Shown in pieces: positions 1 through 64,000 of a stretch of DNA of 64,000 nt. Within the stretch, counting starts at the first letter, position 1; each line of letters opens with the position of its first letter. The stretch is from an uncultured Polaromonas sp. (GTDB taxonomy: Bacteria; Pseudomonadota; Gammaproteobacteria; Burkholderiales; Burkholderiaceae_C): the NCBI GenBank assembly GCA_966112355.1, contig CBHWCZ010000007.1:22752-86751 (forward strand), in the 5' to 3' direction. The translations under genes were made by a program, and so were the position numbers. The notes under the pieces are model-generated. The model worked only from the letters and a program-made list of their open reading frames with translations. It was not told where the DNA came from and did no database searches.

Positions 1-264
1 GTGCAGGCCGCCCTGACCGGCCAGGGCGTGGTGCTCGCGCGCCTGCCGCTGATTGCCGAGAGCTTGGCGTCAGGCGACCTGATGGAGCCTCTGCCCGATC
101 TGCGCATGGACTCGCCCATGGCCTACTGGCTCATCCTAGGCCCGCGCAGCGCCGCACGCCCCGAACTGCAGGCCTTCTGCACCTGGCTGCAAGACCAGGC
201 CGCCCAGACCCGCCGGGCTATCGGCGATATGCCTGATCCGGACACGCTGGATTCGCTGGATTGA
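1..264 (+). CDS. LysR-family regulator (GcvA-like), C-terminal part, truncated by window edge
   Basis: AALTGQGVVLARLPLIAESLASGDL...YWLI resembles the end of a LysR substrate-binding domain. Confidence 0.8.
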   Translation: MQAALTGQGVVLARLPLIAESLASGDLMEPLPDLRMDSPMAYWLILGPRSAARPELQAFCTWLQDQAAQTRRAIGDMPDPDTLDSLD

Positions 265-269
265 GCCCC

Positions 270-578
270 GGCTTCGACAGAGCCTGTCCTGAGCCTGTCG
301 AAGGGCTCAGCCCGAATAGCATTCAGCAAGCCGAGCGATAGAGACAGGCAGGTATTCAAGCCAGCAGAGCCGCGGGACTGGCTTCGCCAGACCGCAGGCG
401 GACGGCCCCTGAGGGGCATCCTTCGACAGGCTCAGGACGAACGGAATTGAGCGAGCAAGCGGCAAACGCAGGCGGGTATTCAGGCCAGCGGAGCCGTGGA
501 ACCGGCTTTGCCGGGCCACAGGCGGACGGCCCCCTCGGGGGGCAGCGACCCACACGAAGTGGGGGAGCGTGGGGGCCC
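270..578. repeat. Composite REP-like palindromic repeat cluster
   Basis: Perfect 17-bp inverted repeat cctgagcctgtcgaagg (288-304) / ccttcgacaggctcagg (420-436); two related ~72-bp units at 345-416 and 469-540; lies between convergent genes. Confidence 0.85.
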
Positions 579-579
579 T

Positions 580-1218
580 CTATACAGGCCAGACCACCCC
601 TTTGTCATTGAGGATGGCATCCAGCGGAATATCATGCGGCTCTGGGTCCATGTCAGGCAGCCAGCCCTGGCTGAAACCGACGCCCACCGTGAAAGGCCGC
701 GGCTGCAGGGTGGCCAGCGTGCGGTCATAAAAACCGCCGCCGTAGCCCAGCCGGTAACCACCGGGCCCATAACCCACACAGGGCACAAAGAGCAGCGTGG
801 GCACGATGGCCTCGGTGTCCTTGGGTTTGGGAATGCCGTAGGCATCTTCTTCCATCGGGCAGCCCGGGTACCAGGCATGGAATGTGAGCGTCTTGTGCAG
901 CTTGTTCACCACCGGCAGCCCGATCTTGCGCGGCGAGCGCGCCGCAATGCTTTCGGTCGCCAGTTGTGCTTGCTGCACCTCCGCCAGTGCCGGGCTGGAT
1001 GAGACATCCTGGCTCAGGATCGCGTCTTCCTGCCAGCGGTACAGCGCGGGCAATGGATCGAACTCACCCTTGATGGGCCAATAGGCGCCGATCACCTCAT
1101 GGGTGCTGCCCACCAGCCAGATGCGCATCACGCGCTGCAGCAGATCAGCCCGCTCCAGACGGTCGGGCATGTTCAGGCGTTCTTCCACCAAAGCTTTGCG
1201 GGTACTTAATTTGTCCAT
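580..1218 (-). CDS. ygfA: 5-formyltetrahydrofolate cyclo-ligase
   Basis: YWPIKGEFD, VPCVG and GYRLGYGGGFYDRTL motifs. Confidence 0.93.
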   Translation of the reverse strand: MDKLSTRKALVEERLNMPDRLERADLLQRVMRIWLVGSTHEVIGAYWPIKGEFDPLPALYRWQEDAILSQDVSSSPALAEVQQAQLATESIAARSPRKIGLPVVNKLHKTLTFHAWYPGCPMEEDAYGIPKPKDTEAIVPTLLFVPCVGYGPGGYRLGYGGGFYDRTLATLQPRPFTVGVGFSQGWLPDMDPEPHDIPLDAILNDKGVVWPV

Positions 1219-1227
1219 AATGTCCCG

Positions 1228-3372
1228 ATGCTATCCACATTTCGTTTCAGCCCCACGGCCAGGCCTGCGCGTCAGCCCGTGGTGCTGGCACTGGCAGCAC
1301 TGCTGCTGTGCCACACGCTGGCGCCCGTCGCCTCCGCACAGACCCCACCGTCCGCCAACCCAGCCAACCCGTCCGCTGCCGACAACGTGATTGTCGAGAT
1401 GAACAAGGCCTTCAAGCGCGGCGACCGGGCCCGGCTGGCGCAGTTGCTGCCGCAGGCCCGCGGTCATGCGCTGGAGCCGTGGGCGGCCTACTGGGAGTTG
1501 CGCACACGCCTCGGCGAAGCCAGCGCGCAGGAGGTGCAGGACTACATGGCCCGTTATGCCGGCACCTACCAGGAGGACCGCCTGCGCAACGACTGGCTGC
1601 AACTGCTGGGCCAGCGCCGCGACTGGGCCGGCTTTGCTGCCGAATACCCCAGGTTTCGCATGAACGACGACAAGGAAGTGCGCTGCTACGCCTTGCTGGT
1701 CGAGCACCTGAAGAACCCGGCGCAAGACCCGCAACTCGCCGCCGAGGTGAAGAAGAACTGGCTGGCACAGCGCGAGGCCGACGACGGCTGCACCGCTGCC
1801 GCCGAACGCCTGGTGGGCACCAAAAACCTCACCGAACAGGATGCCTGGCAAAAAGCGCGTCTGGCCACCGAAGCCAACCGGCCGCGCGCCGCACGCGATG
1901 CGGTGCAGATCGTGGCACCGGAGGCGGTGGGCCTGGTGACCGATCTCCACACCAGCCCGGCCAAATTCCTGACCGAAAAACAACTCGCCATCCGCAAGGT
2001 GCGCAAGGAAATCGTGACGCTGGCGATCATCAAGCTGGCCAGCATGGACATTGAAGGCGCCGCCTTCCAGATGGAGAACAAATGGGGCATCCAGCTGACG
2101 CCCGAAGAACGCAACTGGGTCTGGGGTGTGATCGGCAAGCAGGCCGCCACGCGCCTGGGCGCCTTGCCGGCGGGTGATGCCTTGCGCTACTTTGCCAAGG
2201 TCAGCAAGGACACCGACCTCACCGACGAGATGCTGGCCTGGAAAACCCGCGCCGCCTTGCGCGCCGGCAACCAGCCGCAATGGCCGCTGGTGCTGTCGGC
2301 CGTGAACGCCATGAGCGACGAGGCCCGCAAGGACCCGACCTGGGCCTACTGGAAGGCGCGCGCGCTGCTGGCCACTGCGCCACCAGACAGCGCCGTGCGC
2401 CCGCCAGCGACTGCCACCGCCGGCACCGCAGCCGCGGCCGCACCCACCATCACGATCGCGCCACAGCGCGCCGAGGCTTTGGCGCTGCTGCAGTCGTTTG
2501 CCTCGGTCCGGGGGTTTTATGAGCAGCTCGCCCTGGAAGAGCTAGGCCAGAAAATCACCGTGCCGGCACGCCCTGCCGCGCTCACACCCGAAGAAAAAGA
2601 GACCGCGCGCCTGAACCCCGGTCTGAACCGTGCGGCCTACGCCATGGCGCTGGGCCTGCGCAGCGAAGGCGTGCGCGAATGGAACTACAGCACCAACCTG
2701 CACCAGCGCGGCGGCATGGGCGACCGCGAACTGCTCGCCGCCGCGCAGTTCGCCTGCGACCGGCAGATCTGGGACCGCTGCATCAACACCAGCGAGCGCA
2801 CCAAAAGCGAGACCGATTTCGAGCAGCGCTTTCCCACGCCGTTCCGCGAGACCGTGGTCAAACGCAGCCAGAGCATCAGCCTGGACCCGGCCTATGTGTA
2901 CGGCCTGATCCGCCAGGAAAGCCGCTTCATCATGGATGCACGCTCCGGTGTCGGCGCCTCCGGCCTGATGCAGGTCATGCCGGCCACCGCGCGCTGGACA
3001 GCCAAAAAAATCGGCCTGGACGGCTTCACCATCGAGCAGCTCAACGACCGCGACACCAACATCGCCATCGGCACTGCCTACCTCAAGCTCGCGCTCGACG
3101 ACCTCGGAGGCTCCATGCCCATGGCCGCTGCCGCCTACAACGCCGGGCCGGGCCGGCCGCGCATCTGGCGCAATGGCCCGGTGCTGGACGCCGCCATCTG
3201 GGCCGAGAACGTGCCCTTCACCGAAACGCGCGACTATGTGAAGAAGGTGTTGTCCAACACCACCAATTACGCCGCCCTGCTGACGGGCCAGCCGCAATCG
3301 CTCAAGGCGAGGCTGGGCACCGTCGGGCCGCGCGATGCCTCACTGCCGGAGGCTAACAAAGACCTGCCCTGA
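1228..3372 (+). CDS. slt: Soluble lytic murein transglycosylase (Slt70-like)
   Basis: Signal peptide; IRQESRF, GASGLMQVMPAT, AAYNAGPG and ETRDYVKKV motifs. Confidence 0.93.
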   Translation: MLSTFRFSPTARPARQPVVLALAALLLCHTLAPVASAQTPPSANPANPSAADNVIVEMNKAFKRGDRARLAQLLPQARGHALEPWAAYWELRTRLGEASAQEVQDYMARYAGTYQEDRLRNDWLQLLGQRRDWAGFAAEYPRFRMNDDKEVRCYALLVEHLKNPAQDPQLAAEVKKNWLAQREADDGCTAAAERLVGTKNLTEQDAWQKARLATEANRPRAARDAVQIVAPEAVGLVTDLHTSPAKFLTEKQLAIRKVRKEIVTLAIIKLASMDIEGAAFQMENKWGIQLTPEERNWVWGVIGKQAATRLGALPAGDALRYFAKVSKDTDLTDEMLAWKTRAALRAGNQPQWPLVLSAVNAMSDEARKDPTWAYWKARALLATAPPDSAVRPPATATAGTAAAAAPTITIAPQRAEALALLQSFASVRGFYEQLALEELGQKITVPARPAALTPEEKETARLNPGLNRAAYAMALGLRSEGVREWNYSTNLHQRGGMGDRELLAAAQFACDRQIWDRCINTSERTKSETDFEQRFPTPFRETVVKRSQSISLDPAYVYGLIRQESRFIMDARSGVGASGLMQVMPATARWTAKKIGLDGFTIEQLNDRDTNIAIGTAYLKLALDDLGGSMPMAAAAYNAGPGRPRIWRNGPVLDAAIWAENVPFTETRDYVKKVLSNTTNYAALLTGQPQSLKARLGTVGPRDASLPEANKDLP

Positions 3373-3400
3373 ACTGCGGGCCGATGAGCGCACCCAGGCC

Positions 3401-4491
3401 TCAGGCGGCCGCAGCGGCTTTCTGGATTTCGCTGCGCTGTAAAAACGGTTGTGATTGCGCTTCCGATTGCTTCAGATGCCGCGCCTGCCGCTCCGCACGC
3501 GCCGTGCCGGGCGCTGACGGGGCGGCTGTCCGGCTGGCATCCAGCAGTGCGGCCAGGCAAGCGGGCCGGGCCCGCGCACCGCTGGCCACATAGTCGGCCA
3601 GCAGCGCGCCGCGGACTTCCTCTGCCGGCAAACTGCGCGCCACGGTCAGGTGCTCGAACAGCAGGTCCACCAGTTTTTCCAGTGCAAACTCGTGCGTCTT
3701 GCCCGTGGTGTGCCAGAGCCAGTCGCTGAAGTTCAGAAAATGCTCGAAGGCCGAGCCTGGTCCCAACAGCAGACGCAAGCTCGCCGCGAAGCGGCCGGAA
3801 TTGGCCACCAGATCCCAGTAGCGCGCAAAGCGCTGGATGCGCTGCATCGTGGCGAAATCCACCGTGGAGTTCTGCAGAATAGTGTAGGGCGTCTGCGGGT
3901 CATAGACCATGGCGAACTCGGCAGTATGGCGCGCGATCGGCGTGCCGCGCAGGCGCTTGAGGATGCCGAACTGGATCTCGTGCGGCGCCAGCGCATGCAG
4001 GCGGTCAAAGCCCTCGGCAAAACTCGCCAGCGTTTCACCGGGCAGCCCGAAGATCAGGTCGGCATGCACATGGGCCTGGCTTTCGGTGACCAGCCAGCGC
4101 AGGTTGTCGGCGGTCTTGACGTTGTCCTGGCGCCGCGAGATGCGCTGCTGCACCTCGGGGTTGAAGCTCTGGATGCCGACTTCAAACTGCAGCGAGCCCG
4201 CAGGAAACTGTGCGATCAGGGCCTTGAGCCGGTCGGGCAGGCTGTCGGGCACCACCTCGAAATGCACAAACAGCTCCGGCGGCAGGCCCGCGCGGTCGCC
4301 CCCGGCCTGGAGTTTGTCCAGGAAGAACTGCAGGATGCGCACCGAAAAATCGACCTTGAGGTTGAAGGTGCGGTCGACAAACTTGAAGTTGCGCGCGCCG
4401 CGTTCATACAGCAGCGCCATCTCGGCCATGAAGCGGTCGAGCTCGAAGGCCCAGGCGGTCTTGTCGAGCGCACTGAGGCAGAACTCGCACT
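3401..4491 (-). pseudogene. 3' part of interrupted B12-binding radical SAM gene
   Basis: Begins at (K)CEFCLSALDKTAW and continues FKFVDRTFN, FEVGIQSFN, DLIFGLPGE. Joined to 36980-37520 it gives a 1632-nt in-frame ORF (543 aa) with GCPFKCEFC restored. Confidence 0.95.
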
Positions 4492-4497
4492 CAAAGC
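4492..4497. other. 6-bp footprint/coupling sequence caaagc at the element's left junction
   Basis: Six bases that belong neither to the reconstituted host gene nor to the terminal inverted repeat. Confidence 0.85.
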
Positions 4498-4509
4498 TTA
4501 TGTTGAATT
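4498..4509 (+). repeat. Left terminal inverted repeat ttatgttgaatt
   Basis: 11/12 match to the reverse complement of 36968-36979 (ttatgtggaatt). Confidence 0.85.
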
Positions 4510-4685
4510 TTTTTGTTCACATTTATGCCACTACTCCTGTTTTTATTTTTCACGCAGAGCTTTAGTCAATTTCTGCTGTTCATGAACACAATTCCAGACT
4601 GCGATACAGCGGTCAGAGACTCGTGATCGCGTGCATGTTCCGTCCTACAGCATGGACAGGCAGTGAGATTTTGCTATTGCTATGA

Positions 4686-5087
4686 CTAATGACGAGCCGC
4701 GAGCGCTAACTGCTCAAGAAGGCTCTCTTCGTCGTCTCCGCCAATTCCCGTGATGCGAGTCACGATCTCACGTTCGACCGCCCATTGATAGACCCGCAAT
4801 AAGTCCCATAGTGCACTCTCGCTAACTGTCATCTCGTCTTTTTTTGTTCTTGGCTTGGCTGAACCAAGAACTAAACACATGACCAGCATCATGGGCGCAG
4901 CGATCGACGGCGCCGGTTCTACGTCATCCCCCTCTTCAAGCGAGCGAAGGTCGCGCGCAACAGATAAAAGCATGGGCTCTGTCAATGAGGCTGGAAGGGC
5001 ACCTTGCCTCCATTTCTTCTGGCGTAAAAAGTTAGATAGCTGCGCTAGGTCAGTTGGCTGCGTAGGGCGAAGAGTGCTCAGGCTCAC
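4686..5087 (-). CDS. Hypothetical protein (~133 aa)
   Basis: Open frame; GGAG RBS 7 nt before GTG at 5087; divergent from the XRE gene. Confidence 0.6.
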   Translation of the reverse strand: MSLSTLRPTQPTDLAQLSNFLRQKKWRQGALPASLTEPMLLSVARDLRSLEEGDDVEPAPSIAAPMMLVMCLVLGSAKPRTKKDEMTVSESALWDLLRVYQWAVEREIVTRITGIGGDDEESLLEQLALAARH

Positions 5088-5170
5088 TATGTTCTCCGGT
5101 AGATGTAGGAACTGCACTTTGCACCATAAAAGCGGGTGCATAAAGTAGTCTACAACAGGAAAGTCTGGGC

Positions 5171-5440
5171 ATGAAAAAGCCCCGGAACGAAAGCCTGCTC
5201 AGAGCGTTGGCAGCGGAAATCAAGAGCCTGCGAACCGGGCTCGGTGTTAGCCAGGAGGAAATAGCGCATCGGGCTGGGCTGAACCGCACGTTTGTAGGAA
5301 AACTAGAGGTCGCACAGACCCAGCCGTCCTTGACTGTGTTATTTCAGTTGGCTGATGCTCTTGAAGTGGCCCCTGTGGAGCTTGTTGCTAATATTGCCAA
5401 GCGTACAAAGAAGGAATCGCGGTCAGGGCATCACAGATAG
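5171..5440 (+). CDS. XRE-family HTH regulator
   Basis: IKSLRTGLGVSQEEIAHRAGLNRTFVGKLE...PSLTVLFQLADAL. Confidence 0.9.
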   Translation: MKKPRNESLLRALAAEIKSLRTGLGVSQEEIAHRAGLNRTFVGKLEVAQTQPSLTVLFQLADALEVAPVELVANIAKRTKKESRSGHHR

Positions 5441-5447
5441 AAGAGTG

Positions 5448-5469
5448 GGCCTCCGCGTTGAGGCCTTTT
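5448..5469 (+). terminator. Probable intrinsic terminator
   Basis: ggcctc-cgcgtt-gaggcc followed by tttt, just after the XRE stop. Confidence 0.55.
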
Positions 5470-5598
5470 CGCACATTGCTGCTGCGCAACTAGGACGGCA
5501 AGTTAGGCACTAGAAATCGTGACTCGCCCAATCCGTCATGTTGAACCCAAAAGGCAGCTCCCGAGACAAAGCGGTATTCCAGGAGTTCGAACTGGACG

Positions 5599-5615
5599 CC
5601 CAAAAGCAGACACTG
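5599..5615 (-). repeat. Partial copy (reverse orientation) of the cargo hairpin motif
   Basis: Minus strand reads cagtgtctgcttttggg, like gtctgcttttggcc at 23080; coincides with the intI breakpoint. Confidence 0.6.
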
Positions 5616-5708
5616 GCTATAGTGCAAATAGCGAATTCGCTCGCGCACCTGTTCCAACAAGCGGACAGACTTGAGTTCAGGGGCGCGGGGTTTTATGGAG
5701 CTGTACAT
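5616..5708 (-). pseudogene. intI: Integron integrase N-terminal remnant (31 codons)
   Basis: [20 protein letters not shown] matches the IntI start ([20 protein letters not shown] in IntI1); divergent from an attC array. Confidence 0.85.
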
Positions 5709-5831
5709 AACTGAATATTTGAACTGCATAGTTAGTGGAAGCCCAAGCTGCAAGCCAATCTCAGGGAGTTGTCATGTCTAGAATATCGAACACGAGCCAG
5801 TTTATCGAGCAGGTTTTGCTCTATACATTAC

Positions 5832-5838
5832 GCTAGGT
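5832..5838 (+). other. Candidate attI recombination core (variant GCTAGGT)
   Basis: Between intI remnant and first cassette ORF; one change from GTTAGGY, the complement expected from the first attC inverse core GCCTAAC. Confidence 0.45.
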
Positions 5839-5863
5839 GGTTGCCCTCCGGAAAGGACTTGCC

Positions 5864-6049
5864 ATGTCAGCAAAGCGAAAAGTGAAGGACGCACTGAGTG
5901 CGGTAGAAGACGCATTGCGCGCGTTGCAACGGGCTGCAGCGGTGGCCCCGGGTGAGCCAAACATTACTCGTGCAATTCAAGAGCTTCGTGATGCCGAGGC
6001 ACTTTTGGAGCGGGCTGCTCGAGAGGTCGGTCGCCTCGAGGCCCAGTAG
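5864..6049 (+). CDS. Integron cassette 1: small helical hypothetical protein (61 aa)
   Basis: AAGGA RBS, ATG 5864, stop 10 nt before attC. Confidence 0.7.
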   Translation: MSAKRKVKDALSAVEDALRALQRAAAVAPGEPNITRAIQELRDAEALLERAAREVGRLEAQ

Positions 6050-6059
6050 CCGATGAGTG

Positions 6060-6117
6060 GCCTAACCCATCATTCCAGCAGACTGCATTTGGCAGCCGCT
6101 GAATTCAAACGTTAGAC
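6060..6117 (+). other. attC site 1
   Basis: GCCTAAC ... CAAAC GTTAGAC, 58 bp, internal dyad gcagactgc/gcagccgc. Confidence 0.9.
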
Positions 6118-6122
6118 CCCCG

Positions 6123-7043
6123 ATGTCACTCATCCACGACATACAAGCTGCCGCAATCGCACAGGACTCCGACATCCCGACGCTGCTGCGGATGTGCAAG
6201 CTACTCGCGGCCCGAATCTCACACCAAGATTTCGCGGACTGGGTAGATCGCGAGTTGAACGGCTACCCGAGCATCAACGACTTGCCCGACTATCGCGTAG
6301 TTCGAGTGGACTGCTATGGTTCTTTCATAGGAACATTCGCCCGCGCCGACAAGTTGCAGATTCCGGTATCCGTACTTCCAAAGGAGCTTCAAGAGCAGTT
6401 CCGAAACGCCTATATGGGTAGCAGCGTCAGCGCGTACACGGCGCTCCTTTCAGGTGACAAGTCAGGTAGCGTTCAGGAACCCTGGCCAGTCGCACTTGCC
6501 GTGCACAACGCTTCAAAGCTGACTCCGGACATGCAGTGCGTCTCCGCGTGGAAGGAGATCCCAATAGGTGCGATCGTTCGCCTGATGGACTCAGTAAAGA
6601 CCCGCGTCCTCGGCTTTGCAATCGATCTGGAACGCGAAGCGCCGAACGCCGGTGAGCTGCCGATTGGAAGTCAACCACCTCTAAGCCGCGAAAAAATGAC
6701 ACAAATCTTCAATACCAATATCACGGGCAACGTCGGCAACGTCGCCAACGCCAGTTCTGGGTTCAGCCAGTCGTCCATCCTCGTGGAGCCAGGCAACTGG
6801 CAGTCGCTCCAATCCCGCCTGCTAGAACTTGGGCTCACGGCCGGAGACATCGAGGACCTCAAGGCCGATCTTGAGCGCGCAGCCGCCTTGGGAAGCCAAG
6901 AGGACAAAACGAAGACAGCGAGCACGTGGATCGGCCGCCTCGCCGGCAAGGCTGCTACCGGAGCAGCAGGCGTAGGCATTGAAGTAGCAGCAACGGGCGT
7001 TGCTAAGGCAATTGCCGCCTACCTTGGCCTCGCTGGGGCCTAA
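6123..7043 (+). CDS. Integron cassette 2: AbiTii-domain protein
   Basis: N-terminus LLRMCKLLAARI...WVDRELNGYP...LPDYR resembles AbiTii; stop codon lies inside the attC inverse core. Confidence 0.75.
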   Translation: MSLIHDIQAAAIAQDSDIPTLLRMCKLLAARISHQDFADWVDRELNGYPSINDLPDYRVVRVDCYGSFIGTFARADKLQIPVSVLPKELQEQFRNAYMGSSVSAYTALLSGDKSGSVQEPWPVALAVHNASKLTPDMQCVSAWKEIPIGAIVRLMDSVKTRVLGFAIDLEREAPNAGELPIGSQPPLSREKMTQIFNTNITGNVGNVANASSGFSQSSILVEPGNWQSLQSRLLELGLTAGDIEDLKADLERAAALGSQEDKTKTASTWIGRLAGKAATGAAGVGIEVAATGVAKAIAAYLGLAGA

Positions 7044-7114
7044 CCCTTCGCTCGAGCGGACTGCCACCGGCAAGGCGCTTGGGCGGCGTTAGCCCCGCAC
7101 CTCAAACGTTAGAG
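7038..7114 (+). other. attC site 2 (partly degenerate)
   Basis: GCCTAAC ccttcgctcgagcggac ... ctcaaac GTTAGAG; right arm pairs poorly. Confidence 0.85.
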
Positions 7115-7125
7115 CAGACGAAACC

Positions 7126-7563
7126 ATGCGGCGATTGTTCATCACATATCTACTCGTTCTAGTGTCAGGCGTTGTCCATGCAGTGGGACCGTTTGAAGGT
7201 CATTGGTTATATGCGCAACCCTGTGGGTGGCAGCACGGAGCCGAGCTTCGCCTACTGCAAACTGGTAGCGTCGTCAAAGGCTCTTGGAGCGACGGTCACC
7301 GTGTCAAAGTGTGGGGCGGCGAATTGCAAGGCAACGTTAGGGGAGGCAAGCTTTTCATCCGCTTTTGCAGTGATGGTGCGTGGGGAGACGAGTCGCACGT
7401 CTGCCCAGAACTCGGGTCTGAGTCAGCCTACTTCGTGCGTCAAGGGGAGGCTTTGGTTTGGTACACCAAGAAGGAAGAAGCGTTCGGGGAATACGTTACG
7501 TTGCATCGAATCGCGAAGGGGAAGCACTTACCCAAGGACAACAAGTGTCCGAACGAGGAATAG
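7126..7563 (+). CDS. Integron cassette 3: secreted hypothetical protein
   Basis: Signal-peptide-like N-terminus, 4 Cys; ORF fills the space between two attC sites. Confidence 0.8.
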   Translation: MRRLFITYLLVLVSGVVHAVGPFEGHWLYAQPCGWQHGAELRLLQTGSVVKGSWSDGHRVKVWGGELQGNVRGGKLFIRFCSDGAWGDESHVCPELGSESAYFVRQGEALVWYTKKEEAFGEYVTLHRIAKGKHLPKDNKCPNEE

Positions 7564-7630
7564 CTCTAACTTCTCCATCGAGTGGAGACGCAGGGCATGT
7601 CACGCGTAGCCCTGATTTCAACTGTTAGCC
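7564..7630 (+). other. attC site 3
   Basis: CTCTAAC (exact complement of the cassette-start core GTTAGAG) ... cagggc/gccctg stem ... GTTAGCC. Confidence 0.88.
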
Positions 7631-7683
7631 AGTTGAAATCCGCCCTACGCGAAATTTGGTTACCTGATATCGGTCGTTCGCCA

Positions 7684-7715
7684 ATGTCAGCTTCTGGCCC
7701 GATAGCGGCTGTCGA
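7684..7715 (+). repeat. Cargo hairpin motif copy H1
   Basis: atgtcagcttctggcccgatagcggctgtcga. Confidence 0.8.
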
Positions 7716-7734
7716 GACAAAGCGGAAATCCAAG

Positions 7735-7766
7735 TGTCTGAACTGGCCGCCATAAAGCAGACATTC
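7735..7766 (+). repeat. Cargo hairpin motif, diverged copy H1b
   Basis: tgtctg-aactggccgccataaag-cagacattc. Confidence 0.55.
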
Positions 7767-8147
7767 ACCAACGCTTGTCGACAACTCTGATGCCGGGCTC
7801 AGATACAACATATGTGGTCGCTCAAGTTTGACGTTTGAACGACTATGGCGAAAAACAGCTTGGGCGTCGCCGAAGCGCGCGAAAGAACCGGTGCCCAGAT
7901 CAATGACGGTTCTCGGTACGCCATCAAACAATTCAAGGTAGCTGTTGCCATCGCTCCCAGTCGTTCCTGAACCACCCAAGCCGAACGCCACCAGTTCCAG
8001 TGATGCAGCGCTTGAAGTTTGAGCCGGATTCCCGGGAGCTAAAGGTGCTGGCGGCCCCGCAATGGCAAGAGTCGCTATCGCAGCGTGACAGCCAGCTTTA
8101 TCAGCGTCTTGCGGGCGGCCCTGATCTCACGCCGTTCTGGCCAACTC

Positions 8148-8489
8148 TCACTTCGTTTGCTCGTTGCCGTAGGTCTTGGCCAGGTAATCCACGATCAGCG
8201 GAATGTCCGCATCGTCCACCGGCGCCTTGAATACAGTTTTCATGCGTTTGACCATGGCCTCCCAATATGGGCGTGCCGCTGTCGGTGGCTGGTACTGCAT
8301 GTATTCGGCCGAATGACAAGCCGCACAGATGGCCTGTGCCTTGGCGTAACCCGGCAGGCTGCTGGGCTTGAGCTGCACACCATCAGGTGGCAGGTCGATG
8401 GACTTGGACCCGGCATGGGCCAGGGCGGAGCCGGCCAGAAGCGCGGCCGTGATCAGGATTTTGTGTGCCAGTAGGTGGGACATGCGCAT
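8148..8489 (-). CDS. sorB: Sulfite dehydrogenase cytochrome c subunit
   Basis: Signal peptide, CAACH heme motif, YWEAMVKRM...FKAP; directly downstream of sorA with RBS. Confidence 0.85.
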   Translation of the reverse strand: MRMSHLLAHKILITAALLAGSALAHAGSKSIDLPPDGVQLKPSSLPGYAKAQAICAACHSAEYMQYQPPTAARPYWEAMVKRMKTVFKAPVDDADIPLIVDYLAKTYGNEQTK

Positions 8490-8494
8490 GCTCC

Positions 8495-9724
8495 TTAAAC
8501 AGCGGTGACTTTGACGGACTCGACCACATTGCGCATGTAGCCGGCGGGCTGCCACAGGGCCTCCATCGGCTGGCTTTGGCCCGAGCGGTTCCAGGCGCGT
8601 ACGCGCAAATCGTGGCTGCCTTTTTCTGGGGTGAAGGCGAAGGTGAACTCGCGAAAGGAGTAGCGACCCATGTCAGCACCCAGCCTGGCGCTGCGCCAAC
8701 TCTGACCACCGTCAGTGGAGTAAGCCACTTCTCGAACACCTTGCCCGCCATCAAAGGCGATGCCACGCACCACGGCCTGCTCGCCCGCCCGCACCCGACC
8801 ACCGTTTTGGACCGAAGTGATGAAGGAGCGCACATTGAATCGCCCAATAGGCCGCGTCGCTGCGGGTGCTGTCCCCGGCTCGACACAGGCACAGTCGTTG
8901 TCTGGAATGCGGTAGGCCGGCTTCATCCAGAAGCCCTCGAAGCTCTGGTCCACCACCTCGATTTCCGACAGGTGCTTGACCCAGTAGGTGCCGTAGTAGC
9001 CGGGCACGATCAACTTGACCGGATAGCCGTTGAGCAGCGGAATGTCTGCACCATTCATCTGGTAGGCGATCATCACTTCGCCATCCATCGCGTGGTTCAC
9101 ATCGATCGACTTGACGAAGTCGCCACCGCCAAACAGGGCCTGATCGAGGCCGTTGAAGGTCACCTCGCGCGCACTGTTCTTGAGCTCGGCGCGGGCCAGC
9201 ACATCCTTGAGCGCGACCCCCACCCAGCGCGCATTGCCCATAGCACCGTTGGAAAGCTGACCACCAGTGACGCGCGGCGAGAAATGGCCGCGGCTGTTGC
9301 CGGAGCACTGATTGACTGCCAGGTACTCGACGGGTTTGAACTGCGTCTTGAGATCGGCCAGAGTCAACTCGTAGGGCTTGCCCGCCGCGTTGCCACCAAT
9401 CTTGATTACATGCTTGTCCGCGTCAATCGTGGTGGGAATGCCGGCATTGTGATAGCGCACGAAGAAGGCGTCATTGGGCGTGATCAGGCCATCGTTGAAC
9501 ACCTCGAACGGCGTTTCCAGTTGTGGCGGCCGCGAGGTCAGCACAATCAGCGGGCGCTTTTCCGGGTAGGCAACCAGATTGCGCTTGCCGTTGACGAAAG
9601 GCAGCTCGACAACGGTGCCTTGCGCGAAAGCACTTCGACCGAAGGCTGCTGCGGCAAGGGCACCAGCGCCTCCGGCGAGAAGCCTGCGGCGCAGCAGGTG
9701 CTTGTTCTTGTGGCCGTCTGTCAT
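8495..9724 (-). CDS. sorA: Molybdopterin sulfite dehydrogenase, Tat-exported
   Basis: RRRLL Tat signal; RPPQLETP, NDAFFVRYH, QCSGNSR, NGYPVKLIVPGYYG. Confidence 0.9.
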   Translation of the reverse strand: MTDGHKNKHLLRRRLLAGGAGALAAAAFGRSAFAQGTVVELPFVNGKRNLVAYPEKRPLIVLTSRPPQLETPFEVFNDGLITPNDAFFVRYHNAGIPTTIDADKHVIKIGGNAAGKPYELTLADLKTQFKPVEYLAVNQCSGNSRGHFSPRVTGGQLSNGAMGNARWVGVALKDVLARAELKNSAREVTFNGLDQALFGGGDFVKSIDVNHAMDGEVMIAYQMNGADIPLLNGYPVKLIVPGYYGTYWVKHLSEIEVVDQSFEGFWMKPAYRIPDNDCACVEPGTAPAATRPIGRFNVRSFITSVQNGGRVRAGEQAVVRGIAFDGGQGVREVAYSTDGGQSWRSARLGADMGRYSFREFTFAFTPEKGSHDLRVRAWNRSGQSQPMEALWQPAGYMRNVVESVKVTAV

Positions 9725-9769
9725 GATTGTCTCCTTGTGGTTGGTGAAGTGAAAGTGGTTGGCAAAACG

Positions 9770-10372
9770 CTAACGGGGCGACTGGGCAGTCGCTACTGGT
9801 GAAAACGTGGCTTGAGCGACCGATAGCGCATGCTTTTTTTGCGCCACCAAGACCAGCGGCTTGCCGTCACGTGACGTCACCACCTGCCAGTACACATTGC
9901 CCCACCAGCCGTGGTCTTCGCTGAGCTTCACCGGCTGGTCAAAGGCGAACACGGTCACCATGCCGCCTTTTTCAAAAAAAGTGGTCAGGTGATAGACCAA
10001 ATGGCCTTCAATATCGCAAGGCCGCATCAGTTGCGGAAAGCCGGGAAGAGTCTGGGATTGGCCCAGCCCCAGATGCTCCAGGATTTTCCGGCCCTCCATG
10101 AAGTTGCCGCGCAGGGTTCGCTCGTAGTACTCGTGCTCAATCGCGCCGCGCACCAGCTCCGGAGGCCGCATCGCGAACACGGCACCCACGCCGGTGCCCA
10201 GCAGCAGCAAACCTGCTATCCCGCGCTGCACAGCAGGCCGTAATAGCCATCGGCTTTGGCGGAACAGACTGGCGGGCGGTTGACCCGGCGCGTAGGCCAG
10301 CGCCAATTCGGCGCGGGCGCGGAGATCAAATTCGTTGTCTTCGAAGGGCTTCAACTCGTTTGTTTCTTTCAT
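9770..10372 (-). CDS. Putative anti-sigma factor (single transmembrane helix)
   Basis: Follows an ECF sigma gene by 2 nt; hydrophobic segment IAGLLLLGTGVGAVFA. Confidence 0.55.
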   Translation of the reverse strand: MKETNELKPFEDNEFDLRARAELALAYAPGQPPASLFRQSRWLLRPAVQRGIAGLLLLGTGVGAVFAMRPPELVRGAIEHEYYERTLRGNFMEGRKILEHLGLGQSQTLPGFPQLMRPCDIEGHLVYHLTTFFEKGGMVTVFAFDQPVKLSEDHGWWGNVYWQVVTSRDGKPLVLVAQKKHALSVAQATFSPVATAQSPR

Positions 10373-10374
10373 GG

Positions 10375-10947
10375 TCAGGAGTCCTGGTTTCTGCGCAGCA
10401 CCGTGACCTTGCTGTCCTCGGCATAGTCCCCAGGCGCCTGCAGGTCTGTGGATCTCACCGGTATCATGGCCGCTTTCAGCGCATCGCGCGCCCGCGCCAA
10501 GCGCGACAGAACCGTGCCGGGTGCTACTTCCAGCGCCTCCGCCATCAGGGCGGTGGGCATGTCGTCAAAGTAATAGAGCACCAGCACTTCGCGGTGTATG
10601 GGCGCGATTTTTTGCAAGGCGCGCACCACATCTAGACGGTCGTCAATGCCGGACTCCGGCGCGGCGCGTGAGGCTGTATCCATAGCCAGCGCGTCGTTGT
10701 CATCCAGACAGAGCAGGCCGGGTGCCATGTGGCGCAGCGCGCTGCGGCGCATGATCTGGAACAGCCAGGCGCGGGCGAGTTCAGGTTCCCGTAGCTGGTT
10801 GCGGTATTTCCACGCGCTGGTGAAACAGTCCTGCACCACATCCTCGGCCACGGCGCGTGAGCCACTCATGGCCCAGGCGCTGCGCATCAGGAAGCGGTAG
10901 TGGTCACGCACCCATTGGTTGTAGCGGGACTCGGCAGTTTCGAACAT
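10375..10947 (-). CDS. ECF RNA polymerase sigma factor
   Basis: AEDVVQDCF, RAWLFQI, GTVLSRLARAR. Confidence 0.92.
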   Translation of the reverse strand: MFETAESRYNQWVRDHYRFLMRSAWAMSGSRAVAEDVVQDCFTSAWKYRNQLREPELARAWLFQIMRRSALRHMAPGLLCLDDNDALAMDTASRAAPESGIDDRLDVVRALQKIAPIHREVLVLYYFDDMPTALMAEALEVAPGTVLSRLARARDALKAAMIPVRSTDLQAPGDYAEDSKVTVLRRNQDS

Positions 10948-11032
10948 GCGTATAAGAGCAGTAGTTCAGGGCGCTCATTCCATTCCCCTGATAAATAGTC
11001 ACAGGGGTTTACCCGCAGACCCAGAGGCGTGG

Positions 11033-11407
11033 TCAGCCACCGCCCCGGACCGCCCCCAGTGCCGGATAACCACCTGGCTCTGGGTTGGGCCCGTGTCGTA
11101 AGACCGCCATGCGCCCGCGCATCGCAGCGATTTCCACGGTCTGGCTGGCAATGATGTCCTCGGCAATCTGACGCACCAGCGGGTCGCGTCCGTGTATCAG
11201 CACCAGCCGCGCCATGTCCACCGCCCCCTCGTGGTGGGGAATCATCATCGCCAGAAAGTCTGCATCCGGGTTGCCGGTGTAGCCCGGCCCGTGCATGTCC
11301 TGCATCATGCGGGCCATGCCGGTGTCCATGTCGACTTCAAAGCGACTGGCCGGAGGCGGGTGACCTCCCGCCAACCCTTGTGCGTGGTGGTTACTGTGGT
11401 CGGTCAT
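11033..11407 (-). CDS. DUF305 / CopM-like metal-binding protein
   Basis: DADFLAMMIPHHEGAVDMA ... IIASQTVEI; ATGA overlap with the upstream gene. Confidence 0.85.
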   Translation of the reverse strand: MTDHSNHHAQGLAGGHPPPASRFEVDMDTGMARMMQDMHGPGYTGNPDADFLAMMIPHHEGAVDMARLVLIHGRDPLVRQIAEDIIASQTVEIAAMRGRMAVLRHGPNPEPGGYPALGAVRGGG

Positions 11408-12819
11408 GCAGTCTGCCCATTGCTGCCGGGCCGGACATAGACCAGGTTGATGCTCTTCTTGTTGCGCAATTCGCCTGACGGCAGTTTGAGTGCGCCCAGC
11501 GGAATCTGGGTGATGAGTTTGGGCTCCAGCGGTGATGACACATCGAATGCGGAGCACACCACCTGCCCTGCGTTGGGGGTTCCGGGCAGTTCGTCCTGTT
11601 CATGCGCCACGTAGAGCAGGTTGTTGGCCGGGTTGGTCCAGATTCCATGGGCCTCGCGGCCACCGGTGTAGACCATGCCCACGACCTTTTGCTGAGCCAC
11701 GGGGACCGAGCGGTCGATGATGGCCAGGCGGCTGGAGGCAGCGCCGTTCGGGCCACCGTCGTCGACGCGCGCCAGACTCATGTAGGTCACCTGGCCACGG
11801 GCATTGTCCACAAACTCCAGGTGGTTGGGGCGTGCCAGTTCACCCAGGGCAATCGTGCTCAACACAGCACCCGGGTCTTTGACCGACACGATCGAGACCG
11901 CATCAGCCAGCTTGTGCGACAGCCACATCTGGTTGCCGTCCGGCGAGAGTTTTTGGAACGGCGTGAAGGCAGGTTTGTCCTGACTGCTCAGGTCCACAAG
12001 GCGCAAGCGTTTCGGGCGTGAATGGCCTTTCGCGTCGGCGTTGACCTGCAGGATCTCGAGCTGTGCGGTTTTCTGGCTGATGACAAAGGCCAGCGCGCCG
12101 TCTTTGGAAAACCAGACCTGGGCCGGGCCGTTGAGCGTGGGGATGTACGCGCGAACAGCTAGCGCGGGGATGCCGGTCGGACTGGTCAGCTGCTGGGTGG
12201 CCTGCGCCACGTCGATGATGGCGATGCGGTCCTCACCGCGGAGGGTGACCCATAACTCCTTGCCGTTACGGGTAAAGGTCGGCTCATGCGGCTCACGTCC
12301 CAGCAAGATGCCACTGGACAACCGCTCCGGGTTGGTGGTGGCGCCAGCCTGTGGATTGGCCACATTGCCCACCACGCGCCGGTTCACCGCGTCAATCAGG
12401 TAAATGTTGCTGCTGCCGCGGCCCGAGGTGGCCAGCAGTGTGCCGTCCGGGTTGGGCACTGCGCCGTGGGCGTCAATGCAGCCGTGGTACAGGGGCTTGT
12501 GAATCATGGCGGCATGGGTGGGCATAACGCCGCCGGTGACAAACCGAAACGGCGGCCGTGCTTCTTCGTCAAAGCTGGTGAGGTTGATGGTGGTGTCCAC
12601 CGTATTGCTGGCAGGATTGATCACGCTGATGGTGTTTGAATCCTCGTTGGTGATGAAGACACGGTCCACCGGTGCGATGTCGGGTCCAGCGGATATTCCC
12701 ATCACTGGTGCAGGTTGCGCTGCAGCTGGTGCCACCGCCCAAGGCGCGGCCGCGACGGCGGGTAGCGCCGCAGCGGCTTTCAGGAAGTCGCGACGCGAGT
12801 CATTGAGAAATTCAGTCAT
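11404..12819 (-). CDS. Tat-exported YncE/YVTN-like beta-propeller protein
   Basis: SRRDFLK Tat motif; VFITNEDSNTISVI; repeated xHE/xHG blades. Confidence 0.8.
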   Translation of the reverse strand: MTEFLNDSRRDFLKAAAALPAVAAAPWAVAPAAAQPAPVMGISAGPDIAPVDRVFITNEDSNTISVINPASNTVDTTINLTSFDEEARPPFRFVTGGVMPTHAAMIHKPLYHGCIDAHGAVPNPDGTLLATSGRGSSNIYLIDAVNRRVVGNVANPQAGATTNPERLSSGILLGREPHEPTFTRNGKELWVTLRGEDRIAIIDVAQATQQLTSPTGIPALAVRAYIPTLNGPAQVWFSKDGALAFVISQKTAQLEILQVNADAKGHSRPKRLRLVDLSSQDKPAFTPFQKLSPDGNQMWLSHKLADAVSIVSVKDPGAVLSTIALGELARPNHLEFVDNARGQVTYMSLARVDDGGPNGAASSRLAIIDRSVPVAQQKVVGMVYTGGREAHGIWTNPANNLLYVAHEQDELPGTPNAGQVVCSAFDVSSPLEPKLITQIPLGALKLPSGELRNKKSINLVYVRPGSNGQTA

Positions 12820-12963
12820 GAGTTCTTTCGAAAGTTGAAAAATGGAGTTGCAAAAGTGCTGGCAAAGTACGCTCTGGCGTAAACCGGCTGCAAGGTCAGC
12901 CGCCCTCGTGATTCGCGCCAATGATGGTCTGATTAATTCGATGAATTGGGCGCGGTCACGCAG

Positions 12964-13815
12964 TCAGCGCGGCGTGTCGAGCTGTCGGTAGACCTCGCCG
13001 GACACCCGCGCCAGTTCGGCCTTGTCGGCGTCGGCCGAAATCGCATAGCCGAAGGGACCATTGACCCAGTAGAAAACATTGACGCCGCCTTCCCGGGCAA
13101 AGCGGAAGGCTGTTTCCTGATTCTTCTGGCCTGGCGCTGTAGCGCTCACACCACTGACCTCATTTGAGACATACAGCGTCAGCTTGGCGCCGGCGTTGTC
13201 GTGGTACATGAACTGCGCGACCGGCCCGTTGTCGCCCGGCAACAACCGGCCACCGTCGAGGGCGTAGCCCAGCGTCTGCAGATGGGGCGGTTTCATGGTC
13301 GCACCCATGCGCTTGGACAGCCAGGCCACCAGTTGGTCTTCATGGTCGGCGCTGACTTCAACGGGCCGCCGTACGTCAGGGCTGTAGACCGCATGGGCAA
13401 TCGCCGCGCGCTGCGCAAACCCTGTGGCCGACGCGACGGCGATGGCGCTGGGCGTGCGCTGGGCCACCATGCCAGCACCTGGCTCGGAGCCCAGACCGCC
13501 GCGCAGGCCCCAGCCTGCGGCGCCACTGACCACGGCAATCGCGATGCCAGCGGCCATGCGCTGCAGATACCAGGGCGTGCGTGGCCTGGCAGCCTGCCGG
13601 ATCCGCAGCGGCAGCGATTCTTCGAGCACTGGATTGAAGAGTGCGCGCAGTTCGCGCTTTTGGGTCAGATAGCTTTCGACGCGTTGCGCCTCTTCGGGGC
13701 GACGGGCCAGATACGCTTCGATCTCGCGCTGACGCTCCGGCGTGAGTTGACGATCCACGTAAGCGTGCAATTCAGCTTCGGTGACGGGTGTTGGGGGAGG
13801 TGTGACTGGGTTCAT
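12964..13815 (-). CDS. Transmembrane anti-sigma factor (RsiW-like)
   Basis: ELHAYVDRQL, AHAVYSPDVRRPVEV, LVAWLSKR, GGRLLP. Confidence 0.88.
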   Translation of the reverse strand: MNPVTPPPTPVTEAELHAYVDRQLTPERQREIEAYLARRPEEAQRVESYLTQKRELRALFNPVLEESLPLRIRQAARPRTPWYLQRMAAGIAIAVVSGAAGWGLRGGLGSEPGAGMVAQRTPSAIAVASATGFAQRAAIAHAVYSPDVRRPVEVSADHEDQLVAWLSKRMGATMKPPHLQTLGYALDGGRLLPGDNGPVAQFMYHDNAGAKLTLYVSNEVSGVSATAPGQKNQETAFRFAREGGVNVFYWVNGPFGYAISADADKAELARVSGEVYRQLDTPR

Positions 13816-13825
13816 GACGGTCTGT

Positions 13826-14350
13826 TCATTTAACGACTTTGAGTCGAACGGGATCATGTTGGCCTTCCATGAGAGAACGCAAGCGCTCACGACCACGCGA
13901 GAGGCGCGACATGACCGAGCCGATGGGGATACCCAGGGCAGCGGCCACTTCGGCGTAACTCATGTCTTCCAGCGCGATCAGCAAAATGATCTCCCTTTGC
14001 TCTACCGGCAGCTTCTCCAGAGCGGCCTGCAAATCCATGACGGCAAGGCTCTCACCCTGGGTCGCTGCGACCGGCAATTCGGGGGTGTCGTCATCGAGGA
14101 CCACGGTGTGCAGCTTGGGCCTGCGGACACCGTCCACGTGCAGGTTATGCATCATGCCGAACAACCACGCCCGCATATCCGAGACACCTCGCCACAGCGC
14201 CGATTTGGCCAGTGCCCGCTCCAGCGTGTCTTGCACCAGGTCATCGGCGTCCTCGCGGTTGCCCACCAGCGCCCGCGCGTAACGGCGCAGGCGCGGCACC
14301 CAGGTCAGCAGGTGGTCGTCACCGTTCTCGTCGTAGAGGTCGTTTTGCAA
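13826..14350 (-). CDS. ECF RNA polymerase sigma factor
   Basis: LRRYARAL, ADDLVQDTLERA, GSVMSRLSRGR. Confidence 0.92.
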   Translation of the reverse strand: MQNDLYDENGDDHLLTWVPRLRRYARALVGNREDADDLVQDTLERALAKSALWRGVSDMRAWLFGMMHNLHVDGVRRPKLHTVVLDDDTPELPVAATQGESLAVMDLQAALEKLPVEQREIILLIALEDMSYAEVAAALGIPIGSVMSRLSRGRERLRSLMEGQHDPVRLKVVK

Positions 14351-14390
14351 ACTGCCGCCTGGTTATTTTGCCGGTCTGAACGTCAACCCA

Positions 14391-14786
14391 TCATTCCTTG
14401 ATGATGTGCCAGACGTCCTTGAAGTTGTCGCCGGTGCGGTCACCCGCTTTCTGGTCAGCTTTGTAGAAGTACAGTGGCTTACCTTTGTAGGCGAGCTGGC
14501 GCGCGCCATCGTCGCGCGTCACGACACTGTAATCGCCAAAGGGCTGATCGGTGGTTGCCATCAGGGGCGGCCACAGGCCGGCGCAGGGACCATTGCAAAC
14601 GCTTTTGCCGCTGCCGGCCTTGTCGTTGTCAAAGGTGTAGAGCGTCATGCCATTGGATGCCACCAGCGCACCGCCAGACATTTTGGCGGGTGCATCGGCC
14701 GCAACGGCAGATATGCTGACAACCATGGAGGCCGCGCTGATGGCAAGGGTTGCCAGAAAAAGCGGGATTTTCATACTGTTCTCCAA
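14391..14786 (-). CDS. Secreted repeat protein (COG4315/Lipoprotein_15-like)
   Basis: GMTLYTFDND, CNGPCAGLWPP, KPLYFY..D. Confidence 0.85.
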   Translation of the reverse strand: MENSMKIPLFLATLAISAASMVVSISAVAADAPAKMSGGALVASNGMTLYTFDNDKAGSGKSVCNGPCAGLWPPLMATTDQPFGDYSVVTRDDGARQLAYKGKPLYFYKADQKAGDRTGDNFKDVWHIIKE

Positions 14787-14810
14787 TGAGTGTGTGTGGC
14801 GGGTTGGCGA

Positions 14811-15245
14811 TCAGTACGCGGCAACTGACAGCTTGGGATCAATCTGCCAGGTTTCGCTGACGATCTTGCCCAGTCGGAAGGTCAGCACGTAGCGAACCTT
14901 GATGGGGGCCTTGCCTTCGAACTGTACGTTGGCAGACACTGTCGAGCCGCTGGTGTTGGCAGACTCTTCCAGCTTGTCGACGCTGACTTTCAGCGGACCC
15001 TGCGACTTGGTGAACTTTTCCCACACGCCGCGAATCGCGTCCGGACTGGCGTAAGTGCCGTCCAGCGGACCACCCACCCAGTTGAACTGGGCCTGGTCCG
15101 CGTAGCCGCGCATGACGATGGACAAATCGCCCGAGCCGATGGCCTGGAAGTGGGTCTTGGCGTCATCGGCCGGGGCAGCCATGGCACCGGTGGCGGTAAA
15201 CAGCACAGCGGCGGCGCAAGCGGTAAGGGAAAGGGTTTTGAACAT
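14811..15245 (-). CDS. Secreted SnoaL/NTF2-like protein
   Basis: Signal peptide; HFQAIGSGDL...WVGGPLDGTY...ETWQI. Confidence 0.7.
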   Translation of the reverse strand: MFKTLSLTACAAAVLFTATGAMAAPADDAKTHFQAIGSGDLSIVMRGYADQAQFNWVGGPLDGTYASPDAIRGVWEKFTKSQGPLKVSVDKLEESANTSGSTVSANVQFEGKAPIKVRYVLTFRLGKIVSETWQIDPKLSVAAY

Positions 15246-15374
15246 GAAAAGCTCCTGGTAAGGTAAGACGAGTGAAGTTGCGGTGAGGCTTGAACTTGGT
15301 CGCAGCAGCCAATTGCTGCTGTCATGGAGGTAGACGGTTCGCAATGCCGGTTTATTCCAGAAGCCTGAAAATAA

Positions 15375-16532
15375 TTAACCAATCAGAGCAAACACCCACC
15401 GGTTGATCAGCGCACCGCCCACCACCAGCCAAGTGAAGAGGGTCAGCGCCAGCAAGAGAGGCTTGACGCCGGCTTTGCGTATGGAGGATATGTGGGTGGC
15501 AAGACCCAGCGCTGCCATCGCCATGGCCAGCAAACCGGTGTCGACCTCGGTCGTTACAGCCACGACACTTGGCGGCAGCAGGTTCAACGAGTTGAACAGC
15601 ACCACACCGACAAAGGCAAAGGCGAACCAGGGCACAGCCAGCTTGGGCTGGATGAGCGCCCCAAGACGTACAGTGTGCTCATGGGCAGCTGGTGCCGGGG
15701 CCATTCGCACGGTGCGCCTGGCGTCGTCCCGCGCCAGCCAGGCCGATAGCATGATGAGAAAGGGCGCCAGCATCATCACGCGCACCATCTTGGCGATGAC
15801 AGCCGTGTCGGCCGCGTGGGGGCCTACCGAGCGCGCTGCAGCCACCACCTGGGCCACCTCGTGAATGGTGGAGCCGACATAGATGCCGAAGCCGTCAGCG
15901 CCGCCCGGAACCAGCTGCCACTGGCGATTGAGCTCAAACAGCAGCGGGTACAAGAAGATGGCGATGGTGCCGAACACCACCACGGTGGCCACGGCGACCG
16001 TGACCTGTTCGGCGCGCGCTTTCACCACCGGCTCAGCGGCCATCACGGCAGCAGCGCCGCAAATCGAGCTGCCGGCACCAATCAACATCACCGTCTTGCG
16101 ATCCATGCCGAGGCAGCGGATGCCAATGACGCATGCCAGCGCAAACGTCGAACCCAGGACCAACGCATCGGTGGCCACGCCCGCCAGGCCGACGTGGCCA
16201 ATATCCTGCACCGTAAGCCGCAAGCCGTACAGCACCACACCCAGGCGCAGCAGGTTTTGTTTGGAAAAGTTGACCCCGGCGCCGCTCACTCTGGCCACAC
16301 GCGGATAAGCCGTGTTGCCGACCAGCATGCCCAGCACGATGGCGAGTGTCAGGGCGCTGAACCCGTGGTCCTGCAGCCAGCCGATGCGGCTCAGCGCGAT
16401 CGCGGCCGCAGCCAGAGCACCGCTAATTACCAGGCCAGGCAGCAGGCGCAGCAATGGGTCCATCGCATTCCTGACGGCCCGGCCAGACGCAGGGGCTTCG
16501 AAGGAAGGTCGGGAGGGTGCGGCGGTGGTCAT
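15375..16532 (-). CDS. yeiH: YeiH-family membrane exporter
   Basis: LLRLGVVLYG, GSSICGAAAV, GSTIHEVAQV, KMVRVMML; divergent LysR partner. Confidence 0.9.
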   Translation of the reverse strand: MTTAAPSRPSFEAPASGRAVRNAMDPLLRLLPGLVISGALAAAAIALSRIGWLQDHGFSALTLAIVLGMLVGNTAYPRVARVSGAGVNFSKQNLLRLGVVLYGLRLTVQDIGHVGLAGVATDALVLGSTFALACVIGIRCLGMDRKTVMLIGAGSSICGAAAVMAAEPVVKARAEQVTVAVATVVVFGTIAIFLYPLLFELNRQWQLVPGGADGFGIYVGSTIHEVAQVVAAARSVGPHAADTAVIAKMVRVMMLAPFLIMLSAWLARDDARRTVRMAPAPAAHEHTVRLGALIQPKLAVPWFAFAFVGVVLFNSLNLLPPSVVAVTTEVDTGLLAMAMAALGLATHISSIRKAGVKPLLLALTLFTWLVVGGALINRWVFALIG

Positions 16533-16659
16533 GGTGTTCTCCATCAGGTTCGGTTCGTCAGGGTCGAATGTAGAGTTCTGTAATCTATCCGTCCAACAGC
16601 TTGTTTGAGTAACATATAGCTGTTTAATCAATATACAAAGCACGCAGGGGAACTCGACC

Positions 16660-17586
16660 ATGGATGTACTGCGCCTGACATTGCGTCAACTGCAAATTTT
16701 TGTGGCGGTGGCCCAAACCGGCAGCACGACGGCAGCCAGCACGCAAATTGCCCTGTCGCAGTCGGCGACCAGCGCGGCCGTCAAGGAGCTGGAGCGTCTG
16801 CTGTCGCTCCACCTGTTCGACAGGGCAGGTAAACGCCTGCTGCTCAACGACAACGGACGAGCTCTGCTGCCGCGGGCGCAGGCCCTGCTGGACGGCGCGG
16901 CCGGGATCGAGCAGATGTCCCGTGATGGCATGGCGCAGTCCCAGTCGCTGCGGATTGGCGCTAGCACCACGATTGGTAACTACGTGTTGCCCCGGCTTCT
17001 CAGGCAGTTTCTGCGTGGACGGCACCAAGACATCGCCACCAGTTGGCATTCAAGGATTGCCATAAACAACACTGAAGCGATATGCGACGCAGTGGACCGG
17101 TTCGAACTCGATGTGGGGCTGATAGAAGGCCCCTGCCACCATACGTCACTCATAGTCACCCCATGGATGCAGGACGAGCTGGTGGTGGTGGGGCACCCGA
17201 CTCTTGCGAATAAATCGAAGCAAGGGCGGGTGTCACTGAAAACATTACGCGATTGGGTATGGCTGCTGCGCGAGGCGGGCTCGGGTACCCGAGAGGCGAC
17301 AGACCAATTGCTACTGCCTCATCTCACTTCCTACCGCCACAGCATCGAACTAGGAAGCTCAGAGGCGATTAAGCACTCGGCTGCAGCAGGACTTGGAGCG
17401 GCATGCCTTTCGCGATGGGTCGTAAGCGACATGCTAGAGGCAAAACTCTTGAAGCGTGTCAATACCACGCTGCCGAAAATGACCCGCCAGTGTTATACGG
17501 TGATTCATCGAGGCAAACAACATACGCCAGCGTTACTGGACTTTATCGATCAAGCAACATCGCTTACAAAATCTAGAGGGAAATAG
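16660..17586 (+). CDS. yeiE: LysR regulator, YeiE-like
   Basis: LTLRQLQIF HTH; GASTTIGNY, LREAGSGTR; divergent from yeiH. Confidence 0.8.
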   Translation: MDVLRLTLRQLQIFVAVAQTGSTTAASTQIALSQSATSAAVKELERLLSLHLFDRAGKRLLLNDNGRALLPRAQALLDGAAGIEQMSRDGMAQSQSLRIGASTTIGNYVLPRLLRQFLRGRHQDIATSWHSRIAINNTEAICDAVDRFELDVGLIEGPCHHTSLIVTPWMQDELVVVGHPTLANKSKQGRVSLKTLRDWVWLLREAGSGTREATDQLLLPHLTSYRHSIELGSSEAIKHSAAAGLGAACLSRWVVSDMLEAKLLKRVNTTLPKMTRQCYTVIHRGKQHTPALLDFIDQATSLTKSRGK

Positions 17587-17614
17587 AAATGTTCTGCGAA
17601 AAGTGAAGCGGGGG

Positions 17615-17840
17615 ATGCTTCGTATCCTTGATTCGTGGATCGAGGGACTTCGACTCGGTCCAGTCGCCTATAGAACTCACACCATTCGCAAAACTAAAGC
17701 ATCCTTGATTTACTGTCGAACGAAGAATATTCGACTTGTCCAATCGCTTCTGGGTCATACCAAACTCTAAAACACCGGGCGGTGCCTCGGCATTGAGGTA
17801 GCAGAAGCCTTGTAGCTTTCATAGTAGACAGAGATTTGCC
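17615..17840 (+). pseudogene. Small tyrosine recombinase, C-terminal remnant
   Basis: YRTHTIRKTKASLIYCRTKNIRLVQSLLGHTKL*NTGRCLGIEVAEAL* (HxxR and LGH boxes); stops at 17768 and 17813; catalytic Tyr position reads Cys. Confidence 0.85.
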
Positions 17841-17901
17841 AGATTGAACTTGGCTGCTGGTTGAATGATTTTTGACTTCCAGTTACAGGTCGTTCCGGTG
17901 C

Positions 17902-17928
17902 GTCCGCTTCTGGCCCGGATGCGGAAAC
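17902..17928 (+). repeat. Cargo hairpin motif copy H2
   Basis: gtccgcttctggcccggatgcggaaac, preceded by ggtcgttc. Confidence 0.8.
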
Positions 17929-18069
17929 TTTGTGCTCCGTCACCAGCATGGTGAAGAAGCCCTTCACCCCGGGCGCGCCGATTTTGGGAGGGTGCTGCAT
18001 TTGCCACCAGGTCGATAAAGCCTGTAGAGTCCAAATGCGCAAAGACGCGCCAACATTCAGGAGACTGCC

Positions 18070-18444
18070 ATGTTCAAAAGCGATACCTGCTGCACCTTGG
18101 TGCCCTACTTCGAAGTCGAGGAATCACAACTCGCCGCCTTCAAAGCACTCGGGCCTAAATTTGTCGAGAAGACACGCACGGAAGCGGGATGCGTGCACTA
18201 CGCGTTCTCTTACAGCGGCCACACAGCCCATTGCCGAGAAGGTTATGTCAACGCGGAAGCAGTTCTCGCACATCTCCAAAATGTCGGCGAGCTGCTTGGT
18301 GAGGCGCTCAAGATAGCCAAGATCACTCGACTCGAGGTCCATGCACCAGCAGCAGAGATCGAGAAACTCAAGGGTCCTATGGAGTCATTGAATCCGCAGT
18401 TCTTTGCCCTCGATCCAGGCATCCGACGCAGCAGCGAAGACTAA
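18070..18444 (+). CDS. ABM-domain putative monooxygenase
   Basis: GGAG RBS; TRTEAGCVHYAF ... REGY..AEAVLAH. Confidence 0.8.
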   Translation: MFKSDTCCTLVPYFEVEESQLAAFKALGPKFVEKTRTEAGCVHYAFSYSGHTAHCREGYVNAEAVLAHLQNVGELLGEALKIAKITRLEVHAPAAEIEKLKGPMESLNPQFFALDPGIRRSSED

Positions 18445-18470
18445 CCCATCAGTCCATCGGATCGCCCACG
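18441..18470 (+). other. Left half of an attC-like site (truncated)
   Basis: ctaacccatcagtcca is 15/16 identical to 6062-6077 of attC1 and contains the ORF stop; no matching GTTRRRY follows. Confidence 0.6.
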
Positions 18471-18506
18471 CCAAATCGAAAGGCTCACAAGCGGTCATTT
18501 AACTGC

Positions 18507-18540
18507 GGCCGCTTCTGGCCCGATTACGGCTGCCGAGACA
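18507..18540 (+). repeat. Cargo hairpin motif copy H3
   Basis: ggccgcttctggcccgattacggctgccgagaca; preceded by aagcggtcatt. Confidence 0.8.
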
Positions 18541-18708
18541 TTGCGGACGTTATCCGCTTCAGTAATTTCACATTTTCATCGTCGGTTCCCTTGATTTGGG
18601 CGATGAGGCGGTCCCTCCCGACGGCGATTTCAGCGGCTACAAGCGCACAGTAAACTGAGACGGCCGAATTGCGGCTAATTACAAAAGACAATGAGAAGGA
18701 GACAAGCC

Positions 18709-20094
18709 ATGAAGCGACGATGTTTTGTTGCAGCTGCCGCGCTGCTGCTGGGCGCATGTTCAACCCCGTCGGGGCCGCCCGCAACTCAGTCGGGCCTAGC
18801 CTCGGCCTCGGAGCGGTGGATCGCGACTTGGGCGGCCCCTGCGGTCGCCCGACTCGACCAACCAACGCAGACTCTTTCAGCGGCGGCGCTCGCCTATCCA
18901 TGGGCGCGTGATGTGCCGGCCGCCGTCGATGCGGCGGGAATTGGCTCGCAGCCGCTGCCGGTGGGGGGTATGTCTCCACTCCACTTCAAAGACCAGACCC
19001 TGCGACAAATCGCTCGCGTTTCGGTGGGGGGTACACGCGTGCGTGTCGTGTTATCCAACAGCCTCGGTACCTCGCCACTGCGCATCGGGGCTGCGCAAGT
19101 GGCGCTTAGGGATACAGGGGCCAGCATCGTCGCGGGCTCCAACCGAGTATTAACCTTCGGCGGTATTTCCCAGCCAGTGGTGCCGGCTGGCGCTTTGATG
19201 GTCAGCGATCCGGTGGATCTCGCAGTGAAGGACTTTGGCGACCTGGCGATTGATCTGCACCTGCCAGACGACACGTCCACATGGAAATCTCCGGTAACGG
19301 TTCACCCTGCCTCCTGGCAAGTTAACTATGTATCGTCACAGGGAAACTACATTGGCGCGACGCGCTTCCCAGTGATGGCCACGACGGCCTATCGCCGCAG
19401 CGACGGCCTTGCCTCAGCTTCATCGTTCTTCCTTGCCCGCGTCGAGGTTGTCGCAGCGCCGCCAACAGGCGTGCTGGTAGCGTTTGGCGACTCCATTACC
19501 GATGGCACGCAGTCCGGAATCGATGCGAATCGCCGTTGGCCAGATCTGCTAAATACTCGTCTTCATACAGCTGGCACGAGGCTAAGCGTGGTGAACGGTG
19601 GGATCGGAGGCGGCCGCGTGCTGGAGGATGGCGTCGGACCGAATGCGCTGGCCCGCTTCGACCGGGACGTTCTCGCCCAGCCGGGTGTCACTCATGTCAC
19701 GGTGCTCGAAGGGGTCAACGATATTCGGGCAGGTGGCACCAAACCATCACCGACCGTTGCCGACCTTATTGCCGGGCATCGACAACTGATTGACCGCGCA
19801 CACGCCCGCGGCTTGCGCGTTTTCGGTGGAACGGTACTTCCCTTTGAAGGTGACTCAAACTGGACCCCTGAGGGTGAGGCTAAACGCCAAGCGCTGAACG
19901 ACTGGATTCGTAAGAGTGGCGCCTACGACGCCGTGCTGGACTTCGATCGCGTGGTGCTCGACCCCGCGCGGCCGACTCGTATGCAAGCCGAGTTTGACTC
20001 TGGTGACCACCTGCATCCCGCGCCGGCTGGCTACCGGGCTATGGCCGACAGCATTGATCTGAACCTGTTCCGTCCGGGAGTGCTGGCAAAGTAG
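18709..20094 (+). CDS. SGNH/GDSL hydrolase lipoprotein
   Basis: Lipobox LLGAC; FGDSITDG, NGGIGG, LEGVND, DHLHP. Confidence 0.9.
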   Translation: MKRRCFVAAAALLLGACSTPSGPPATQSGLASASERWIATWAAPAVARLDQPTQTLSAAALAYPWARDVPAAVDAAGIGSQPLPVGGMSPLHFKDQTLRQIARVSVGGTRVRVVLSNSLGTSPLRIGAAQVALRDTGASIVAGSNRVLTFGGISQPVVPAGALMVSDPVDLAVKDFGDLAIDLHLPDDTSTWKSPVTVHPASWQVNYVSSQGNYIGATRFPVMATTAYRRSDGLASASSFFLARVEVVAAPPTGVLVAFGDSITDGTQSGIDANRRWPDLLNTRLHTAGTRLSVVNGGIGGGRVLEDGVGPNALARFDRDVLAQPGVTHVTVLEGVNDIRAGGTKPSPTVADLIAGHRQLIDRAHARGLRVFGGTVLPFEGDSNWTPEGEAKRQALNDWIRKSGAYDAVLDFDRVVLDPARPTRMQAEFDSGDHLHPAPAGYRAMADSIDLNLFRPGVLAK

Positions 20095-20158
20095 TCCAAT
20101 TAATGGGCACGTAGACTTTCGCGAGTCTCGTGCCCAACCCGTTACCGGTCATTCGCGT

Positions 20159-20188
20159 ATGTCGGCTTCTGGCTACGAAAGCGGACAC
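20159..20188 (+). repeat. Cargo hairpin motif copy H4
   Basis: atgtcggcttctggctacgaaagcggacac, preceded by ggtcattcg. Confidence 0.8.
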
Positions 20189-20334
20189 GGGTCAGCGTCA
20201 ATGATTTGATCAGTTTGCGCCAGAAACTAGCCGGCAAGATCAATGGATTAGATGCGCTCTAGACCGGGGCGGGCCTGATCGGCAGTCTTTTGTTTAAAGG
20301 CAATTTCTTGAATACTAGCAGAGGGGTGTAGGCC

Positions 20335-23025
20335 ATGGGGACTGTCGATAGCCAGATTCGTAGCGCTGCAGAGGCGATCTCACGCAATATCCAGATGCTG
20401 GGTGAGCAGCGTGGATTGCTGTCGCAGAACGTTCTTGCTCAAATTCGGAACCTGATTGAAGGAACGCTAGTTCGCCTCCACTCTCGGTCCGCTACCAACG
20501 AGTTCCATTACGATGCGGTCGAGCCAGCATTGGCCTTTGTGAAGGGCATTGCAAAGTTCAGCTACTTGGCGAAATTTCACAAGCTAGTACAGAAGAGCGC
20601 GTCGCACTACACCCTTGACGAGGACGCCTCCGAACGCTTGATGCTCAAGTATTACGAATACCTGCATCGCATGCGGCGCTCACTCCATGACGATTGCGGG
20701 ATGGCCGTACTGGAAAACCTCGAAGATTTCCCAGTAAACCTCGACCCGTCTCTGCGCGAATATCACAAGGCGATCGCGCAGCGAGTCGACAATTCACGTC
20801 TGGCAGGCGATAACGCTTGGAACGCAAGGTACTATATTCACAAGACGCGGCCGTTTTTTGTTGGTGGCCGCATCTACTACGAGGTCACCTGCTACCTTGC
20901 GGTGAACAAGGTCAGCAAATTTGATCGAATCATTGCTTTCACTGACATCGATATCACCGACAACTATGCGGCGATGCTCGTATTGCATCGCGACTCAATT
21001 CAGGTGCTTGATCGTTCTATGCCGATCACGATCATACAGGCGTGGTCAGTGTCAGTGCGGCCATGCGAGTTCGAAAACTTTGCGCGACTTCTTGGCGAGA
21101 CCATATCCGTTCGAACGACCTCCCCTGAGTACCTGAATCTCATGCGCTGGCTGACTGTTAGCGGTGGCAGCTTGGTGGACTTGGTGGAGATGAGCGACGA
21201 CGCATATGCGGCCATGTACCAAGCGCATGCTACAGGCGCTGCGAAGCTGCAGATATTTCCACTGTTGGATAAGTCCCGTCGGATCATCCGCTCCGGGGCC
21301 ACTGGTCAGAACGTGTTGCGCTACGTCTTGCTTCGTTTGTATAACCAGATCATCAAGCAGCTCCACTCTTGGGATGCATGCAACCGCCTCTCAAACCTCA
21401 AACTCACCTGGGGTTGCATTCCTTTCGAAGAGATGCCCTTTTGCACTTCGCTTCCGGGTCATAACCCGCGATTCTGGGATTTGATCGAAAGCTTGGATGC
21501 CACGGGTCGCACACACGAGTTGCTTGCACGCCGTGTCCGTACAAATGTGGAAAGCCACGGGATTCTTTACACCGCAGTCGCCGACCTTAAGCAGTTCGTA
21601 GAGATCCCTGATCTGATCGCCACCTACAACGGGCGCCTTTACTTCAAACACACGCATCGTCACCTCGTGCTTGAGATGGATCATGTGTTCATTCGCGGCT
21701 ATGAGGACCAGACTGTTGAGATCGTCAAAAAGTTGCAGCAATCTGCAGCGTCCAGAATTGATGGGTATACGCAGGCAGTCGAGCGGTGGCTGGGCGATGC
21801 CTCGCGGGGCATTGATGATTTGATCAAACAGGACGCATTGAAGAAGTTGTTCAGTCAATCGCGCGTCGCTCTGATTTACGGGGCCGCAGGTACGGGAAAA
21901 TCCACGATGGTGAACCACATTGCGGACTATTTCAACGACAAGCAGAAACTGTTTCTCGCCCACACTCACCCAGCTGTCGACAATCTCAAACGGAGAGTGA
22001 GCGCGCAGAACTCTGAATTTCGAACGATCAGTAGCCAGACTCGTAGGAAGTCAGTCGGGACAGACTATGACCTTGTAGTCATCGACGAATGCAGCACCGT
22101 CTCGAACTCTGACATGCTGGCGGTCCTTGCCAGCACGTCGTTCAAACTCCTGGTGCTCGTTGGCGACGTCTATCAGATCCAGGCTATTCAGTTTGGCAAC
22201 TGGTTCGGGATCATTCGCTCTTTCATCCCGACTGAATCAGTGTTCGAGCTCACGACCCCTTACAGGGCAAAGAGCGCGTCTCTCGTGTCGTTCTGGGACA
22301 AGGTGAGGCGCATAGAGGACGACATTGCCGAATCAATGGTCAAGAGCCACTACACCACTGTGCTGGACAGGACGCTTTTTGAACCCCTGCGAAATGACGA
22401 AATAATCTTGTGCCTGAATTACGATGGTCTTTATGGCATCAACAACGTCAATCGTTTCTTGCAGAGCGGCAACGACGGGGACGCCACGATATGGCGTACG
22501 CAGACCTACAAGGTCGGTGACCCTGTGCTCTTCAACGAGATCGAGCGATTCCGTCCGGTCATCTATAACAATCTGAAGGGCCGAATCGTCGAGATTCAAG
22601 CGGCAGCAGGGCAGATTCACTTCGATGTTGAATTGGATCGGCCGTTATCAGAGTTCGATGTGGATGGGGACGAGCTTCAGTGGATAGGTGGATCTACCGT
22701 TCGCTTCGCCGTCTACGAGAAGGACGCGAGCGATGAAGATGACGATTCGATCAATACGACCGTGCCTTTTCAAGTCGCGTATGCGGTGTCAATTCACAAG
22801 GCTCAGGGACTTGAGTACGACTCGGTGAAGATTGTTATTACCGATGCGAACGAGGATGCAGTCACTCACAGCATCTTTTACACGGCTATTACGCGAGCGC
22901 GCGAGAGACTGCGAATCTTTTGGACACCCGAGACCCAACAGACGGTGCTCGCTCGTCTTGCGAGGCGCGAAAGCAGAAAAGATGTCCAGCTCCTTGTGAA
23001 ACGAACAGGGCTGACGCCGGTGTGA
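20335..23025 (+). CDS. SF1B (RecD-like) DNA helicase with long N-terminal region
   Basis: GAAGTGKST, IDECS, VGDVYQI, SIHKAQGLEY, YTAITRAR. Confidence 0.88.
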   Translation: MGTVDSQIRSAAEAISRNIQMLGEQRGLLSQNVLAQIRNLIEGTLVRLHSRSATNEFHYDAVEPALAFVKGIAKFSYLAKFHKLVQKSASHYTLDEDASERLMLKYYEYLHRMRRSLHDDCGMAVLENLEDFPVNLDPSLREYHKAIAQRVDNSRLAGDNAWNARYYIHKTRPFFVGGRIYYEVTCYLAVNKVSKFDRIIAFTDIDITDNYAAMLVLHRDSIQVLDRSMPITIIQAWSVSVRPCEFENFARLLGETISVRTTSPEYLNLMRWLTVSGGSLVDLVEMSDDAYAAMYQAHATGAAKLQIFPLLDKSRRIIRSGATGQNVLRYVLLRLYNQIIKQLHSWDACNRLSNLKLTWGCIPFEEMPFCTSLPGHNPRFWDLIESLDATGRTHELLARRVRTNVESHGILYTAVADLKQFVEIPDLIATYNGRLYFKHTHRHLVLEMDHVFIRGYEDQTVEIVKKLQQSAASRIDGYTQAVERWLGDASRGIDDLIKQDALKKLFSQSRVALIYGAAGTGKSTMVNHIADYFNDKQKLFLAHTHPAVDNLKRRVSAQNSEFRTISSQTRRKSVGTDYDLVVIDECSTVSNSDMLAVLASTSFKLLVLVGDVYQIQAIQFGNWFGIIRSFIPTESVFELTTPYRAKSASLVSFWDKVRRIEDDIAESMVKSHYTTVLDRTLFEPLRNDEIILCLNYDGLYGINNVNRFLQSGNDGDATIWRTQTYKVGDPVLFNEIERFRPVIYNNLKGRIVEIQAAAGQIHFDVELDRPLSEFDVDGDELQWIGGSTVRFAVYEKDASDEDDDSINTTVPFQVAYAVSIHKAQGLEYDSVKIVITDANEDAVTHSIFYTAITRARERLRIFWTPETQQTVLARLARRESRKDVQLLVKRTGLTPV

Positions 23026-23079
23026 ACAAAAGGCAGAGGAGTCCAGCTCAGATTTTCCTCAGAGTATCTCGAAGAGGTG

Positions 23080-23106
23080 GTCTGCTTTTGGCCCGATAGC
23101 GGACAC
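23080..23106 (+). repeat. Cargo hairpin motif copy H5
   Basis: gtctgcttttggcccgatagcggacac. Confidence 0.8.
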
Positions 23107-23180
23107 TCTCTGGTTGGCATTTAATAACCGTTGTGCAGCAGTAGCGGCCACCTGGCGAGTCGGGTCGCTTCTGTAGGAAC

Positions 23181-23438
23181 TCAGCGCCGTTTTATCTGCC
23201 GGTTTAATTGATCCAAACTACCAAGTCCCAGCTTCTCCATCGCATCGTCACCGCTTATCTCACCTGCCTCATACAAATCCAGTATCTCCAGGCGTTCATA
23301 GTCCGGGCTGCCAAATTCTCTTCCTACAGGTGCTACGTCGAGCCATGCTTGCTCTTCAGCGGACCACGGCCAGACTTTTCGGTTGAACTGGCCATGACGC
23401 AGCTGGCTAATCCGACGCTTATTCTTTCGGATGCTCAT
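23181..23438 (-). CDS. Small hypothetical protein
   Basis: 85-aa ORF with upstream gagagagcc; plausible composition (WLDVAPVGREFGSPDY). Confidence 0.55.
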   Translation of the reverse strand: MSIRKNKRRISQLRHGQFNRKVWPWSAEEQAWLDVAPVGREFGSPDYERLEILDLYEAGEISGDDAMEKLGLGSLDQLNRQIKRR

Positions 23439-23638
23439 CAGGCTCTCTCTCTTTGCTAGGGGACATATTCGCAGTCAGCTGAGATTTTTACTGACATCCC
23501 TTGGTCCTTGACCAGTTCGACCGCTCAGCGTTGAAGTCAAGACTGAGTTTCCTTCTTGTAACCATACACCGCCTCCAGTTTCATCGACCACCTCAACAAA
23601 GTGTCTATGAAACCGGCATCAACGGAATTTAATCCAAG

Positions 23639-23929
23639 TCAGAGCATCCTCACTCTATCGGCGACCGTAGGAATACTTTCGTATGGCAAGGTGTTGTCTT
23701 CCAGCAGTGCGCGCGCAGCTTCGCGCGGGACCAGCATCACCACCTGCTCGTTTGCGTGAGCGAGGGCCAGTAACGTAACGACAGTGAAATTTTGGTGCCC
23801 ACTGAGCGCTCTGCTTACACTTTGACGAGTCAGACCTGTTCGCGCAGCAAGATCCACATCGCTAGCGATCTTTCGACCGCGGCGAAGACTCTCGGCCAAG
23901 CTTTTTAGGGTATTCATTTGTGAATGCAA
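23639..23929 (-). CDS. XRE-like HTH protein
   Basis: DLAARTGLTRQSVSRALSG...TVVTLLALA. Confidence 0.7.
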   Translation of the reverse strand: MHSQMNTLKSLAESLRRGRKIASDVDLAARTGLTRQSVSRALSGHQNFTVVTLLALAHANEQVVMLVPREAARALLEDNTLPYESIPTVADRVRML

Positions 23930-24077
23930 GTAATGACTCTACTTCGGTGAAAAATAATGTTAATTATATTTAACATTTCTGCGATTTGTTAAATATATTT
24001 GACAAACCAAATGGGCGAGAAAACGTGCTGACCAGCACAGAGATCGCTGCCGAGGAGCCGACACCAGTCACTTACCA

Positions 24078-24110
24078 ATGTCCAGTTCTGGCCCGAAGGC
24101 CGTCGACACA
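24078..24110 (+). repeat. Cargo hairpin motif copy H6
   Basis: atgtccagttctggcccgaaggccgtcgacaca. Confidence 0.7.
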
Positions 24111-24528
24111 AAGACCACCTCCAGGACATTGATCCGACCGGCTGAATGCTGGCTTCGAAGATTACTAATCGACAGGGTCGCAGGCTAACTGAAATGCGGG
24201 GGGAGCCGGAATAGTTTCACTTACCTATGAAACGGTAGGGCACGACGAACTGGGGTGTGATCTTGTGCACGTGCTGCCGTGAGCATCAATTTTTCCTCTG
24301 TTGGTGCTGCCTGTCCTAGGCTACAGGCCAAGAATACTAGGCATCTATGAGCACAGCACCGCCTACCCCCAATTGGTTAGCGATGCTTGCGGGGGAGGTG
24401 CCGCCTCCCGAGCGTCGAGAGCGTATCCATGGCGCGGGAGAGTTGCTCGTCGGGCGCATGGTTCAAACCGATGTGCAGGCGAGTGACACCCTGATCGGAA
24501 GGGCTACGCTTTCAAAACGAACCCTATT

Positions 24529-24687
24529 TTGGAGCCCCTAGACTGCATTGAAAACCGCGATGCCGTTCTCAACGCTGACGGGACCCAGGCGGCCTGGCCA
24601 GCGGCTAGTGTTGTCGTCGGAAATCCTCCGTTTGTAGGCAGCAAGAAGATGAACAGGGAGCTCGGAAAAGAATACTCCGCAACCCTT
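24529..24687 (+). pseudogene. Internal fragment of an MmeI-like (type IIG/IIL) adenine methyltransferase
   Basis: LDCIENRDAV...WPAASVVVGNPPFVGSKKM.RELG.EY (NPPF motif IV); lacks both ends. Confidence 0.75.
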
Positions 24688-24811
24688 AGCGCCGGAAAGT
24701 GGTCGCTCAAACGTCAAATTGCCGCATATTGCTAGACGGGTACGCAGCAATTGCTGTCAGTCACAACTCAGTAAGGACGGTCGCAAGGAGCGCGCATCGG
24801 ATAGCTGAACC

Positions 24812-27790
24812 TCAGAACGTGACTCGCAGCCGCTTGGCGCGCTCTTGGAAGGCCCGCTTACCACCTTCCAGAATCGCGCATACCGTTTCGCGTATCGCCG
24901 ACTCTTCAAGGCCTCCAGACTGGTAATTCATACGCGGCAAGCGCCCGGGTTCATGACTACCGCAACTAGCGACGATTACCTGGTCAGCATCCGTGTTGAC
25001 GACAAGATTGGCGTTGTGCGTGACGATGATGACCTGGCGTCGAAGCTTTGCGCGCTGGAACTCCACAACAAGTTCGTCGTAGATCGACTGGGGATCGAGG
25101 TTTTCTTCGGGCTGGTCCACAATCAGTGGCCGGTCGTCCTGGGCGTCTACCGCCAAATACAAGAGCAACAGCACAATCCCTCGCGTGCCTGGGGACAGAC
25201 GCTCAATCGGGACACCGTCAAACTCCAAACCGTAACCGACAGAGATGTGCTCGGTGCCGAACAACCATGCCGAGACGGAGCGGGCCCACTCTTTGGGCTC
25301 GGCGTGATCTGGACGATGGACGCGAAGGTCCTTGCCGTAGGCAGCTACGAACTGCAGCAATGCTTCGCACGCGGCTGCGGCGTCGCCGGACTGCCAAGCT
25401 TCTAGCAGCGAAACTCCGGCGACCGCCCGAAGGCTACCCTTGCCTTTGAAGGGGCCTGCCGCACGCAGGTCTAGCAGGGCTTCGCCGGCTTCGCACCAAA
25501 CGTTTAGGTCGACATGCCGCCGAACGGTGAATGCCAACTTTGACAGTGAACCTTGCGCCTGCGAAATCTGGGCCTTCAGCGGCTGGTACAGCGCCTCCAG
25601 CGCGGCCTCTTCGTCCACCACGGCCTGGAACACACCGACATATGCTTCACGGCGCTGCTGCCGCAGGGAAGTGATCCTGTCGTCCGCCCCATTTGCCCGG
25701 CCGATCTCGGCGTCCATCTTGGCAAGTCCGATTTTTGCCGTGGACACCCGATCACTGATTAGCTTGAATCGCCGTGCGTTCTGTGCATCCAAGCCTATCA
25801 ATTGGCGTAGGCGGCCTAGTTCTCGCTCCAGCAGAGTCAAGGGATGTTTGGATAGGTCATCGGCTTCAGCAATCAGTGGCACGTTCGGGTCGGCCTGGGC
25901 ATCGTGCGCGGTCGTCGAGGCGTCACCTTCTAGGGTGCGCAGAGTCCGACGGATTTCTTGTTCAAGCTGGGTAAGGATCACGTCCACATCGCCAGCGAAT
26001 ACCAAGCGGAACCTCGCCCATTCGCCGACTGGCAACTCGGCTTCCTCGCGCTCCGTCTGCATTCTTTCAAGCATATCCGGCAGTACCCGCTCCCGCAAAT
26101 TTTTGACGTCGGCTGTCAGATGACGTAGAGCCTCCAGCCGGACCTTTGCCTTAAGTACTTGTGAGCGTTTAGTGTCGACTGCTTGCGATACAGCATCATG
26201 GCGCATGGCGCGGTCTGTATCCCCCTTAGGCATAAGCGCCTTCATGTCAGCCTCATCGTTCTGGAGGGCCTTCAACTTTTCGGTGCGGTCCTTTATCAGT
26301 GAGGCCAGCCCATCTTTCCTCGCTTGCTCGGCGGCCATGGCCTGTGACGCCCGCGAGATGGCATCGACCTGACGGACGCGGCTGGTCCTTGCGCCTTCCA
26401 GCCGGATTGCCAGCAACTCTTCGAACGAAGTGGCGTCCAGCCGATCTGCTTCCGAGTGCGCGTCGAAAACGACGCGCTCGATTTCCCGGAGCAACGGATC
26501 TTCCAAGCCCTCAGCTGAGCACAGTTGGTCCACGAATTGCTGGGACAGATATTGCACCTGTGGCGCGTCGACAAGATCCTCCATTTCCAAGCCCGAGAAG
26601 GAGTTTGAGGTCGTGTCCCCCGACTCCCAAAGCAGCTTAGCTTCGGACCCATTCAAATGGTCCGCGGCACGACGCAGAAAGGACTTATCGCTGAGGTGGG
26701 CGTAGACCGCGCAGCCACCCATTGCGATGAAATCAGCGAGAGCCGTCTTGCCCGATCCACGCGCGCCGATAATGGCGATGAGGCCAGGGTTCAACTCAAT
26801 GGACGAGGGCGACATCCATGGCGCTTGGCTCACGGTGACCGAGCGGATGACATTGCTAGGCAGAGCGCCTCTCGGTGGCTCAGCACCGATGAAGACGCGG
26901 CCTTCCGGGTTCATGCAGGCCTGGCGTAGGGTTTCGAAGCTCGAAGCGCCTTTGAGCCAGCAGTACCTATTCAGCGCAGGCTTGCCGACCTTCTCGTATC
27001 CATGTGCATCAGAGCCGTGCAAGCAAGGCTTAGGCCCACCCCATTTTGCATTCAGCTCTGCCAGTGAAACAGCGCCTTTGCCTTGGTAGAAGGCCGCTTG
27101 CTTGGGGTTACCACTGAAGATTATGTGGGCGAAGCCTTCGATGTTAGTGCGCGTTGCAGAAAATGACGACGACTCGTCGCGCAGCCCCGATGTGCCGTCG
27201 CGTTCACCAGCAGCGACCGCAATCAGACAATTGCTGCGGAGCCAGTCGCTCCCCTCCCAAGTCTGACGCAGATCCTCGAAGTCGATCTTGAACTGGTTAA
27301 CCCCTGCCGTAAGCGCTGCGCCGTTGTCGACAATGGACGGATCATGCGCGCGTCCGAGCCGGATTAGTTCCGACCGCTCACAACGGAACTCATCGCGCAG
27401 GTAACGAAATTTGAATCCGGCCATTAAGCGCCGGATGCGCTCCATATGGTCGTCTGCCTCAGGCGAGAACAGGAGATGGGCATTGATGGCCGCGTTGCTG
27501 GAGGTGCCGATCGATAGCCGGATCTCAACGTTGGGCAACAGCAGTTCAACGCCAGGCAGGCGGCCCCCTGCCTGCACAGCCAGGGCCGTTTCGTAAGTGT
27601 CGATAAGGAAGTAATCAGTGATGCCCAATACCTTGATCGCCGGTTCATGCTGGTTGACTCGATTACAAAAATCTGCCCATGGATCGTCTCCCGAAAATTG
27701 ATCGTTCATCGCGGTACCGGGAGCATGGATATGGGGATCCCAGCGCTGCCACAACGAGCCGCGGGTCTTGTCCGATGCGACGTCTTTCAT
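24812..27790 (-). CDS. PHP-domain + ABC/SMC-type ATPase (TrlF/Ppl-like)
   Basis: WDPHIHAPG, GITDYF, GSDAH; Walker A GARGSGKT; coiled coil; LSPG signature, VDQPEENLD, VTHNAN. Confidence 0.85.
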   Translation of the reverse strand: MKDVASDKTRGSLWQRWDPHIHAPGTAMNDQFSGDDPWADFCNRVNQHEPAIKVLGITDYFLIDTYETALAVQAGGRLPGVELLLPNVEIRLSIGTSSNAAINAHLLFSPEADDHMERIRRLMAGFKFRYLRDEFRCERSELIRLGRAHDPSIVDNGAALTAGVNQFKIDFEDLRQTWEGSDWLRSNCLIAVAAGERDGTSGLRDESSSFSATRTNIEGFAHIIFSGNPKQAAFYQGKGAVSLAELNAKWGGPKPCLHGSDAHGYEKVGKPALNRYCWLKGASSFETLRQACMNPEGRVFIGAEPPRGALPSNVIRSVTVSQAPWMSPSSIELNPGLIAIIGARGSGKTALADFIAMGGCAVYAHLSDKSFLRRAADHLNGSEAKLLWESGDTTSNSFSGLEMEDLVDAPQVQYLSQQFVDQLCSAEGLEDPLLREIERVVFDAHSEADRLDATSFEELLAIRLEGARTSRVRQVDAISRASQAMAAEQARKDGLASLIKDRTEKLKALQNDEADMKALMPKGDTDRAMRHDAVSQAVDTKRSQVLKAKVRLEALRHLTADVKNLRERVLPDMLERMQTEREEAELPVGEWARFRLVFAGDVDVILTQLEQEIRRTLRTLEGDASTTAHDAQADPNVPLIAEADDLSKHPLTLLERELGRLRQLIGLDAQNARRFKLISDRVSTAKIGLAKMDAEIGRANGADDRITSLRQQRREAYVGVFQAVVDEEAALEALYQPLKAQISQAQGSLSKLAFTVRRHVDLNVWCEAGEALLDLRAAGPFKGKGSLRAVAGVSLLEAWQSGDAAAACEALLQFVAAYGKDLRVHRPDHAEPKEWARSVSAWLFGTEHISVGYGLEFDGVPIERLSPGTRGIVLLLLYLAVDAQDDRPLIVDQPEENLDPQSIYDELVVEFQRAKLRRQVIIVTHNANLVVNTDADQVIVASCGSHEPGRLPRMNYQSGGLEESAIRETVCAILEGGKRAFQERAKRLRVTF

Positions 27791-27822
27791 CTTCCACTCC
27801 TCTTCTCTCGACGTATGACCAC

Positions 27823-28452
27823 TCACCAGACCCCTTCAATCGACGGGGCACAAATGACTAGTTTCTTGGGTGTACCTTGGTTGCCACCTAGGGCCAGTTC
27901 CTTCAAGGCCGATGGAGGACGGCGGTACCAAGTAAGGCAGACATTTACAAGGTCAATCGAGCCAGCCGATTGAGAATCAATCAACGACTCAGCAAGCGCA
28001 GAGTCATGCTCAAGGTAGAAGTCCCCGACTCGCTCTAGATCGTTGATGCTGGCCTTCTGTTCGGCCAATGGCTTCTGAAGCATCCGCCTCGGCACGTTTA
28101 GCGGGTGCCCGTCTTCCGTGATAGCCATGCCCATGATGGGCGCCATGAAGTCAACCAGCCAGCCTTGGCACTCCACCCACGCGTGAAACGCCCGCCTGTC
28201 ACTTTCAGGCCCGTTCCCAATACGTCCATACATGGCAACGCTTGCGCTTTTATCGTCAACCATCATCCCCATGAATCCAGCGCTGATCGTAGCGTGGAGC
28301 TTGTAATGCTGCCGAAGGATCAACGTCCCTGCGATAGTGAAAAAAATACAGGCTCGATGGGTACGTGCAACTTCGCTGGCCTCAAGTACGCTGTAGATGA
28401 CTTGATAAATGCGCTGATAGACCGGCAGCGGGATCAGTGGGTGAGCCTTCAT
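27823..28452 (-). CDS. DUF2026-like protein
   Basis: LIPLPVYQRIY...ACIFF...AFHAWVEC..WLVDFMAP. Confidence 0.6.
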   Translation of the reverse strand: MKAHPLIPLPVYQRIYQVIYSVLEASEVARTHRACIFFTIAGTLILRQHYKLHATISAGFMGMMVDDKSASVAMYGRIGNGPESDRRAFHAWVECQGWLVDFMAPIMGMAITEDGHPLNVPRRMLQKPLAEQKASINDLERVGDFYLEHDSALAESLIDSQSAGSIDLVNVCLTWYRRPPSALKELALGGNQGTPKKLVICAPSIEGVW

Positions 28453-28679
28453 GCTGTTACTTTACACGGCACCCTCATATTGCATCCCTGTTCAACTACG
28501 AAGTTGTGGCTGAAGGACACCCGGTCAGGAGCGAGATTTCAGCAATCTACCTTGAGTAAGCTCGTATCGCGAGGTCAATCGCTCGTAATGGCTGAGGTTA
28601 TCTAGTACCGAATCCGGAGATCAGACCACTGGATGTCTTTAAGGAAGCCGGTTTTGATCCAGGGTTCGATAATGCGTGG

Positions 28680-30317
28680 ATGGTTTCCTCTCACGTCCCT
28701 GCTATTGTCCTGACCACCCTCAACGCAAAGTACATCCACGCCTCGCTTGGCCTGCGCTATCTCTTGGCCAACATGGGGGCGCTGAAGCGGCAAACCGTGC
28801 TGCGGGAGTTCACCATCGCGCGAAGGGCATCTGAGGTGGCGGCTGAGTTGCTGGCGACGCTGGGTGAGCCGCTGTCGGGGACTGTGCAGGTCATCGGGTT
28901 TGGCGTCTATATTTGGAACGTGACCCAAACAACCGAAGTGGTGCGCTTGCTCAAGAACCAGCGACCAGGGGTCAAAGTGGTGCTAGGTGGGCCCGAGGTC
29001 AGCCATGAACTGGGCGAGCAGGAGATTGTCAGCCTGGTCGACCATGTGATTACAGGCTGGGGTGATGTGAGTTTTCCGAAACTGTGCCGCGCGCTCTTGC
29101 AAGGGCCGCAACCGCTGATGAAAATCATCAAGGGTGAAGAGCCGCCGCTCGACGACATCGTACTGCCCTACGCCGAGTACACCGATACCGATCTGGCGCA
29201 CCGCCTGCTCTACGTCGAAGCGTCGCGCGGGTGTCCTTTTAAGTGCTCGTTTTGCCTAAGCTCACTCGACAAGACCGCTTGGGCGTTTGATTTGGACGCT
29301 TTTCTGGCCGAGATGGCGGGGTTGTACCAGCGCGGTGCGCGGAATTTCAAGTTTGTCGACCGTACGTTCAACCTTAAGATTGATGCCTCGGTGCGCATTC
29401 TGCAGTTTTTTCTGGATCGGATGACAGACGATTTGTTCGTGCATTTTGAAGTCGTGCCTGACCACTTACCAGATCGACTCAAAACTATGATTGCGCAGTT
29501 CCCCCCAGGAGTGCTTCAGTTTGAAGTGGGCGTGCAAAGCTTTAATACTACGGTTCAGCAACGCATCTCGCGCAAGCAGGACAACGACAAAACCGCGCTG
29601 AATTTGCGCTGGCTGGTGCAAGAGTCCAACGCGCATTTGCACACCGACTTGCTGTTTGGCCTGCCGGGCGAGTCGTTGGAGAGTTTTGCAGCGGGCTTTG
29701 ACCGCCTGCACGCCTTGCGGCCGCACGAAATTCAATTGGGGATTTTGAAGCGTCTGCGCGGCACGCCGATTGCCCGCCTCACCGCGGCATACGGCATGGT
29801 TTATGACCCCGAGCCGCCCTACACCGTACTGCAGACCGGTGCCGTGGACGCGGATACGATGAAGCGTTTTACGCGCTTCTCGCGCTACTGGGATCTGGTC
29901 GCCAATTCAGGGCGTTTCACGCAGACGCTGAACTTATTGCTGGGAGTCGGCGCCGAGACTTGCGCCGATGAACCTGCCGATGGGGACGTCACCCCAGCCA
30001 GCGTGGTGCCAGCATCGCCGTTTTACGCGTTCATGGGTTTTGCCGACTGGCTCTGGCAAAGCACCACCAAAACCAGTGGGCTGACGCCCGAAGCGCTGGT
30101 GGATGCTCTGTGTGACTACCTGATCGGTCCGTGTGCTTTGCCTTTGGACCAAGTTCAACGCGCCTTGCTGGCCGACTATGTGGCGAGTGGCGCCCGGTCC
30201 AACCCGCATGCTCTCAAAGGCCTGTTGCCCAAACGCGAAGCTCCCCAATTGCGTGGCGTCAAAACGCTGGCGAATCGCCAGGTGCTACATCAGGCTGTTC
30301 GTCAGACTGCGGACTGA
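28680..30317 (+). CDS. Intact B12-binding radical SAM protein (545 aa), element-borne homolog of the interrupted host gene
   Basis: TLNAKYIHASLGLR, GGPEVS, EASRGCPFKCSFC, FKFVDRTFN, DLLFGLPGE; colinear with both host halves. Confidence 0.95.
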   Translation: MVSSHVPAIVLTTLNAKYIHASLGLRYLLANMGALKRQTVLREFTIARRASEVAAELLATLGEPLSGTVQVIGFGVYIWNVTQTTEVVRLLKNQRPGVKVVLGGPEVSHELGEQEIVSLVDHVITGWGDVSFPKLCRALLQGPQPLMKIIKGEEPPLDDIVLPYAEYTDTDLAHRLLYVEASRGCPFKCSFCLSSLDKTAWAFDLDAFLAEMAGLYQRGARNFKFVDRTFNLKIDASVRILQFFLDRMTDDLFVHFEVVPDHLPDRLKTMIAQFPPGVLQFEVGVQSFNTTVQQRISRKQDNDKTALNLRWLVQESNAHLHTDLLFGLPGESLESFAAGFDRLHALRPHEIQLGILKRLRGTPIARLTAAYGMVYDPEPPYTVLQTGAVDADTMKRFTRFSRYWDLVANSGRFTQTLNLLLGVGAETCADEPADGDVTPASVVPASPFYAFMGFADWLWQSTTKTSGLTPEALVDALCDYLIGPCALPLDQVQRALLADYVASGARSNPHALKGLLPKREAPQLRGVKTLANRQVLHQAVRQTAD

Positions 30318-30375
30318 ATCATTAACGCCACCTTCTAGCTTTTCGAAAATTTCAGGGACGATCGAGGGGAGACCA

Positions 30376-31287
30376 TTACTCCTTGTCCTTCCGGGCAGAA
30401 TGAATGCTCGTCACCTTCGCTCTATCGACCTTCCCGGCCTTGGTGGGGATTTTCTTCAGTAGTTCCTCGGTAGGCACCCAGATGGCTTTCGTGCGCTTCA
30501 TGACATCGGCAGGAATCTGGTGGGTCGACTTACCTTTATGGGTCGCGTCGATGATTTGGTAATCGAATCCAAGATCGACGTAGGGCTGTACGTCCTGGAC
30601 AGTCGCAAAGACGTTGGCGACCACCACGTACTCGCCATCGGCCAGCGCCTTCCGTGTCTGCTCTAGGCACCATGCGTGAGCCTGCGGCAGCTTTGTTTCG
30701 TCAAAGGCATAACCGTCTTCTGCCTGGAAGAACTGATCCGATTCGAAATGCTGGTACCCGTCTTCACGGTAGCCGTTGGCCTTGGTGCTCTTTCCGCTGC
30801 CAGGCAGTCCTCGAATCAGGACTAGGCGAGGTAATGCCGCTTCCTTTTGCGGTAGATGAACCACTTTTTCAAACTCGACTACCAGTTTGCGCAACTGAGA
30901 GGCTTCCGCCGCATCTCGCCGCGCATTCACTTCGGCCTTTCGGCGGGCGAGCACATGATCCGCCATCTTGGTTTCCAGAAGGCGCTTTTCTGCTTTGACG
31001 GTAGCCAGGTCCGCGCGCAGGTTTTCGATGAGCTGGGTGTAAGTGGTGGGCAGCGCCTTCTTACCCCCTTGCGCGAGTTTGACGGCCTCGCGCACCATGG
31101 GGTAGCGACAATCCTCCAATGCGATCAGCGTCCTGCTGCGGCCGGCTTCACGTGCAACGCTGACGGTATTGACCTTTAGCTTGCCAGCCTTGGCACTGGC
31201 TTTGAGTATTTTGTTCTGCGGCTTGCCCTCTACCAACCGGTGAAGGGCTTCGAGGAAGTCCTGCTCAATGGGGTCAGGCTGGGGCAT
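30376..31287 (-). CDS. Recombination auxiliary (TnpC/Srap-like) domain fused to a P-loop kinase (AAA_33-like)
   Basis: N-terminal VAREAGRSRTLI HTH plus coiled coil; C-terminal LVLIRGLPGSGKST...ESDQFF...AHAWC; overlaps the intB-like gene. Confidence 0.75.
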   Translation of the reverse strand: MPQPDPIEQDFLEALHRLVEGKPQNKILKASAKAGKLKVNTVSVAREAGRSRTLIALEDCRYPMVREAVKLAQGGKKALPTTYTQLIENLRADLATVKAEKRLLETKMADHVLARRKAEVNARRDAAEASQLRKLVVEFEKVVHLPQKEAALPRLVLIRGLPGSGKSTKANGYREDGYQHFESDQFFQAEDGYAFDETKLPQAHAWCLEQTRKALADGEYVVVANVFATVQDVQPYVDLGFDYQIIDATHKGKSTHQIPADVMKRTKAIWVPTEELLKKIPTKAGKVDRAKVTSIHSARKDKE

Positions 31288-33475
31288 GCTCAGCCTCCAA
31301 CGTCTGTTCGATCTGTCGGTCCAGTTGCACCACCTTAACGCCGATCTTCTTGAGCAGCTTGCCGGCCTGCTCGGCGCGCTCCTTGATCACCTTATAGCCA
31401 CTGACATCACCGCTGCGCTCCGCCCGTTTGTACGCCAGCCAGTTGTCCAAGTACCTTGCTGCCCAGAAGTCCGCGTGCCGGGCATCGAGTACAAAGCAGC
31501 CGCAGCCAGCGCACAGCGACGGTTGGCGCGTGCGGGTATTGGGTTGCTTACGCAGGAGCAACGACGTGCCAGCCTCGTCCTGGCAACGCATCTCATGGGT
31601 CCTCAGAGGCATGCAGGCACCGTGAGGTGAGAAGAAGATCGGTAGTTGCGCGTGCTCGCAAAACTTCACGACTTCCTTGTACGCATCGCTCGTCGGCAGT
31701 CCCTTGACCTGCTCAGCCAGTTTCTGCGTCGCCTGCTCCAGTTCCTCACCCATCCTGCCCGCAAGCGGGTTGCAGCCCAGCACGTTTTCGAGAATCATCA
31801 GGTTGCGGGCCTGGGTCGCCACCGACTCCATATCATTGAGTAGACTCATGTTGCTCCCGATGTAACCGCTGTCCGTCATAGCCATCGACATGTGATGAAA
31901 CTGCAACTGGATAGCAGGCATTAAGCTTGGGTCAACGGCGAACATAAACTGCGCCCAACTCTTTCGTAGCATGTGACTTTTGAAGACGTGCCCCTTGGAC
32001 TCGCGCCACTCGATAAGGTCGTTGTCCTTGATCTTGTGCCGTGACTCTTTCGGCAAACCCGACAGATCGACCCAACGTTCAATGAAACGCTTCATGCTGA
32101 GGAGCATCTTGTCGGAAGTCAACTCCCCTAGCCCGGTGGTTTTGACTGGCAAGACTATTCCGCCGTGCATCCCCAGAAGCAAGCGGGTCGTCTTGGCGTG
32201 CTCATGCCAAGGCTCATACAAGCGGTTAAGTAGGCGCAGGGCGCGCACGGGAAGCGGTTCATCCATGGAACCTTTCGGCCGCATACCCAGCACCCAGTCC
32301 ATCTCTCTAGGCAAGCCGGTTTCCGTTTTGGACAAGACTGTGCGAATCACGAACAATTCATAGAGGCCGGATGCCGAGACCTCGATCCGGACCCCCCTGG
32401 GCAACCCGCTCTCCGCATCGAACCCCGCTTCGATGCCCATCAGCTCACTGATGCGCATACCCGACATCCCTTGGATGCACAAGGCGTAGGCATCGCGCAC
32501 GGCTTCGAACAGTTGGCGCACTCGCGCCAGTGAACCATTTTGGTCTTCACTCGCATAGTTCCCGTCCAATGGCGCATGCCAGGGCTGAGATTCACCGGGC
32601 AGGTTCCTGAAGGAGAAGTCAGCAAGGAAGCGGTTGTGACGCCTCGCCCTTGCCGAACTGCCAACCCCGGCCGTTATCTTGCGAATACCTGTTTTGCTTC
32701 GTCTTTCTTCTATGTCGACTTTCGTGCCTGCGAGCGGGTCATCTAGATACCCCAGCAGGGCGATCACGTCTTCTGCCGGCCCACCCATCCACCAGGTTAC
32801 CTTGTTGAAGAGCGGTATTGCGACCTCATCAGGCAAAGGCGGAATCCAGCCCACAGCTTTGGTCGCCAACGCATCCGCGTAGTAATGTAGGCTGTGCTCG
32901 CGGAACGGGTCTTGATTGAGGGTGGGTACACCCCACCTCGTCAGCAAACGTCGCTCCGACCAGAGCTTTGGAATGATTACAAGTGCATGTTTGACTTGAC
33001 TAGTTGTAATTTCGTCTACGTCTGAACGCTCTGCGATGTAGCGCGGCAGGTCTTCGAGATAACCCTCCACATCCAGCTCATTCGGAGTTTGCATACCGCG
33101 CATTGCCATCCACGACAGGAGCCACCTAAGTCCCAGCTGGTAACTCACCATTGACCCAGCTGCCGGTACGACGCCGTTCGCTGGAGCGAGCGTGATAAGC
33201 GCAACAAGTTTTTTGGCCCACGTCAGCCGAAGTGCATGACGGGTGTCGGTGAGCCTGCTGCCGTCGCTGAGTTCCATGCCCCAGTTCACTTTGGCCTTTG
33301 TACTGCGTTGTCCAGGGGTGGTAGGCACCCACATCCAAACCGTATCCTCTCCCTTACTCAGCGGCGTGACCTGGAACGTGGCGAACTCTGCTGGGGTCAT
33401 TTCGCAGAGAGGTCGATGGCCGTTCGGCTTTTCCTGCTTTGGGACCTCATTATCGAGGGCGGAGGTCGGTTTCAT
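31274..33475 (-). CDS. Large tyrosine recombinase (IntB-like)
   Basis: GMRISEL (R), SHMLRK (HxxR), FHH, MTDSGY; Cys-rich C-terminus. Confidence 0.85.
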   Translation of the reverse strand: MKPTSALDNEVPKQEKPNGHRPLCEMTPAEFATFQVTPLSKGEDTVWMWVPTTPGQRSTKAKVNWGMELSDGSRLTDTRHALRLTWAKKLVALITLAPANGVVPAAGSMVSYQLGLRWLLSWMAMRGMQTPNELDVEGYLEDLPRYIAERSDVDEITTSQVKHALVIIPKLWSERRLLTRWGVPTLNQDPFREHSLHYYADALATKAVGWIPPLPDEVAIPLFNKVTWWMGGPAEDVIALLGYLDDPLAGTKVDIEERRSKTGIRKITAGVGSSARARRHNRFLADFSFRNLPGESQPWHAPLDGNYASEDQNGSLARVRQLFEAVRDAYALCIQGMSGMRISELMGIEAGFDAESGLPRGVRIEVSASGLYELFVIRTVLSKTETGLPREMDWVLGMRPKGSMDEPLPVRALRLLNRLYEPWHEHAKTTRLLLGMHGGIVLPVKTTGLGELTSDKMLLSMKRFIERWVDLSGLPKESRHKIKDNDLIEWRESKGHVFKSHMLRKSWAQFMFAVDPSLMPAIQLQFHHMSMAMTDSGYIGSNMSLLNDMESVATQARNLMILENVLGCNPLAGRMGEELEQATQKLAEQVKGLPTSDAYKEVVKFCEHAQLPIFFSPHGACMPLRTHEMRCQDEAGTSLLLRKQPNTRTRQPSLCAGCGCFVLDARHADFWAARYLDNWLAYKRAERSGDVSGYKVIKERAEQAGKLLKKIGVKVVQLDRQIEQTLEAEHAPA

Positions 33476-33487
33476 AGTTGCTCCTCA

Positions 33488-35536
33488 TTAGCCGATATCG
33501 GGCAGTTCAACGGTGAGTTTGCGTGACTCTTGAAGGACCTGAGGCGGAACGTTCGCCAGTAGACCGTCCAAGGCGGCGACTACGGGTGCCCAGCGATCCT
33601 TCCACACGGGGGCAGTCACTCGTATCATGCTACGGTAGATGGCACGCCGTAGCGCCTCATAGAGCATGACGTTGCTAGGATTGACTGGGCGTGCAGCAGA
33701 CAACGGGCAGTCGGGGCATTCGCCATAGGCGCTGCAAAGACGACCCTGCTTTTGATTGGGGCGCGGCGAATCAAACGGGTCTAGGCAAATCCAGCCAGGC
33801 GTTGCGCACCCTTTGCTCTCCCACTCACTGTGTTTGCGCGGATCAATCTTGCCTTCTGAGTCCAGCCAACGCTCCCTCACCAGCATAGTCTCGCCGGTGG
33901 CTTCCTTCAGCATTCGTTTCACTAGGTCGCTGGTGTAATGCGTCCAAGTGGTGACGCGGCTGGCATGGTTTCCTACCTGGCGCGCAGCCTCAAGATCGCC
34001 GCGATTGAAGAGTTGCACGTAGTCCAACATCGTCGCTCGGATCGTTTTGAGTGTAAAACTAGGAAGATTGTTGTCTTTGATGAATTTGGCAATAGCGTCC
34101 GACCAAGTCTTATCCCCCACTGCATCGTAGGTGTCGCCTCCAAAACCCTTTGCCCGCTTCATCCGATTTTTCTGGACATACAAAAAAATACGGTCGCCGT
34201 ACCTCTCTGGCTCAATCACAAATGGACGGATTCGCGAAGTTATGGCGATGAGTAGATCGAGGACCATATTGAGGCTCACCTGATTGACGCCGCCACCTTC
34301 AGGGTCCAACAGCCGTACGAGTTGTCGCCTAGCGCGCGGCTTATCGCCGGTAATTTTTGTCAAGCGAGATTCGGTTGCGTCGGACGCTTCCGCTTCCATT
34401 GATGTGTCAACCTCGTCAGCCTCTTGCGTTACGTCAAACTGCACCGCTCGCCGCCCGTTGCTCAACGGGTCAACATTGCGATCTATGTCTTTCCAATTCA
34501 GGGTAAGGATCGTGTTTGAGTTGAATACGGTTGATATGGCGATGCTCAGAACCAGCGGCACTAGTTCGCGCGCGCTCGGATAGAAGTAGCGAGTCATCTT
34601 CCCAGTACTGATACCATATTTAATCGTGTATCCGAGTAAAGCATTGTCTGCATTGATTACAGTTTGGTCGGGAATCACGCCTGGGTAGCGCTGATCAATA
34701 AGCGCAATGGCTACTGCGAGATTAGATTCCTCAACCACCGTTACGTTTCGTGTTCGAGGACTTTTTACAAGCACAGCGCCGTTGCGGCGCAATTCTCGCC
34801 CGCGCATCAGAATACTTTGGCCTTTTTCCCAATCCTCGCGCAGGGCTAGAACCTCTTTCTCGACGGCAGATATGACCGCGAGCAATTGGTCGAACTGCAG
34901 CACCTCTGTGGGTTCCACCTTGCGTTGTGCTCCACGAGGTCCACTCGGCACCAAATCAATCAAGCTCGGCATTTTAGATGCGCCAAGTGCTCCGCGTAGC
35001 GCATTGAGTTTCGAGCCGATGGTCATAGGCAGATATGCGCTTCCATCTGCTTTTCGCCTCTGACTTAACCAAGTATTGAATCCAGTAAAAATCTGTTCGT
35101 CCAAATCCGCCGGACGCAGGTTGGTGTACCCGCGCTCACCGAGAAACGCAAACCAAGAACCGCGCAGGTTTTGAGCGAAACCAATTCGGGACATGGTCCT
35201 GTAGTTCTTAATCGCCTTGAGTAACGCCTCAGCAAAGAAATCCGTCAGCCCCGGAAACGCCAGCAAGAAGCTTAGATCGAGTCGGTCGGGCTCTCCTCCG
35301 CCCTTCTTAGGGAAGATGGCAGTGAGCGTCGGCTTGCCGCCAGCTGTGCCATGTTCGATTCGTGTGGAGGGGAGGTTTTGGACGTTGGCTTGCTCAGCAT
35401 TTCGTCGACGAGCCGCTTCAAACACTTGCCGCGCGCGCTTGTTGCGGATTTTTTTGTTGGGCGGTGACTCCGGTAAGACACGTCCAGCGTTACCCGCATT
35501 CAGATCCATTGAGTCATCCATCAATCCCTCACCCAA
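33488..35536 (-). CDS. Degenerate tyrosine-recombinase-fold protein (SE CDS2-like)
   Basis: LKTIRAT, GNH, TTWTHY retained, but first catalytic Arg (FNSNTI) and HxxR His are replaced. Confidence 0.7.
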   Translation of the reverse strand: MGEGLMDDSMDLNAGNAGRVLPESPPNKKIRNKRARQVFEAARRRNAEQANVQNLPSTRIEHGTAGGKPTLTAIFPKKGGGEPDRLDLSFLLAFPGLTDFFAEALLKAIKNYRTMSRIGFAQNLRGSWFAFLGERGYTNLRPADLDEQIFTGFNTWLSQRRKADGSAYLPMTIGSKLNALRGALGASKMPSLIDLVPSGPRGAQRKVEPTEVLQFDQLLAVISAVEKEVLALREDWEKGQSILMRGRELRRNGAVLVKSPRTRNVTVVEESNLAVAIALIDQRYPGVIPDQTVINADNALLGYTIKYGISTGKMTRYFYPSARELVPLVLSIAISTVFNSNTILTLNWKDIDRNVDPLSNGRRAVQFDVTQEADEVDTSMEAEASDATESRLTKITGDKPRARRQLVRLLDPEGGGVNQVSLNMVLDLLIAITSRIRPFVIEPERYGDRIFLYVQKNRMKRAKGFGGDTYDAVGDKTWSDAIAKFIKDNNLPSFTLKTIRATMLDYVQLFNRGDLEAARQVGNHASRVTTWTHYTSDLVKRMLKEATGETMLVRERWLDSEGKIDPRKHSEWESKGCATPGWICLDPFDSPRPNQKQGRLCSAYGECPDCPLSAARPVNPSNVMLYEALRRAIYRSMIRVTAPVWKDRWAPVVAALDGLLANVPPQVLQESRKLTVELPDIG

Positions 35537-36796
35537 TCAATTTTGCAAACCGAGCAGCCTGCGGATGTCCATCACACCTTGCTTCTCACCGAAGATGGAG
35601 ACATGCGCCAGATAAGTGTCCGTGGTGACTTTCAGGCTCTTATGTCCCAGTTTGATCTGCACGATCTTCCAAGGCTCAGTTTTCCCCTGAGACTTTTCAG
35701 CGTGATAAGTCAGCACGGCGCAGTTGTGCCTAAGGTCATGGAATGAGTGAGCAGGGACTGTCTTGACATGCTTCTTACCGGTCTCAACGTCTTCCATATC
35801 AATCCGCTCAGTGATACCGCATTTCATGCATGCCAGGGCGAACATCTTCTGGATGGCGGAGCCCGTAATCCGCTTGCCTGCACTCTTGCTGGCGGCATGA
35901 CCAAGAAATAGGGCAGTGGTAGCCTTGACTCCCCGTTTCTTTCCCTCGCGCTCGCTTGATGCGCGCTCTCCGTTGATGTACGTCTGAATGGCAAGGACAA
36001 GCCAGCCTGGTGCGGCCACCTTGCGCGTGACCTTCATCTTGCCTTCTACGATCAAGGGGAAGTCCATGAGTTGTTCATGTGGCTCCACGATGATGTTCAA
36101 AAATTGAAGCGTCGTAAGCGTTGTCACATCGCCAAGTCTGGTACCTGCGACATAGCCCAGGTCACAGATAAGGCGATTACGTACTTGCCGCTTATCTTGT
36201 GTGGTTTGAACCGTGGGACCGACGTGCTCCAGTAGCTTACGCAATTGCTTTACCTGCAGCGGCCTGATTACATCCTTTCGCCCCACCTTTTTGAGCAGTG
36301 GGTCCTTTTCCTTTACACGCCCCCCCGTGGGGCGCGTGTGTGCAAGAGCGTCGTCATCGATGCGCCGATTGTCAACCAGTCGTTCCTCAATTGAAGCACC
36401 TATATCCCGGTGATACCAACCCTCGGCGCGCGCAAAGTCATAGAACCTGCGCACCGCAGTCAATTTACGGTTGATTGTTTTGTCATCGCTTGCCGCCTCG
36501 GAATAGTCGTCTGCGAATTGGTGCCTGTCTGACTCTGTCGCGGCGTGCCAGTCGATCTCTTTTAACTGACACCATTGAAACCAACTCAACAGGTCATATC
36601 CAGCGGCCGCCCAGGTGTGTGGACTTGGAGTACCGCCGACACTCACAAACTTTTGATGAAGAAAGATTGTCGGCTCTGAAAAGAGATCGACCTGATCTTT
36701 GAAATATTGGAATATCAAGGGTTGTTGTGGCACAACCAACTCTGCTCGATCACGGGCCTTAACCAGTCGTAAGTCTGCAGTTAAAAAATTGTTCAC
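35537..36796 (-). CDS. Tyrosine recombinase (IntA-like)
   Basis: AGTRLGDV, HDLRH, LGH, TTDTY: full catalytic set; 183 bp from the element end. Confidence 0.93.
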   Translation of the reverse strand: MNNFLTADLRLVKARDRAELVVPQQPLIFQYFKDQVDLFSEPTIFLHQKFVSVGGTPSPHTWAAAGYDLLSWFQWCQLKEIDWHAATESDRHQFADDYSEAASDDKTINRKLTAVRRFYDFARAEGWYHRDIGASIEERLVDNRRIDDDALAHTRPTGGRVKEKDPLLKKVGRKDVIRPLQVKQLRKLLEHVGPTVQTTQDKRQVRNRLICDLGYVAGTRLGDVTTLTTLQFLNIIVEPHEQLMDFPLIVEGKMKVTRKVAAPGWLVLAIQTYINGERASSEREGKKRGVKATTALFLGHAASKSAGKRITGSAIQKMFALACMKCGITERIDMEDVETGKKHVKTVPAHSFHDLRHNCAVLTYHAEKSQGKTEPWKIVQIKLGHKSLKVTTDTYLAHVSIFGEKQGVMDIRRLLGLQN

Positions 36797-36967
36797 GGCA
36801 TTGCTTTCACACCATCAGTAGGATGAACATAATTTATCACCGACCACTCTAATATCCATTTAAATAATGGATTTATTAAATTCCATGAACATTTTGACAA
36901 AACCTTACATTTCCGTAGATTCCAAAAAAATGAGGCGTCGAATGAGTCTTTTGTTCTGCTGCAGGGG

Positions 36968-36979
36968 AATTCCACATAA
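36968..36979 (-). repeat. Right terminal inverted repeat
   Basis: aattccacataa, directly abutting host sequence tgaaggggcagcc. Confidence 0.85.
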
Positions 36980-37520
36980 TGAAGGGGCAGCCGCGCGAGG
37001 CTTCCACATACAGCAGCCGCTTGGCGAGGTCCTCGTCGGTGTACTCGCGGTAAGGCAGGGCCAGCGCCTCCAGCGGGGGCTGCTCGCCGGCAATGATTTT
37101 CATCAGCGGCTGCGGCCCATCGAGCAAGGCGCGGCAGAGTTTCGGAAAGCTCACGTCGCCCCAGCCGGTGACCACATGGTCGGCCAGGCGGCAGATGTCC
37201 TGCTCGTTCGTTTCATGGCTGACTTCAGGGCCGCCCAGCACCACCTTGATGCCGGGGCGCAACGCCTTGAGCAGACGCACCACTTGCGTGGTTTCCACCA
37301 CGTTCCAGATGTAGACGCCGAGGCCGATGACTTCGGGCGACAGCGCCAGCAGTTCCTCGACGATCTGCGCGGGCTTCTGCTGGATCACAAACTCGCGCAG
37401 CGTGGTCTGCGCGCGCAGGCCCGGCCCGCCATGCTCATCCATGTTCGCCGCGAGGCAGCGCAGCCCCAGGGAGGCATGAATGTATTTGGCATTCAGGGTG
37501 GCAAGGACAATGCGGGACAT
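36980..37520 (-). pseudogene. 5' part of interrupted B12-binding radical SAM gene
   Basis: MSRIVLATLNAKYIHASLGLR...LLYVEASRGCPF, then homology breaks at the element end. Confidence 0.95.
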
Positions 37521-37709
37521 GACGGCATTATCGGAGCAGGGTGTAATAAAGTCGCGGGGAGACAGACTAAGCTGTATCCCGCCTGTCGGATCGCAAGCGC
37601 ACGGAGCCTCTGGGGCGATGGAGGATCAACTCCTTCACTCCGGCGCCAACCACAAGAACCCCCTGGAATCCCCCTGGAACTATTGCACCGGCCACCTGCT
37701 CACACCACC

Positions 37710-39929
37710 ATGTCTTTGATTCGCGCGCTTTCTTCTGCTCTCCCGTCATCCCTTGTTGCAGGTCTGGCCGCCACGATGTTCGCAGCCCTGGCAAGCCTTC
37801 CGGCCGGGGTTCTGGCCCAGGCGCCGTCTTCCGCCTCCTTCAATGTGCTCGGCAAAAGCAGCGCCCCAGCCAGCACCATCGTGACCACCGATCAGGTGCG
37901 TGCCGAACTGCTGGCGTGGGCGCCCGAAGGTGTCGAGCCGGGCAAACCGGTCTGGGTCGGTCTGCAACTGACGCACCAGCCCGAGTGGCACACCTACTGG
38001 AAGAATTCCGGCGACTCGGGTCTGCCCACGCAACTCGAGTGGAAACTGCCTGCCGGCATCAGCGCCGGCGACATCGCCTGGCCGACACCGAAAAAAATCT
38101 CCATCGGCACACTGGCCAACTACGGCTACGAAAACACCGTGCTGCTGCCGGTGCCGCTGACGGTGGCCTCCGGCTTTTCAGGCACGCAGGTGGCGGTGCA
38201 GCTCAAGGCCGTGTGGCTGGTCTGCCGCAAGGAATGCATTCCGCAGGAGGGTGAATTCACCCTCAGCCTGCCGGTGAAGGGCTCCACCGCCATCCACCGT
38301 GCGCTGTTCGAGGCCACCTTCGAGGCCACGCCAAAGTCACTGCCCGCAGGCGCCAGCCAGGTGGCTGTGAACGGCAAGTCCATCGAGGTGTCGCTGGCTG
38401 GCTTGCCGGCCGCCGCGCAGGGCAAGACATTGGCGCTTTACCCCGAAACCAACGGCGTGACCGAGCCCGCCGGCACCTGGCAACAGGCCTGGAAGGGTGA
38501 TGTGTGGACAGCGCAGGTGCCCTTGTCGGCGCAGCGCACCGAGAGCCCGGCCAGCATGCCGCTGGTGGTGGCCCTCAGCAACGCGGCCTGGCGTATCGAG
38601 GCGCCTGTCAAAGGCACTTGGCCGGCCGTCGCACCGGCCGCCACCTTGCCGCCGGCGCTGGAAACCGCGCTGCGCGCCAATGCCTCCGCGGGCGCCCTTC
38701 CGGTTCAGAACACAGCCCCGCCCCTGGGTCTGCTGGCAGCGCTGTTGGGCGCCCTGCTGGGTGGCATGGTCCTCAACCTGATGCCGTGCGTCTTCCCGGT
38801 GCTGGCGTTGAAGGTGGTGAGCTTTGTGCACGTGAAGGACCAGCGCGCCCGCATGGCCAACGGGCTGGCCTACACGGTGGGCGTGGTGGTGTCCTTCCTG
38901 GCCCTGGGCGCCCTGCTGCTGGGCCTGCGTGCCGCAGGCGACCAGCTGGGCTGGGGCTTCCAGCTGCAAAGCCCGGCGGTGGTGGCGACGCTGGCCGCGC
39001 TGTTCACGCTGCTGGGGCTCAACCTCGCGGGCGTCTTTGAATTCGGCAATCTGTTGCCCGGCAAGCTGGCCGGTCTGCAGGCTAAAAACCCCACCACCAA
39101 TTCTTTTCTCTCGGGTGTGCTGGCCACGGCGATTGCGTCGCCCTGCACGGCGCCGTTCATGGGTGCCTCGCTCGGCTACGCCATCGGACTGCCCGCCGCA
39201 CAGGCACTGGCGGTGTTTGGCGCCATCGGCGTCGGCATGGCCTTGCCTTACCTCGCCGCAAGCGCCGTGCCCGCCGTGGCCCGCGCCCTGCCGCGCCCAG
39301 GTGCCTGGATGGTGACCTTCAAACAGTTGATGGCCTTCCCGATGTTCGCCACCGTGGTGTGGCTGGTGTGGGTGCTGGGCCAGCAGAGCGGCATTGACGG
39401 CGCGGCTGCGTTGCTGGCGCTGCTGGTGCTGATGGCGCTGGTGATCTGGACTTTCAGTCTGCGCGGCACGGCACGCGTGCTGCTGGCGGCGCTGTCCATC
39501 GCCGCCCTGGCCTTGTCGCTCTGGTCCATCGGCCCGAACATCACGAAAGAAGCCACCGGCAACGGGCTGGCCAGCGCACCGCAGCCCGGTGAGCGCTGGC
39601 AGGCCTGGGAGCCGGGCCGCGTGGACCAGCTCGCCGCCGAGGGCCGCAGCGTGTTTGTCGACTTCACCGCCGCCTGGTGTGTGACCTGCCAGTACAACAA
39701 GAAGACGACGCTGTCCAACGCTTCGGTGCTTGCCGACATCGACGCCAAGAAGGTGACACTGCTGCGCGCCGACTGGACGCGGCGCGACCCGGCCGTGACG
39801 GCAGCGCTCGCGCAGCTCGGCCGCAGCGGGGTGCCGGTGTACGTGATCTACAAGCCGGGCAGCGCGCCGGTGGTACTGTCGGAGGTGTTGTCTGTCGATG
39901 ACGTGCGGGCCGAACTGGCCAAGCTGTAG
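37710..39929 (+). CDS. dsbD: DsbD-family protein-disulfide reductase
   Basis: WHTYWKNSGDSG, CRKEC, NLMPCVFPVL, SPCTAP, PRPGAW, thioredoxin AAWCVTC. Confidence 0.9.
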   Translation: MSLIRALSSALPSSLVAGLAATMFAALASLPAGVLAQAPSSASFNVLGKSSAPASTIVTTDQVRAELLAWAPEGVEPGKPVWVGLQLTHQPEWHTYWKNSGDSGLPTQLEWKLPAGISAGDIAWPTPKKISIGTLANYGYENTVLLPVPLTVASGFSGTQVAVQLKAVWLVCRKECIPQEGEFTLSLPVKGSTAIHRALFEATFEATPKSLPAGASQVAVNGKSIEVSLAGLPAAAQGKTLALYPETNGVTEPAGTWQQAWKGDVWTAQVPLSAQRTESPASMPLVVALSNAAWRIEAPVKGTWPAVAPAATLPPALETALRANASAGALPVQNTAPPLGLLAALLGALLGGMVLNLMPCVFPVLALKVVSFVHVKDQRARMANGLAYTVGVVVSFLALGALLLGLRAAGDQLGWGFQLQSPAVVATLAALFTLLGLNLAGVFEFGNLLPGKLAGLQAKNPTTNSFLSGVLATAIASPCTAPFMGASLGYAIGLPAAQALAVFGAIGVGMALPYLAASAVPAVARALPRPGAWMVTFKQLMAFPMFATVVWLVWVLGQQSGIDGAAALLALLVLMALVIWTFSLRGTARVLLAALSIAALALSLWSIGPNITKEATGNGLASAPQPGERWQAWEPGRVDQLAAEGRSVFVDFTAAWCVTCQYNKKTTLSNASVLADIDAKKVTLLRADWTRRDPAVTAALAQLGRSGVPVYVIYKPGSAPVVLSEVLSVDDVRAELAKL

Positions 39930-39989
39930 CCATTCCCGGCACATCCGACAAACCAGCGCCAGCGCAACCCTTCAAACCGGTCACCCCCC

Positions 39990-40421
39990 ATGAGCAGCCT
40001 GCCCGTCCTCGAACGCATCCCGCACATCCTCCAGCACTGCCGCACCATTGCCGTGGTGGGCCTGTCCGCCAAGCCGCACCGCGCCAGTTTTGACGTGGCC
40101 CGCCACATGCAGGCCAGTGGCTACCGCATCATTCCGGTCAACCCCAACGAGACGGAAGTGCTGGGCGAAAAAGCCTATGCCACGCTGACCGATGCGGCAC
40201 GGCATGAAAACATCGACCTGGTGAACTGCTTTCGCAACAGCGAGGACATCCCGCCCATCGTCGACGAGGCGATTGCCGTCGGCGCGAAGGCAGTGTGGAT
40301 GCAGCTCGGCATTGCCCATCACGACGCGGCGGCCAAGGCCGAAGCCGCCGGCCTGCTGGTGGTGCAGGACCACTGCCTCAAGATTGACCACCGGGTGATG
40401 CGGGCGCAGGGTCTGGTCTAG
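39990..40421 (+). CDS. CoA-binding protein (YccU-like)
   Basis: IAVVGLS.KPHRAS, IIPVNP, VWMQLG. Confidence 0.9.
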   Translation: MSSLPVLERIPHILQHCRTIAVVGLSAKPHRASFDVARHMQASGYRIIPVNPNETEVLGEKAYATLTDAARHENIDLVNCFRNSEDIPPIVDEAIAVGAKAVWMQLGIAHHDAAAKAEAAGLLVVQDHCLKIDHRVMRAQGLV

Positions 40422-40483
40422 ACCCCCCGCGGCCCGCGGGAAAGCCATGGTTGCAGCCCCCGCACGACACGCCACAATAACGC

Positions 40484-41290
40484 ATGCCTTTGCGCCCGAG
40501 CCCGACGCCATCGTCACCCCTGGACACCCCCCGGCGCCGCGCATTGAAGGCCACGGGCTGGTCCGCCGTCAGGAGGATGTGCCTCGCAGCGGCGTCGCTG
40601 GCGCTGCTGTCGGCCTGTGCCAGCCCGCCCGCCAACCCCAGGGGCGAGGTCAACACCGCACCCATGTCGTCGGGTGAGATCGCACAATCGGACATCAACC
40701 GCATGGCCACCCTGGGCATGCGCGAGAACCTCGACAGCCTGCTGCGGCTGGCTGACAAGCTCTACCGGCGCAACCCCGCCGAATGGCGCAAAAGCGGCAG
40801 CAACAGCCGGGAAGCGGCCCTGGTGCAACTGCGCACGGCAGTGGATCAGCGCACGCCCTGGAGCGATCTTCAGGGCCGGCGCGACATCGCCGCGCTGTCG
40901 CTGGCACTGGGCCCGGACTTCAGGGGCGACCGTGTGGCGGCATTCATCTACGCCAGTGCCGACATGGTGGTCACGGCGCACGGCGGCAGGACGAACTTCT
41001 ACCTGACGGACGCGCTCGACGCACAGTACATCTACAACGCCGCCCGCAACATCGAGATCGCCGTGTGGATGCTGTCCAACCGGCGCAACGCGGCCAACCA
41101 GCCGCTGCTGCTGGCAGACGAGATCAGCGAACGGGAGCGCAACCTCAGCTTCGAGCGCGAGTTCGGCAAGATCATCGGCCGGCTGGACCTGCTGTCGCAG
41201 GTGCTGACCGAAAAATACCGCCGCGCCGTCATCACCTATGTGCAGAACCTGCTGGGCGGCGCCTTTCTTCAGTTCCTTCCGGTCAGATAG
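40484..41290 (+). CDS. Conserved hypothetical lipoprotein
   Basis: Lipobox LSAC; KLYRRNP.EW; start uncertain. Confidence 0.7.
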   Translation: MPLRPSPTPSSPLDTPRRRALKATGWSAVRRMCLAAASLALLSACASPPANPRGEVNTAPMSSGEIAQSDINRMATLGMRENLDSLLRLADKLYRRNPAEWRKSGSNSREAALVQLRTAVDQRTPWSDLQGRRDIAALSLALGPDFRGDRVAAFIYASADMVVTAHGGRTNFYLTDALDAQYIYNAARNIEIAVWMLSNRRNAANQPLLLADEISERERNLSFEREFGKIIGRLDLLSQVLTEKYRRAVITYVQNLLGGAFLQFLPVR

Positions 41291-41292
41291 CT

Positions 41293-41473
41293 CACCCCCT
41301 TCTCGGCTCACTGCGTGTAGCCGGATCCCCCCTTCCAGGGGGCGACAGCTGCGGCCCGGCAAAGCCGGTTCCGCGCTGCCTGTGACCCACCCCCTTCTCG
41401 GCTCACTGCGTGTAGCCGGATCCCCCCTTGCAGGGGGCGACAGCTGCGGCCCGGCAAAGCCGGTTCCGCGCTG
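41293..41473. repeat. Two tandem 86-bp REP-like units (period 95 bp)
   Basis: 41293-41378 and 41388-41473 differ at one base; share ggcccggcaaagccggttcc with 480-540 and the priA insert. Confidence 0.92.
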
Positions 41474-41527
41474 TCACTGATCCGGGCAGGTAAGCTGCAG
41501 TGAAAAGAGTCGCTGACCAGACACAAT

Positions 41528-42892
41528 ATGCATATCACGCCCCGTTTCCCGGAAGCTTTCATGCCCGACAACTATCTGCCCGAAGTCAGAAACCAGTACG
41601 AAGCCCTGCCTTACCCGCCCTGCAACCCGGAAGACGACCACAAGCGTCTGGTGCTCACCTGGCTGGAAGATCTGCCGATGATCAACCACTACTGCTTTGC
41701 CGGAAAGCAGTCGTTCCGCCACGGCTTTCGCGCGCTGGTGGCCGGTGGCGGCACCGGCGACGCGACGATTTTCCTGGCCGAGCAGTTGCGCGCGCTGAAG
41801 GCCGACGACGCGCAGGTGGTGCACCTCGACATGAGCGAGGCCAGCATTGCACTGGCCCGGCGCCGCGCCGAAATCCGCGGCCTCACCAACATCACCTGGG
41901 TGCACGACTCGCTGCTCAACCTGCCGGCGCGGGCCGCTGAACTGGGACGCTTCGACTACATCAACTGCAGCGGCGTGCTGCACCACCTGGCCGATCCGGA
42001 CCTGGGCCTGAAGGCCTTGCTGAGCGTGCTCAGGACCGATGGTCTATGCCCCGGCGCCATCGGCCTGATGGTCTACGCCACACTGGGCCGCCTCGGGGTG
42101 TACCAGATGCAGACGCTCATGCGCATGGTCAACGACCACCTCGGTGAAGCACCTTTGGACATCCCCCGAAAAATCGCCAACACCCGGGACCTGCTGGCCA
42201 GCCTGCCGCCCAGCAACTGGTTTGTGCGGAGCGAGGACCTGCACCACGACCACAAGATGGGCGACGCCGGCATTTACGACCTGCTGCTGCATTCCCAGGA
42301 CCGCGCCTACACCGTGGGCGAGCTCTATGACTGGTTCGGCGGCCATGGCCTGCACCTGAACTTCAGCGATGTGCAGCGCGGCCGCGCACCCTACCTGCCG
42401 CACATGGTGCTGGGCCACAAGCCGCCCGCCATGGCGCCGGCGCTGCGCAAGCTGCCGCTGCGCCAGCAGCATGAGATGGCTGAACTGATGATTGGCAACC
42501 TGATCACCCATTCGCTCTACCTCACGCAGAACGCGGCCTGCACTGCACCGTATGGCGATGCGCAATACATCCCCTTTTTCTACCACGAGCCGCTCACCGG
42601 CGAGCTGGCCGCGCAGGTGTTCGGCAGCAACCGCGGCCAGCCCTTTGTATTGCGTCACCAGCATTCGGGTGTGTCGCTCACCGTGAACCCGGGGCGCTAC
42701 GGCCCGCAGTTGCTGAGGCTGATCGACGGCCAGAAGAGCTTTGGCGAAATCTTCGATGCCTTCCGCGCCGCGTGGCAGGGCAAGGCCGCGGCGCCGGACA
42801 ACGCGACGCTGTTTGCCGACTTCGCCGAATGCTATGAGACCCTCAATGCGCTGGAGAGGCTGCTGCTGCGGCATCCGGACGCCGCCCGCTGA
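41528..42892 (+). CDS. Class I SAM-dependent methyltransferase
   Basis: QYEALPYP, LVAGGGTG, DYINCSGVLHHL, LLLHSQDRAY; start may be 41561. Confidence 0.85.
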   Translation: MHITPRFPEAFMPDNYLPEVRNQYEALPYPPCNPEDDHKRLVLTWLEDLPMINHYCFAGKQSFRHGFRALVAGGGTGDATIFLAEQLRALKADDAQVVHLDMSEASIALARRRAEIRGLTNITWVHDSLLNLPARAAELGRFDYINCSGVLHHLADPDLGLKALLSVLRTDGLCPGAIGLMVYATLGRLGVYQMQTLMRMVNDHLGEAPLDIPRKIANTRDLLASLPPSNWFVRSEDLHHDHKMGDAGIYDLLLHSQDRAYTVGELYDWFGGHGLHLNFSDVQRGRAPYLPHMVLGHKPPAMAPALRKLPLRQQHEMAELMIGNLITHSLYLTQNAACTAPYGDAQYIPFFYHEPLTGELAAQVFGSNRGQPFVLRHQHSGVSLTVNPGRYGPQLLRLIDGQKSFGEIFDAFRAAWQGKAAAPDNATLFADFAECYETLNALERLLLRHPDAAR

Positions 42893-42947
42893 AGAGCCGC
42901 TCACTCGCTGCTATGCTGTTTCCGTCACCCTGAACTCCTGACCCAAC

Positions 42948-44066
42948 ATGTTTGCACCCCTCCAAAACGACACCTTTCTCCGCGCCTGCCTGCGCCAGGC
43001 CACTGACCACACCCCCGTCTGGCTGATGCGCCAGGCCGGCCGCTACCTCCCAGAATACCGTGCCACCCGGGCCAAGGCCGGCAGCTTCATGGGGCTGGCC
43101 ACCAACACCGACTACGCCACCGAAGTCACGCTGCAGCCATTGGAGCGCTACCCGCTGGACGCGGCCATCCTGTTCAGCGACATCCTCACCGTGCCCGACG
43201 CCATGGGCCTGGGCCTGTCGTTTGCGCTCGGCGAAGGCCCCAAGTTCGCCACCGCCGTGCGCGACGAAGCCGCCGTGGCCAGGCTCGAAGTGCCCGACAT
43301 GAACAAGCTGCGCTACGTGTTTGATGCCGTCACGTCGATCCGCAAGGCGCTCAATGGCCGGGTGCCGCTGATCGGCTTTTCGGGCAGCCCCTGGACGCTG
43401 GCCTGCTACATGGTCGAAGGCGCCGGCTCGGACGACTACCGCCTGGTCAAGACCATGATGTACCAGCGGCCCGACCTGATGCATCGCATGCTGGCCGTCA
43501 ATGCCGACGCGGTGGCCGCCTACCTGAACGCCCAGATCGAGGCTGGCGCACAGGCGGTGATGATCTTTGACAGCTGGGGCGGTGTGATGGCTGATGCAGC
43601 CTTCCATACCTTCAGCCTCGCCTATACCCGGCGCGTGCTGGCCCAGCTCAAGCGCGAGCATGACGGCGTGAAGATTCCGCGGCTGGTCTTCACCAAGGGC
43701 GGCGGCCAGTGGCTGGAGAGCATGGCCCCGCTGGACTGCGAGGTGCTGGGTCTGGACTGGACCGTGAACCTGGCGCAGGCCCGCGCCCGTGTGGGCGAGG
43801 ACAGCCCTGAAGGCAAGCCCGGCAAGGCCCTGCAGGGCAACCTGGACCCCAACGTGCTGTTTGCCGGAGCCGGGCAAATCGAAGCCGAGGTAGTGCAACT
43901 GCTGGAGAGCTTTGGCACGCCCCACACCGACTTGACGCGGACCGGAGCGACCCATATTTTCAACCTCGGCCATGGCATCAGCCAGCACACGCCGCCCGAG
44001 AGTGTCGATACCCTGGTGCGCGCAGTACACGCTCACTCTCGCAAGATGCGCGCAGCCGGGCGCTGA
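42948..44066 (+). CDS. hemE: Uroporphyrinogen decarboxylase
   Basis: [32 protein letters not shown]. Confidence 0.97.
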
Positions 44067-44151
44067 CCAGCTTCCGAGCCATTGACGTCAAGGCCTGATG
44101 ACATCTGTTTTGTGCTGCTACTAGCACAAATCAGCAGTTGGGCGAACGGAC

Positions 44152-44391
44152 TTATGCACAAAATTTGTGCTGCGCTGCAGTAGGCCTGCAGACCTGCGGC
44201 GCCTTGTGCTATGAAAGCCATAGCGCTCCTAAGTTGTTGATTTATATAGGATCCTTCAATTGCTTTTTTTACGGGCAGTTTAGGCAAAGCCTTGATTTAC
44301 AAGGCCTCGTGACGCGCCCCGGTCAAACTATCAACAAAGTTATCCACAGAAAATCTGGACATCTCTAAAGCGGTGAAAAATCAACGACTTA
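44152..44391. promoter_or_regulatory. Cluster of DnaA boxes and IHF consensus sites
   Basis: TTATGCACA 44152-44160 and TTATCCACA 44340-44348; WATCAANNNNTTR at 44230-44242 (-), 44285-44297 (-) and 44379-44391 (+); AT-rich. Confidence 0.75.
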
Positions 44392-44443
44392 GCGCATTCT
44401 TTGTATGTAATTTTGAAGAACTAAATACAACTGATTACATCGG

Positions 44444-46690
44444 ATGACCTTCTGGCACCAGATCGTGGTGGCCACGCCGGCACACAGTGCCGTGGCGGGG
44501 CCGCTGACCTACAAAAGTGGGCAGGCACTCGCGCCGGGTGCGTTGGTACGCGTGCCGCTCGGCAAGCGCGAGGTGCTGGGGGTCGTCTGGAGCAATCTGG
44601 CGGACAGTGGCGACCTGCCCGAAGCCCAGGCCCGCGCCATTGCCGGCGTGCTGGAAGGCCTGCCCCCCCTCACGGCCACCTGGCGCCAGCTGGTCAGCTT
44701 CACCGCCAGCTACTACCAGCGCTCGCTGGGCGAGGTGGCGTTGGCCGCCCTGCCGCCGCAGCTACGCGATCTGAGCAGCGAGCAGTTGGCGCGGCGACTG
44801 AAGCGGCCCGTGGCCGACACCAGCTACGCCCCCGACAGCGCAGTGGACGCCCGCCTCGCCGTGGCGCTGAGCACCGAGCAGGCGAAGGCGCTGGCTGAGT
44901 TTGCCGCCGACAGCCGGCCTGCGCTGCTGTTTGGCGCCACCGGCAGCGGCAAGACCGAGGTCTACCTGCGCGCCGCCGCACAAGTACTGGACGACGACCC
45001 GCTGGCCCAGGTGCTGGTGATGGTGCCGGAAATCAACCTCACACCCCAGTTGCAGCAGCGCTTCGAGGCCCGCTTTGCGCACCTCGGCAAGGAAAGGGTG
45101 GTGGCCCTGCACAGCGGGCTCACGCCGGCACAGCGCCTCAAGAGCTGGCTGTCCGCGCACACCGGCCACGCCCGGCTGGTGCTGGGAACCCGCATGGCGG
45201 TGCTGGCGCCCCTGCCGCGCCTGCGGCTGATCGTGGTGGATGAAGAGCACGACCCCAGCTACAAGCAGCAGGAGGGCGCCCGCTACTCGGCACGCGACCT
45301 GGCGGTGTACCGCAGCAAACTGGAAACGGAAGACGCCGCCGCCCCCTGCCGCGTGCTGCTGGGCTCGGCCACGCCGTCGCTGGAGAGCTGGCAGGCCACC
45401 CTCGCCGGCCGCTACCAGCGCCTCACCTTGAATGACCGGATAGATGGAGCCCCCACGCTTGTCGCTTCGCGTACTGCGCTGCCCCCCGAGGGGGCCGCCC
45501 GCCTGTGGCCCGGCAAAGCCGGTTCCACGGCTCAAGCTGATGGAATACCGGCCCCCACGCTTGTCGCTTCGCCTGCTGCGCTGCCTGTGAAGGGGGAGCT
45601 ACCACTCGTCAGGCGCGTGGACATGAACCATCAGCCCAAGCACTGCACCATCGCGCCGCCCCTGCTCGACGCCATCGCCCAGCGCGTGGCGCGCGGGGAG
45701 CAGTCGCTGATCTTTCTCAACCGGCGCGGTTATGCCCCGGTGCTGGCCTGCCACGACTGCGGCTGGAAAAGCGAGTGCCCGCACTGCAGCGCCTTCCGGG
45801 TGTTCCACAAGATCGACCGCACGCTGCGTTGCCACCACTGCGGCTACACCGAGCGCGTGCCGCGCGCCTGCCCCAGCTGCGGCAACATCGACATCGCGCC
45901 GGTCGGGCGTGGCACCGAACGGCTGGAGGAACACCTGGCCGAGCTGCTGGCTGGCGTAGAGCGCCCGGGCGGCGGCACCGTGCGCATTGCGCGCATCGAC
46001 GCCGACAGCACGCGCCTCAAAGGCTCGCTCGAATCGCAGCTGGCCAGCGTACATGCCGGCGAGGTGGATGTGCTGGTCGGCACGCAGATGATCGCCAAGG
46101 GCCACGACTTTCGCCACATCACGCTGGTCGCTGCCATCAACCCGGACGGCGCACTGTTTTCCAGCGACTTCCGCGCGCCCGAGCGTCTGTTCAGCCTGTT
46201 GATGCAGGCAGGCGGTCGCGCCGGGCGCGATGCGCGCCACAGTGCCGCCAGCGAAATGTGGGTGCAGACCTTCCACCCCACGCACCCGCTGTTCGAGTGC
46301 CTGAAAAAACACGACTACCCGGGCTTTGCCACCCAGCAGCTGGAAGAAAGGCAGGCCGCGGGCATGTCGCCTTTCGGCTTCTCGGCATTGATCCGCGCCG
46401 AGGCCCGGTCGCAGGATGTCGCCCAGGGCTTTCTCAACGCGGCGGCGGCAGCAGCCAGCGCGCAGCAGATCACGGCCCACGATCAGGTCAGTGCCTACCC
46501 GGCGGTGCCGATGACGATACAGCGCGTGGCCAACATCGAACGGGCGCAGATGCTGGTGGAGAGTCCGTCGCGCAAAGCCTTGCAGCATTTTCTGGCCGCC
46601 TGGCAGCCGCTGCTTTTCGAGACCCGCGCGCAGCCAGAGCACAAGAGCCTGGTCCGCTGGGCGATTGATGTGGACCCGATTGCGATCTGA
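44444..46690 (+). CDS. priA: Primosomal protein N'
   Basis: GATGSGKTEVY, VDEEHD, GSATPSLES, four CxxC pairs, GTQMIAKGHD, WAIDVDP. Confidence 0.97.
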   Translation: MTFWHQIVVATPAHSAVAGPLTYKSGQALAPGALVRVPLGKREVLGVVWSNLADSGDLPEAQARAIAGVLEGLPPLTATWRQLVSFTASYYQRSLGEVALAALPPQLRDLSSEQLARRLKRPVADTSYAPDSAVDARLAVALSTEQAKALAEFAADSRPALLFGATGSGKTEVYLRAAAQVLDDDPLAQVLVMVPEINLTPQLQQRFEARFAHLGKERVVALHSGLTPAQRLKSWLSAHTGHARLVLGTRMAVLAPLPRLRLIVVDEEHDPSYKQQEGARYSARDLAVYRSKLETEDAAAPCRVLLGSATPSLESWQATLAGRYQRLTLNDRIDGAPTLVASRTALPPEGAARLWPGKAGSTAQADGIPAPTLVASPAALPVKGELPLVRRVDMNHQPKHCTIAPPLLDAIAQRVARGEQSLIFLNRRGYAPVLACHDCGWKSECPHCSAFRVFHKIDRTLRCHHCGYTERVPRACPSCGNIDIAPVGRGTERLEEHLAELLAGVERPGGGTVRIARIDADSTRLKGSLESQLASVHAGEVDVLVGTQMIAKGHDFRHITLVAAINPDGALFSSDFRAPERLFSLLMQAGGRAGRDARHSAASEMWVQTFHPTHPLFECLKKHDYPGFATQQLEERQAAGMSPFGFSALIRAEARSQDVAQGFLNAAAAAASAQQITAHDQVSAYPAVPMTIQRVANIERAQMLVESPSRKALQHFLAAWQPLLFETRAQPEHKSLVRWAIDVDPIAI
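45443..45596 (+). repeat. REP-like element inserted in frame in priA
   Basis: 45481-45533 is 52/53 identical to the reverse complement of 491-543; 22-bp direct repeats at 45449 and 45551, 102 bp apart. Confidence 0.9.
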
Positions 46691-46723
46691 CAGCGGCCTC
46701 GCCTCGGTGCACGCACATACCCG

Positions 46724-47233
46724 TCACGTCTCCGGTCGCTCATCCCCGGTTGGCATCGCCGCCGTATCGGGAACGCCCAGCCTGCCAGCAGCTGTCTGAC
46801 GCCGGCCCGAGACCGGCTCCAGGCGCCCCGCCCGTCCCAGCCCGAAAGCCGGCATGTTCACGTACACGCTCTCATAGCGGCCGGCAGACACGGCATAGGT
46901 TTCATGCCAGATGCCCACCGAACCATCCGTGCCGATGGCCCGGTTGAAGGCACGCCACGCGGGCAGGTGCGCGGCGTCGCGTTGGCGCGCGTACGCCAGC
47001 AACTGGTCCATCGAACGCCAGTACTGCACCAGCAGCGAGGTACGGCCAAACCAGGTTTCGGCGTGGATCAGGCCCAGCTCCGGCTGCCGGTGCAGTTCAC
47101 GCAGCATCGGGCCCATTGCCTGCGCGACCGGCAGCCACTTGTGCAGCCTCCAGAAGTGATTGATGCGCATGCCGATCAGGAAGACGACAAAGTCGCCCTC
47201 AAGTGTGGCCGTGAGACGTTCTGGCCGGACCAT
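46724..47233 (-). CDS. DUF4188 protein
   Basis: VVFLIGMRIN, LVQYWRS, VGIWHETY, YESVYVNMP.FGL. Confidence 0.85.
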   Translation of the reverse strand: MVRPERLTATLEGDFVVFLIGMRINHFWRLHKWLPVAQAMGPMLRELHRQPELGLIHAETWFGRTSLLVQYWRSMDQLLAYARQRDAAHLPAWRAFNRAIGTDGSVGIWHETYAVSAGRYESVYVNMPAFGLGRAGRLEPVSGRRQTAAGRLGVPDTAAMPTGDERPET

Positions 47234-47237
47234 GGGC

Positions 47238-47609
47238 TCAGGCTGGTTCGGTGTGGCACACCGCTTCAATGTTGTGCCCGTCCGGGCCGATGACGAACGC
47301 GCCGTAGTAGTTCGGGTGGTAGGCCGCCCGCACGCCGGGTGCGCCGTTGTCCTGGCCACCCGCCGCCAGCGCGGCCGCATGGAAGGCACGGACCTGTTCA
47401 CGCGTGGCCGCTGCAAACGCGAGATGAATGGGCCCCGGCGCCGGCCCGAAGGCACCGAACCAGAACTGGCCCTTGCCGTCCCGGCCCATCATGGCCCAGC
47501 CCTCCCCTTCGCCCACCACGCCGATCCCGAGCGGGGCCAGCGCGGCCAGGTAGAAGGATTTGCTCCTTGGAAATTCACTGACATGGAAACCGACGTGATC
47601 CAGAATCAT
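47238..47609 (-). CDS. VOC/glyoxalase family protein
   Basis: LDHVGF, HLAFAA, DNGAPG.R..YH..YYGAFV..PDGHNIEAV. Confidence 0.92.
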   Translation of the reverse strand: MILDHVGFHVSEFPRSKSFYLAALAPLGIGVVGEGEGWAMMGRDGKGQFWFGAFGPAPGPIHLAFAAATREQVRAFHAAALAAGGQDNGAPGVRAAYHPNYYGAFVIGPDGHNIEAVCHTEPA

Positions 47610-47666
47610 GTGCACTCCGCCAAAGACCGGCCTTGTCCGGGGCAACATGATGACCCGGGGCCGGAC

Positions 47667-48620
47667 TCAGGTCAACAGTGCCACCGCTGCGGAAAAGCTG
47701 AAAAAGGCCAGCACCGTCGACAGCAGGATGATGCGGGCGATGCGCCCGTTGTCAGCGCCGAAGCGCTCGGCCAGCAGGGCCACATTGCTGGCGCTGGGCA
47801 AGGCGGCGACCAGCACGATCACCGTGAGGGCGAAAGGCTGGATCGGCGCCCCGAGGGCCATGGCGCCCAGCCCGGCCGCGCCCACCAGCACGGGGTGCAG
47901 CACCAGCTTCATCAGCGCCACGGGGACATAGTCCTTCAGCGGCGTGGGCTGCTGGTTGTTCATCTGCGAACGCGCCAGCACCGCGCCGATGGTGAACAGG
48001 GCCACCGGTGAGGCGGCGTCGGCCAGCAAACCCACGGTCTGCACCACCGGGCCGGGCAGCACCAGCCCGAAACCGGACGACAGGCCGCCCAGCACAATCG
48101 CCCACGGCATGGGGTTCAGCGCCACACCCTTGAGCGCGTGGGCGGCGGCGACCTCGGCACCATGGACGTCGGCGGAATCGAGGCGCGAAAGCGCTATGCA
48201 CAGGGAACTGGTGATCAGCAGGTCCACCACGATGGTCACGATGGCCGGACCGGCCGCCGGAGCGCCCAACAAGGCCACCAGCAAGGGCACCCCCATGAAG
48301 CCGGTGTTGGGAAACGAGGCTACCAGCGCACCGAAGGAGGCGTCATTCCAGCCGATGCGGCCCTTGCGCGTGAAGGTGATCGTGAGCGCCACCATGACCA
48401 GCGCGCACAGCAGGTAGACGGCGGCGAGGCTGAAGTCCAGCAACTGGGCGATCGGCGTGCTGGCACCAAAGCGGTAGAGCATGCAGGGCAGCGCGAAGTA
48501 CAGCACAAAGGTGTTGAGCCCCGGGATGGCGAGCTGCGGCAGCCAGGCCCGGCGTGCAGCGACATAGCCACACAGCACCAGCGCGAAGAAAGGGAAGGTG
48601 ACCAGAAGAATGGATAGCAC
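47667..48620 (-). CDS. AEC family transporter
   Basis: FALPCMLY, FPNTGFMGVP, ALPSASN; many hydrophobic helices. Confidence 0.9.
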   Translation of the reverse strand: MLSILLVTFPFFALVLCGYVAARRAWLPQLAIPGLNTFVLYFALPCMLYRFGASTPIAQLLDFSLAAVYLLCALVMVALTITFTRKGRIGWNDASFGALVASFPNTGFMGVPLLVALLGAPAAGPAIVTIVVDLLITSSLCIALSRLDSADVHGAEVAAAHALKGVALNPMPWAIVLGGLSSGFGLVLPGPVVQTVGLLADAASPVALFTIGAVLARSQMNNQQPTPLKDYVPVALMKLVLHPVLVGAAGLGAMALGAPIQPFALTVIVLVAALPSASNVALLAERFGADNGRIARIILLSTVLAFFSFSAAVALLT

Positions 48621-48634
48621 GGGATGATGGGGTG

Positions 48635-50188
48635 TTAAAAGAGCATGAGAAACGCAGCCAGCGGCACAACCGCCAAAGGCAGCGGCGACAGGGTTTTCAG
48701 CTTCTCGATGTTGTCGGGTGCCATGGGCTCTTTGGTCACCATGATGCCGGCTTCACAACCATGCTCGTGAGCCAGCCTTGCTGCTTTGAGAACGTCCTTG
48801 TCCTGCACTTCGTTGCGGTATTTCACCTCTACGCCAATGCGGGTGGAACCCAAATCCACAATGAAGTCGAGTTCATCGTTGTTGCGCCGCCAGTAACCCA
48901 GTTCGACCAAGCCCGGCCAGCGCCTGAGGTGGTTGGCGACCACATTCTCTGCATAAGAACCCATGAGCGTCGGGTCGGCCACCATCTGCTCCTGGCTCAA
49001 CTTCATCACCGCATTGCGTACCGCCAAGTCCACCAGATAGGTTTTGAAGTTGCCTGCTTTGGGCGTTGACTTGGTGCTGGTGTGCTTGTGCAGTCGCCAG
49101 ACCAGATCGGTTGCCTCAAGCAGCGGAAAGTAATTCTCAATCGTGCTGCGTGCCAGTGCGATTTCACTGCTGAGTTGAGACAGGTTGGTCTCGCGACCAG
49201 GGTCTTTAAGCAAACCCAAATAAAAGCGTCGCAGCATCTCGGGTTTGCGGAATTCGGCAGCTACCAGTAAGTCTTCGAAGATGACGCGTTCGACCTGGTT
49301 CTGGTAGAGATACTCTTGTTTGGCGAGAAGCGTAGGGAGATTCCAAACCTCGGGGAAACCGCCTTCAAACAAGTAGTCTTCAACTTTCGATACGGATCTA
49401 ATAGCGGAATACGAGTCTTCGGTGGAAAAAAAGACAGCTGCATCAGACAAAACATCGACCATCTCAGTCGGGGCTGTTCCGTGCCTACGAAGATCGTTCC
49501 CAAGCGTTCGCCAAATTTTCCCCAACTCAATTGATCCAGCCTGATAGTGAATAAATTCCTTATCGTTAAAAATCCACTTTGATGTCTCACTGACTATTTT
49601 TGTCGGGCCTAGCGAACTCCATTCACGGTAACTAAACGGCAATACATGAAAATCTTTTACCCGCCCCAACAAGCTCTCTCGTGACTTCTTGAAGATGGGC
49701 GCACTCGCCGAACCCGACACCACAAAACGCACGGGTGTCTTCAAGTCATAGAACTTTTTGAGATACAGCTCCCAACGCGGAAAGCGCTGAATCTCGTCAA
49801 GAAAGAGATAAGTCACTCCGCCCTTGGAAGCCTCAACCGCCGTGGCGACCAGCTCATTGAAAAATTTGTCCTGGTTGAAGCCAGGAATTTCGAGGCCCGG
49901 GTCTTGCATCGAAAAATAAACAATGCGACTGGCCTGCGCCTGGGGGTCCGGCGCGTCCTTGATCAGCTGCTTAATGCACTGCTGAAGCAAGGTGCTCTTG
50001 CCCACACGGCGCGGGCCGGTGACCGAAACCATTTGCGGAAGCTGTTTGACGTCAGCATAAAGCTCGTCAAATACATCGCGCCGAAGCTCCGGAAGCCCGA
50101 CAAACGCCTGCTCGAGATCACCCCACCACAGGTTGTATGCCTGTAGGATGGCATGCTTGGCGAAAAGACTGGATGCAATCTCAGGCAT
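48635..50188 (-). CDS. AAA_14 ATPase with DUF4143 domain
   Basis: GPRRVGKST, FLDEIQ, VSGSAS, GGFPE, ELDFIV..GVEVKY; visibly lower GC than neighbours. Confidence 0.88.
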   Translation of the reverse strand: MPEIASSLFAKHAILQAYNLWWGDLEQAFVGLPELRRDVFDELYADVKQLPQMVSVTGPRRVGKSTLLQQCIKQLIKDAPDPQAQASRIVYFSMQDPGLEIPGFNQDKFFNELVATAVEASKGGVTYLFLDEIQRFPRWELYLKKFYDLKTPVRFVVSGSASAPIFKKSRESLLGRVKDFHVLPFSYREWSSLGPTKIVSETSKWIFNDKEFIHYQAGSIELGKIWRTLGNDLRRHGTAPTEMVDVLSDAAVFFSTEDSYSAIRSVSKVEDYLFEGGFPEVWNLPTLLAKQEYLYQNQVERVIFEDLLVAAEFRKPEMLRRFYLGLLKDPGRETNLSQLSSEIALARSTIENYFPLLEATDLVWRLHKHTSTKSTPKAGNFKTYLVDLAVRNAVMKLSQEQMVADPTLMGSYAENVVANHLRRWPGLVELGYWRRNNDELDFIVDLGSTRIGVEVKYRNEVQDKDVLKAARLAHEHGCEAGIMVTKEPMAPDNIEKLKTLSPLPLAVVPLAAFLMLF

Positions 50189-50343
50189 GGCAAAAATTAT
50201 GCATATTTGATGTTATAAAGTCAAATATTCATATTTGCTACCTTTTTCCTCGCAGCCTTGCTCGACGCATCCAACATGACTAGCAGCCTGCTAGTTACCG
50301 CACTTCGTCCTCTCCCACCGCATTCCTCGCGAATTCACCTTCC

Positions 50344-52434
50344 ATGTCCGCAGGCCTGAATCCCGCCCAACAAGAAGCCGTCAATTACCTGCATGGTCCC
50401 TGCCTCGTGCTGGCGGGCGCTGGCTCGGGCAAGACGCGCGTCATCACGCACAAGATCGGCAGGCTGATCCATTCGGGCATGAAGCCCGAGGAGATTGCCG
50501 CCATCACCTTCACCAACAAGGCCGCCGCCGAGATGCGCGAGCGGGCCAAGGGGCTGATCGGCAAACCGGCCAGGGGCGTGCTGATCTGCACCTTCCATGC
50601 GCTCGGCGTGCGCATGCTGCGGCAGGATGGCGCCGCGCTGGGTCTCAAACCCCAGTTCTCGATTCTCGACAGCGACGACGTCACCAGCATCCTCAAGGAC
50701 GCGGGCGGCACCACCGACGCGGCCACGGCGCGCCAGTGGCAATGGACCATCAGCCTCTGGAAGAACATGGGGCTCAACGCTGCCCAGGCCGAGGCGCAGG
50801 CCAGCGGCGACGAGGACAAACTGATCGCCCGCATCATGGGCCGCTATGAAGAGCGCCTGACCGCCTACCAGAGCGTGGACTTCGACGACCTGATCGGCCT
50901 GCCGCTCAAACTGCTGCAGGAGCACGCGGCCGTGCGCGAAAAATGGCAGGAGTCGCTTGGCCACGTGCTGGTCGATGAATACCAGGACACCAACGCCACC
51001 CAGTACGAGGTGCTCAAGCTGCTGGTGGGCGCGCGCGGCCGCTTCACGGCGGTGGGCGACGACGACCAGTCCATCTACGGCTGGCGCGGCGCCACGCTGG
51101 ACAACCTCAAGAAGCTGCCGCAGGACTATCCACGGCTCAAGGTGGTGAAGCTGGAGCAGAACTACCGCTCCACCAGCGCCATCCTGCGGGCGGCCAACAA
51201 CGTGATCGGCCCCAACCCCAAGCTCTTTCCCAAGACCCTGTTCAGCGAACTCGGCGAAGGCGAGCCGGTGCGGGTGGTCGATTGCGACAGCGAGGAACAC
51301 GAGGCCGAGCGCGTGGTGGCGCGCATCCAGAGCCTGCGCGCCGAAGGCACGCTGCAGGCCGAGGGCCACCAGCACCGCGAGTGGAAGGATTTCTGCGTGC
51401 TGTACCGGGCCAACCACCAGGCCAAGCCGTTTGAAAAAGCCCTGCGCAAGGCCAACATCCCTTACAAGGTGTCGGGTGGCCAGAGTTTCTTTGACCGCGC
51501 CGAGATCAAGGACCTGTGCAGCTGGATGCGCCTTTTGGTCAACAACGACGATGACCCGGCATTCCTGCGCGCGGTGACCACGCCCAAGCGCGGCATCGGC
51601 CACACCACGCTGGGCGCACTGGGCACCTTTGCCACCCAGTACAAGCTCAGCCTGTTCGAGTCGCTCTTCAGCAACTCGCTGGGCTCGATGCTGCCGGCGA
51701 AAGCCGTGGGCTCGCTGCAGGAGTTCGGCCGCTACCTCAATGACCTGGAATACCGCGCCAAGCGCACGGTAGGGGCCGAGGACGCGCGCGCGTTTCTGAA
51801 CGACTGGCTCAAGGACATCGACTACGAAAAGCACCTGTATGACGGCGAAGAGAGCGAAAAGCTCGCCGCCTCGCGCTGGACCAACGTGATGGATTTTTGC
51901 GACTGGGTGGCGCAGCGCTGCGGCGGCCAGATCGACGACACCTCGGGCGCCGTGATCGCCGCCGAAACCAAAACCATGCTGGAGGTGGTGCAGACCATTG
52001 CGCTGCTCTCCACCATCAGCGAGCGCGAGGGCGACCAGAACGTGGTGACGCTCTCCACCCTGCACGCGGCCAAGGGCCTGGAGTGGCCGCACGTGGTGCT
52101 GGCCGGCGTGAACGAGGGCCTGCTTCCCTTCAAGCTCGAACAGGACGACGGCGTGAACACCGACAGCATCGCGCTGCGCCTGCAGGAAGAACGCCGGCTG
52201 ATGTACGTGGGCATCACGCGCGCCCAGCGCACGCTGGCGGTGAACTGGCTGCGCAAGCGCAAGAAGGGCCGCGACATGATCCCCGGTGCGCCCAGCCGCT
52301 TCATTGCCGAGATGGCACTCGACAAGGCCACGGTGCGCGAGGACCCGCGCGAAAAGCTCAAGGCCCTGCGCGCCGAGTTCGCCCGGAAATCAGCCGAAGG
52401 CCTGGCCGCGGCGGCGGCTTCGGAAGCGCGTTAG
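50344..52434 (+). CDS. rep: Rep/UvrD family DNA helicase
   Basis: LNPAQQEAV, AGAGSGKTRVITHK, DEYQDTN, LEQNYRS, EERRLMYVGITRA. Confidence 0.9.
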   Translation: MSAGLNPAQQEAVNYLHGPCLVLAGAGSGKTRVITHKIGRLIHSGMKPEEIAAITFTNKAAAEMRERAKGLIGKPARGVLICTFHALGVRMLRQDGAALGLKPQFSILDSDDVTSILKDAGGTTDAATARQWQWTISLWKNMGLNAAQAEAQASGDEDKLIARIMGRYEERLTAYQSVDFDDLIGLPLKLLQEHAAVREKWQESLGHVLVDEYQDTNATQYEVLKLLVGARGRFTAVGDDDQSIYGWRGATLDNLKKLPQDYPRLKVVKLEQNYRSTSAILRAANNVIGPNPKLFPKTLFSELGEGEPVRVVDCDSEEHEAERVVARIQSLRAEGTLQAEGHQHREWKDFCVLYRANHQAKPFEKALRKANIPYKVSGGQSFFDRAEIKDLCSWMRLLVNNDDDPAFLRAVTTPKRGIGHTTLGALGTFATQYKLSLFESLFSNSLGSMLPAKAVGSLQEFGRYLNDLEYRAKRTVGAEDARAFLNDWLKDIDYEKHLYDGEESEKLAASRWTNVMDFCDWVAQRCGGQIDDTSGAVIAAETKTMLEVVQTIALLSTISEREGDQNVVTLSTLHAAKGLEWPHVVLAGVNEGLLPFKLEQDDGVNTDSIALRLQEERRLMYVGITRAQRTLAVNWLRKRKKGRDMIPGAPSRFIAEMALDKATVREDPREKLKALRAEFARKSAEGLAAAAASEAR

Positions 52435-52468
52435 CAAGCGCTCGCACTGCCGCCGGTCGTTTGCAGCA

Positions 52469-53284
52469 TCAGACGCCCAGCCATTTCCCGATGCCCACCA
52501 GGGCGCCCTGGTCGAACTCCACGAAGCCGGGAACGTTGAGGGCCTCCAGGCGCTTCTTGCCTTCGGCAGACTGCTCCAGTCCCACAAAGTAGTTGGTAAG
52601 TTGCGCCCGCTGCGCGTCGCTGAGCTTGTTGCTGGCAATCATGTGCTTGATGGGCACCGGCTTGCTGACGCCCAGGATCTTGCCGCCCTTGTCCTGCCAG
52701 TCCTTTGCCACCGCCTTGGAAGCGGTCACACCGGAGGCCACCATGCCGTGCTCGACCATGAAGGGTACGGCGTCCTGCAGCTTCACGTACGTGGTTTCGG
52801 GAATCTGCGCACCGACGGCGTCGCGCATCGTGGCCCGCATGATGACCGAGGTGATGGAGTCCTCATCGGGGGAGCCCACTTTCTGGCCCTTGAGGTCTGC
52901 CAGCGTCTTCAGCGGGGAGTCGCTGCGCACCAGGAACGAGGCGCGGTATTCCGTGAAGCCCTTGGTCAGTGCAATCAGGCTGTAGCCGCTCTTGCTCATC
53001 GCACGGATGGAGTGGTGGGCGGGGTGCACATAGGCCATCTCGTAGCGCTGCTCGGCCAGGCCCGCGGCCAGTTCCTTGTAGTCACTGACTGGCTGCACCT
53101 TGACCGGCCGCTTCAGGAGCTTGCTCAGGTCCTCCGAGAGTTCCTTGAAGCGCTCCATGGTGGCGCCTGGATTGACGCGGTAGGTCACGCCTTCGTTCAC
53201 CGCAAAAATCATGGGGCCCTGAGCCCAGGCCTGGCCGAATCCGGCCACAAGTAAAAGGCAGACGATCTGTCGACGAATGTTCAT
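52469..53284 (-). CDS. Phosphate/phosphonate-type ABC substrate-binding protein (orphan)
   Basis: Signal peptide; AYVHPAH, KTLADLKG, VSKPVP; no adjacent permease or ATPase. Confidence 0.8.
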   Translation of the reverse strand: MNIRRQIVCLLLVAGFGQAWAQGPMIFAVNEGVTYRVNPGATMERFKELSEDLSKLLKRPVKVQPVSDYKELAAGLAEQRYEMAYVHPAHHSIRAMSKSGYSLIALTKGFTEYRASFLVRSDSPLKTLADLKGQKVGSPDEDSITSVIMRATMRDAVGAQIPETTYVKLQDAVPFMVEHGMVASGVTASKAVAKDWQDKGGKILGVSKPVPIKHMIASNKLSDAQRAQLTNYFVGLEQSAEGKKRLEALNVPGFVEFDQGALVGIGKWLGV

Positions 53285-53468
53285 GAGGGTCTTTCAAAAT
53301 AGATCATTGCCAGCTGCAACGTATGCTTAGTATGCTGGTTACATGCGGTTACAAAACACCGGATTTACCCATGTTTACTTTCGAATGACAACAGGGAGGG
53401 CACATCCGTGCGATAGTTCTCGCCGGTAGAGATTTCTGTCGTTTTTCCACACTGTCGGTCGTCTGGTT

Positions 53469-54074
53469 ATGCACCTGCCCGGGCCGCAAGGCCACCGACT
53501 GTGGCAGCCAACCCGCCGTTTTCCACCCATGCCGTCCCGCCTTCGCCCCACTTTTCGCCTGCTTTTTCGCCCCATGGCCCTGGCAGCCGTTTACCTGGGT
53601 GTGGTGCTGACCTCGGTCCTGCCACCCGCCCTCCACGCCCAGACGCCAGCCCCCGCCCGCACCACCAGATGCCCAGCCGCATCGGCCATGAAGGCCGAGC
53701 AGCTCTTCGGCCGGTGGGCCGTCCGCTTTTCCAATCCGCCCGCCGGCCTGCCGGCCCAGGCCACGATGCTGCTGGAGCGGCACGCGGAGTTCTCCGACAG
53801 TCTGGCCGGCGTGGTGAACCGCGATCTGGGTGCGGCCGCCGGCGCCAAGGCCATCGCCGGCCATGCAGCCAAGGCGATGCTGGCAGGCGATCTGGAGGGC
53901 GGCATGCTGTTGCTGGATGAATCATCAGACAACGTCAGCATCACCGGCACCTGGAACGGCGAGATGGTGGAAGGCTCCTGCGGCAAGGCCTTCAAGGGCA
54001 CCTGGAAAGACACCAGCAGCAGCGCGCCAGACAATGCGCCGGACGTGCCCTTCACCCTGACACGCCTGCAATAA
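53469..54074 (+). CDS. Hypothetical secreted protein
   Basis: Signal-like segment; LERHAEFSDSLAG, LDES.D..SITGTW; start uncertain (~53529). Confidence 0.65.
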   Translation: MHLPGPQGHRLWQPTRRFPPMPSRLRPTFRLLFRPMALAAVYLGVVLTSVLPPALHAQTPAPARTTRCPAASAMKAEQLFGRWAVRFSNPPAGLPAQATMLLERHAEFSDSLAGVVNRDLGAAAGAKAIAGHAAKAMLAGDLEGGMLLLDESSDNVSITGTWNGEMVEGSCGKAFKGTWKDTSSSAPDNAPDVPFTLTRLQ

Positions 54075-54262
54075 CCCTGAATCGCCCTGAGCCGCGCCAG
54101 GCGCGCATGGCCCGTCCACGGGCACACAGGCGGCCTATGCCTACAGCTTTTCGGACAGACCGGGTATAGGCTGGAAGGCATGCGTTTTGATGCTTTTTTT
54201 GACTGCCTTTTTGAATGCCTCTTTGGATGCTTGTTCACCGTCATGCCTGAAGCCTGAGCCGC

Positions 54263-55570
54263 ATGTTTGAACCGGATTCCTTCACACTGGGCTGCATCCT
54301 GACAGGACTGCTGCTGATCGGCATGACAGCGGGCAGCTCCTTCATCGCCCGCCTGCCGCTGAGTTCGGCCATGCTGTATCTGGTGGCAGGCATCGCCATG
54401 GGGCCCTGGGGGCTGGGGCTGGTGAAGCTGGATGCGCTGAAAAACACCTTGCTGCTGGAGCGGCTGACCGAGGTCGCGGTGCTGATCTCGCTCTTCACCG
54501 TCGGCATGAAGCTGGAGCTTCCCTTCACCCATCTGCGCTGGCGCATCCCGGTGCAGCTGGCCACGGTGTCCATGCTGGTCACGGTGGTGACCATCACCGC
54601 GATCGGCCTCTGGGCGCTGGATCTGCCGCTGGGCGCTGCGGTGCTGCTCGGTGCCATCCTGGCACCGACCGACCCGGTACTGGCCTCGGACGTGCAGGTG
54701 ACCAACCCTGGCGACCGCGATCGCCTGCGCTTCGGCCTGACCGGCGAAGGCGGGCTGAACGACGGCACCGCATTTCCGCTGGTCCTGCTGGGCATGGGGC
54801 TGCTGGGTCTGCATGAGCTGGGTACAGGCGGCTGGCGCTGGTGGGCCGTCGACGTGCTGTGGGCCGTGGCCGGCGGGCTGGGGCTGGGCTACCTGCTGGG
54901 CAACCTTGTCGGCCGAGCCATCGTGTACCTGCGCATGCGCCACCTGGAGGCGCTGCGCTCCGACGAATTCATTGCCCTCGGCCTGATTGCCCTGACCTAT
55001 GGCCTGGCTCTGTGGAGCCAGACCTACGGCTTTCTGGCCGTGTTCGCCGCAGGCCTGGCGCTCAGGCGTATCGACGAGCCCCGCCAAGGGCCGGCGCCAG
55101 ACAAATCGCACGAGGGCTTGAGCCCGGAAGAAGAGGCGGCATCGGGCGCCGAGGCTCCCGCCCACATGATGGAGGCCGTGCAGCGCTTCAACAGCCAGCT
55201 CGAAAGCTTTGTCGAAGTGGCGATGGTGACGGCGATCGGCGTGCTGATCGCCACCGTCAGGTTCCGCAGCGAAGTGCTGTGGCTCATTCCGCTGCTGTTT
55301 CTGCTGGTGCGGCCACTGGCAGTCTATGCCGGCCTGCTCGGCACCCCGGTGGCGGGTACCCAGCGGCAATTGATGGCCTGGTTCGGCATTCGCGGCATCG
55401 GGTCCCTGTATTACCTGCTGTACGCCATCAACCATGGCATGGAGCCCGCGCTGGCGCAGCGGCTGCTGTCCATCACGCTGGCGGTCATCGTCGCCTCCAT
55501 CGTGGTCCACGGGATTTCGGTGACGCCCTTGATGAACCGCTACGAGCAGCGCAAGAAATCACGCCGCTGA
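54263..55570 (+). CDS. CPA1/NhaP-type cation:proton antiporter
   Basis: LAPTDPVLA, EGGLNDG, WFGIRGIGSLYY. Confidence 0.92.
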   Translation: MFEPDSFTLGCILTGLLLIGMTAGSSFIARLPLSSAMLYLVAGIAMGPWGLGLVKLDALKNTLLLERLTEVAVLISLFTVGMKLELPFTHLRWRIPVQLATVSMLVTVVTITAIGLWALDLPLGAAVLLGAILAPTDPVLASDVQVTNPGDRDRLRFGLTGEGGLNDGTAFPLVLLGMGLLGLHELGTGGWRWWAVDVLWAVAGGLGLGYLLGNLVGRAIVYLRMRHLEALRSDEFIALGLIALTYGLALWSQTYGFLAVFAAGLALRRIDEPRQGPAPDKSHEGLSPEEEAASGAEAPAHMMEAVQRFNSQLESFVEVAMVTAIGVLIATVRFRSEVLWLIPLLFLLVRPLAVYAGLLGTPVAGTQRQLMAWFGIRGIGSLYYLLYAINHGMEPALAQRLLSITLAVIVASIVVHGISVTPLMNRYEQRKKSRR

Positions 55571-55595
55571 GCCCACAGCTCCGAAGCCACCGGAC

Positions 55596-55631
55596 AAAAC
55601 AAAACCCCAGCCGTTGGGAAGGGCTGGGGTT
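55596..55631 (-). terminator. Intrinsic terminator
   Basis: aaccccagcc/ggctggggtt stem with a T-rich tail on the minus strand. Confidence 0.65.
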
Positions 55632-55706
55632 GGCGGCGGCAGGTCACGACCCGCATGGCGCGGGGCCGCAGGAGCCGGCCTTGGCATCCTGCCGCAGGGC
55701 TGGCAC

Positions 55707-55994
55707 TTACTGGGCGGTTTTCACCACCTCGGCGGCCGCTTGCGGCGCTGTGCCGGGCTTGTCGGCGCGCGGGGCGGCAAGTGTCTGCTGGGCCGTGGCG
55801 CCGTTGTAGGCAGAGGTGGGGGCAGCACCTTCGCGCTGCGCCTGCAACACCTCGGCCTTGACTTCAGCGCGCGTCTTCGTGGACGGCGCCTGCATCTGGT
55901 CGAACAGATAGGAGTTGAAGATCTGGGCATTGGCAGCGACAGAAGTCAGTGCGGCGGCGGTCAGGACGGTGGCAGCGATCAGTTTCGATTTCAT
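55707..55994 (-). CDS. Small secreted protein (DUF4148-like)
   Basis: Signal peptide; STKTRAEVKAEVLQAQREG. Confidence 0.75.
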   Translation of the reverse strand: MKSKLIAATVLTAAALTSVAANAQIFNSYLFDQMQAPSTKTRAEVKAEVLQAQREGAAPTSAYNGATAQQTLAAPRADKPGTAPQAAAEVVKTAQ

Positions 55995-56212
55995 GATGGA
56001 TTTCCTCTCAAGGTTGAATGGATATTCCGGGCATGGCGGACTCATGTTTCCGTCTGTCCAGCCTCGGTGAGTCGCCTTTTGCCGGACTCTCCGGCGGTTT
56101 CGGCTCATCGATGGATGTACTTTATTCCTTCGAAATCAATCAAAAAACAGCTTATTCAACAATACATTACTGCTGAATCAGCAATAATTGAATGTCACTT
56201 TGAAAGAACGGC

Positions 56213-57166
56213 ATGGACCGACTCCAATCAATGCGGGTGTTTCAGCAGGTGGTGGACGACGGCAGCTTTGCCGCAGCGGCGCGCCGCCTCGACATGTCTG
56301 CAGCCGTGGTGACGCGGCTGGTGGGCGACCTCGAGGAGCATCTCGGCGTGCGCCTGCTGCAGCGCACCACCCGGCGCCTGGCACTCACCGATGCGGGTGA
56401 AGCCTACCTCTCGCGCGTACGCCACATCCTCAACGACATCGAAGACGCCCACGCGGCCGCGCAGGCGCATGCTCAGGAGATGTCAGGTGTGATCCGCATC
56501 CTCACGCCGCCCATCTTCGGCGTGCACGTGCTGGGCCCGCTGGTGGCCGAGTTCGGCCGGCGCTACCCGAATGTGGTGCTCGACATCCATGTGGACTCCC
56601 CCACCGTGCCGCCGGTGGAAGACTATGACCTGACCCTGCTGGGCGCCACCGAAGCATTTGACGCCAACATCATCGCGCGGCCCATCGTGTCGTCCAACGG
56701 CATCCTTTGCGCCTCGCCCGACTACCTGCGCCGCCACGGCACACCGCAGGCGCCCGATGACCTGGCGGCGCACCGCTGCCTGCGCATCAAGCTGCCGGCC
56801 AACCGCTCCCGCGTCTGGCGCCTTGTGAACCCCGAAGAAGCAATGCGTGAGATCGAAATACCCGTGGAGCCGGCCATGCTGGTCAACCACTCCGACACGC
56901 TGATACGCGCCGGCGTGGACGGCGCCGGCATCATCAGCCAGTCCATCGACCTGGTGGCCAGCCACCTCCAGAGTGGCGAGCTGCAGCGGGTGCTCTCACC
57001 GTGGATCACCGGCACGAACACGCTCTACGCTGCACTGCCCAGCCGCAAGTTCATTCCGACGCGCACCAGCGTGTTCCTCGAGTTCATGACGGAGTTCACG
57101 CGGCGGGTGATCAAAAAAATGGATTCGGCGAAAAGCCGGCAGGAAACCCGGCGTGCCGGGGACTGA
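56213..57166 (+). CDS. LysR regulator (CrgA/DmlR-like)
   Basis: MDRLQSMRVF, LGVRLLQRTTRRLALTDAGEAY. Confidence 0.92.
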   Translation: MDRLQSMRVFQQVVDDGSFAAAARRLDMSAAVVTRLVGDLEEHLGVRLLQRTTRRLALTDAGEAYLSRVRHILNDIEDAHAAAQAHAQEMSGVIRILTPPIFGVHVLGPLVAEFGRRYPNVVLDIHVDSPTVPPVEDYDLTLLGATEAFDANIIARPIVSSNGILCASPDYLRRHGTPQAPDDLAAHRCLRIKLPANRSRVWRLVNPEEAMREIEIPVEPAMLVNHSDTLIRAGVDGAGIISQSIDLVASHLQSGELQRVLSPWITGTNTLYAALPSRKFIPTRTSVFLEFMTEFTRRVIKKMDSAKSRQETRRAGD

Positions 57167-57191
57167 ATCGCCCCGGGTTTGAACTGACACC
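57164..57191 (+). mobile_element. IS3-family-like terminal repeat remnant
   Basis: tgaatcgccccgggttt...gacacc resembles IS3-family ends (TGAAYYGCCCCGG); no transposase follows. Confidence 0.5.
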
Positions 57192-57717
57192 AAGAAGCTG
57201 GGGCGCATCGTCAGACCCAGTCACCGTGTGACGGGCAACCGGCGCGATAGCGTAGAAGGTGCGGGCTGGGAAATGCTGTTCGTGGCCGTCGATGACCATG
57301 CCCGCATCGCCTTTACCGATCTTCACGCCGGCGAGAAGACCGCCAATGCAGTGCAGTTCCTGTGCGACGCGCGCACGCCTACTATGCAAGCTTGGGGGTG
57401 CGCATCCAGCGCTTGCTCACCGACAACGGCTCGGCTTTCCGTTCACGAGACTTTGCACAGGCCTGCCAGGCTCTGGGCATCAAGCACAGATTTACGCGCC
57501 CCTACCCCCCAAACCCATGGCAGGGCCGAGCGCTTCATCCAATCGGCTCTGCGCGAGTGGGCCTATGGTTTCACTTACCAGAACTCCAGCGAACGCATGA
57601 CCGCTCTGGACTACTGGAATCATCACTGCAACCGGCACCGGCCCCACCAAGGCATCGGTGGCGTCGCTCCCCTGTCCAGACTCAATCGGTCAAGAAACAA
57701 CCTCTTGACTCTTCACA
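57186..57717 (+). mobile_element. IS481-family element, 3' fragment, frameshifted
   Basis: DTKKLGRI.RP.HRVTGNRR, VAVDDHARIAF, TDNGSAF, AERFIQSALREWAY; ends in ...ACA followed by TCTAG. Confidence 0.88.
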
Positions 57718-57799
57718 TCTAGCGCGGATGTTTTTGGTCCAGTGGTGGTTGATAGGGCCGGCCGGCAGGTCCGCCAGTCTCTCGGGTGCCGCCGTGATG

Positions 57800-58018
57800 C
57801 GGATGGGTCTGCTCCGCCGCATACGGAAAGCGCACCACCGCGTCGCTGTTGGGCTGCACCTACACCCAGCGCGGGTGGTCCAGGCTGGCGGCCAGGGCAG
57901 TGACCGCCAAGCCGGGTATGGCCATCGGCATGTGGCCTGCAGGCCAGCCCCGCGCCGGTGCGATGTTGACGGTAGGGATCAGCCGGCTCTGCGGCACGGG
58001 CAAGGTCGGGTTGGCACC
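57800..58018 (-). pseudogene. Sorbosone dehydrogenase (PQQ sugar dehydrogenase) family remnant
   Basis: GANPTLP...LIPTVNIAPARGWP...LDHPRWV* then, after an apparent deletion, DAVVRFPY. Confidence 0.6.
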
Positions 58019-58219
58019 ATGCCCCCGGAAGGCTGCAAGACGGTGGTATCGCCACACCCGGACAAGGTCGCCGCCAGGGGGCCAGCACACCCCATGACCG
58101 ACGACACCCCATGGAGAACCACACCGAAGACAACGCGCAAGACATGCCCAACCCCTCCACCGGGCCCGCAAGAGCGCAGGCCATGGCCTGACTCTGCCTG
58201 CCCGGCGCGCCCGGCGCTG

Positions 58220-58678
58220 TCAGCCGGGCAGCAGGGGCAAATCGGCTCGCTTGAGGGTGCGCAGCACAAAGCTGGACTTGCTGTGGCGGATGCCCTTGAT
58301 CTTGTAGAGCCGCTCGCGGAGCAGCCGCTCATAGTCCTTGGTGTCCTTCACCGCAATGCGCAACAGGTAGTCGTACTCGCCAGACACCAGCCAGGCCTCG
58401 ATCACCTCGGGAATGGCGGCCAGGGTTTCACCGAATTTTTCCAGCGTGTTGTCGGAATGGCTGTCGAGCGTGACCTGCACCAGCACCGTGTCACCCAGGC
58501 CCAGCGCCTGCGCATTGAGGCGCACCGTGTAACCCTCGATCACACCGGCCTCTTCCATCTTCTTGATGCGCCCCCAGCAGGGCGACGGGCTCAGGCCCAC
58601 AGCCTGGCCGATCTCCTGCAGGCTGGTGCGCGCATCGGCCTGCAAGACCTGAAGGATTTTTCGGTCCAGATTATCCAT
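58220..58678 (-). CDS. Lrp/AsnC family regulator
   Basis: LDRKILQVLQADAR, GLSPSPCWGRIKKMEEAGVIEGY, SGEYDYLL. Confidence 0.93.
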   Translation of the reverse strand: MDNLDRKILQVLQADARTSLQEIGQAVGLSPSPCWGRIKKMEEAGVIEGYTVRLNAQALGLGDTVLVQVTLDSHSDNTLEKFGETLAAIPEVIEAWLVSGEYDYLLRIAVKDTKDYERLLRERLYKIKGIRHSKSSFVLRTLKRADLPLLPG

Positions 58679-58823
58679 GCAGACAATTTATCTGAATTAC
58701 CTGATTTATTGGAATATTTATCTTAAATATGTCTGTAAAACAGGAAATCAGGCAAATTATTCGGCCCAAGCTCAGCGATACTTTGGCCATGACAGCGGAC
58801 TTACCGGTCCGACTGACAAGACA

Positions 58824-58865
58824 AAGCCCCCAACAGGTTACCGCTTGTTGGGGGCTTGGTTTTTT
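58824..58865 (+). terminator. Strong hairpin with U-tract
   Basis: 12-bp stem aagcccccaaca/tgttgggggctt followed by ggtttttt. Confidence 0.7.
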
Positions 58866-58994
58866 GGGGTTGCAGAGCGAGGCGGTCAACTCGCGCTGAC
58901 ATGCTGTCTGCGGGAAGCGGGGCATGCATGAGCACCGAGACGTTAGGCCTCACAATTGCAAATTCAGGTCCCTAATAACTTAGATTAAATTCAA

Positions 58995-59468
58995 ATGCTC
59001 AGAATCATCCTCCTCTGCACTTTTCTTCTATCGGCTTGCGCTACCGGAACGGTAACTTCGCTCGCGGAAAGAAAGCTTGAAGGACCTAAGGTTATAGCGC
59101 TCGATGCGCCCCGTACGCCTTGGATGTTAGAAATTGAAACGCGCCTTCGTAAGGCAGGATTTCAAGTGCTCAGATGGTCCAGCACCTCCCGCGTGAGAGA
59201 GCAAACTTCAGAAACTCGCACAGAGGAATTTCGGAAATCTGCCGCTCGATATGTTCTCGTCGTAGACGGCTATGCACCGCTTGATAAGATGAGACGATGT
59301 TTTGCTGGTGGATATAACTTCGACTATCTACAAGTCGAACTTGTTGACACTCAGAACAATGAAACTGTGCTTAACGTCAGCGGATCGGGCTACTCGGAAA
59401 ATTGCCCCCCGGCATCAGGAACTATTTTTTCTGATATCACAAACGCATTGAATAACGCTTGGAAGTAA
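58995..59468 (+). CDS. Hypothetical lipoprotein, low GC
   Basis: Lipobox LSAC; clean 157-aa ORF with AT-rich codon usage. Confidence 0.8.
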   Translation: MLRIILLCTFLLSACATGTVTSLAERKLEGPKVIALDAPRTPWMLEIETRLRKAGFQVLRWSSTSRVREQTSETRTEEFRKSAARYVLVVDGYAPLDKMRRCFAGGYNFDYLQVELVDTQNNETVLNVSGSGYSENCPPASGTIFSDITNALNNAWK

Positions 59469-59606
59469 AGGCTTCGCCTACCTCGTGAAGCGGTGATGCT
59501 CGGCCCTTGCCCCGGCGGCTCGCCCATAGAAAACTATCAAGACTAGATCCGTGGCGGGCGGTCCGTTTTTGAGTCACAGGTCTGGTGTCATGCCGACTCT
59601 CGGTGC

Positions 59607-60434
59607 TCAATCAGCTAGCGTATTCCCAGGCAGCCGGTCCATCTCGACAAGCAAGCCAGCCAAGCTGCGGCCTGCAGCCGAAAGCACCGCACGGCCCTTG
59701 TCTGCCGTGGCAGCAGCCGCATTACCCACCGCGCCCTGCGGGTTGTAGTCCTGCATCTGCCAGCCCAGCTTGGCGCTGCGGCCATCGCCGAGGATACTGA
59801 ATTTCTTGGAACGGTCTTCGGACGACGAATGAAAGTTCTGCGCCTGGCCCATGTCCACCTGCTCAGGTTTCAACGCCAGCATCATTGACGTTTCGATCTC
59901 GCCGGCGTGGATGCCGAAGCGGTGTTCGTGGTCGCTGAACAGGCCGCTCAGTGATTTGCCGTTCTCGTCCAGCAGCGGCAAATTGAACGAACTGGCGCTG
60001 TACACCAGCATGCCGAGCCGGGCACGTAAATCACGCGCCACCACATCCAGCAGACCCACCTGCCCACCATGCGAATTGAGCAGCAGCAGCTTTTTGACGC
60101 CACTGGCCGCCACCGACTCCGCGAGTTCCGTCCACAGGCGAATCACCGTTTCAGCTTTCAGCGTGAGCGTGCCGGCAAAGCGTGTGTGCTCCGGGCTCAG
60201 GCCGACGGACTGGGTGGGCAGGAACAGCACCGGCTGGCTGGCGGGCAGGTGCGGCAGTGCCGCGGCGATCACGCCATCGACCAGCGTGGCGTCCACATTG
60301 AGCGGCAGGTGCGGGCCGTGCTGTTCAATCGCCGCCACCGGGAGCACCGCGATGCAGCGCGCCAGATCGAGCCTGGCGAAGTCCGGGCTTTTGAGGTCGG
60401 ACCAGAAACGGAGTGGGATCGTGGGGTTGGGCAT
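59607..60434 (-). CDS. Creatininase family protein
   Basis: LPVAAIEQHGPHLPL.VD, NSHGG, HAGEIETS. Confidence 0.92.
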   Translation of the reverse strand: MPNPTIPLRFWSDLKSPDFARLDLARCIAVLPVAAIEQHGPHLPLNVDATLVDGVIAAALPHLPASQPVLFLPTQSVGLSPEHTRFAGTLTLKAETVIRLWTELAESVAASGVKKLLLLNSHGGQVGLLDVVARDLRARLGMLVYSASSFNLPLLDENGKSLSGLFSDHEHRFGIHAGEIETSMMLALKPEQVDMGQAQNFHSSSEDRSKKFSILGDGRSAKLGWQMQDYNPQGAVGNAAAATADKGRAVLSAAGRSLAGLLVEMDRLPGNTLAD

Positions 60435-60550
60435 GAGGGTATTTTGAGGCTGTTTTGTGTCGGATGGGAGTGGAGAGTTGGTGAGGTGGAGACCGGGACT
60501 CGCCCCAGCCTCAGAACCCAGAAAATCCCCAAGTCAATATGGCAGCAACC

Positions 60551-61561
60551 TTAACCACCGACCTGCAACCGGAAAGCCGGTCGCCTCTCCCCCACCAACA
60601 CCCCCCGTGCATTGACAATGCTCGCTGCCCGCCAGGGCTTGAGCGCCTCGCGCTGCGCGTCGTCCAGCCAGCCCAGCTGGTCCAGCACTTCCACGGTGGC
60701 CGCATGCAGCGCCACCTTGTTGGCATCGAGAATCTTCAGTGCCACCGCCTCGCCGCGGCTTTTGCTGCCCACCACCTGCACGCCGTCGGCACCGATCTTG
60801 GTGACCCAGTCGCCGCGGCCTGCGCGCATGAAGGCCAGGTCGTTGCGGCCGGTGCCGGACACCAGGTCGGGGTGGGCGGTCATGGCCTCGCCGAGGGCCG
60901 AGAAGCTCTCGCCGAACTCGGCGTCGCGGCTACCGCTGGCCAGGCGCGCGTAACCATGGGCGAGCCTGGACAGGGGCAGGGCATAGTTGGGCGCCGAGCA
61001 ACCGTCGATGCCCATCGTCAGGTCGCCGGCCTCCATGCCCACCGCACGGGCCACGTCGCGGCGAATGGCCTGCTGCAGCGGGTGCTCTGGCGCGATGTAG
61101 TCGTCCAGACTCAGGCCGTGCTGCACGCAATAGGCCAGAAAGCCGGCATGCTTGCCGCTGCAGTTGTTGTGGCGTTCGTCGAACACGGCGCCTGCTGGCG
61201 GTGCCGTTTCTGTCTGGGCAAAAATCATCGGCACATGGCAGCCGCAGCGCATGGCCCGGTAGCTGAGGCCTGTTTTCTCCAGCATGCCCTGTGCTTCGGC
61301 CACATGCATGTCCTCGCCGTTATGGCTGGCGCACAGCATGGCCAGCTGGCGTGTGCTGAAGCCGAACTGCCGGTGGCCGCCGGCCTCGACAAAAGGCAGC
61401 GCCTGCAGCGCCTTGAGGGTGGAGCGCGAAAACGACAGCCAGTGCGGATGGCCCGCGTGGGCGACGAGCTGGCCGCGGGTGTTCACCACGGCCACAGAAC
61501 CCAGATGCTGGCATTCCAGCGTGCCGCCGCGCGTCAGTTCAATCAGGGGGATGTGTTGCAT
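60551..61561 (-). CDS. L-asparaginase II family protein
   Basis: RSTLKALQA, CASHNGE, NNCSGKHAG, DGCSAP, KIGADGV. Confidence 0.9.
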   Translation of the reverse strand: MQHIPLIELTRGGTLECQHLGSVAVVNTRGQLVAHAGHPHWLSFSRSTLKALQALPFVEAGGHRQFGFSTRQLAMLCASHNGEDMHVAEAQGMLEKTGLSYRAMRCGCHVPMIFAQTETAPPAGAVFDERHNNCSGKHAGFLAYCVQHGLSLDDYIAPEHPLQQAIRRDVARAVGMEAGDLTMGIDGCSAPNYALPLSRLAHGYARLASGSRDAEFGESFSALGEAMTAHPDLVSGTGRNDLAFMRAGRGDWVTKIGADGVQVVGSKSRGEAVALKILDANKVALHAATVEVLDQLGWLDDAQREALKPWRAASIVNARGVLVGERRPAFRLQVGG

Positions 61562-61603
61562 GGGGCGATTGTGGCGCATCCTCCCGGCCACCGACCGCCG
61601 CTC

Positions 61604-63694
61604 TCAGGGCTGCGGGACCGGCAGGCCTTGAATGAAGATTTCCAGCTCGTCGATCGGCAGCGCCTTCGAAAACAGGAAGCCCTGGTAGCAGGTGCAGCCA
61701 TAGCGTGCCAACAGGTCACGCTGCGCCACGGTCTCAACGCCCTCGGCCATCACGGCCAGGCCCAGGCTTTGGGCCAGGCCGATGATGGTGCGGGCAATGG
61801 CTGCATCGTTCGGATCGGTGAGGATGTCCTTCACGAAGGTGCGGTCGATCTTGAGCTGGTCCAGCGGCAGGTACTTCAGGTACGACAGCGCGGAATAGCC
61901 CATGCCGAAATCGTCGATGGACAGCGTCAGGCCGGCTTCTTTCAGTACCCCCATCTTGGCGATCGTCACTTCGATGTTGGTGGCCAGCAGGCTTTCGGTG
62001 AGCTCCAGCTTCAGCCGGTGGGCATTGATGCCTGCGCTCTTGATGGCGGCCATCACCAGCTCCACGAACTCGGGGTGGCGGAACTGGCGCACGCTGACAT
62101 TGACCGCCACGCCGAGCTTGGCGGTTTCGGGCCGCTGGGCCCACAGCGCCAGTTGTGCGCAGGCGGTTTCCAGCACCCATTTGCCCAGCGGCAGGATCAG
62201 TCCGCTCTCCTCGGCTTGTGCGATGAATTCATCGGGAAACACCAGGCCGCGTACGGGATGCCGCCAGCGCAGCAGCGCTTCCACACCGAACATGTGGCCA
62301 TCGTGGCCCACCTGGGGCTGGTAGTACAGCTCAAAGGCGCCGTCCCGCAGGCCCTGTCGCAATTCCAGGTTGAGTGCTGCCCCGGCGGTGGCTGCAGCCT
62401 GCATGCGCGGATCAAAAAAGCAGACCGAGTTGCGACCGGCGGCCTTGGCCTCGTACATGGCCAGGTCGGCCTGCTTGAGCAGGTCGCCGATGTTCTCGCC
62501 CTGCCGCGCGAAGGTGGTGATGCCGATGCTGCAGGTGGCATGGTGGTCGGTGCCGGCGAGGTCGTAGGGCTCGCTCAGGGCTGCGAGGATTTTTTCGCCC
62601 ACCACGCGGGTCCGGGCGGTGGCGACGTCGATGTCGTCACCCTGGTCGTCCAGCATCACAACAAACTCATCGCCGCCGAGCCGCGCCACGGTGTCGGTGT
62701 GCCGCACGCAGGCACTCAGGCGGCCCGCCACCTTCTGCAGCAACAGGTCGCCCTTGGCATGGCCCTGCGTGTCGTTGATCACCTTGAAGTGGTCGAGGTC
62801 GATGAACATCAGTGCACCGACCCTCGGTGGCGCGGCACTTTGCGACAGCGTTGCCTCGAGGCGTTCCATCAGCAACTGGCGGTTGGGCAACTGCGTCAGT
62901 GCGTCGTAGAAGGCCAGCTTCTCGATGTCTTCCTTGGCCACGCGGCGCTCGGTGATGTCGCGGAAGTACACCGCCAGGCCTTCCTCGAACGGGTAGGCAC
63001 GCAGCTCCAGCCACTTGCCGACGCTGGCGTAGAACTCCTCGAACTCCACCGGGTGCCCGTTGCTGAGCGCCATGCGCAGCTCGCGGCGCAGCCGCCCGCC
63101 GGCAATGCCGCTGAGGGTATGCCACAGCGTCTTGCCGAGCAAATCGGTGCTGACCCGGCCCAGCAGCCGTTCGCTTTCGGCGTTCAGGTAGGTGAAGCGG
63201 CCATCGGTGTCCAGCGTCACGAAGGCCTCGGTGATGCTGGCCAGCGTGGTGCTGAGCCGCATGTTCAGGCGCACGGAGGCGGCTTCAGCCTGCTTGCGTT
63301 CCGTCAGGTCCTGCACGACGCCGTGAAGACCCGTCATGTCGCCGTGTTCGTTGCGAACGGCTTCCCCGACGGTGCGAACCCAGATGCGCTGGCCGCTGGC
63401 CACCGCCACCTGCACCTCTTCGTCGAAGGCGTCGCCATACATCAGACAGTCTTGCAACAACTGCTGCATGGTCTCCTGCGCTTCGGGCGCGTAGAGGGTG
63501 AACATCTGATCAAAAGGCGGCGCCGCTGCACCCGCCATGCGGAACAGACTGGCCAGACGCGGCGTCCAGGTGAACTTGTGGTCGGGCAGGTGCAGCGTCC
63601 AGGCGCCGGCGCTGGCTGTGCGTTCCAACAGGCCCTGCAGCGGCGGATGCGGCAGGCCGAGGCTGGCGGGGGAAAGGGGGGGGGCCTGTGTCAC
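61604..63694 (-). CDS. PAS-PAS-GGDEF-EAL c-di-GMP signalling protein
   Basis: YDALTQLPNR, GGDEF, EALLRW, ELTES, DDFGMGYS, EGVE. Confidence 0.95.
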   Translation of the reverse strand: MTQAPPLSPASLGLPHPPLQGLLERTASAGAWTLHLPDHKFTWTPRLASLFRMAGAAAPPFDQMFTLYAPEAQETMQQLLQDCLMYGDAFDEEVQVAVASGQRIWVRTVGEAVRNEHGDMTGLHGVVQDLTERKQAEAASVRLNMRLSTTLASITEAFVTLDTDGRFTYLNAESERLLGRVSTDLLGKTLWHTLSGIAGGRLRRELRMALSNGHPVEFEEFYASVGKWLELRAYPFEEGLAVYFRDITERRVAKEDIEKLAFYDALTQLPNRQLLMERLEATLSQSAAPPRVGALMFIDLDHFKVINDTQGHAKGDLLLQKVAGRLSACVRHTDTVARLGGDEFVVMLDDQGDDIDVATARTRVVGEKILAALSEPYDLAGTDHHATCSIGITTFARQGENIGDLLKQADLAMYEAKAAGRNSVCFFDPRMQAAATAGAALNLELRQGLRDGAFELYYQPQVGHDGHMFGVEALLRWRHPVRGLVFPDEFIAQAEESGLILPLGKWVLETACAQLALWAQRPETAKLGVAVNVSVRQFRHPEFVELVMAAIKSAGINAHRLKLELTESLLATNIEVTIAKMGVLKEAGLTLSIDDFGMGYSALSYLKYLPLDQLKIDRTFVKDILTDPNDAAIARTIIGLAQSLGLAVMAEGVETVAQRDLLARYGCTCYQGFLFSKALPIDELEIFIQGLPVPQP

Positions 63695-63814
63695 AGTGGA
63701 CCCTTGAATGTCATGGGAGGAATCCCGAAAGAGGCGGCAGGCTGCACGGGCGGCCTGCCAAGGGTGAATGGAATCCTGCTGCAGGGGGCCAGTGTGTCGT
63801 GATGATTTCTCGCC

Positions 63815-64000
63815 TTAGGGAGGATGGTGAAGACTGCGTTCCTGGTGGAGTGCGCGGTGCAGTTTTTCGAGGGCGCTCACACTGTCCAGCACGCAGTCGC
63901 GAACCTTGTCGGCGGTGTGGGCCACATCGAATCCGGCGGTCAGTCCGTTGCGCTGCCCCAGCACGGTGGCACACAGGCGTGACTGGATGGCTTCAAATAG
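63815..64000 (-). CDS. Hypothetical protein, C-terminal part, truncated by window edge
   Basis: Open frame LFEAIQSRLC...VLDSVSALEKLHRAL to TAA at 63815. Confidence 0.55.
   Translation of the reverse strand, partial: LFEAIQSRLCATVLGQRNGLTAGFDVAHTADKVRDCVLDSVSALEKLHRALHQERSLHHPP

Follow-up and report, generated by a model that had tools for sequence, protein, structure and literature searches.

In-frame BRE repeats in the inter-lobe linker of PriA, a probable insertion hotspot in Polaromonas

The priA gene of an uncultured Polaromonas sp. contains palindromic repeat DNA in its reading frame. The gene (44444–46690, forward strand) encodes the replication-restart helicase PriA and lies in a window of 64,000 nt, the whole stretch of DNA analyzed here; ~148 nt of it (45449–45596) are repeat-derived. 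Judged by alignment, the insert is a member of a published family, the Beta-proteobacterial repeat elements (BREs; Hot et al. 2011, BMC Genomics 12:207, PMC3110155), and the repeat itself is not new. The explanation that best accounts for the data as a whole, and that we regard as likely, is an in-frame BRE insert carried as a tolerated passenger at a recurrent hotspot and acquired by a recombinational route. An earlier note on this DNA had described the segment as an intergenic palindromic repeat translated within PriA. Its reading of a dispersed repeat in frame at the junction of the helicase lobes, with empty-site orthologs, holds up; the event is not singular, and the repeat is not new.

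Repeat-derived DNA in the priA reading frame

The host gene is identified from the ORF list (748 aa), from Pfam, and from structural matches. Pfam assigned PriA_3primeBD, DEAD, Zn_ribbon_PriA, Helicase_C, and PriA_C to the 748-aa ORF, so that every PriA-specific domain is matched, and the protein matched the solved PriA structures 6dcr/4nl4 with E = 1e-133. It has the 3′BD, the SF2 helicase lobes with motifs I–VI, the Cys-rich zinc region, and the CTD of a PriA; in a 41-sequence alignment, the GxGKT, DEEH, GSATPS, and QxxGRxGR motifs and the eight Cys of the CRR are invariant around the insert.

The insert lies between residue 314, where the DEAD match ends, and the Cys-rich region at residue 445. 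Alignment to the solved PriA structures breaks exactly there, at a site corresponding approximately to residues 381–387 of E. coli PriA, in the linker that joins RecA-like lobe 1 to lobe 2. Residues 337–391 (55 residues) align with ~7 residues of E. coli PriA, and the excess over empty-site Polaromonas orthologs is 43 residues (69 versus 26 aa between anchors). The end proposed in the earlier note, 45596, is retained, but the start, 45443, is not: codon 334 at that position is GAT (Asp) and precedes the repeat proper, which starts at 45449 (GCC, Ala336).

Three modules make up the insert, all on the forward strand. The first copy of a BRE module that we call module A (45449–45496), recognized as a direct-repeat arm and by alignment to Bordetella BREs, is built of a C-run, a small variable hairpin, and CCCCCC-GA-GGGGG; in the priA frame it reads APTLVASRTALPPEGA. 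A hairpin module follows (45497–45550), supported by the 51/52 match described below and by covariation; its invariant core, GGCCCGGCAAAGCCGGTTCC, occupies 45507–45526, and it is read as ...ARLWPGKAGSTAQADGIP, with a 1-nt difference that shifts its phase relative to the family consensus. The second copy of module A (45551–45596) is degenerate, has lost the second C-run, and is read as APTLVASPAALPVKG. As the earlier note had observed, the internal direct repeats lie 102 nt (34 codons) apart; the two 46-nt arms (45449–45494 and 45551–45596) are 85% identical. The insert may accordingly be described as ~1.45 tandem BRE units, that is, module A, hairpin, and degenerate module A. TRF called no array in the insert because 1.45 copies fall under its threshold.

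Elsewhere in the window, the closest relative of the insert is an intergenic copy at 457–583 on the reverse strand, which no coding frame spans. The 52-nt core of the insert (45481–45532) matches 492–543 on that strand at 51/52 positions, with one mismatch, and none of 100 shuffles gave such a match; the similarity stretches to ~130 nt at 80% identity. This is essentially the 52/53 match at 491–543 already noted, although its location on the complementary strand had gone unmentioned. A second, more diverged intergenic copy adjoins the first (324–416, reverse strand; 72% identity over 96 nt). Two tandem copies with a period of 117 (41286–41480, forward strand; blastn matches at 41286–41375 and 41403–41470) belong to a sister subfamily with the same core hairpin; the pair begins directly at a stop codon and lies outside any coding frame.

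Affiliation with the BRE family

BREs are dispersed in Bordetella and in Comamonadaceae, with Polaromonas JS666 richest in copies; they form tandem arrays of variable copy number, and copies within genes are occasional (PMC3110155). In its main text, that report does not name priA and presents no hotspot, reading frames, or ortholog comparison. We compared inserts with the family by local alignment to the Bordetella BREs in List S1 of Hot et al. The insert in the PriA of JS666 matched at 64/76 positions (z = 21), an insert at a second PriA loop (site B; locus L207) at 63/72 (z = 16), and the window insert, as its reverse complement, at 55/64 (z = 9.5). Across the published Bordetella elements, the reverse complement of the first module A copy scored from 38/46 to 55/64 (z = 7–9.5). 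Module A is found in both forward and reverse orientation among PriA orthologs.

Like the window repeat, BREs are GC-rich and hairpin-forming, with units of ~75–100 nt. Units here measure 84–102 nt, compared with ~75–91 bp, and are multi-copy and mostly intergenic. Where the Bordetella BRE has a short left part, the window copy has a longer hairpin (core GGCCCGGCAAAGCCGG), a variant that is widespread in Comamonadaceae. Tandem, variable-copy organization is likewise evident: there are 1.45 units in the window insert, three at locus L204, two at 41286–41480, and five at an intergenic locus (L090), and the number of units at the priA linker site (site C) varies among orthologs.

Among Comamonadaceae/Burkholderiales genomes, at least 120 stretches carry a related core, and the Comamonadaceae copies of the hairpin core sit nearly always directly after stop codons. 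Its stem is 94.5% paired, with compensatory changes in 10 of 17 pairs. Whole-insert folding was no better than that of shuffles (z = 0.06 for RNA and −1.07 for DNA); the argument for structure therefore draws solely on the covariation of the core hairpin across the family. Of ~123 copies sampled from other genomes, none is in a coding frame. A naive test for a stop-free frame spanning the repeat flagged 29 copies, all of which proved spurious by codon-position GC. In 179 kb of Polaromonas DNA centered on priA, there are 15 BRE loci: 10 are intergenic and five genic, and all five genic loci are in priA. A word-indexed peptide search yielded 91 candidates but missed PriA orthologs sharing 16 identical residues and was unfit for counting coding copies. 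An exhaustive peptide search, which used 50%-identity representatives and is blind to inserts in a conserved protein if its representative lacks them, returned almost only ORFs of 48–240 aa. Rfam detected no family in the whole window at the gathering threshold, nor in five repeat-bearing loci at E ≤ 0.1.

The earlier note likened the insert to the RPEs of Rickettsia. In the account of Ogata et al. 2000 given in PMC10969869, these small palindromic repeats lie in frame in conserved genes and are translated, with apparent tolerance by the protein fold. The same source describes them as ~150 bp long and from an obligate intracellular alphaproteobacterium, with nearly half of the copies coding in some families; the coding copies occur in many unrelated genes and usually singly. 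By this description, the resemblance is functional only: a palindromic repeat lies in frame in a conserved gene, with a predicted extra peptide segment. The analogy does not extend to host or family, and kinship in sequence is not to be expected. The nearest relatives of this PriA are all named Polaromonas, a host of free-living type, and the repeat matches BREs. In-frame copies in unrelated genes were not found: the family is almost wholly noncoding (0 of ~123 elsewhere) and its five coding copies are all in priA, one gene affected repeatedly and with turnover.

REP/REPIN-RAYT systems and bacterial MITEs such as Correia and ERIC are also short, GC-rich, hairpin-forming, and multi-copy, mostly in 3′-intergenic positions, and some MITEs are described as forming in-frame fusions (PMC3184786, PMC10969869). 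Unlike MITEs, the element shows no target-site duplication at two clean priA junctions, and the tandem, variable-copy behavior of BREs is atypical for MITEs. The element ends, GCCCCC...GGGGGC, are complementary over ~6 nt only, and no GTAG-type motif of REP elements was evident in the repeat alignment.

The linker across Polaromonas and its history

We gathered 120 Polaromonas PriA orthologs, 114 of them scorable. Site C is filled in ~75% of the 114 and empty in ~27, a fraction that may be biased because the query itself bore the insert and six of the 120 orthologs went unscored. The length between anchors ranges from 24 to 132 aa. The inserts comprise forward BREs, reverse BREs, a second palindromic family, and an unexplained class ("STGEEAAPY...") with no repeat match in any locus examined. 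Site B is filled in nine or ten more PriAs and a third loop in two. The empty-site lineages include a large clade of 704-aa orthologs. The earlier note's alternative that orthologs broadly share the segment does not apply, as they have the site in common and not the segment; its picture of a single event comparable to one RPE hit is replaced by one of varied repeats, orientations, and copy numbers at a mostly filled site, with two further loops affected.

The classes of insert are distributed patchily over the tree, and sister lineages differ. Fitch parsimony on a simple neighbor-joining (NJ) tree requires at least 7 changes between filled and empty, 17 for forward BREs, 10 for reverse BREs, 10 for the second family, and, at site B, 9 for the 9 inserts placed, counts that could be inflated by recombination among priA alleles. 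In other genera, which supplied most of the priA loci from a metagenome scan and served as the outgroup, the loops hardly vary: 69 of 72 have 30 aa at site B, and all but three have 63–77 aa at site C. Judged from the orthologs and from DNA centered on priA, the linker is, with good probability, a genus-wide natural hotspot in Polaromonas and not the scene of a one-off accident.

The junctions were examined in a trio of ~93% identical genes: one is longer by 90 nt at site C, another is longer by 99 nt at site B, and the third has neither addition. Each added length is a multiple of three. Neither of these two clean junction pairs, at site B or at site C, shows a target-site duplication. At site C, one of the two junction pairs, the terminal G-run of the element overlaps a G-run of the target. 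We propose that BRE copies in either orientation, together with at least one other palindromic family, would have been repeatedly gained, tandem-duplicated, exchanged, or lost at the linker and two other loops. The route may have been template switching or slippage at G/C runs, combined with gene conversion with the genomic pool of repeats. Purifying selection on an important gene would then leave only in-frame, stop-free products in a benign phase. A recombinational route is favored over cut-and-paste transposition because the family is tandem and variable in copy number; with two junction pairs and a G-run overlap at one of them, a recombinational or microhomology-based route is most likely, though weakly founded. 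The 51/52 identity to another copy in this genome fits a recent exchange.

The strongest rival concerns history alone. A single BRE could have entered the linker in an early Polaromonas ancestor and then churned in place, with no repeated new insertions. Tandem arrays would have grown and shrunk, and segments would have inverted between the complementary ends of the element, with further change from deletions and from gene conversion by copies elsewhere in the genome. We think this somewhat improbable. The phase of the forward module is constant and reverse copies hold the codon register of the 48-nt module, as in-place churn would have it, and ~75% of orthologs are filled. In the window, copy 1 of module A resembles the family and copy 2 is degenerate and single-copy, a pattern suggestive of a new unit added beside an older one; Hot et al. 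report that BRE copy number is variable (PMC3110155). The site-B inserts, too, share a common orientation, phase, and right junction (...SVGA-xx-CRV), features that could reflect one origin spread by recombination instead of many insertions. Against a single entry, the linker is short and free of BRE remnants in outgroup genera and in several Polaromonas lineages, the trio shows clean presence or absence of whole units, an unrelated palindromic family occupies the same site, and three different loops are affected. The distance from RIG to APTL, moreover, varies from 0 to 3 residues among orthologs, implying that insertion points differ.

Consequences for PriA

The insert is probably transcribed and translated with priA, as a Pro/Gly/Ala-rich loop under weak constraint. 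Residues A, P, G, S, T, E, and Q make up 72% of it, compared with 48% of the remaining PriA. Within a clade that has one insert in common, identity is 75.7% in the insert versus 96.1% in the rest of the protein, an evolution ~6-fold faster than that of other PriA sequence. Forward copies are always in the APTL..LPPEGA phase, although other phases are open. An AF2 model built from the 41-sequence alignment gave low confidence at residues 334–391 but was poor overall (mean pLDDT 48.6), and so the low confidence only weakly supports disorder. The segment may, as the earlier note suggested, form a surface loop; a model of this quality does not show exposure. As far as sequence allows, the loop is probably disordered, and its disorder-like composition and ~6-fold faster evolution suggest that the inserts are tolerated passengers and not a functional module.

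An adaptive linker is an unlikely alternative in which a longer or more flexible inter-lobe tether, or a new interaction surface, tunes PriA, and recurrence reflects positive or diversifying selection; cold adaptation in Polaromonas and escape from a PriA-targeting factor are possible benefits. The same three loops are hit recurrently, and in one genus only; a single benign reading phase is kept, and most lineages retain an insert. Yet the rapid divergence of the inserts, the free variation of their length, orientation, and even repeat family, and the healthy-looking lineages with an empty site, including the large 704-aa clade, all speak against it, and no peptide motif is conserved beyond what the DNA repeat itself dictates. 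Slightly less probable still is a more specific proposal, in which the priA linkers are particular targets and not just permissive sites: three loops would preferentially capture hairpin-forming repeats from two or more unrelated families, yielding a genus-wide coding minisatellite whose length variants selection keeps to tune restart or to escape a PriA-binding factor. If true, this would amount to recombination-driven protein variation in a core replication protein.

That the segment is missing from the mature protein, either because priA is a pseudogene or through intron- or intein-like removal at the RNA or protein level, is very improbable. The segment is hairpin-rich, and coverage in the RNA runs is of the multi-copy repeat core only, but the 748-codon frame is intact, GC3 of the priA flanks on either side of the insert (0.92 and 0.87) is of coding type, and dozens of orthologs carry different inserts, all in frame. 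A second priA is not evident; Rfam, self-splicing introns included, had no match in the window and Pfam no intein or Hint domain in the ORF, and 148 nt, or ~50 aa, is far below intron or intein size.

Least probable of all is an artefact in which the assembler collapsed a multi-copy repeat or wrongly joined it to priA: core word depth is ~100-fold in excess in the metagenome runs, a kind of sequence prone to mis-assembly, but the frame is intact, a second, independent assembly from ENA shows 100% identity across 16.5 kb, error-free unitigs of single-copy depth from run X1 cross the left (45278–45476) and right (45505–45800) junctions, and analogous inserts occur at the same codon positions in many genomes independent of this one, among them the finished chromosome of JS666. 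Copy 2 of module A is at single-copy depth in run X1, and copy 1 is not. The read support on which the earlier note had made its case depend is provided by unitigs spanning both junctions, along with two concordant assemblies.

BRE copies can inflate annotated protein length, give rise to spurious small ORFs, and cause start codons to be mis-set; they also split PriA alignments, and annotators should therefore expect them. To our knowledge, selfish palindromic repeats inserted in frame are textbook material for Rickettsia only and are usually deemed a quirk of reduced genomes. Here, a genus of free-living type arrives at the same outcome by a different dynamic: the linker of a core helicase now holds a coding array that varies, built from an otherwise almost strictly intergenic family, and two smaller loops have been entered as well. 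In effect, dozens of natural PriA alleles carry anywhere from 0 to ~105 additional residues at a defined position between the lobes, a series useful for studying the hinge tolerance of SF2 helicases, the movement of BRE-type repeats, and the way in which selection filters reading frames.

A repeat-derived insert in priA

The priA gene of the window (44444-46690, forward strand) encodes a 748-residue protein with the full PriA architecture (PriA_3primeBD, DEAD/ResIII, Zn_ribbon_PriA, Helicase_C, and PriA_C domains), and solved PriA structures match it with E = 1e-133. The alignment to these structures is interrupted exactly at the repeat-made segment 45449-45596, where residues 337-391 stand against ~7 E. 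coli residues (~381-387, A-G-N-A-R-P-A in 8fak numbering). On the published domain context (PMC5778457, PMC5175346), this site follows the last helicase lobe 1 element and precedes lobe 2; the helicase motifs around the inserts are all invariant in the PriA ortholog alignment.

A 52-nt core of the insert (45481-45532, forward strand) matches the reverse strand of an intergenic copy at 492-543 with a single mismatch, whereas 0/100 shuffled sequences gave such a match; the similarity extends to ~130 nt at 80% identity (457-583). Two direct repeat arms of 46 nt (45449-45494 and 45551-45596, 85% identical) are spaced by 102 nt, or 34 codons. The observation of an earlier note, a stretch of extra PriA codons made of an intergenic repeat, is thereby confirmed. 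Similarity to the insert also identifies more diverged copies: one at 324-416 and a tandem pair, directly past a stop codon, at 41286-41480.

The insertion itself is supported by reads. Error-free unitigs of single-copy depth cross both junctions in the run with 97% of the words, and a second public assembly matches the window at 100% over 16.5 kb; an assembly artefact is therefore rejected. In the same run, the repeat core is in ~100-fold excess, as expected of a multicopy repeat. RNA data cover the repeat core only. A contig from a related organism in run X3 (groundwater metagenome) lacks 45385-45613, 229 nt that include the insert, and runs directly from 45384 into 45614. It may represent an empty-site relative, but this reading is unreliable, as 229 is not divisible by three and the flank, at 24 nt, is short.

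Identity of the repeat family

The closest known entity to the priA segment is the Beta-proteobacterial repeat element (BRE), described by Hot et al. in 2011 (PMC3110155) as a tandem element of ~90 bp whose copy number varies, which reaches its highest abundance in Polaromonas sp. JS666, and of which some copies are wholly inside coding sequences. Published Bordetella BREs align to PriA inserts of JS666 (64/76, z = 21), of a second loop termed site B (63/72), and of the window (55/64). These alignments make the window repeat a member of the BRE family, which it matches in sequence similarity, size, dispersion, and tandem variability; the window copy differs in having a longer, Comamonadaceae-type hairpin where the Bordetella BRE has a short left part. 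Within the literature searched, the BRE name was not found outside Hot et al., and no Rfam family matches the repeat. Membership among MITEs or REP/RAYT elements is unsupported, there being no target duplication.

At least 120 stretches from species-representative genomes contain the invariant core GGCCCGGCAAAGCCGGTTCC, and nearly all carriers among the matches listed bear Comamonadaceae or other Burkholderiales titles (Variovorax, Hydrogenophaga, Polaromonas, Rhodoferax, Ramlibacter, Roseateles, Rubrivivax). The copies, usually located directly past a stop codon, have a common modular layout in which a C-run is followed by a small variable hairpin, a CCCCC-loop-GGGGG hairpin, and a long hairpin around the core. 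Covariation in the long hairpin is strong: 94.5% of cells are paired, versus 83% in shuffles and ~40% with the partner column slid, and 10/17 pairs have compensatory changes.

The longest array seen, at 3999-4510 of locus L090, holds the core-bearing element five times head-to-tail with a period of ~122 nt and illustrates the family's tandem behavior. A BRE also occupies one shared intergenic position in three Polaromonas lineages (L203, from JS666, 2994-3210; L204 953-1040; L205 3368-3459), 3′ of a gene of 228-248 aa and 5′ of one for a UbiE-type methyltransferase, so that some intergenic copies are old and positionally conserved. In the intergenic region after the first gene of the window (250-600), members of two or more repeat families are mixed: BRE-type units (324-416 and 457-583) are interleaved with another palindrome, CTGAGCC(T/C)(G/T)TCGAAGG / CCTTCGACAGGCTCAG, at ~270-320 and 420-440, whose translation, LSLSKG, is present also in one PriA insert (P0030). 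The two non-Burkholderiales labels among the matches listed belong to contigs L010 and L058 (MAG: Synechococcus sp. UW140), which bear the Comamonadaceae-type core; L010 additionally matches BRE-containing PriA inserts at two places. Both are probably betaproteobacterial contigs misplaced in a cyanobacterial bin.

Inserts across Polaromonas PriA proteins

We compared the best 120 PriA homologs, all Polaromonas-like, with lengths of 701-830 aa and identities to the query not above 81%. Site C, the inter-lobe linker holding the window insert, was scorable in 114 of them by the distance from anchor GSATPSLESWQAT to anchor VRRVDMN. Site C is empty (24-27 aa; for example, ...ERVAATDGEQGSLPT) in ~27 of the 114 and filled in most, with up to 132 aa between the anchors. 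What the orthologs have in common is the site; the segment itself is not broadly shared. The inserts sort into four classes: forward-read BREs (APTLxASRxALPPEGA...); reverse-strand BREs (GPPxGKLAPPGGSxxxxxSxxGG); a second family, a perfect palindrome with copies elsewhere (LLPLPLGEGRGEG; DNA CCCCCACCCTCTC...GAGAGGGTGGGGG); and the S class (STGEEAAPYxAGPQPEPYTPPKAxEPG), confined to one large clade of ~30 orthologs plus L205 10955-11116, for which no repeat relative was detected in any locus compared. DNA confirms the classes: the finished JS666 chromosome has a reverse BRE in priA, and priA of another genome holds three forward tandem units.

Two more loops are occupied. Site B, between the aromatic-rich loop and motif III (~E. 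coli residues 345-351), holds reverse BREs in 9 or 10 orthologs, and a loop in the 3′BD holds a forward BRE in two. At site B (window 45311-45355, PriA residues ~290-304), "empty" Polaromonas PriAs are ~9 residues longer than E. coli or Klebsiella PriA, so that the loop extension predates BRE entry in some lineages. Among 72 PriAs of other genera, site B measures 30 aa in 69, and site C, delimited by different anchors (GSATP to (F/L)LNRRG), 63-77 aa in all but three.

Within a trio of ~93% identical priA genes, one has 90 additional nt at site C, one 99 at site B, and one neither. The additions are whole codons with clean junctions, no target duplication was found at either site, and at site C the terminal G-run of the element overlaps the target G-run. 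Insert classes are patchy, and sister lineages unlike, on a tree from which the variable sites were masked. By Fitch counting, filled versus empty requires at least 7 changes, forward BREs 17, reverse BREs and the second family 10 each, and the nine site-B inserts represented on the tree 9.

Coding copies and the status of the insert

Outside priA, coding copies are scarce. By a codon-position GC test demanding a stop-free frame and high GC3 with low GC2 on both flanks, 0 of ~123 copies sampled in other genomes are coding; the window priA copy, a positive control, passes (GC3 0.92 and 0.87). Searched exhaustively with HMMER, 1.84 billion representative proteins gave 61 hits to the insert peptide; nearly all are 48-240 aa ORFs that cover intergenic repeats, and a few are real domains running into a repeat at the gene end. 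Nine sources of Polaromonas DNA totaling 179 kb, a sample centered on priA, hold 15 BRE loci, of which 10 are intergenic and the five genic ones are all in priA. Coding insertion is untypical of this family and almost never seen.

The predicted proteins P0202, P0218, and P0221 include fusions of a real domain (N-terminal methylation pilin motif or 2Fe-2S ferredoxin) to a BRE-encoded peptide at the gene end, as well as one ORF that traverses a whole array in which several repeat families are present; annotation artefacts and real terminal fusions are both candidate explanations. In JS666, a reverse BRE (L203 17318-17389) lies within the annotated 5′ end of a SufS-like aminotransferase gene (called 17310-18665), and the orthologous copy of a relative (L204 16217-16287) is intergenic, between sufD and sufS; the JS666 gene probably has a mis-set start codon or a repeat-created N-terminal extension.

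The likeness to Rickettsia RPEs drawn in the earlier note holds for the in-frame, tolerated outcome and extends to neither membership nor dynamics. RPEs are frequently coding, over many genes, whereas BREs are almost never coding and occupy one gene repeatedly; nor is this a lone event, as the linker is filled in most scored orthologs and two more loops are filled.

Compared with the rest of PriA, the inserts are enriched in Pro, Gly, Ala, Ser, Thr, and Glu (A/P/G/S/T/E/Q 72% versus 48%) and depleted of hydrophobic residues (16.5% versus 31%); within the clade sharing one insert they are 75.7% identical, versus 96.1% for the rest of the protein. An AF2 model is poor (mean pLDDT 48.6; 26-30 within the insert), and the whole insert folds no better than shuffled sequence. 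All forward BREs use the APTL..LPPEGA phase, yet in most copies the other two phases, which would yield Arg/Cys-rich peptides, are open as well. Between the conserved RIG and APTL, the spacing differs by 0-3 residues. These features point to selection filtering the peptide and not to insertion at one set nucleotide. The window copy departs from the consensus by 1 nt, which puts its hairpin in another phase relative to module A (C-run, small variable hairpin, CCCCCC-GA-GGGGG) and yields ...ARLWPGKAGS. The second module A (45551-45596) has lost its C-run and has single-copy depth; it looks like an older unit beside a newer one (45449-45496).

The segment is, we conclude, a passenger under weak constraint, presumably disordered and neutral, and the inter-lobe linker that holds it is permissive. 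It would be translated as part of PriA, and the linker would act as a sink in which repeat units are gained, duplicated, exchanged, and lost, most probably through slippage, gene conversion, or template switching, a route that fits the copy-number variability known for this family. Taken alone, the insertion is ordinary, another example of a known phenomenon that Hot et al. foreshadowed in part with a single sentence. What is surprising, and to our knowledge undescribed, is the apparent hotspot: a genus-wide, multisite, multifamily accumulation of repeats in a core replication helicase.
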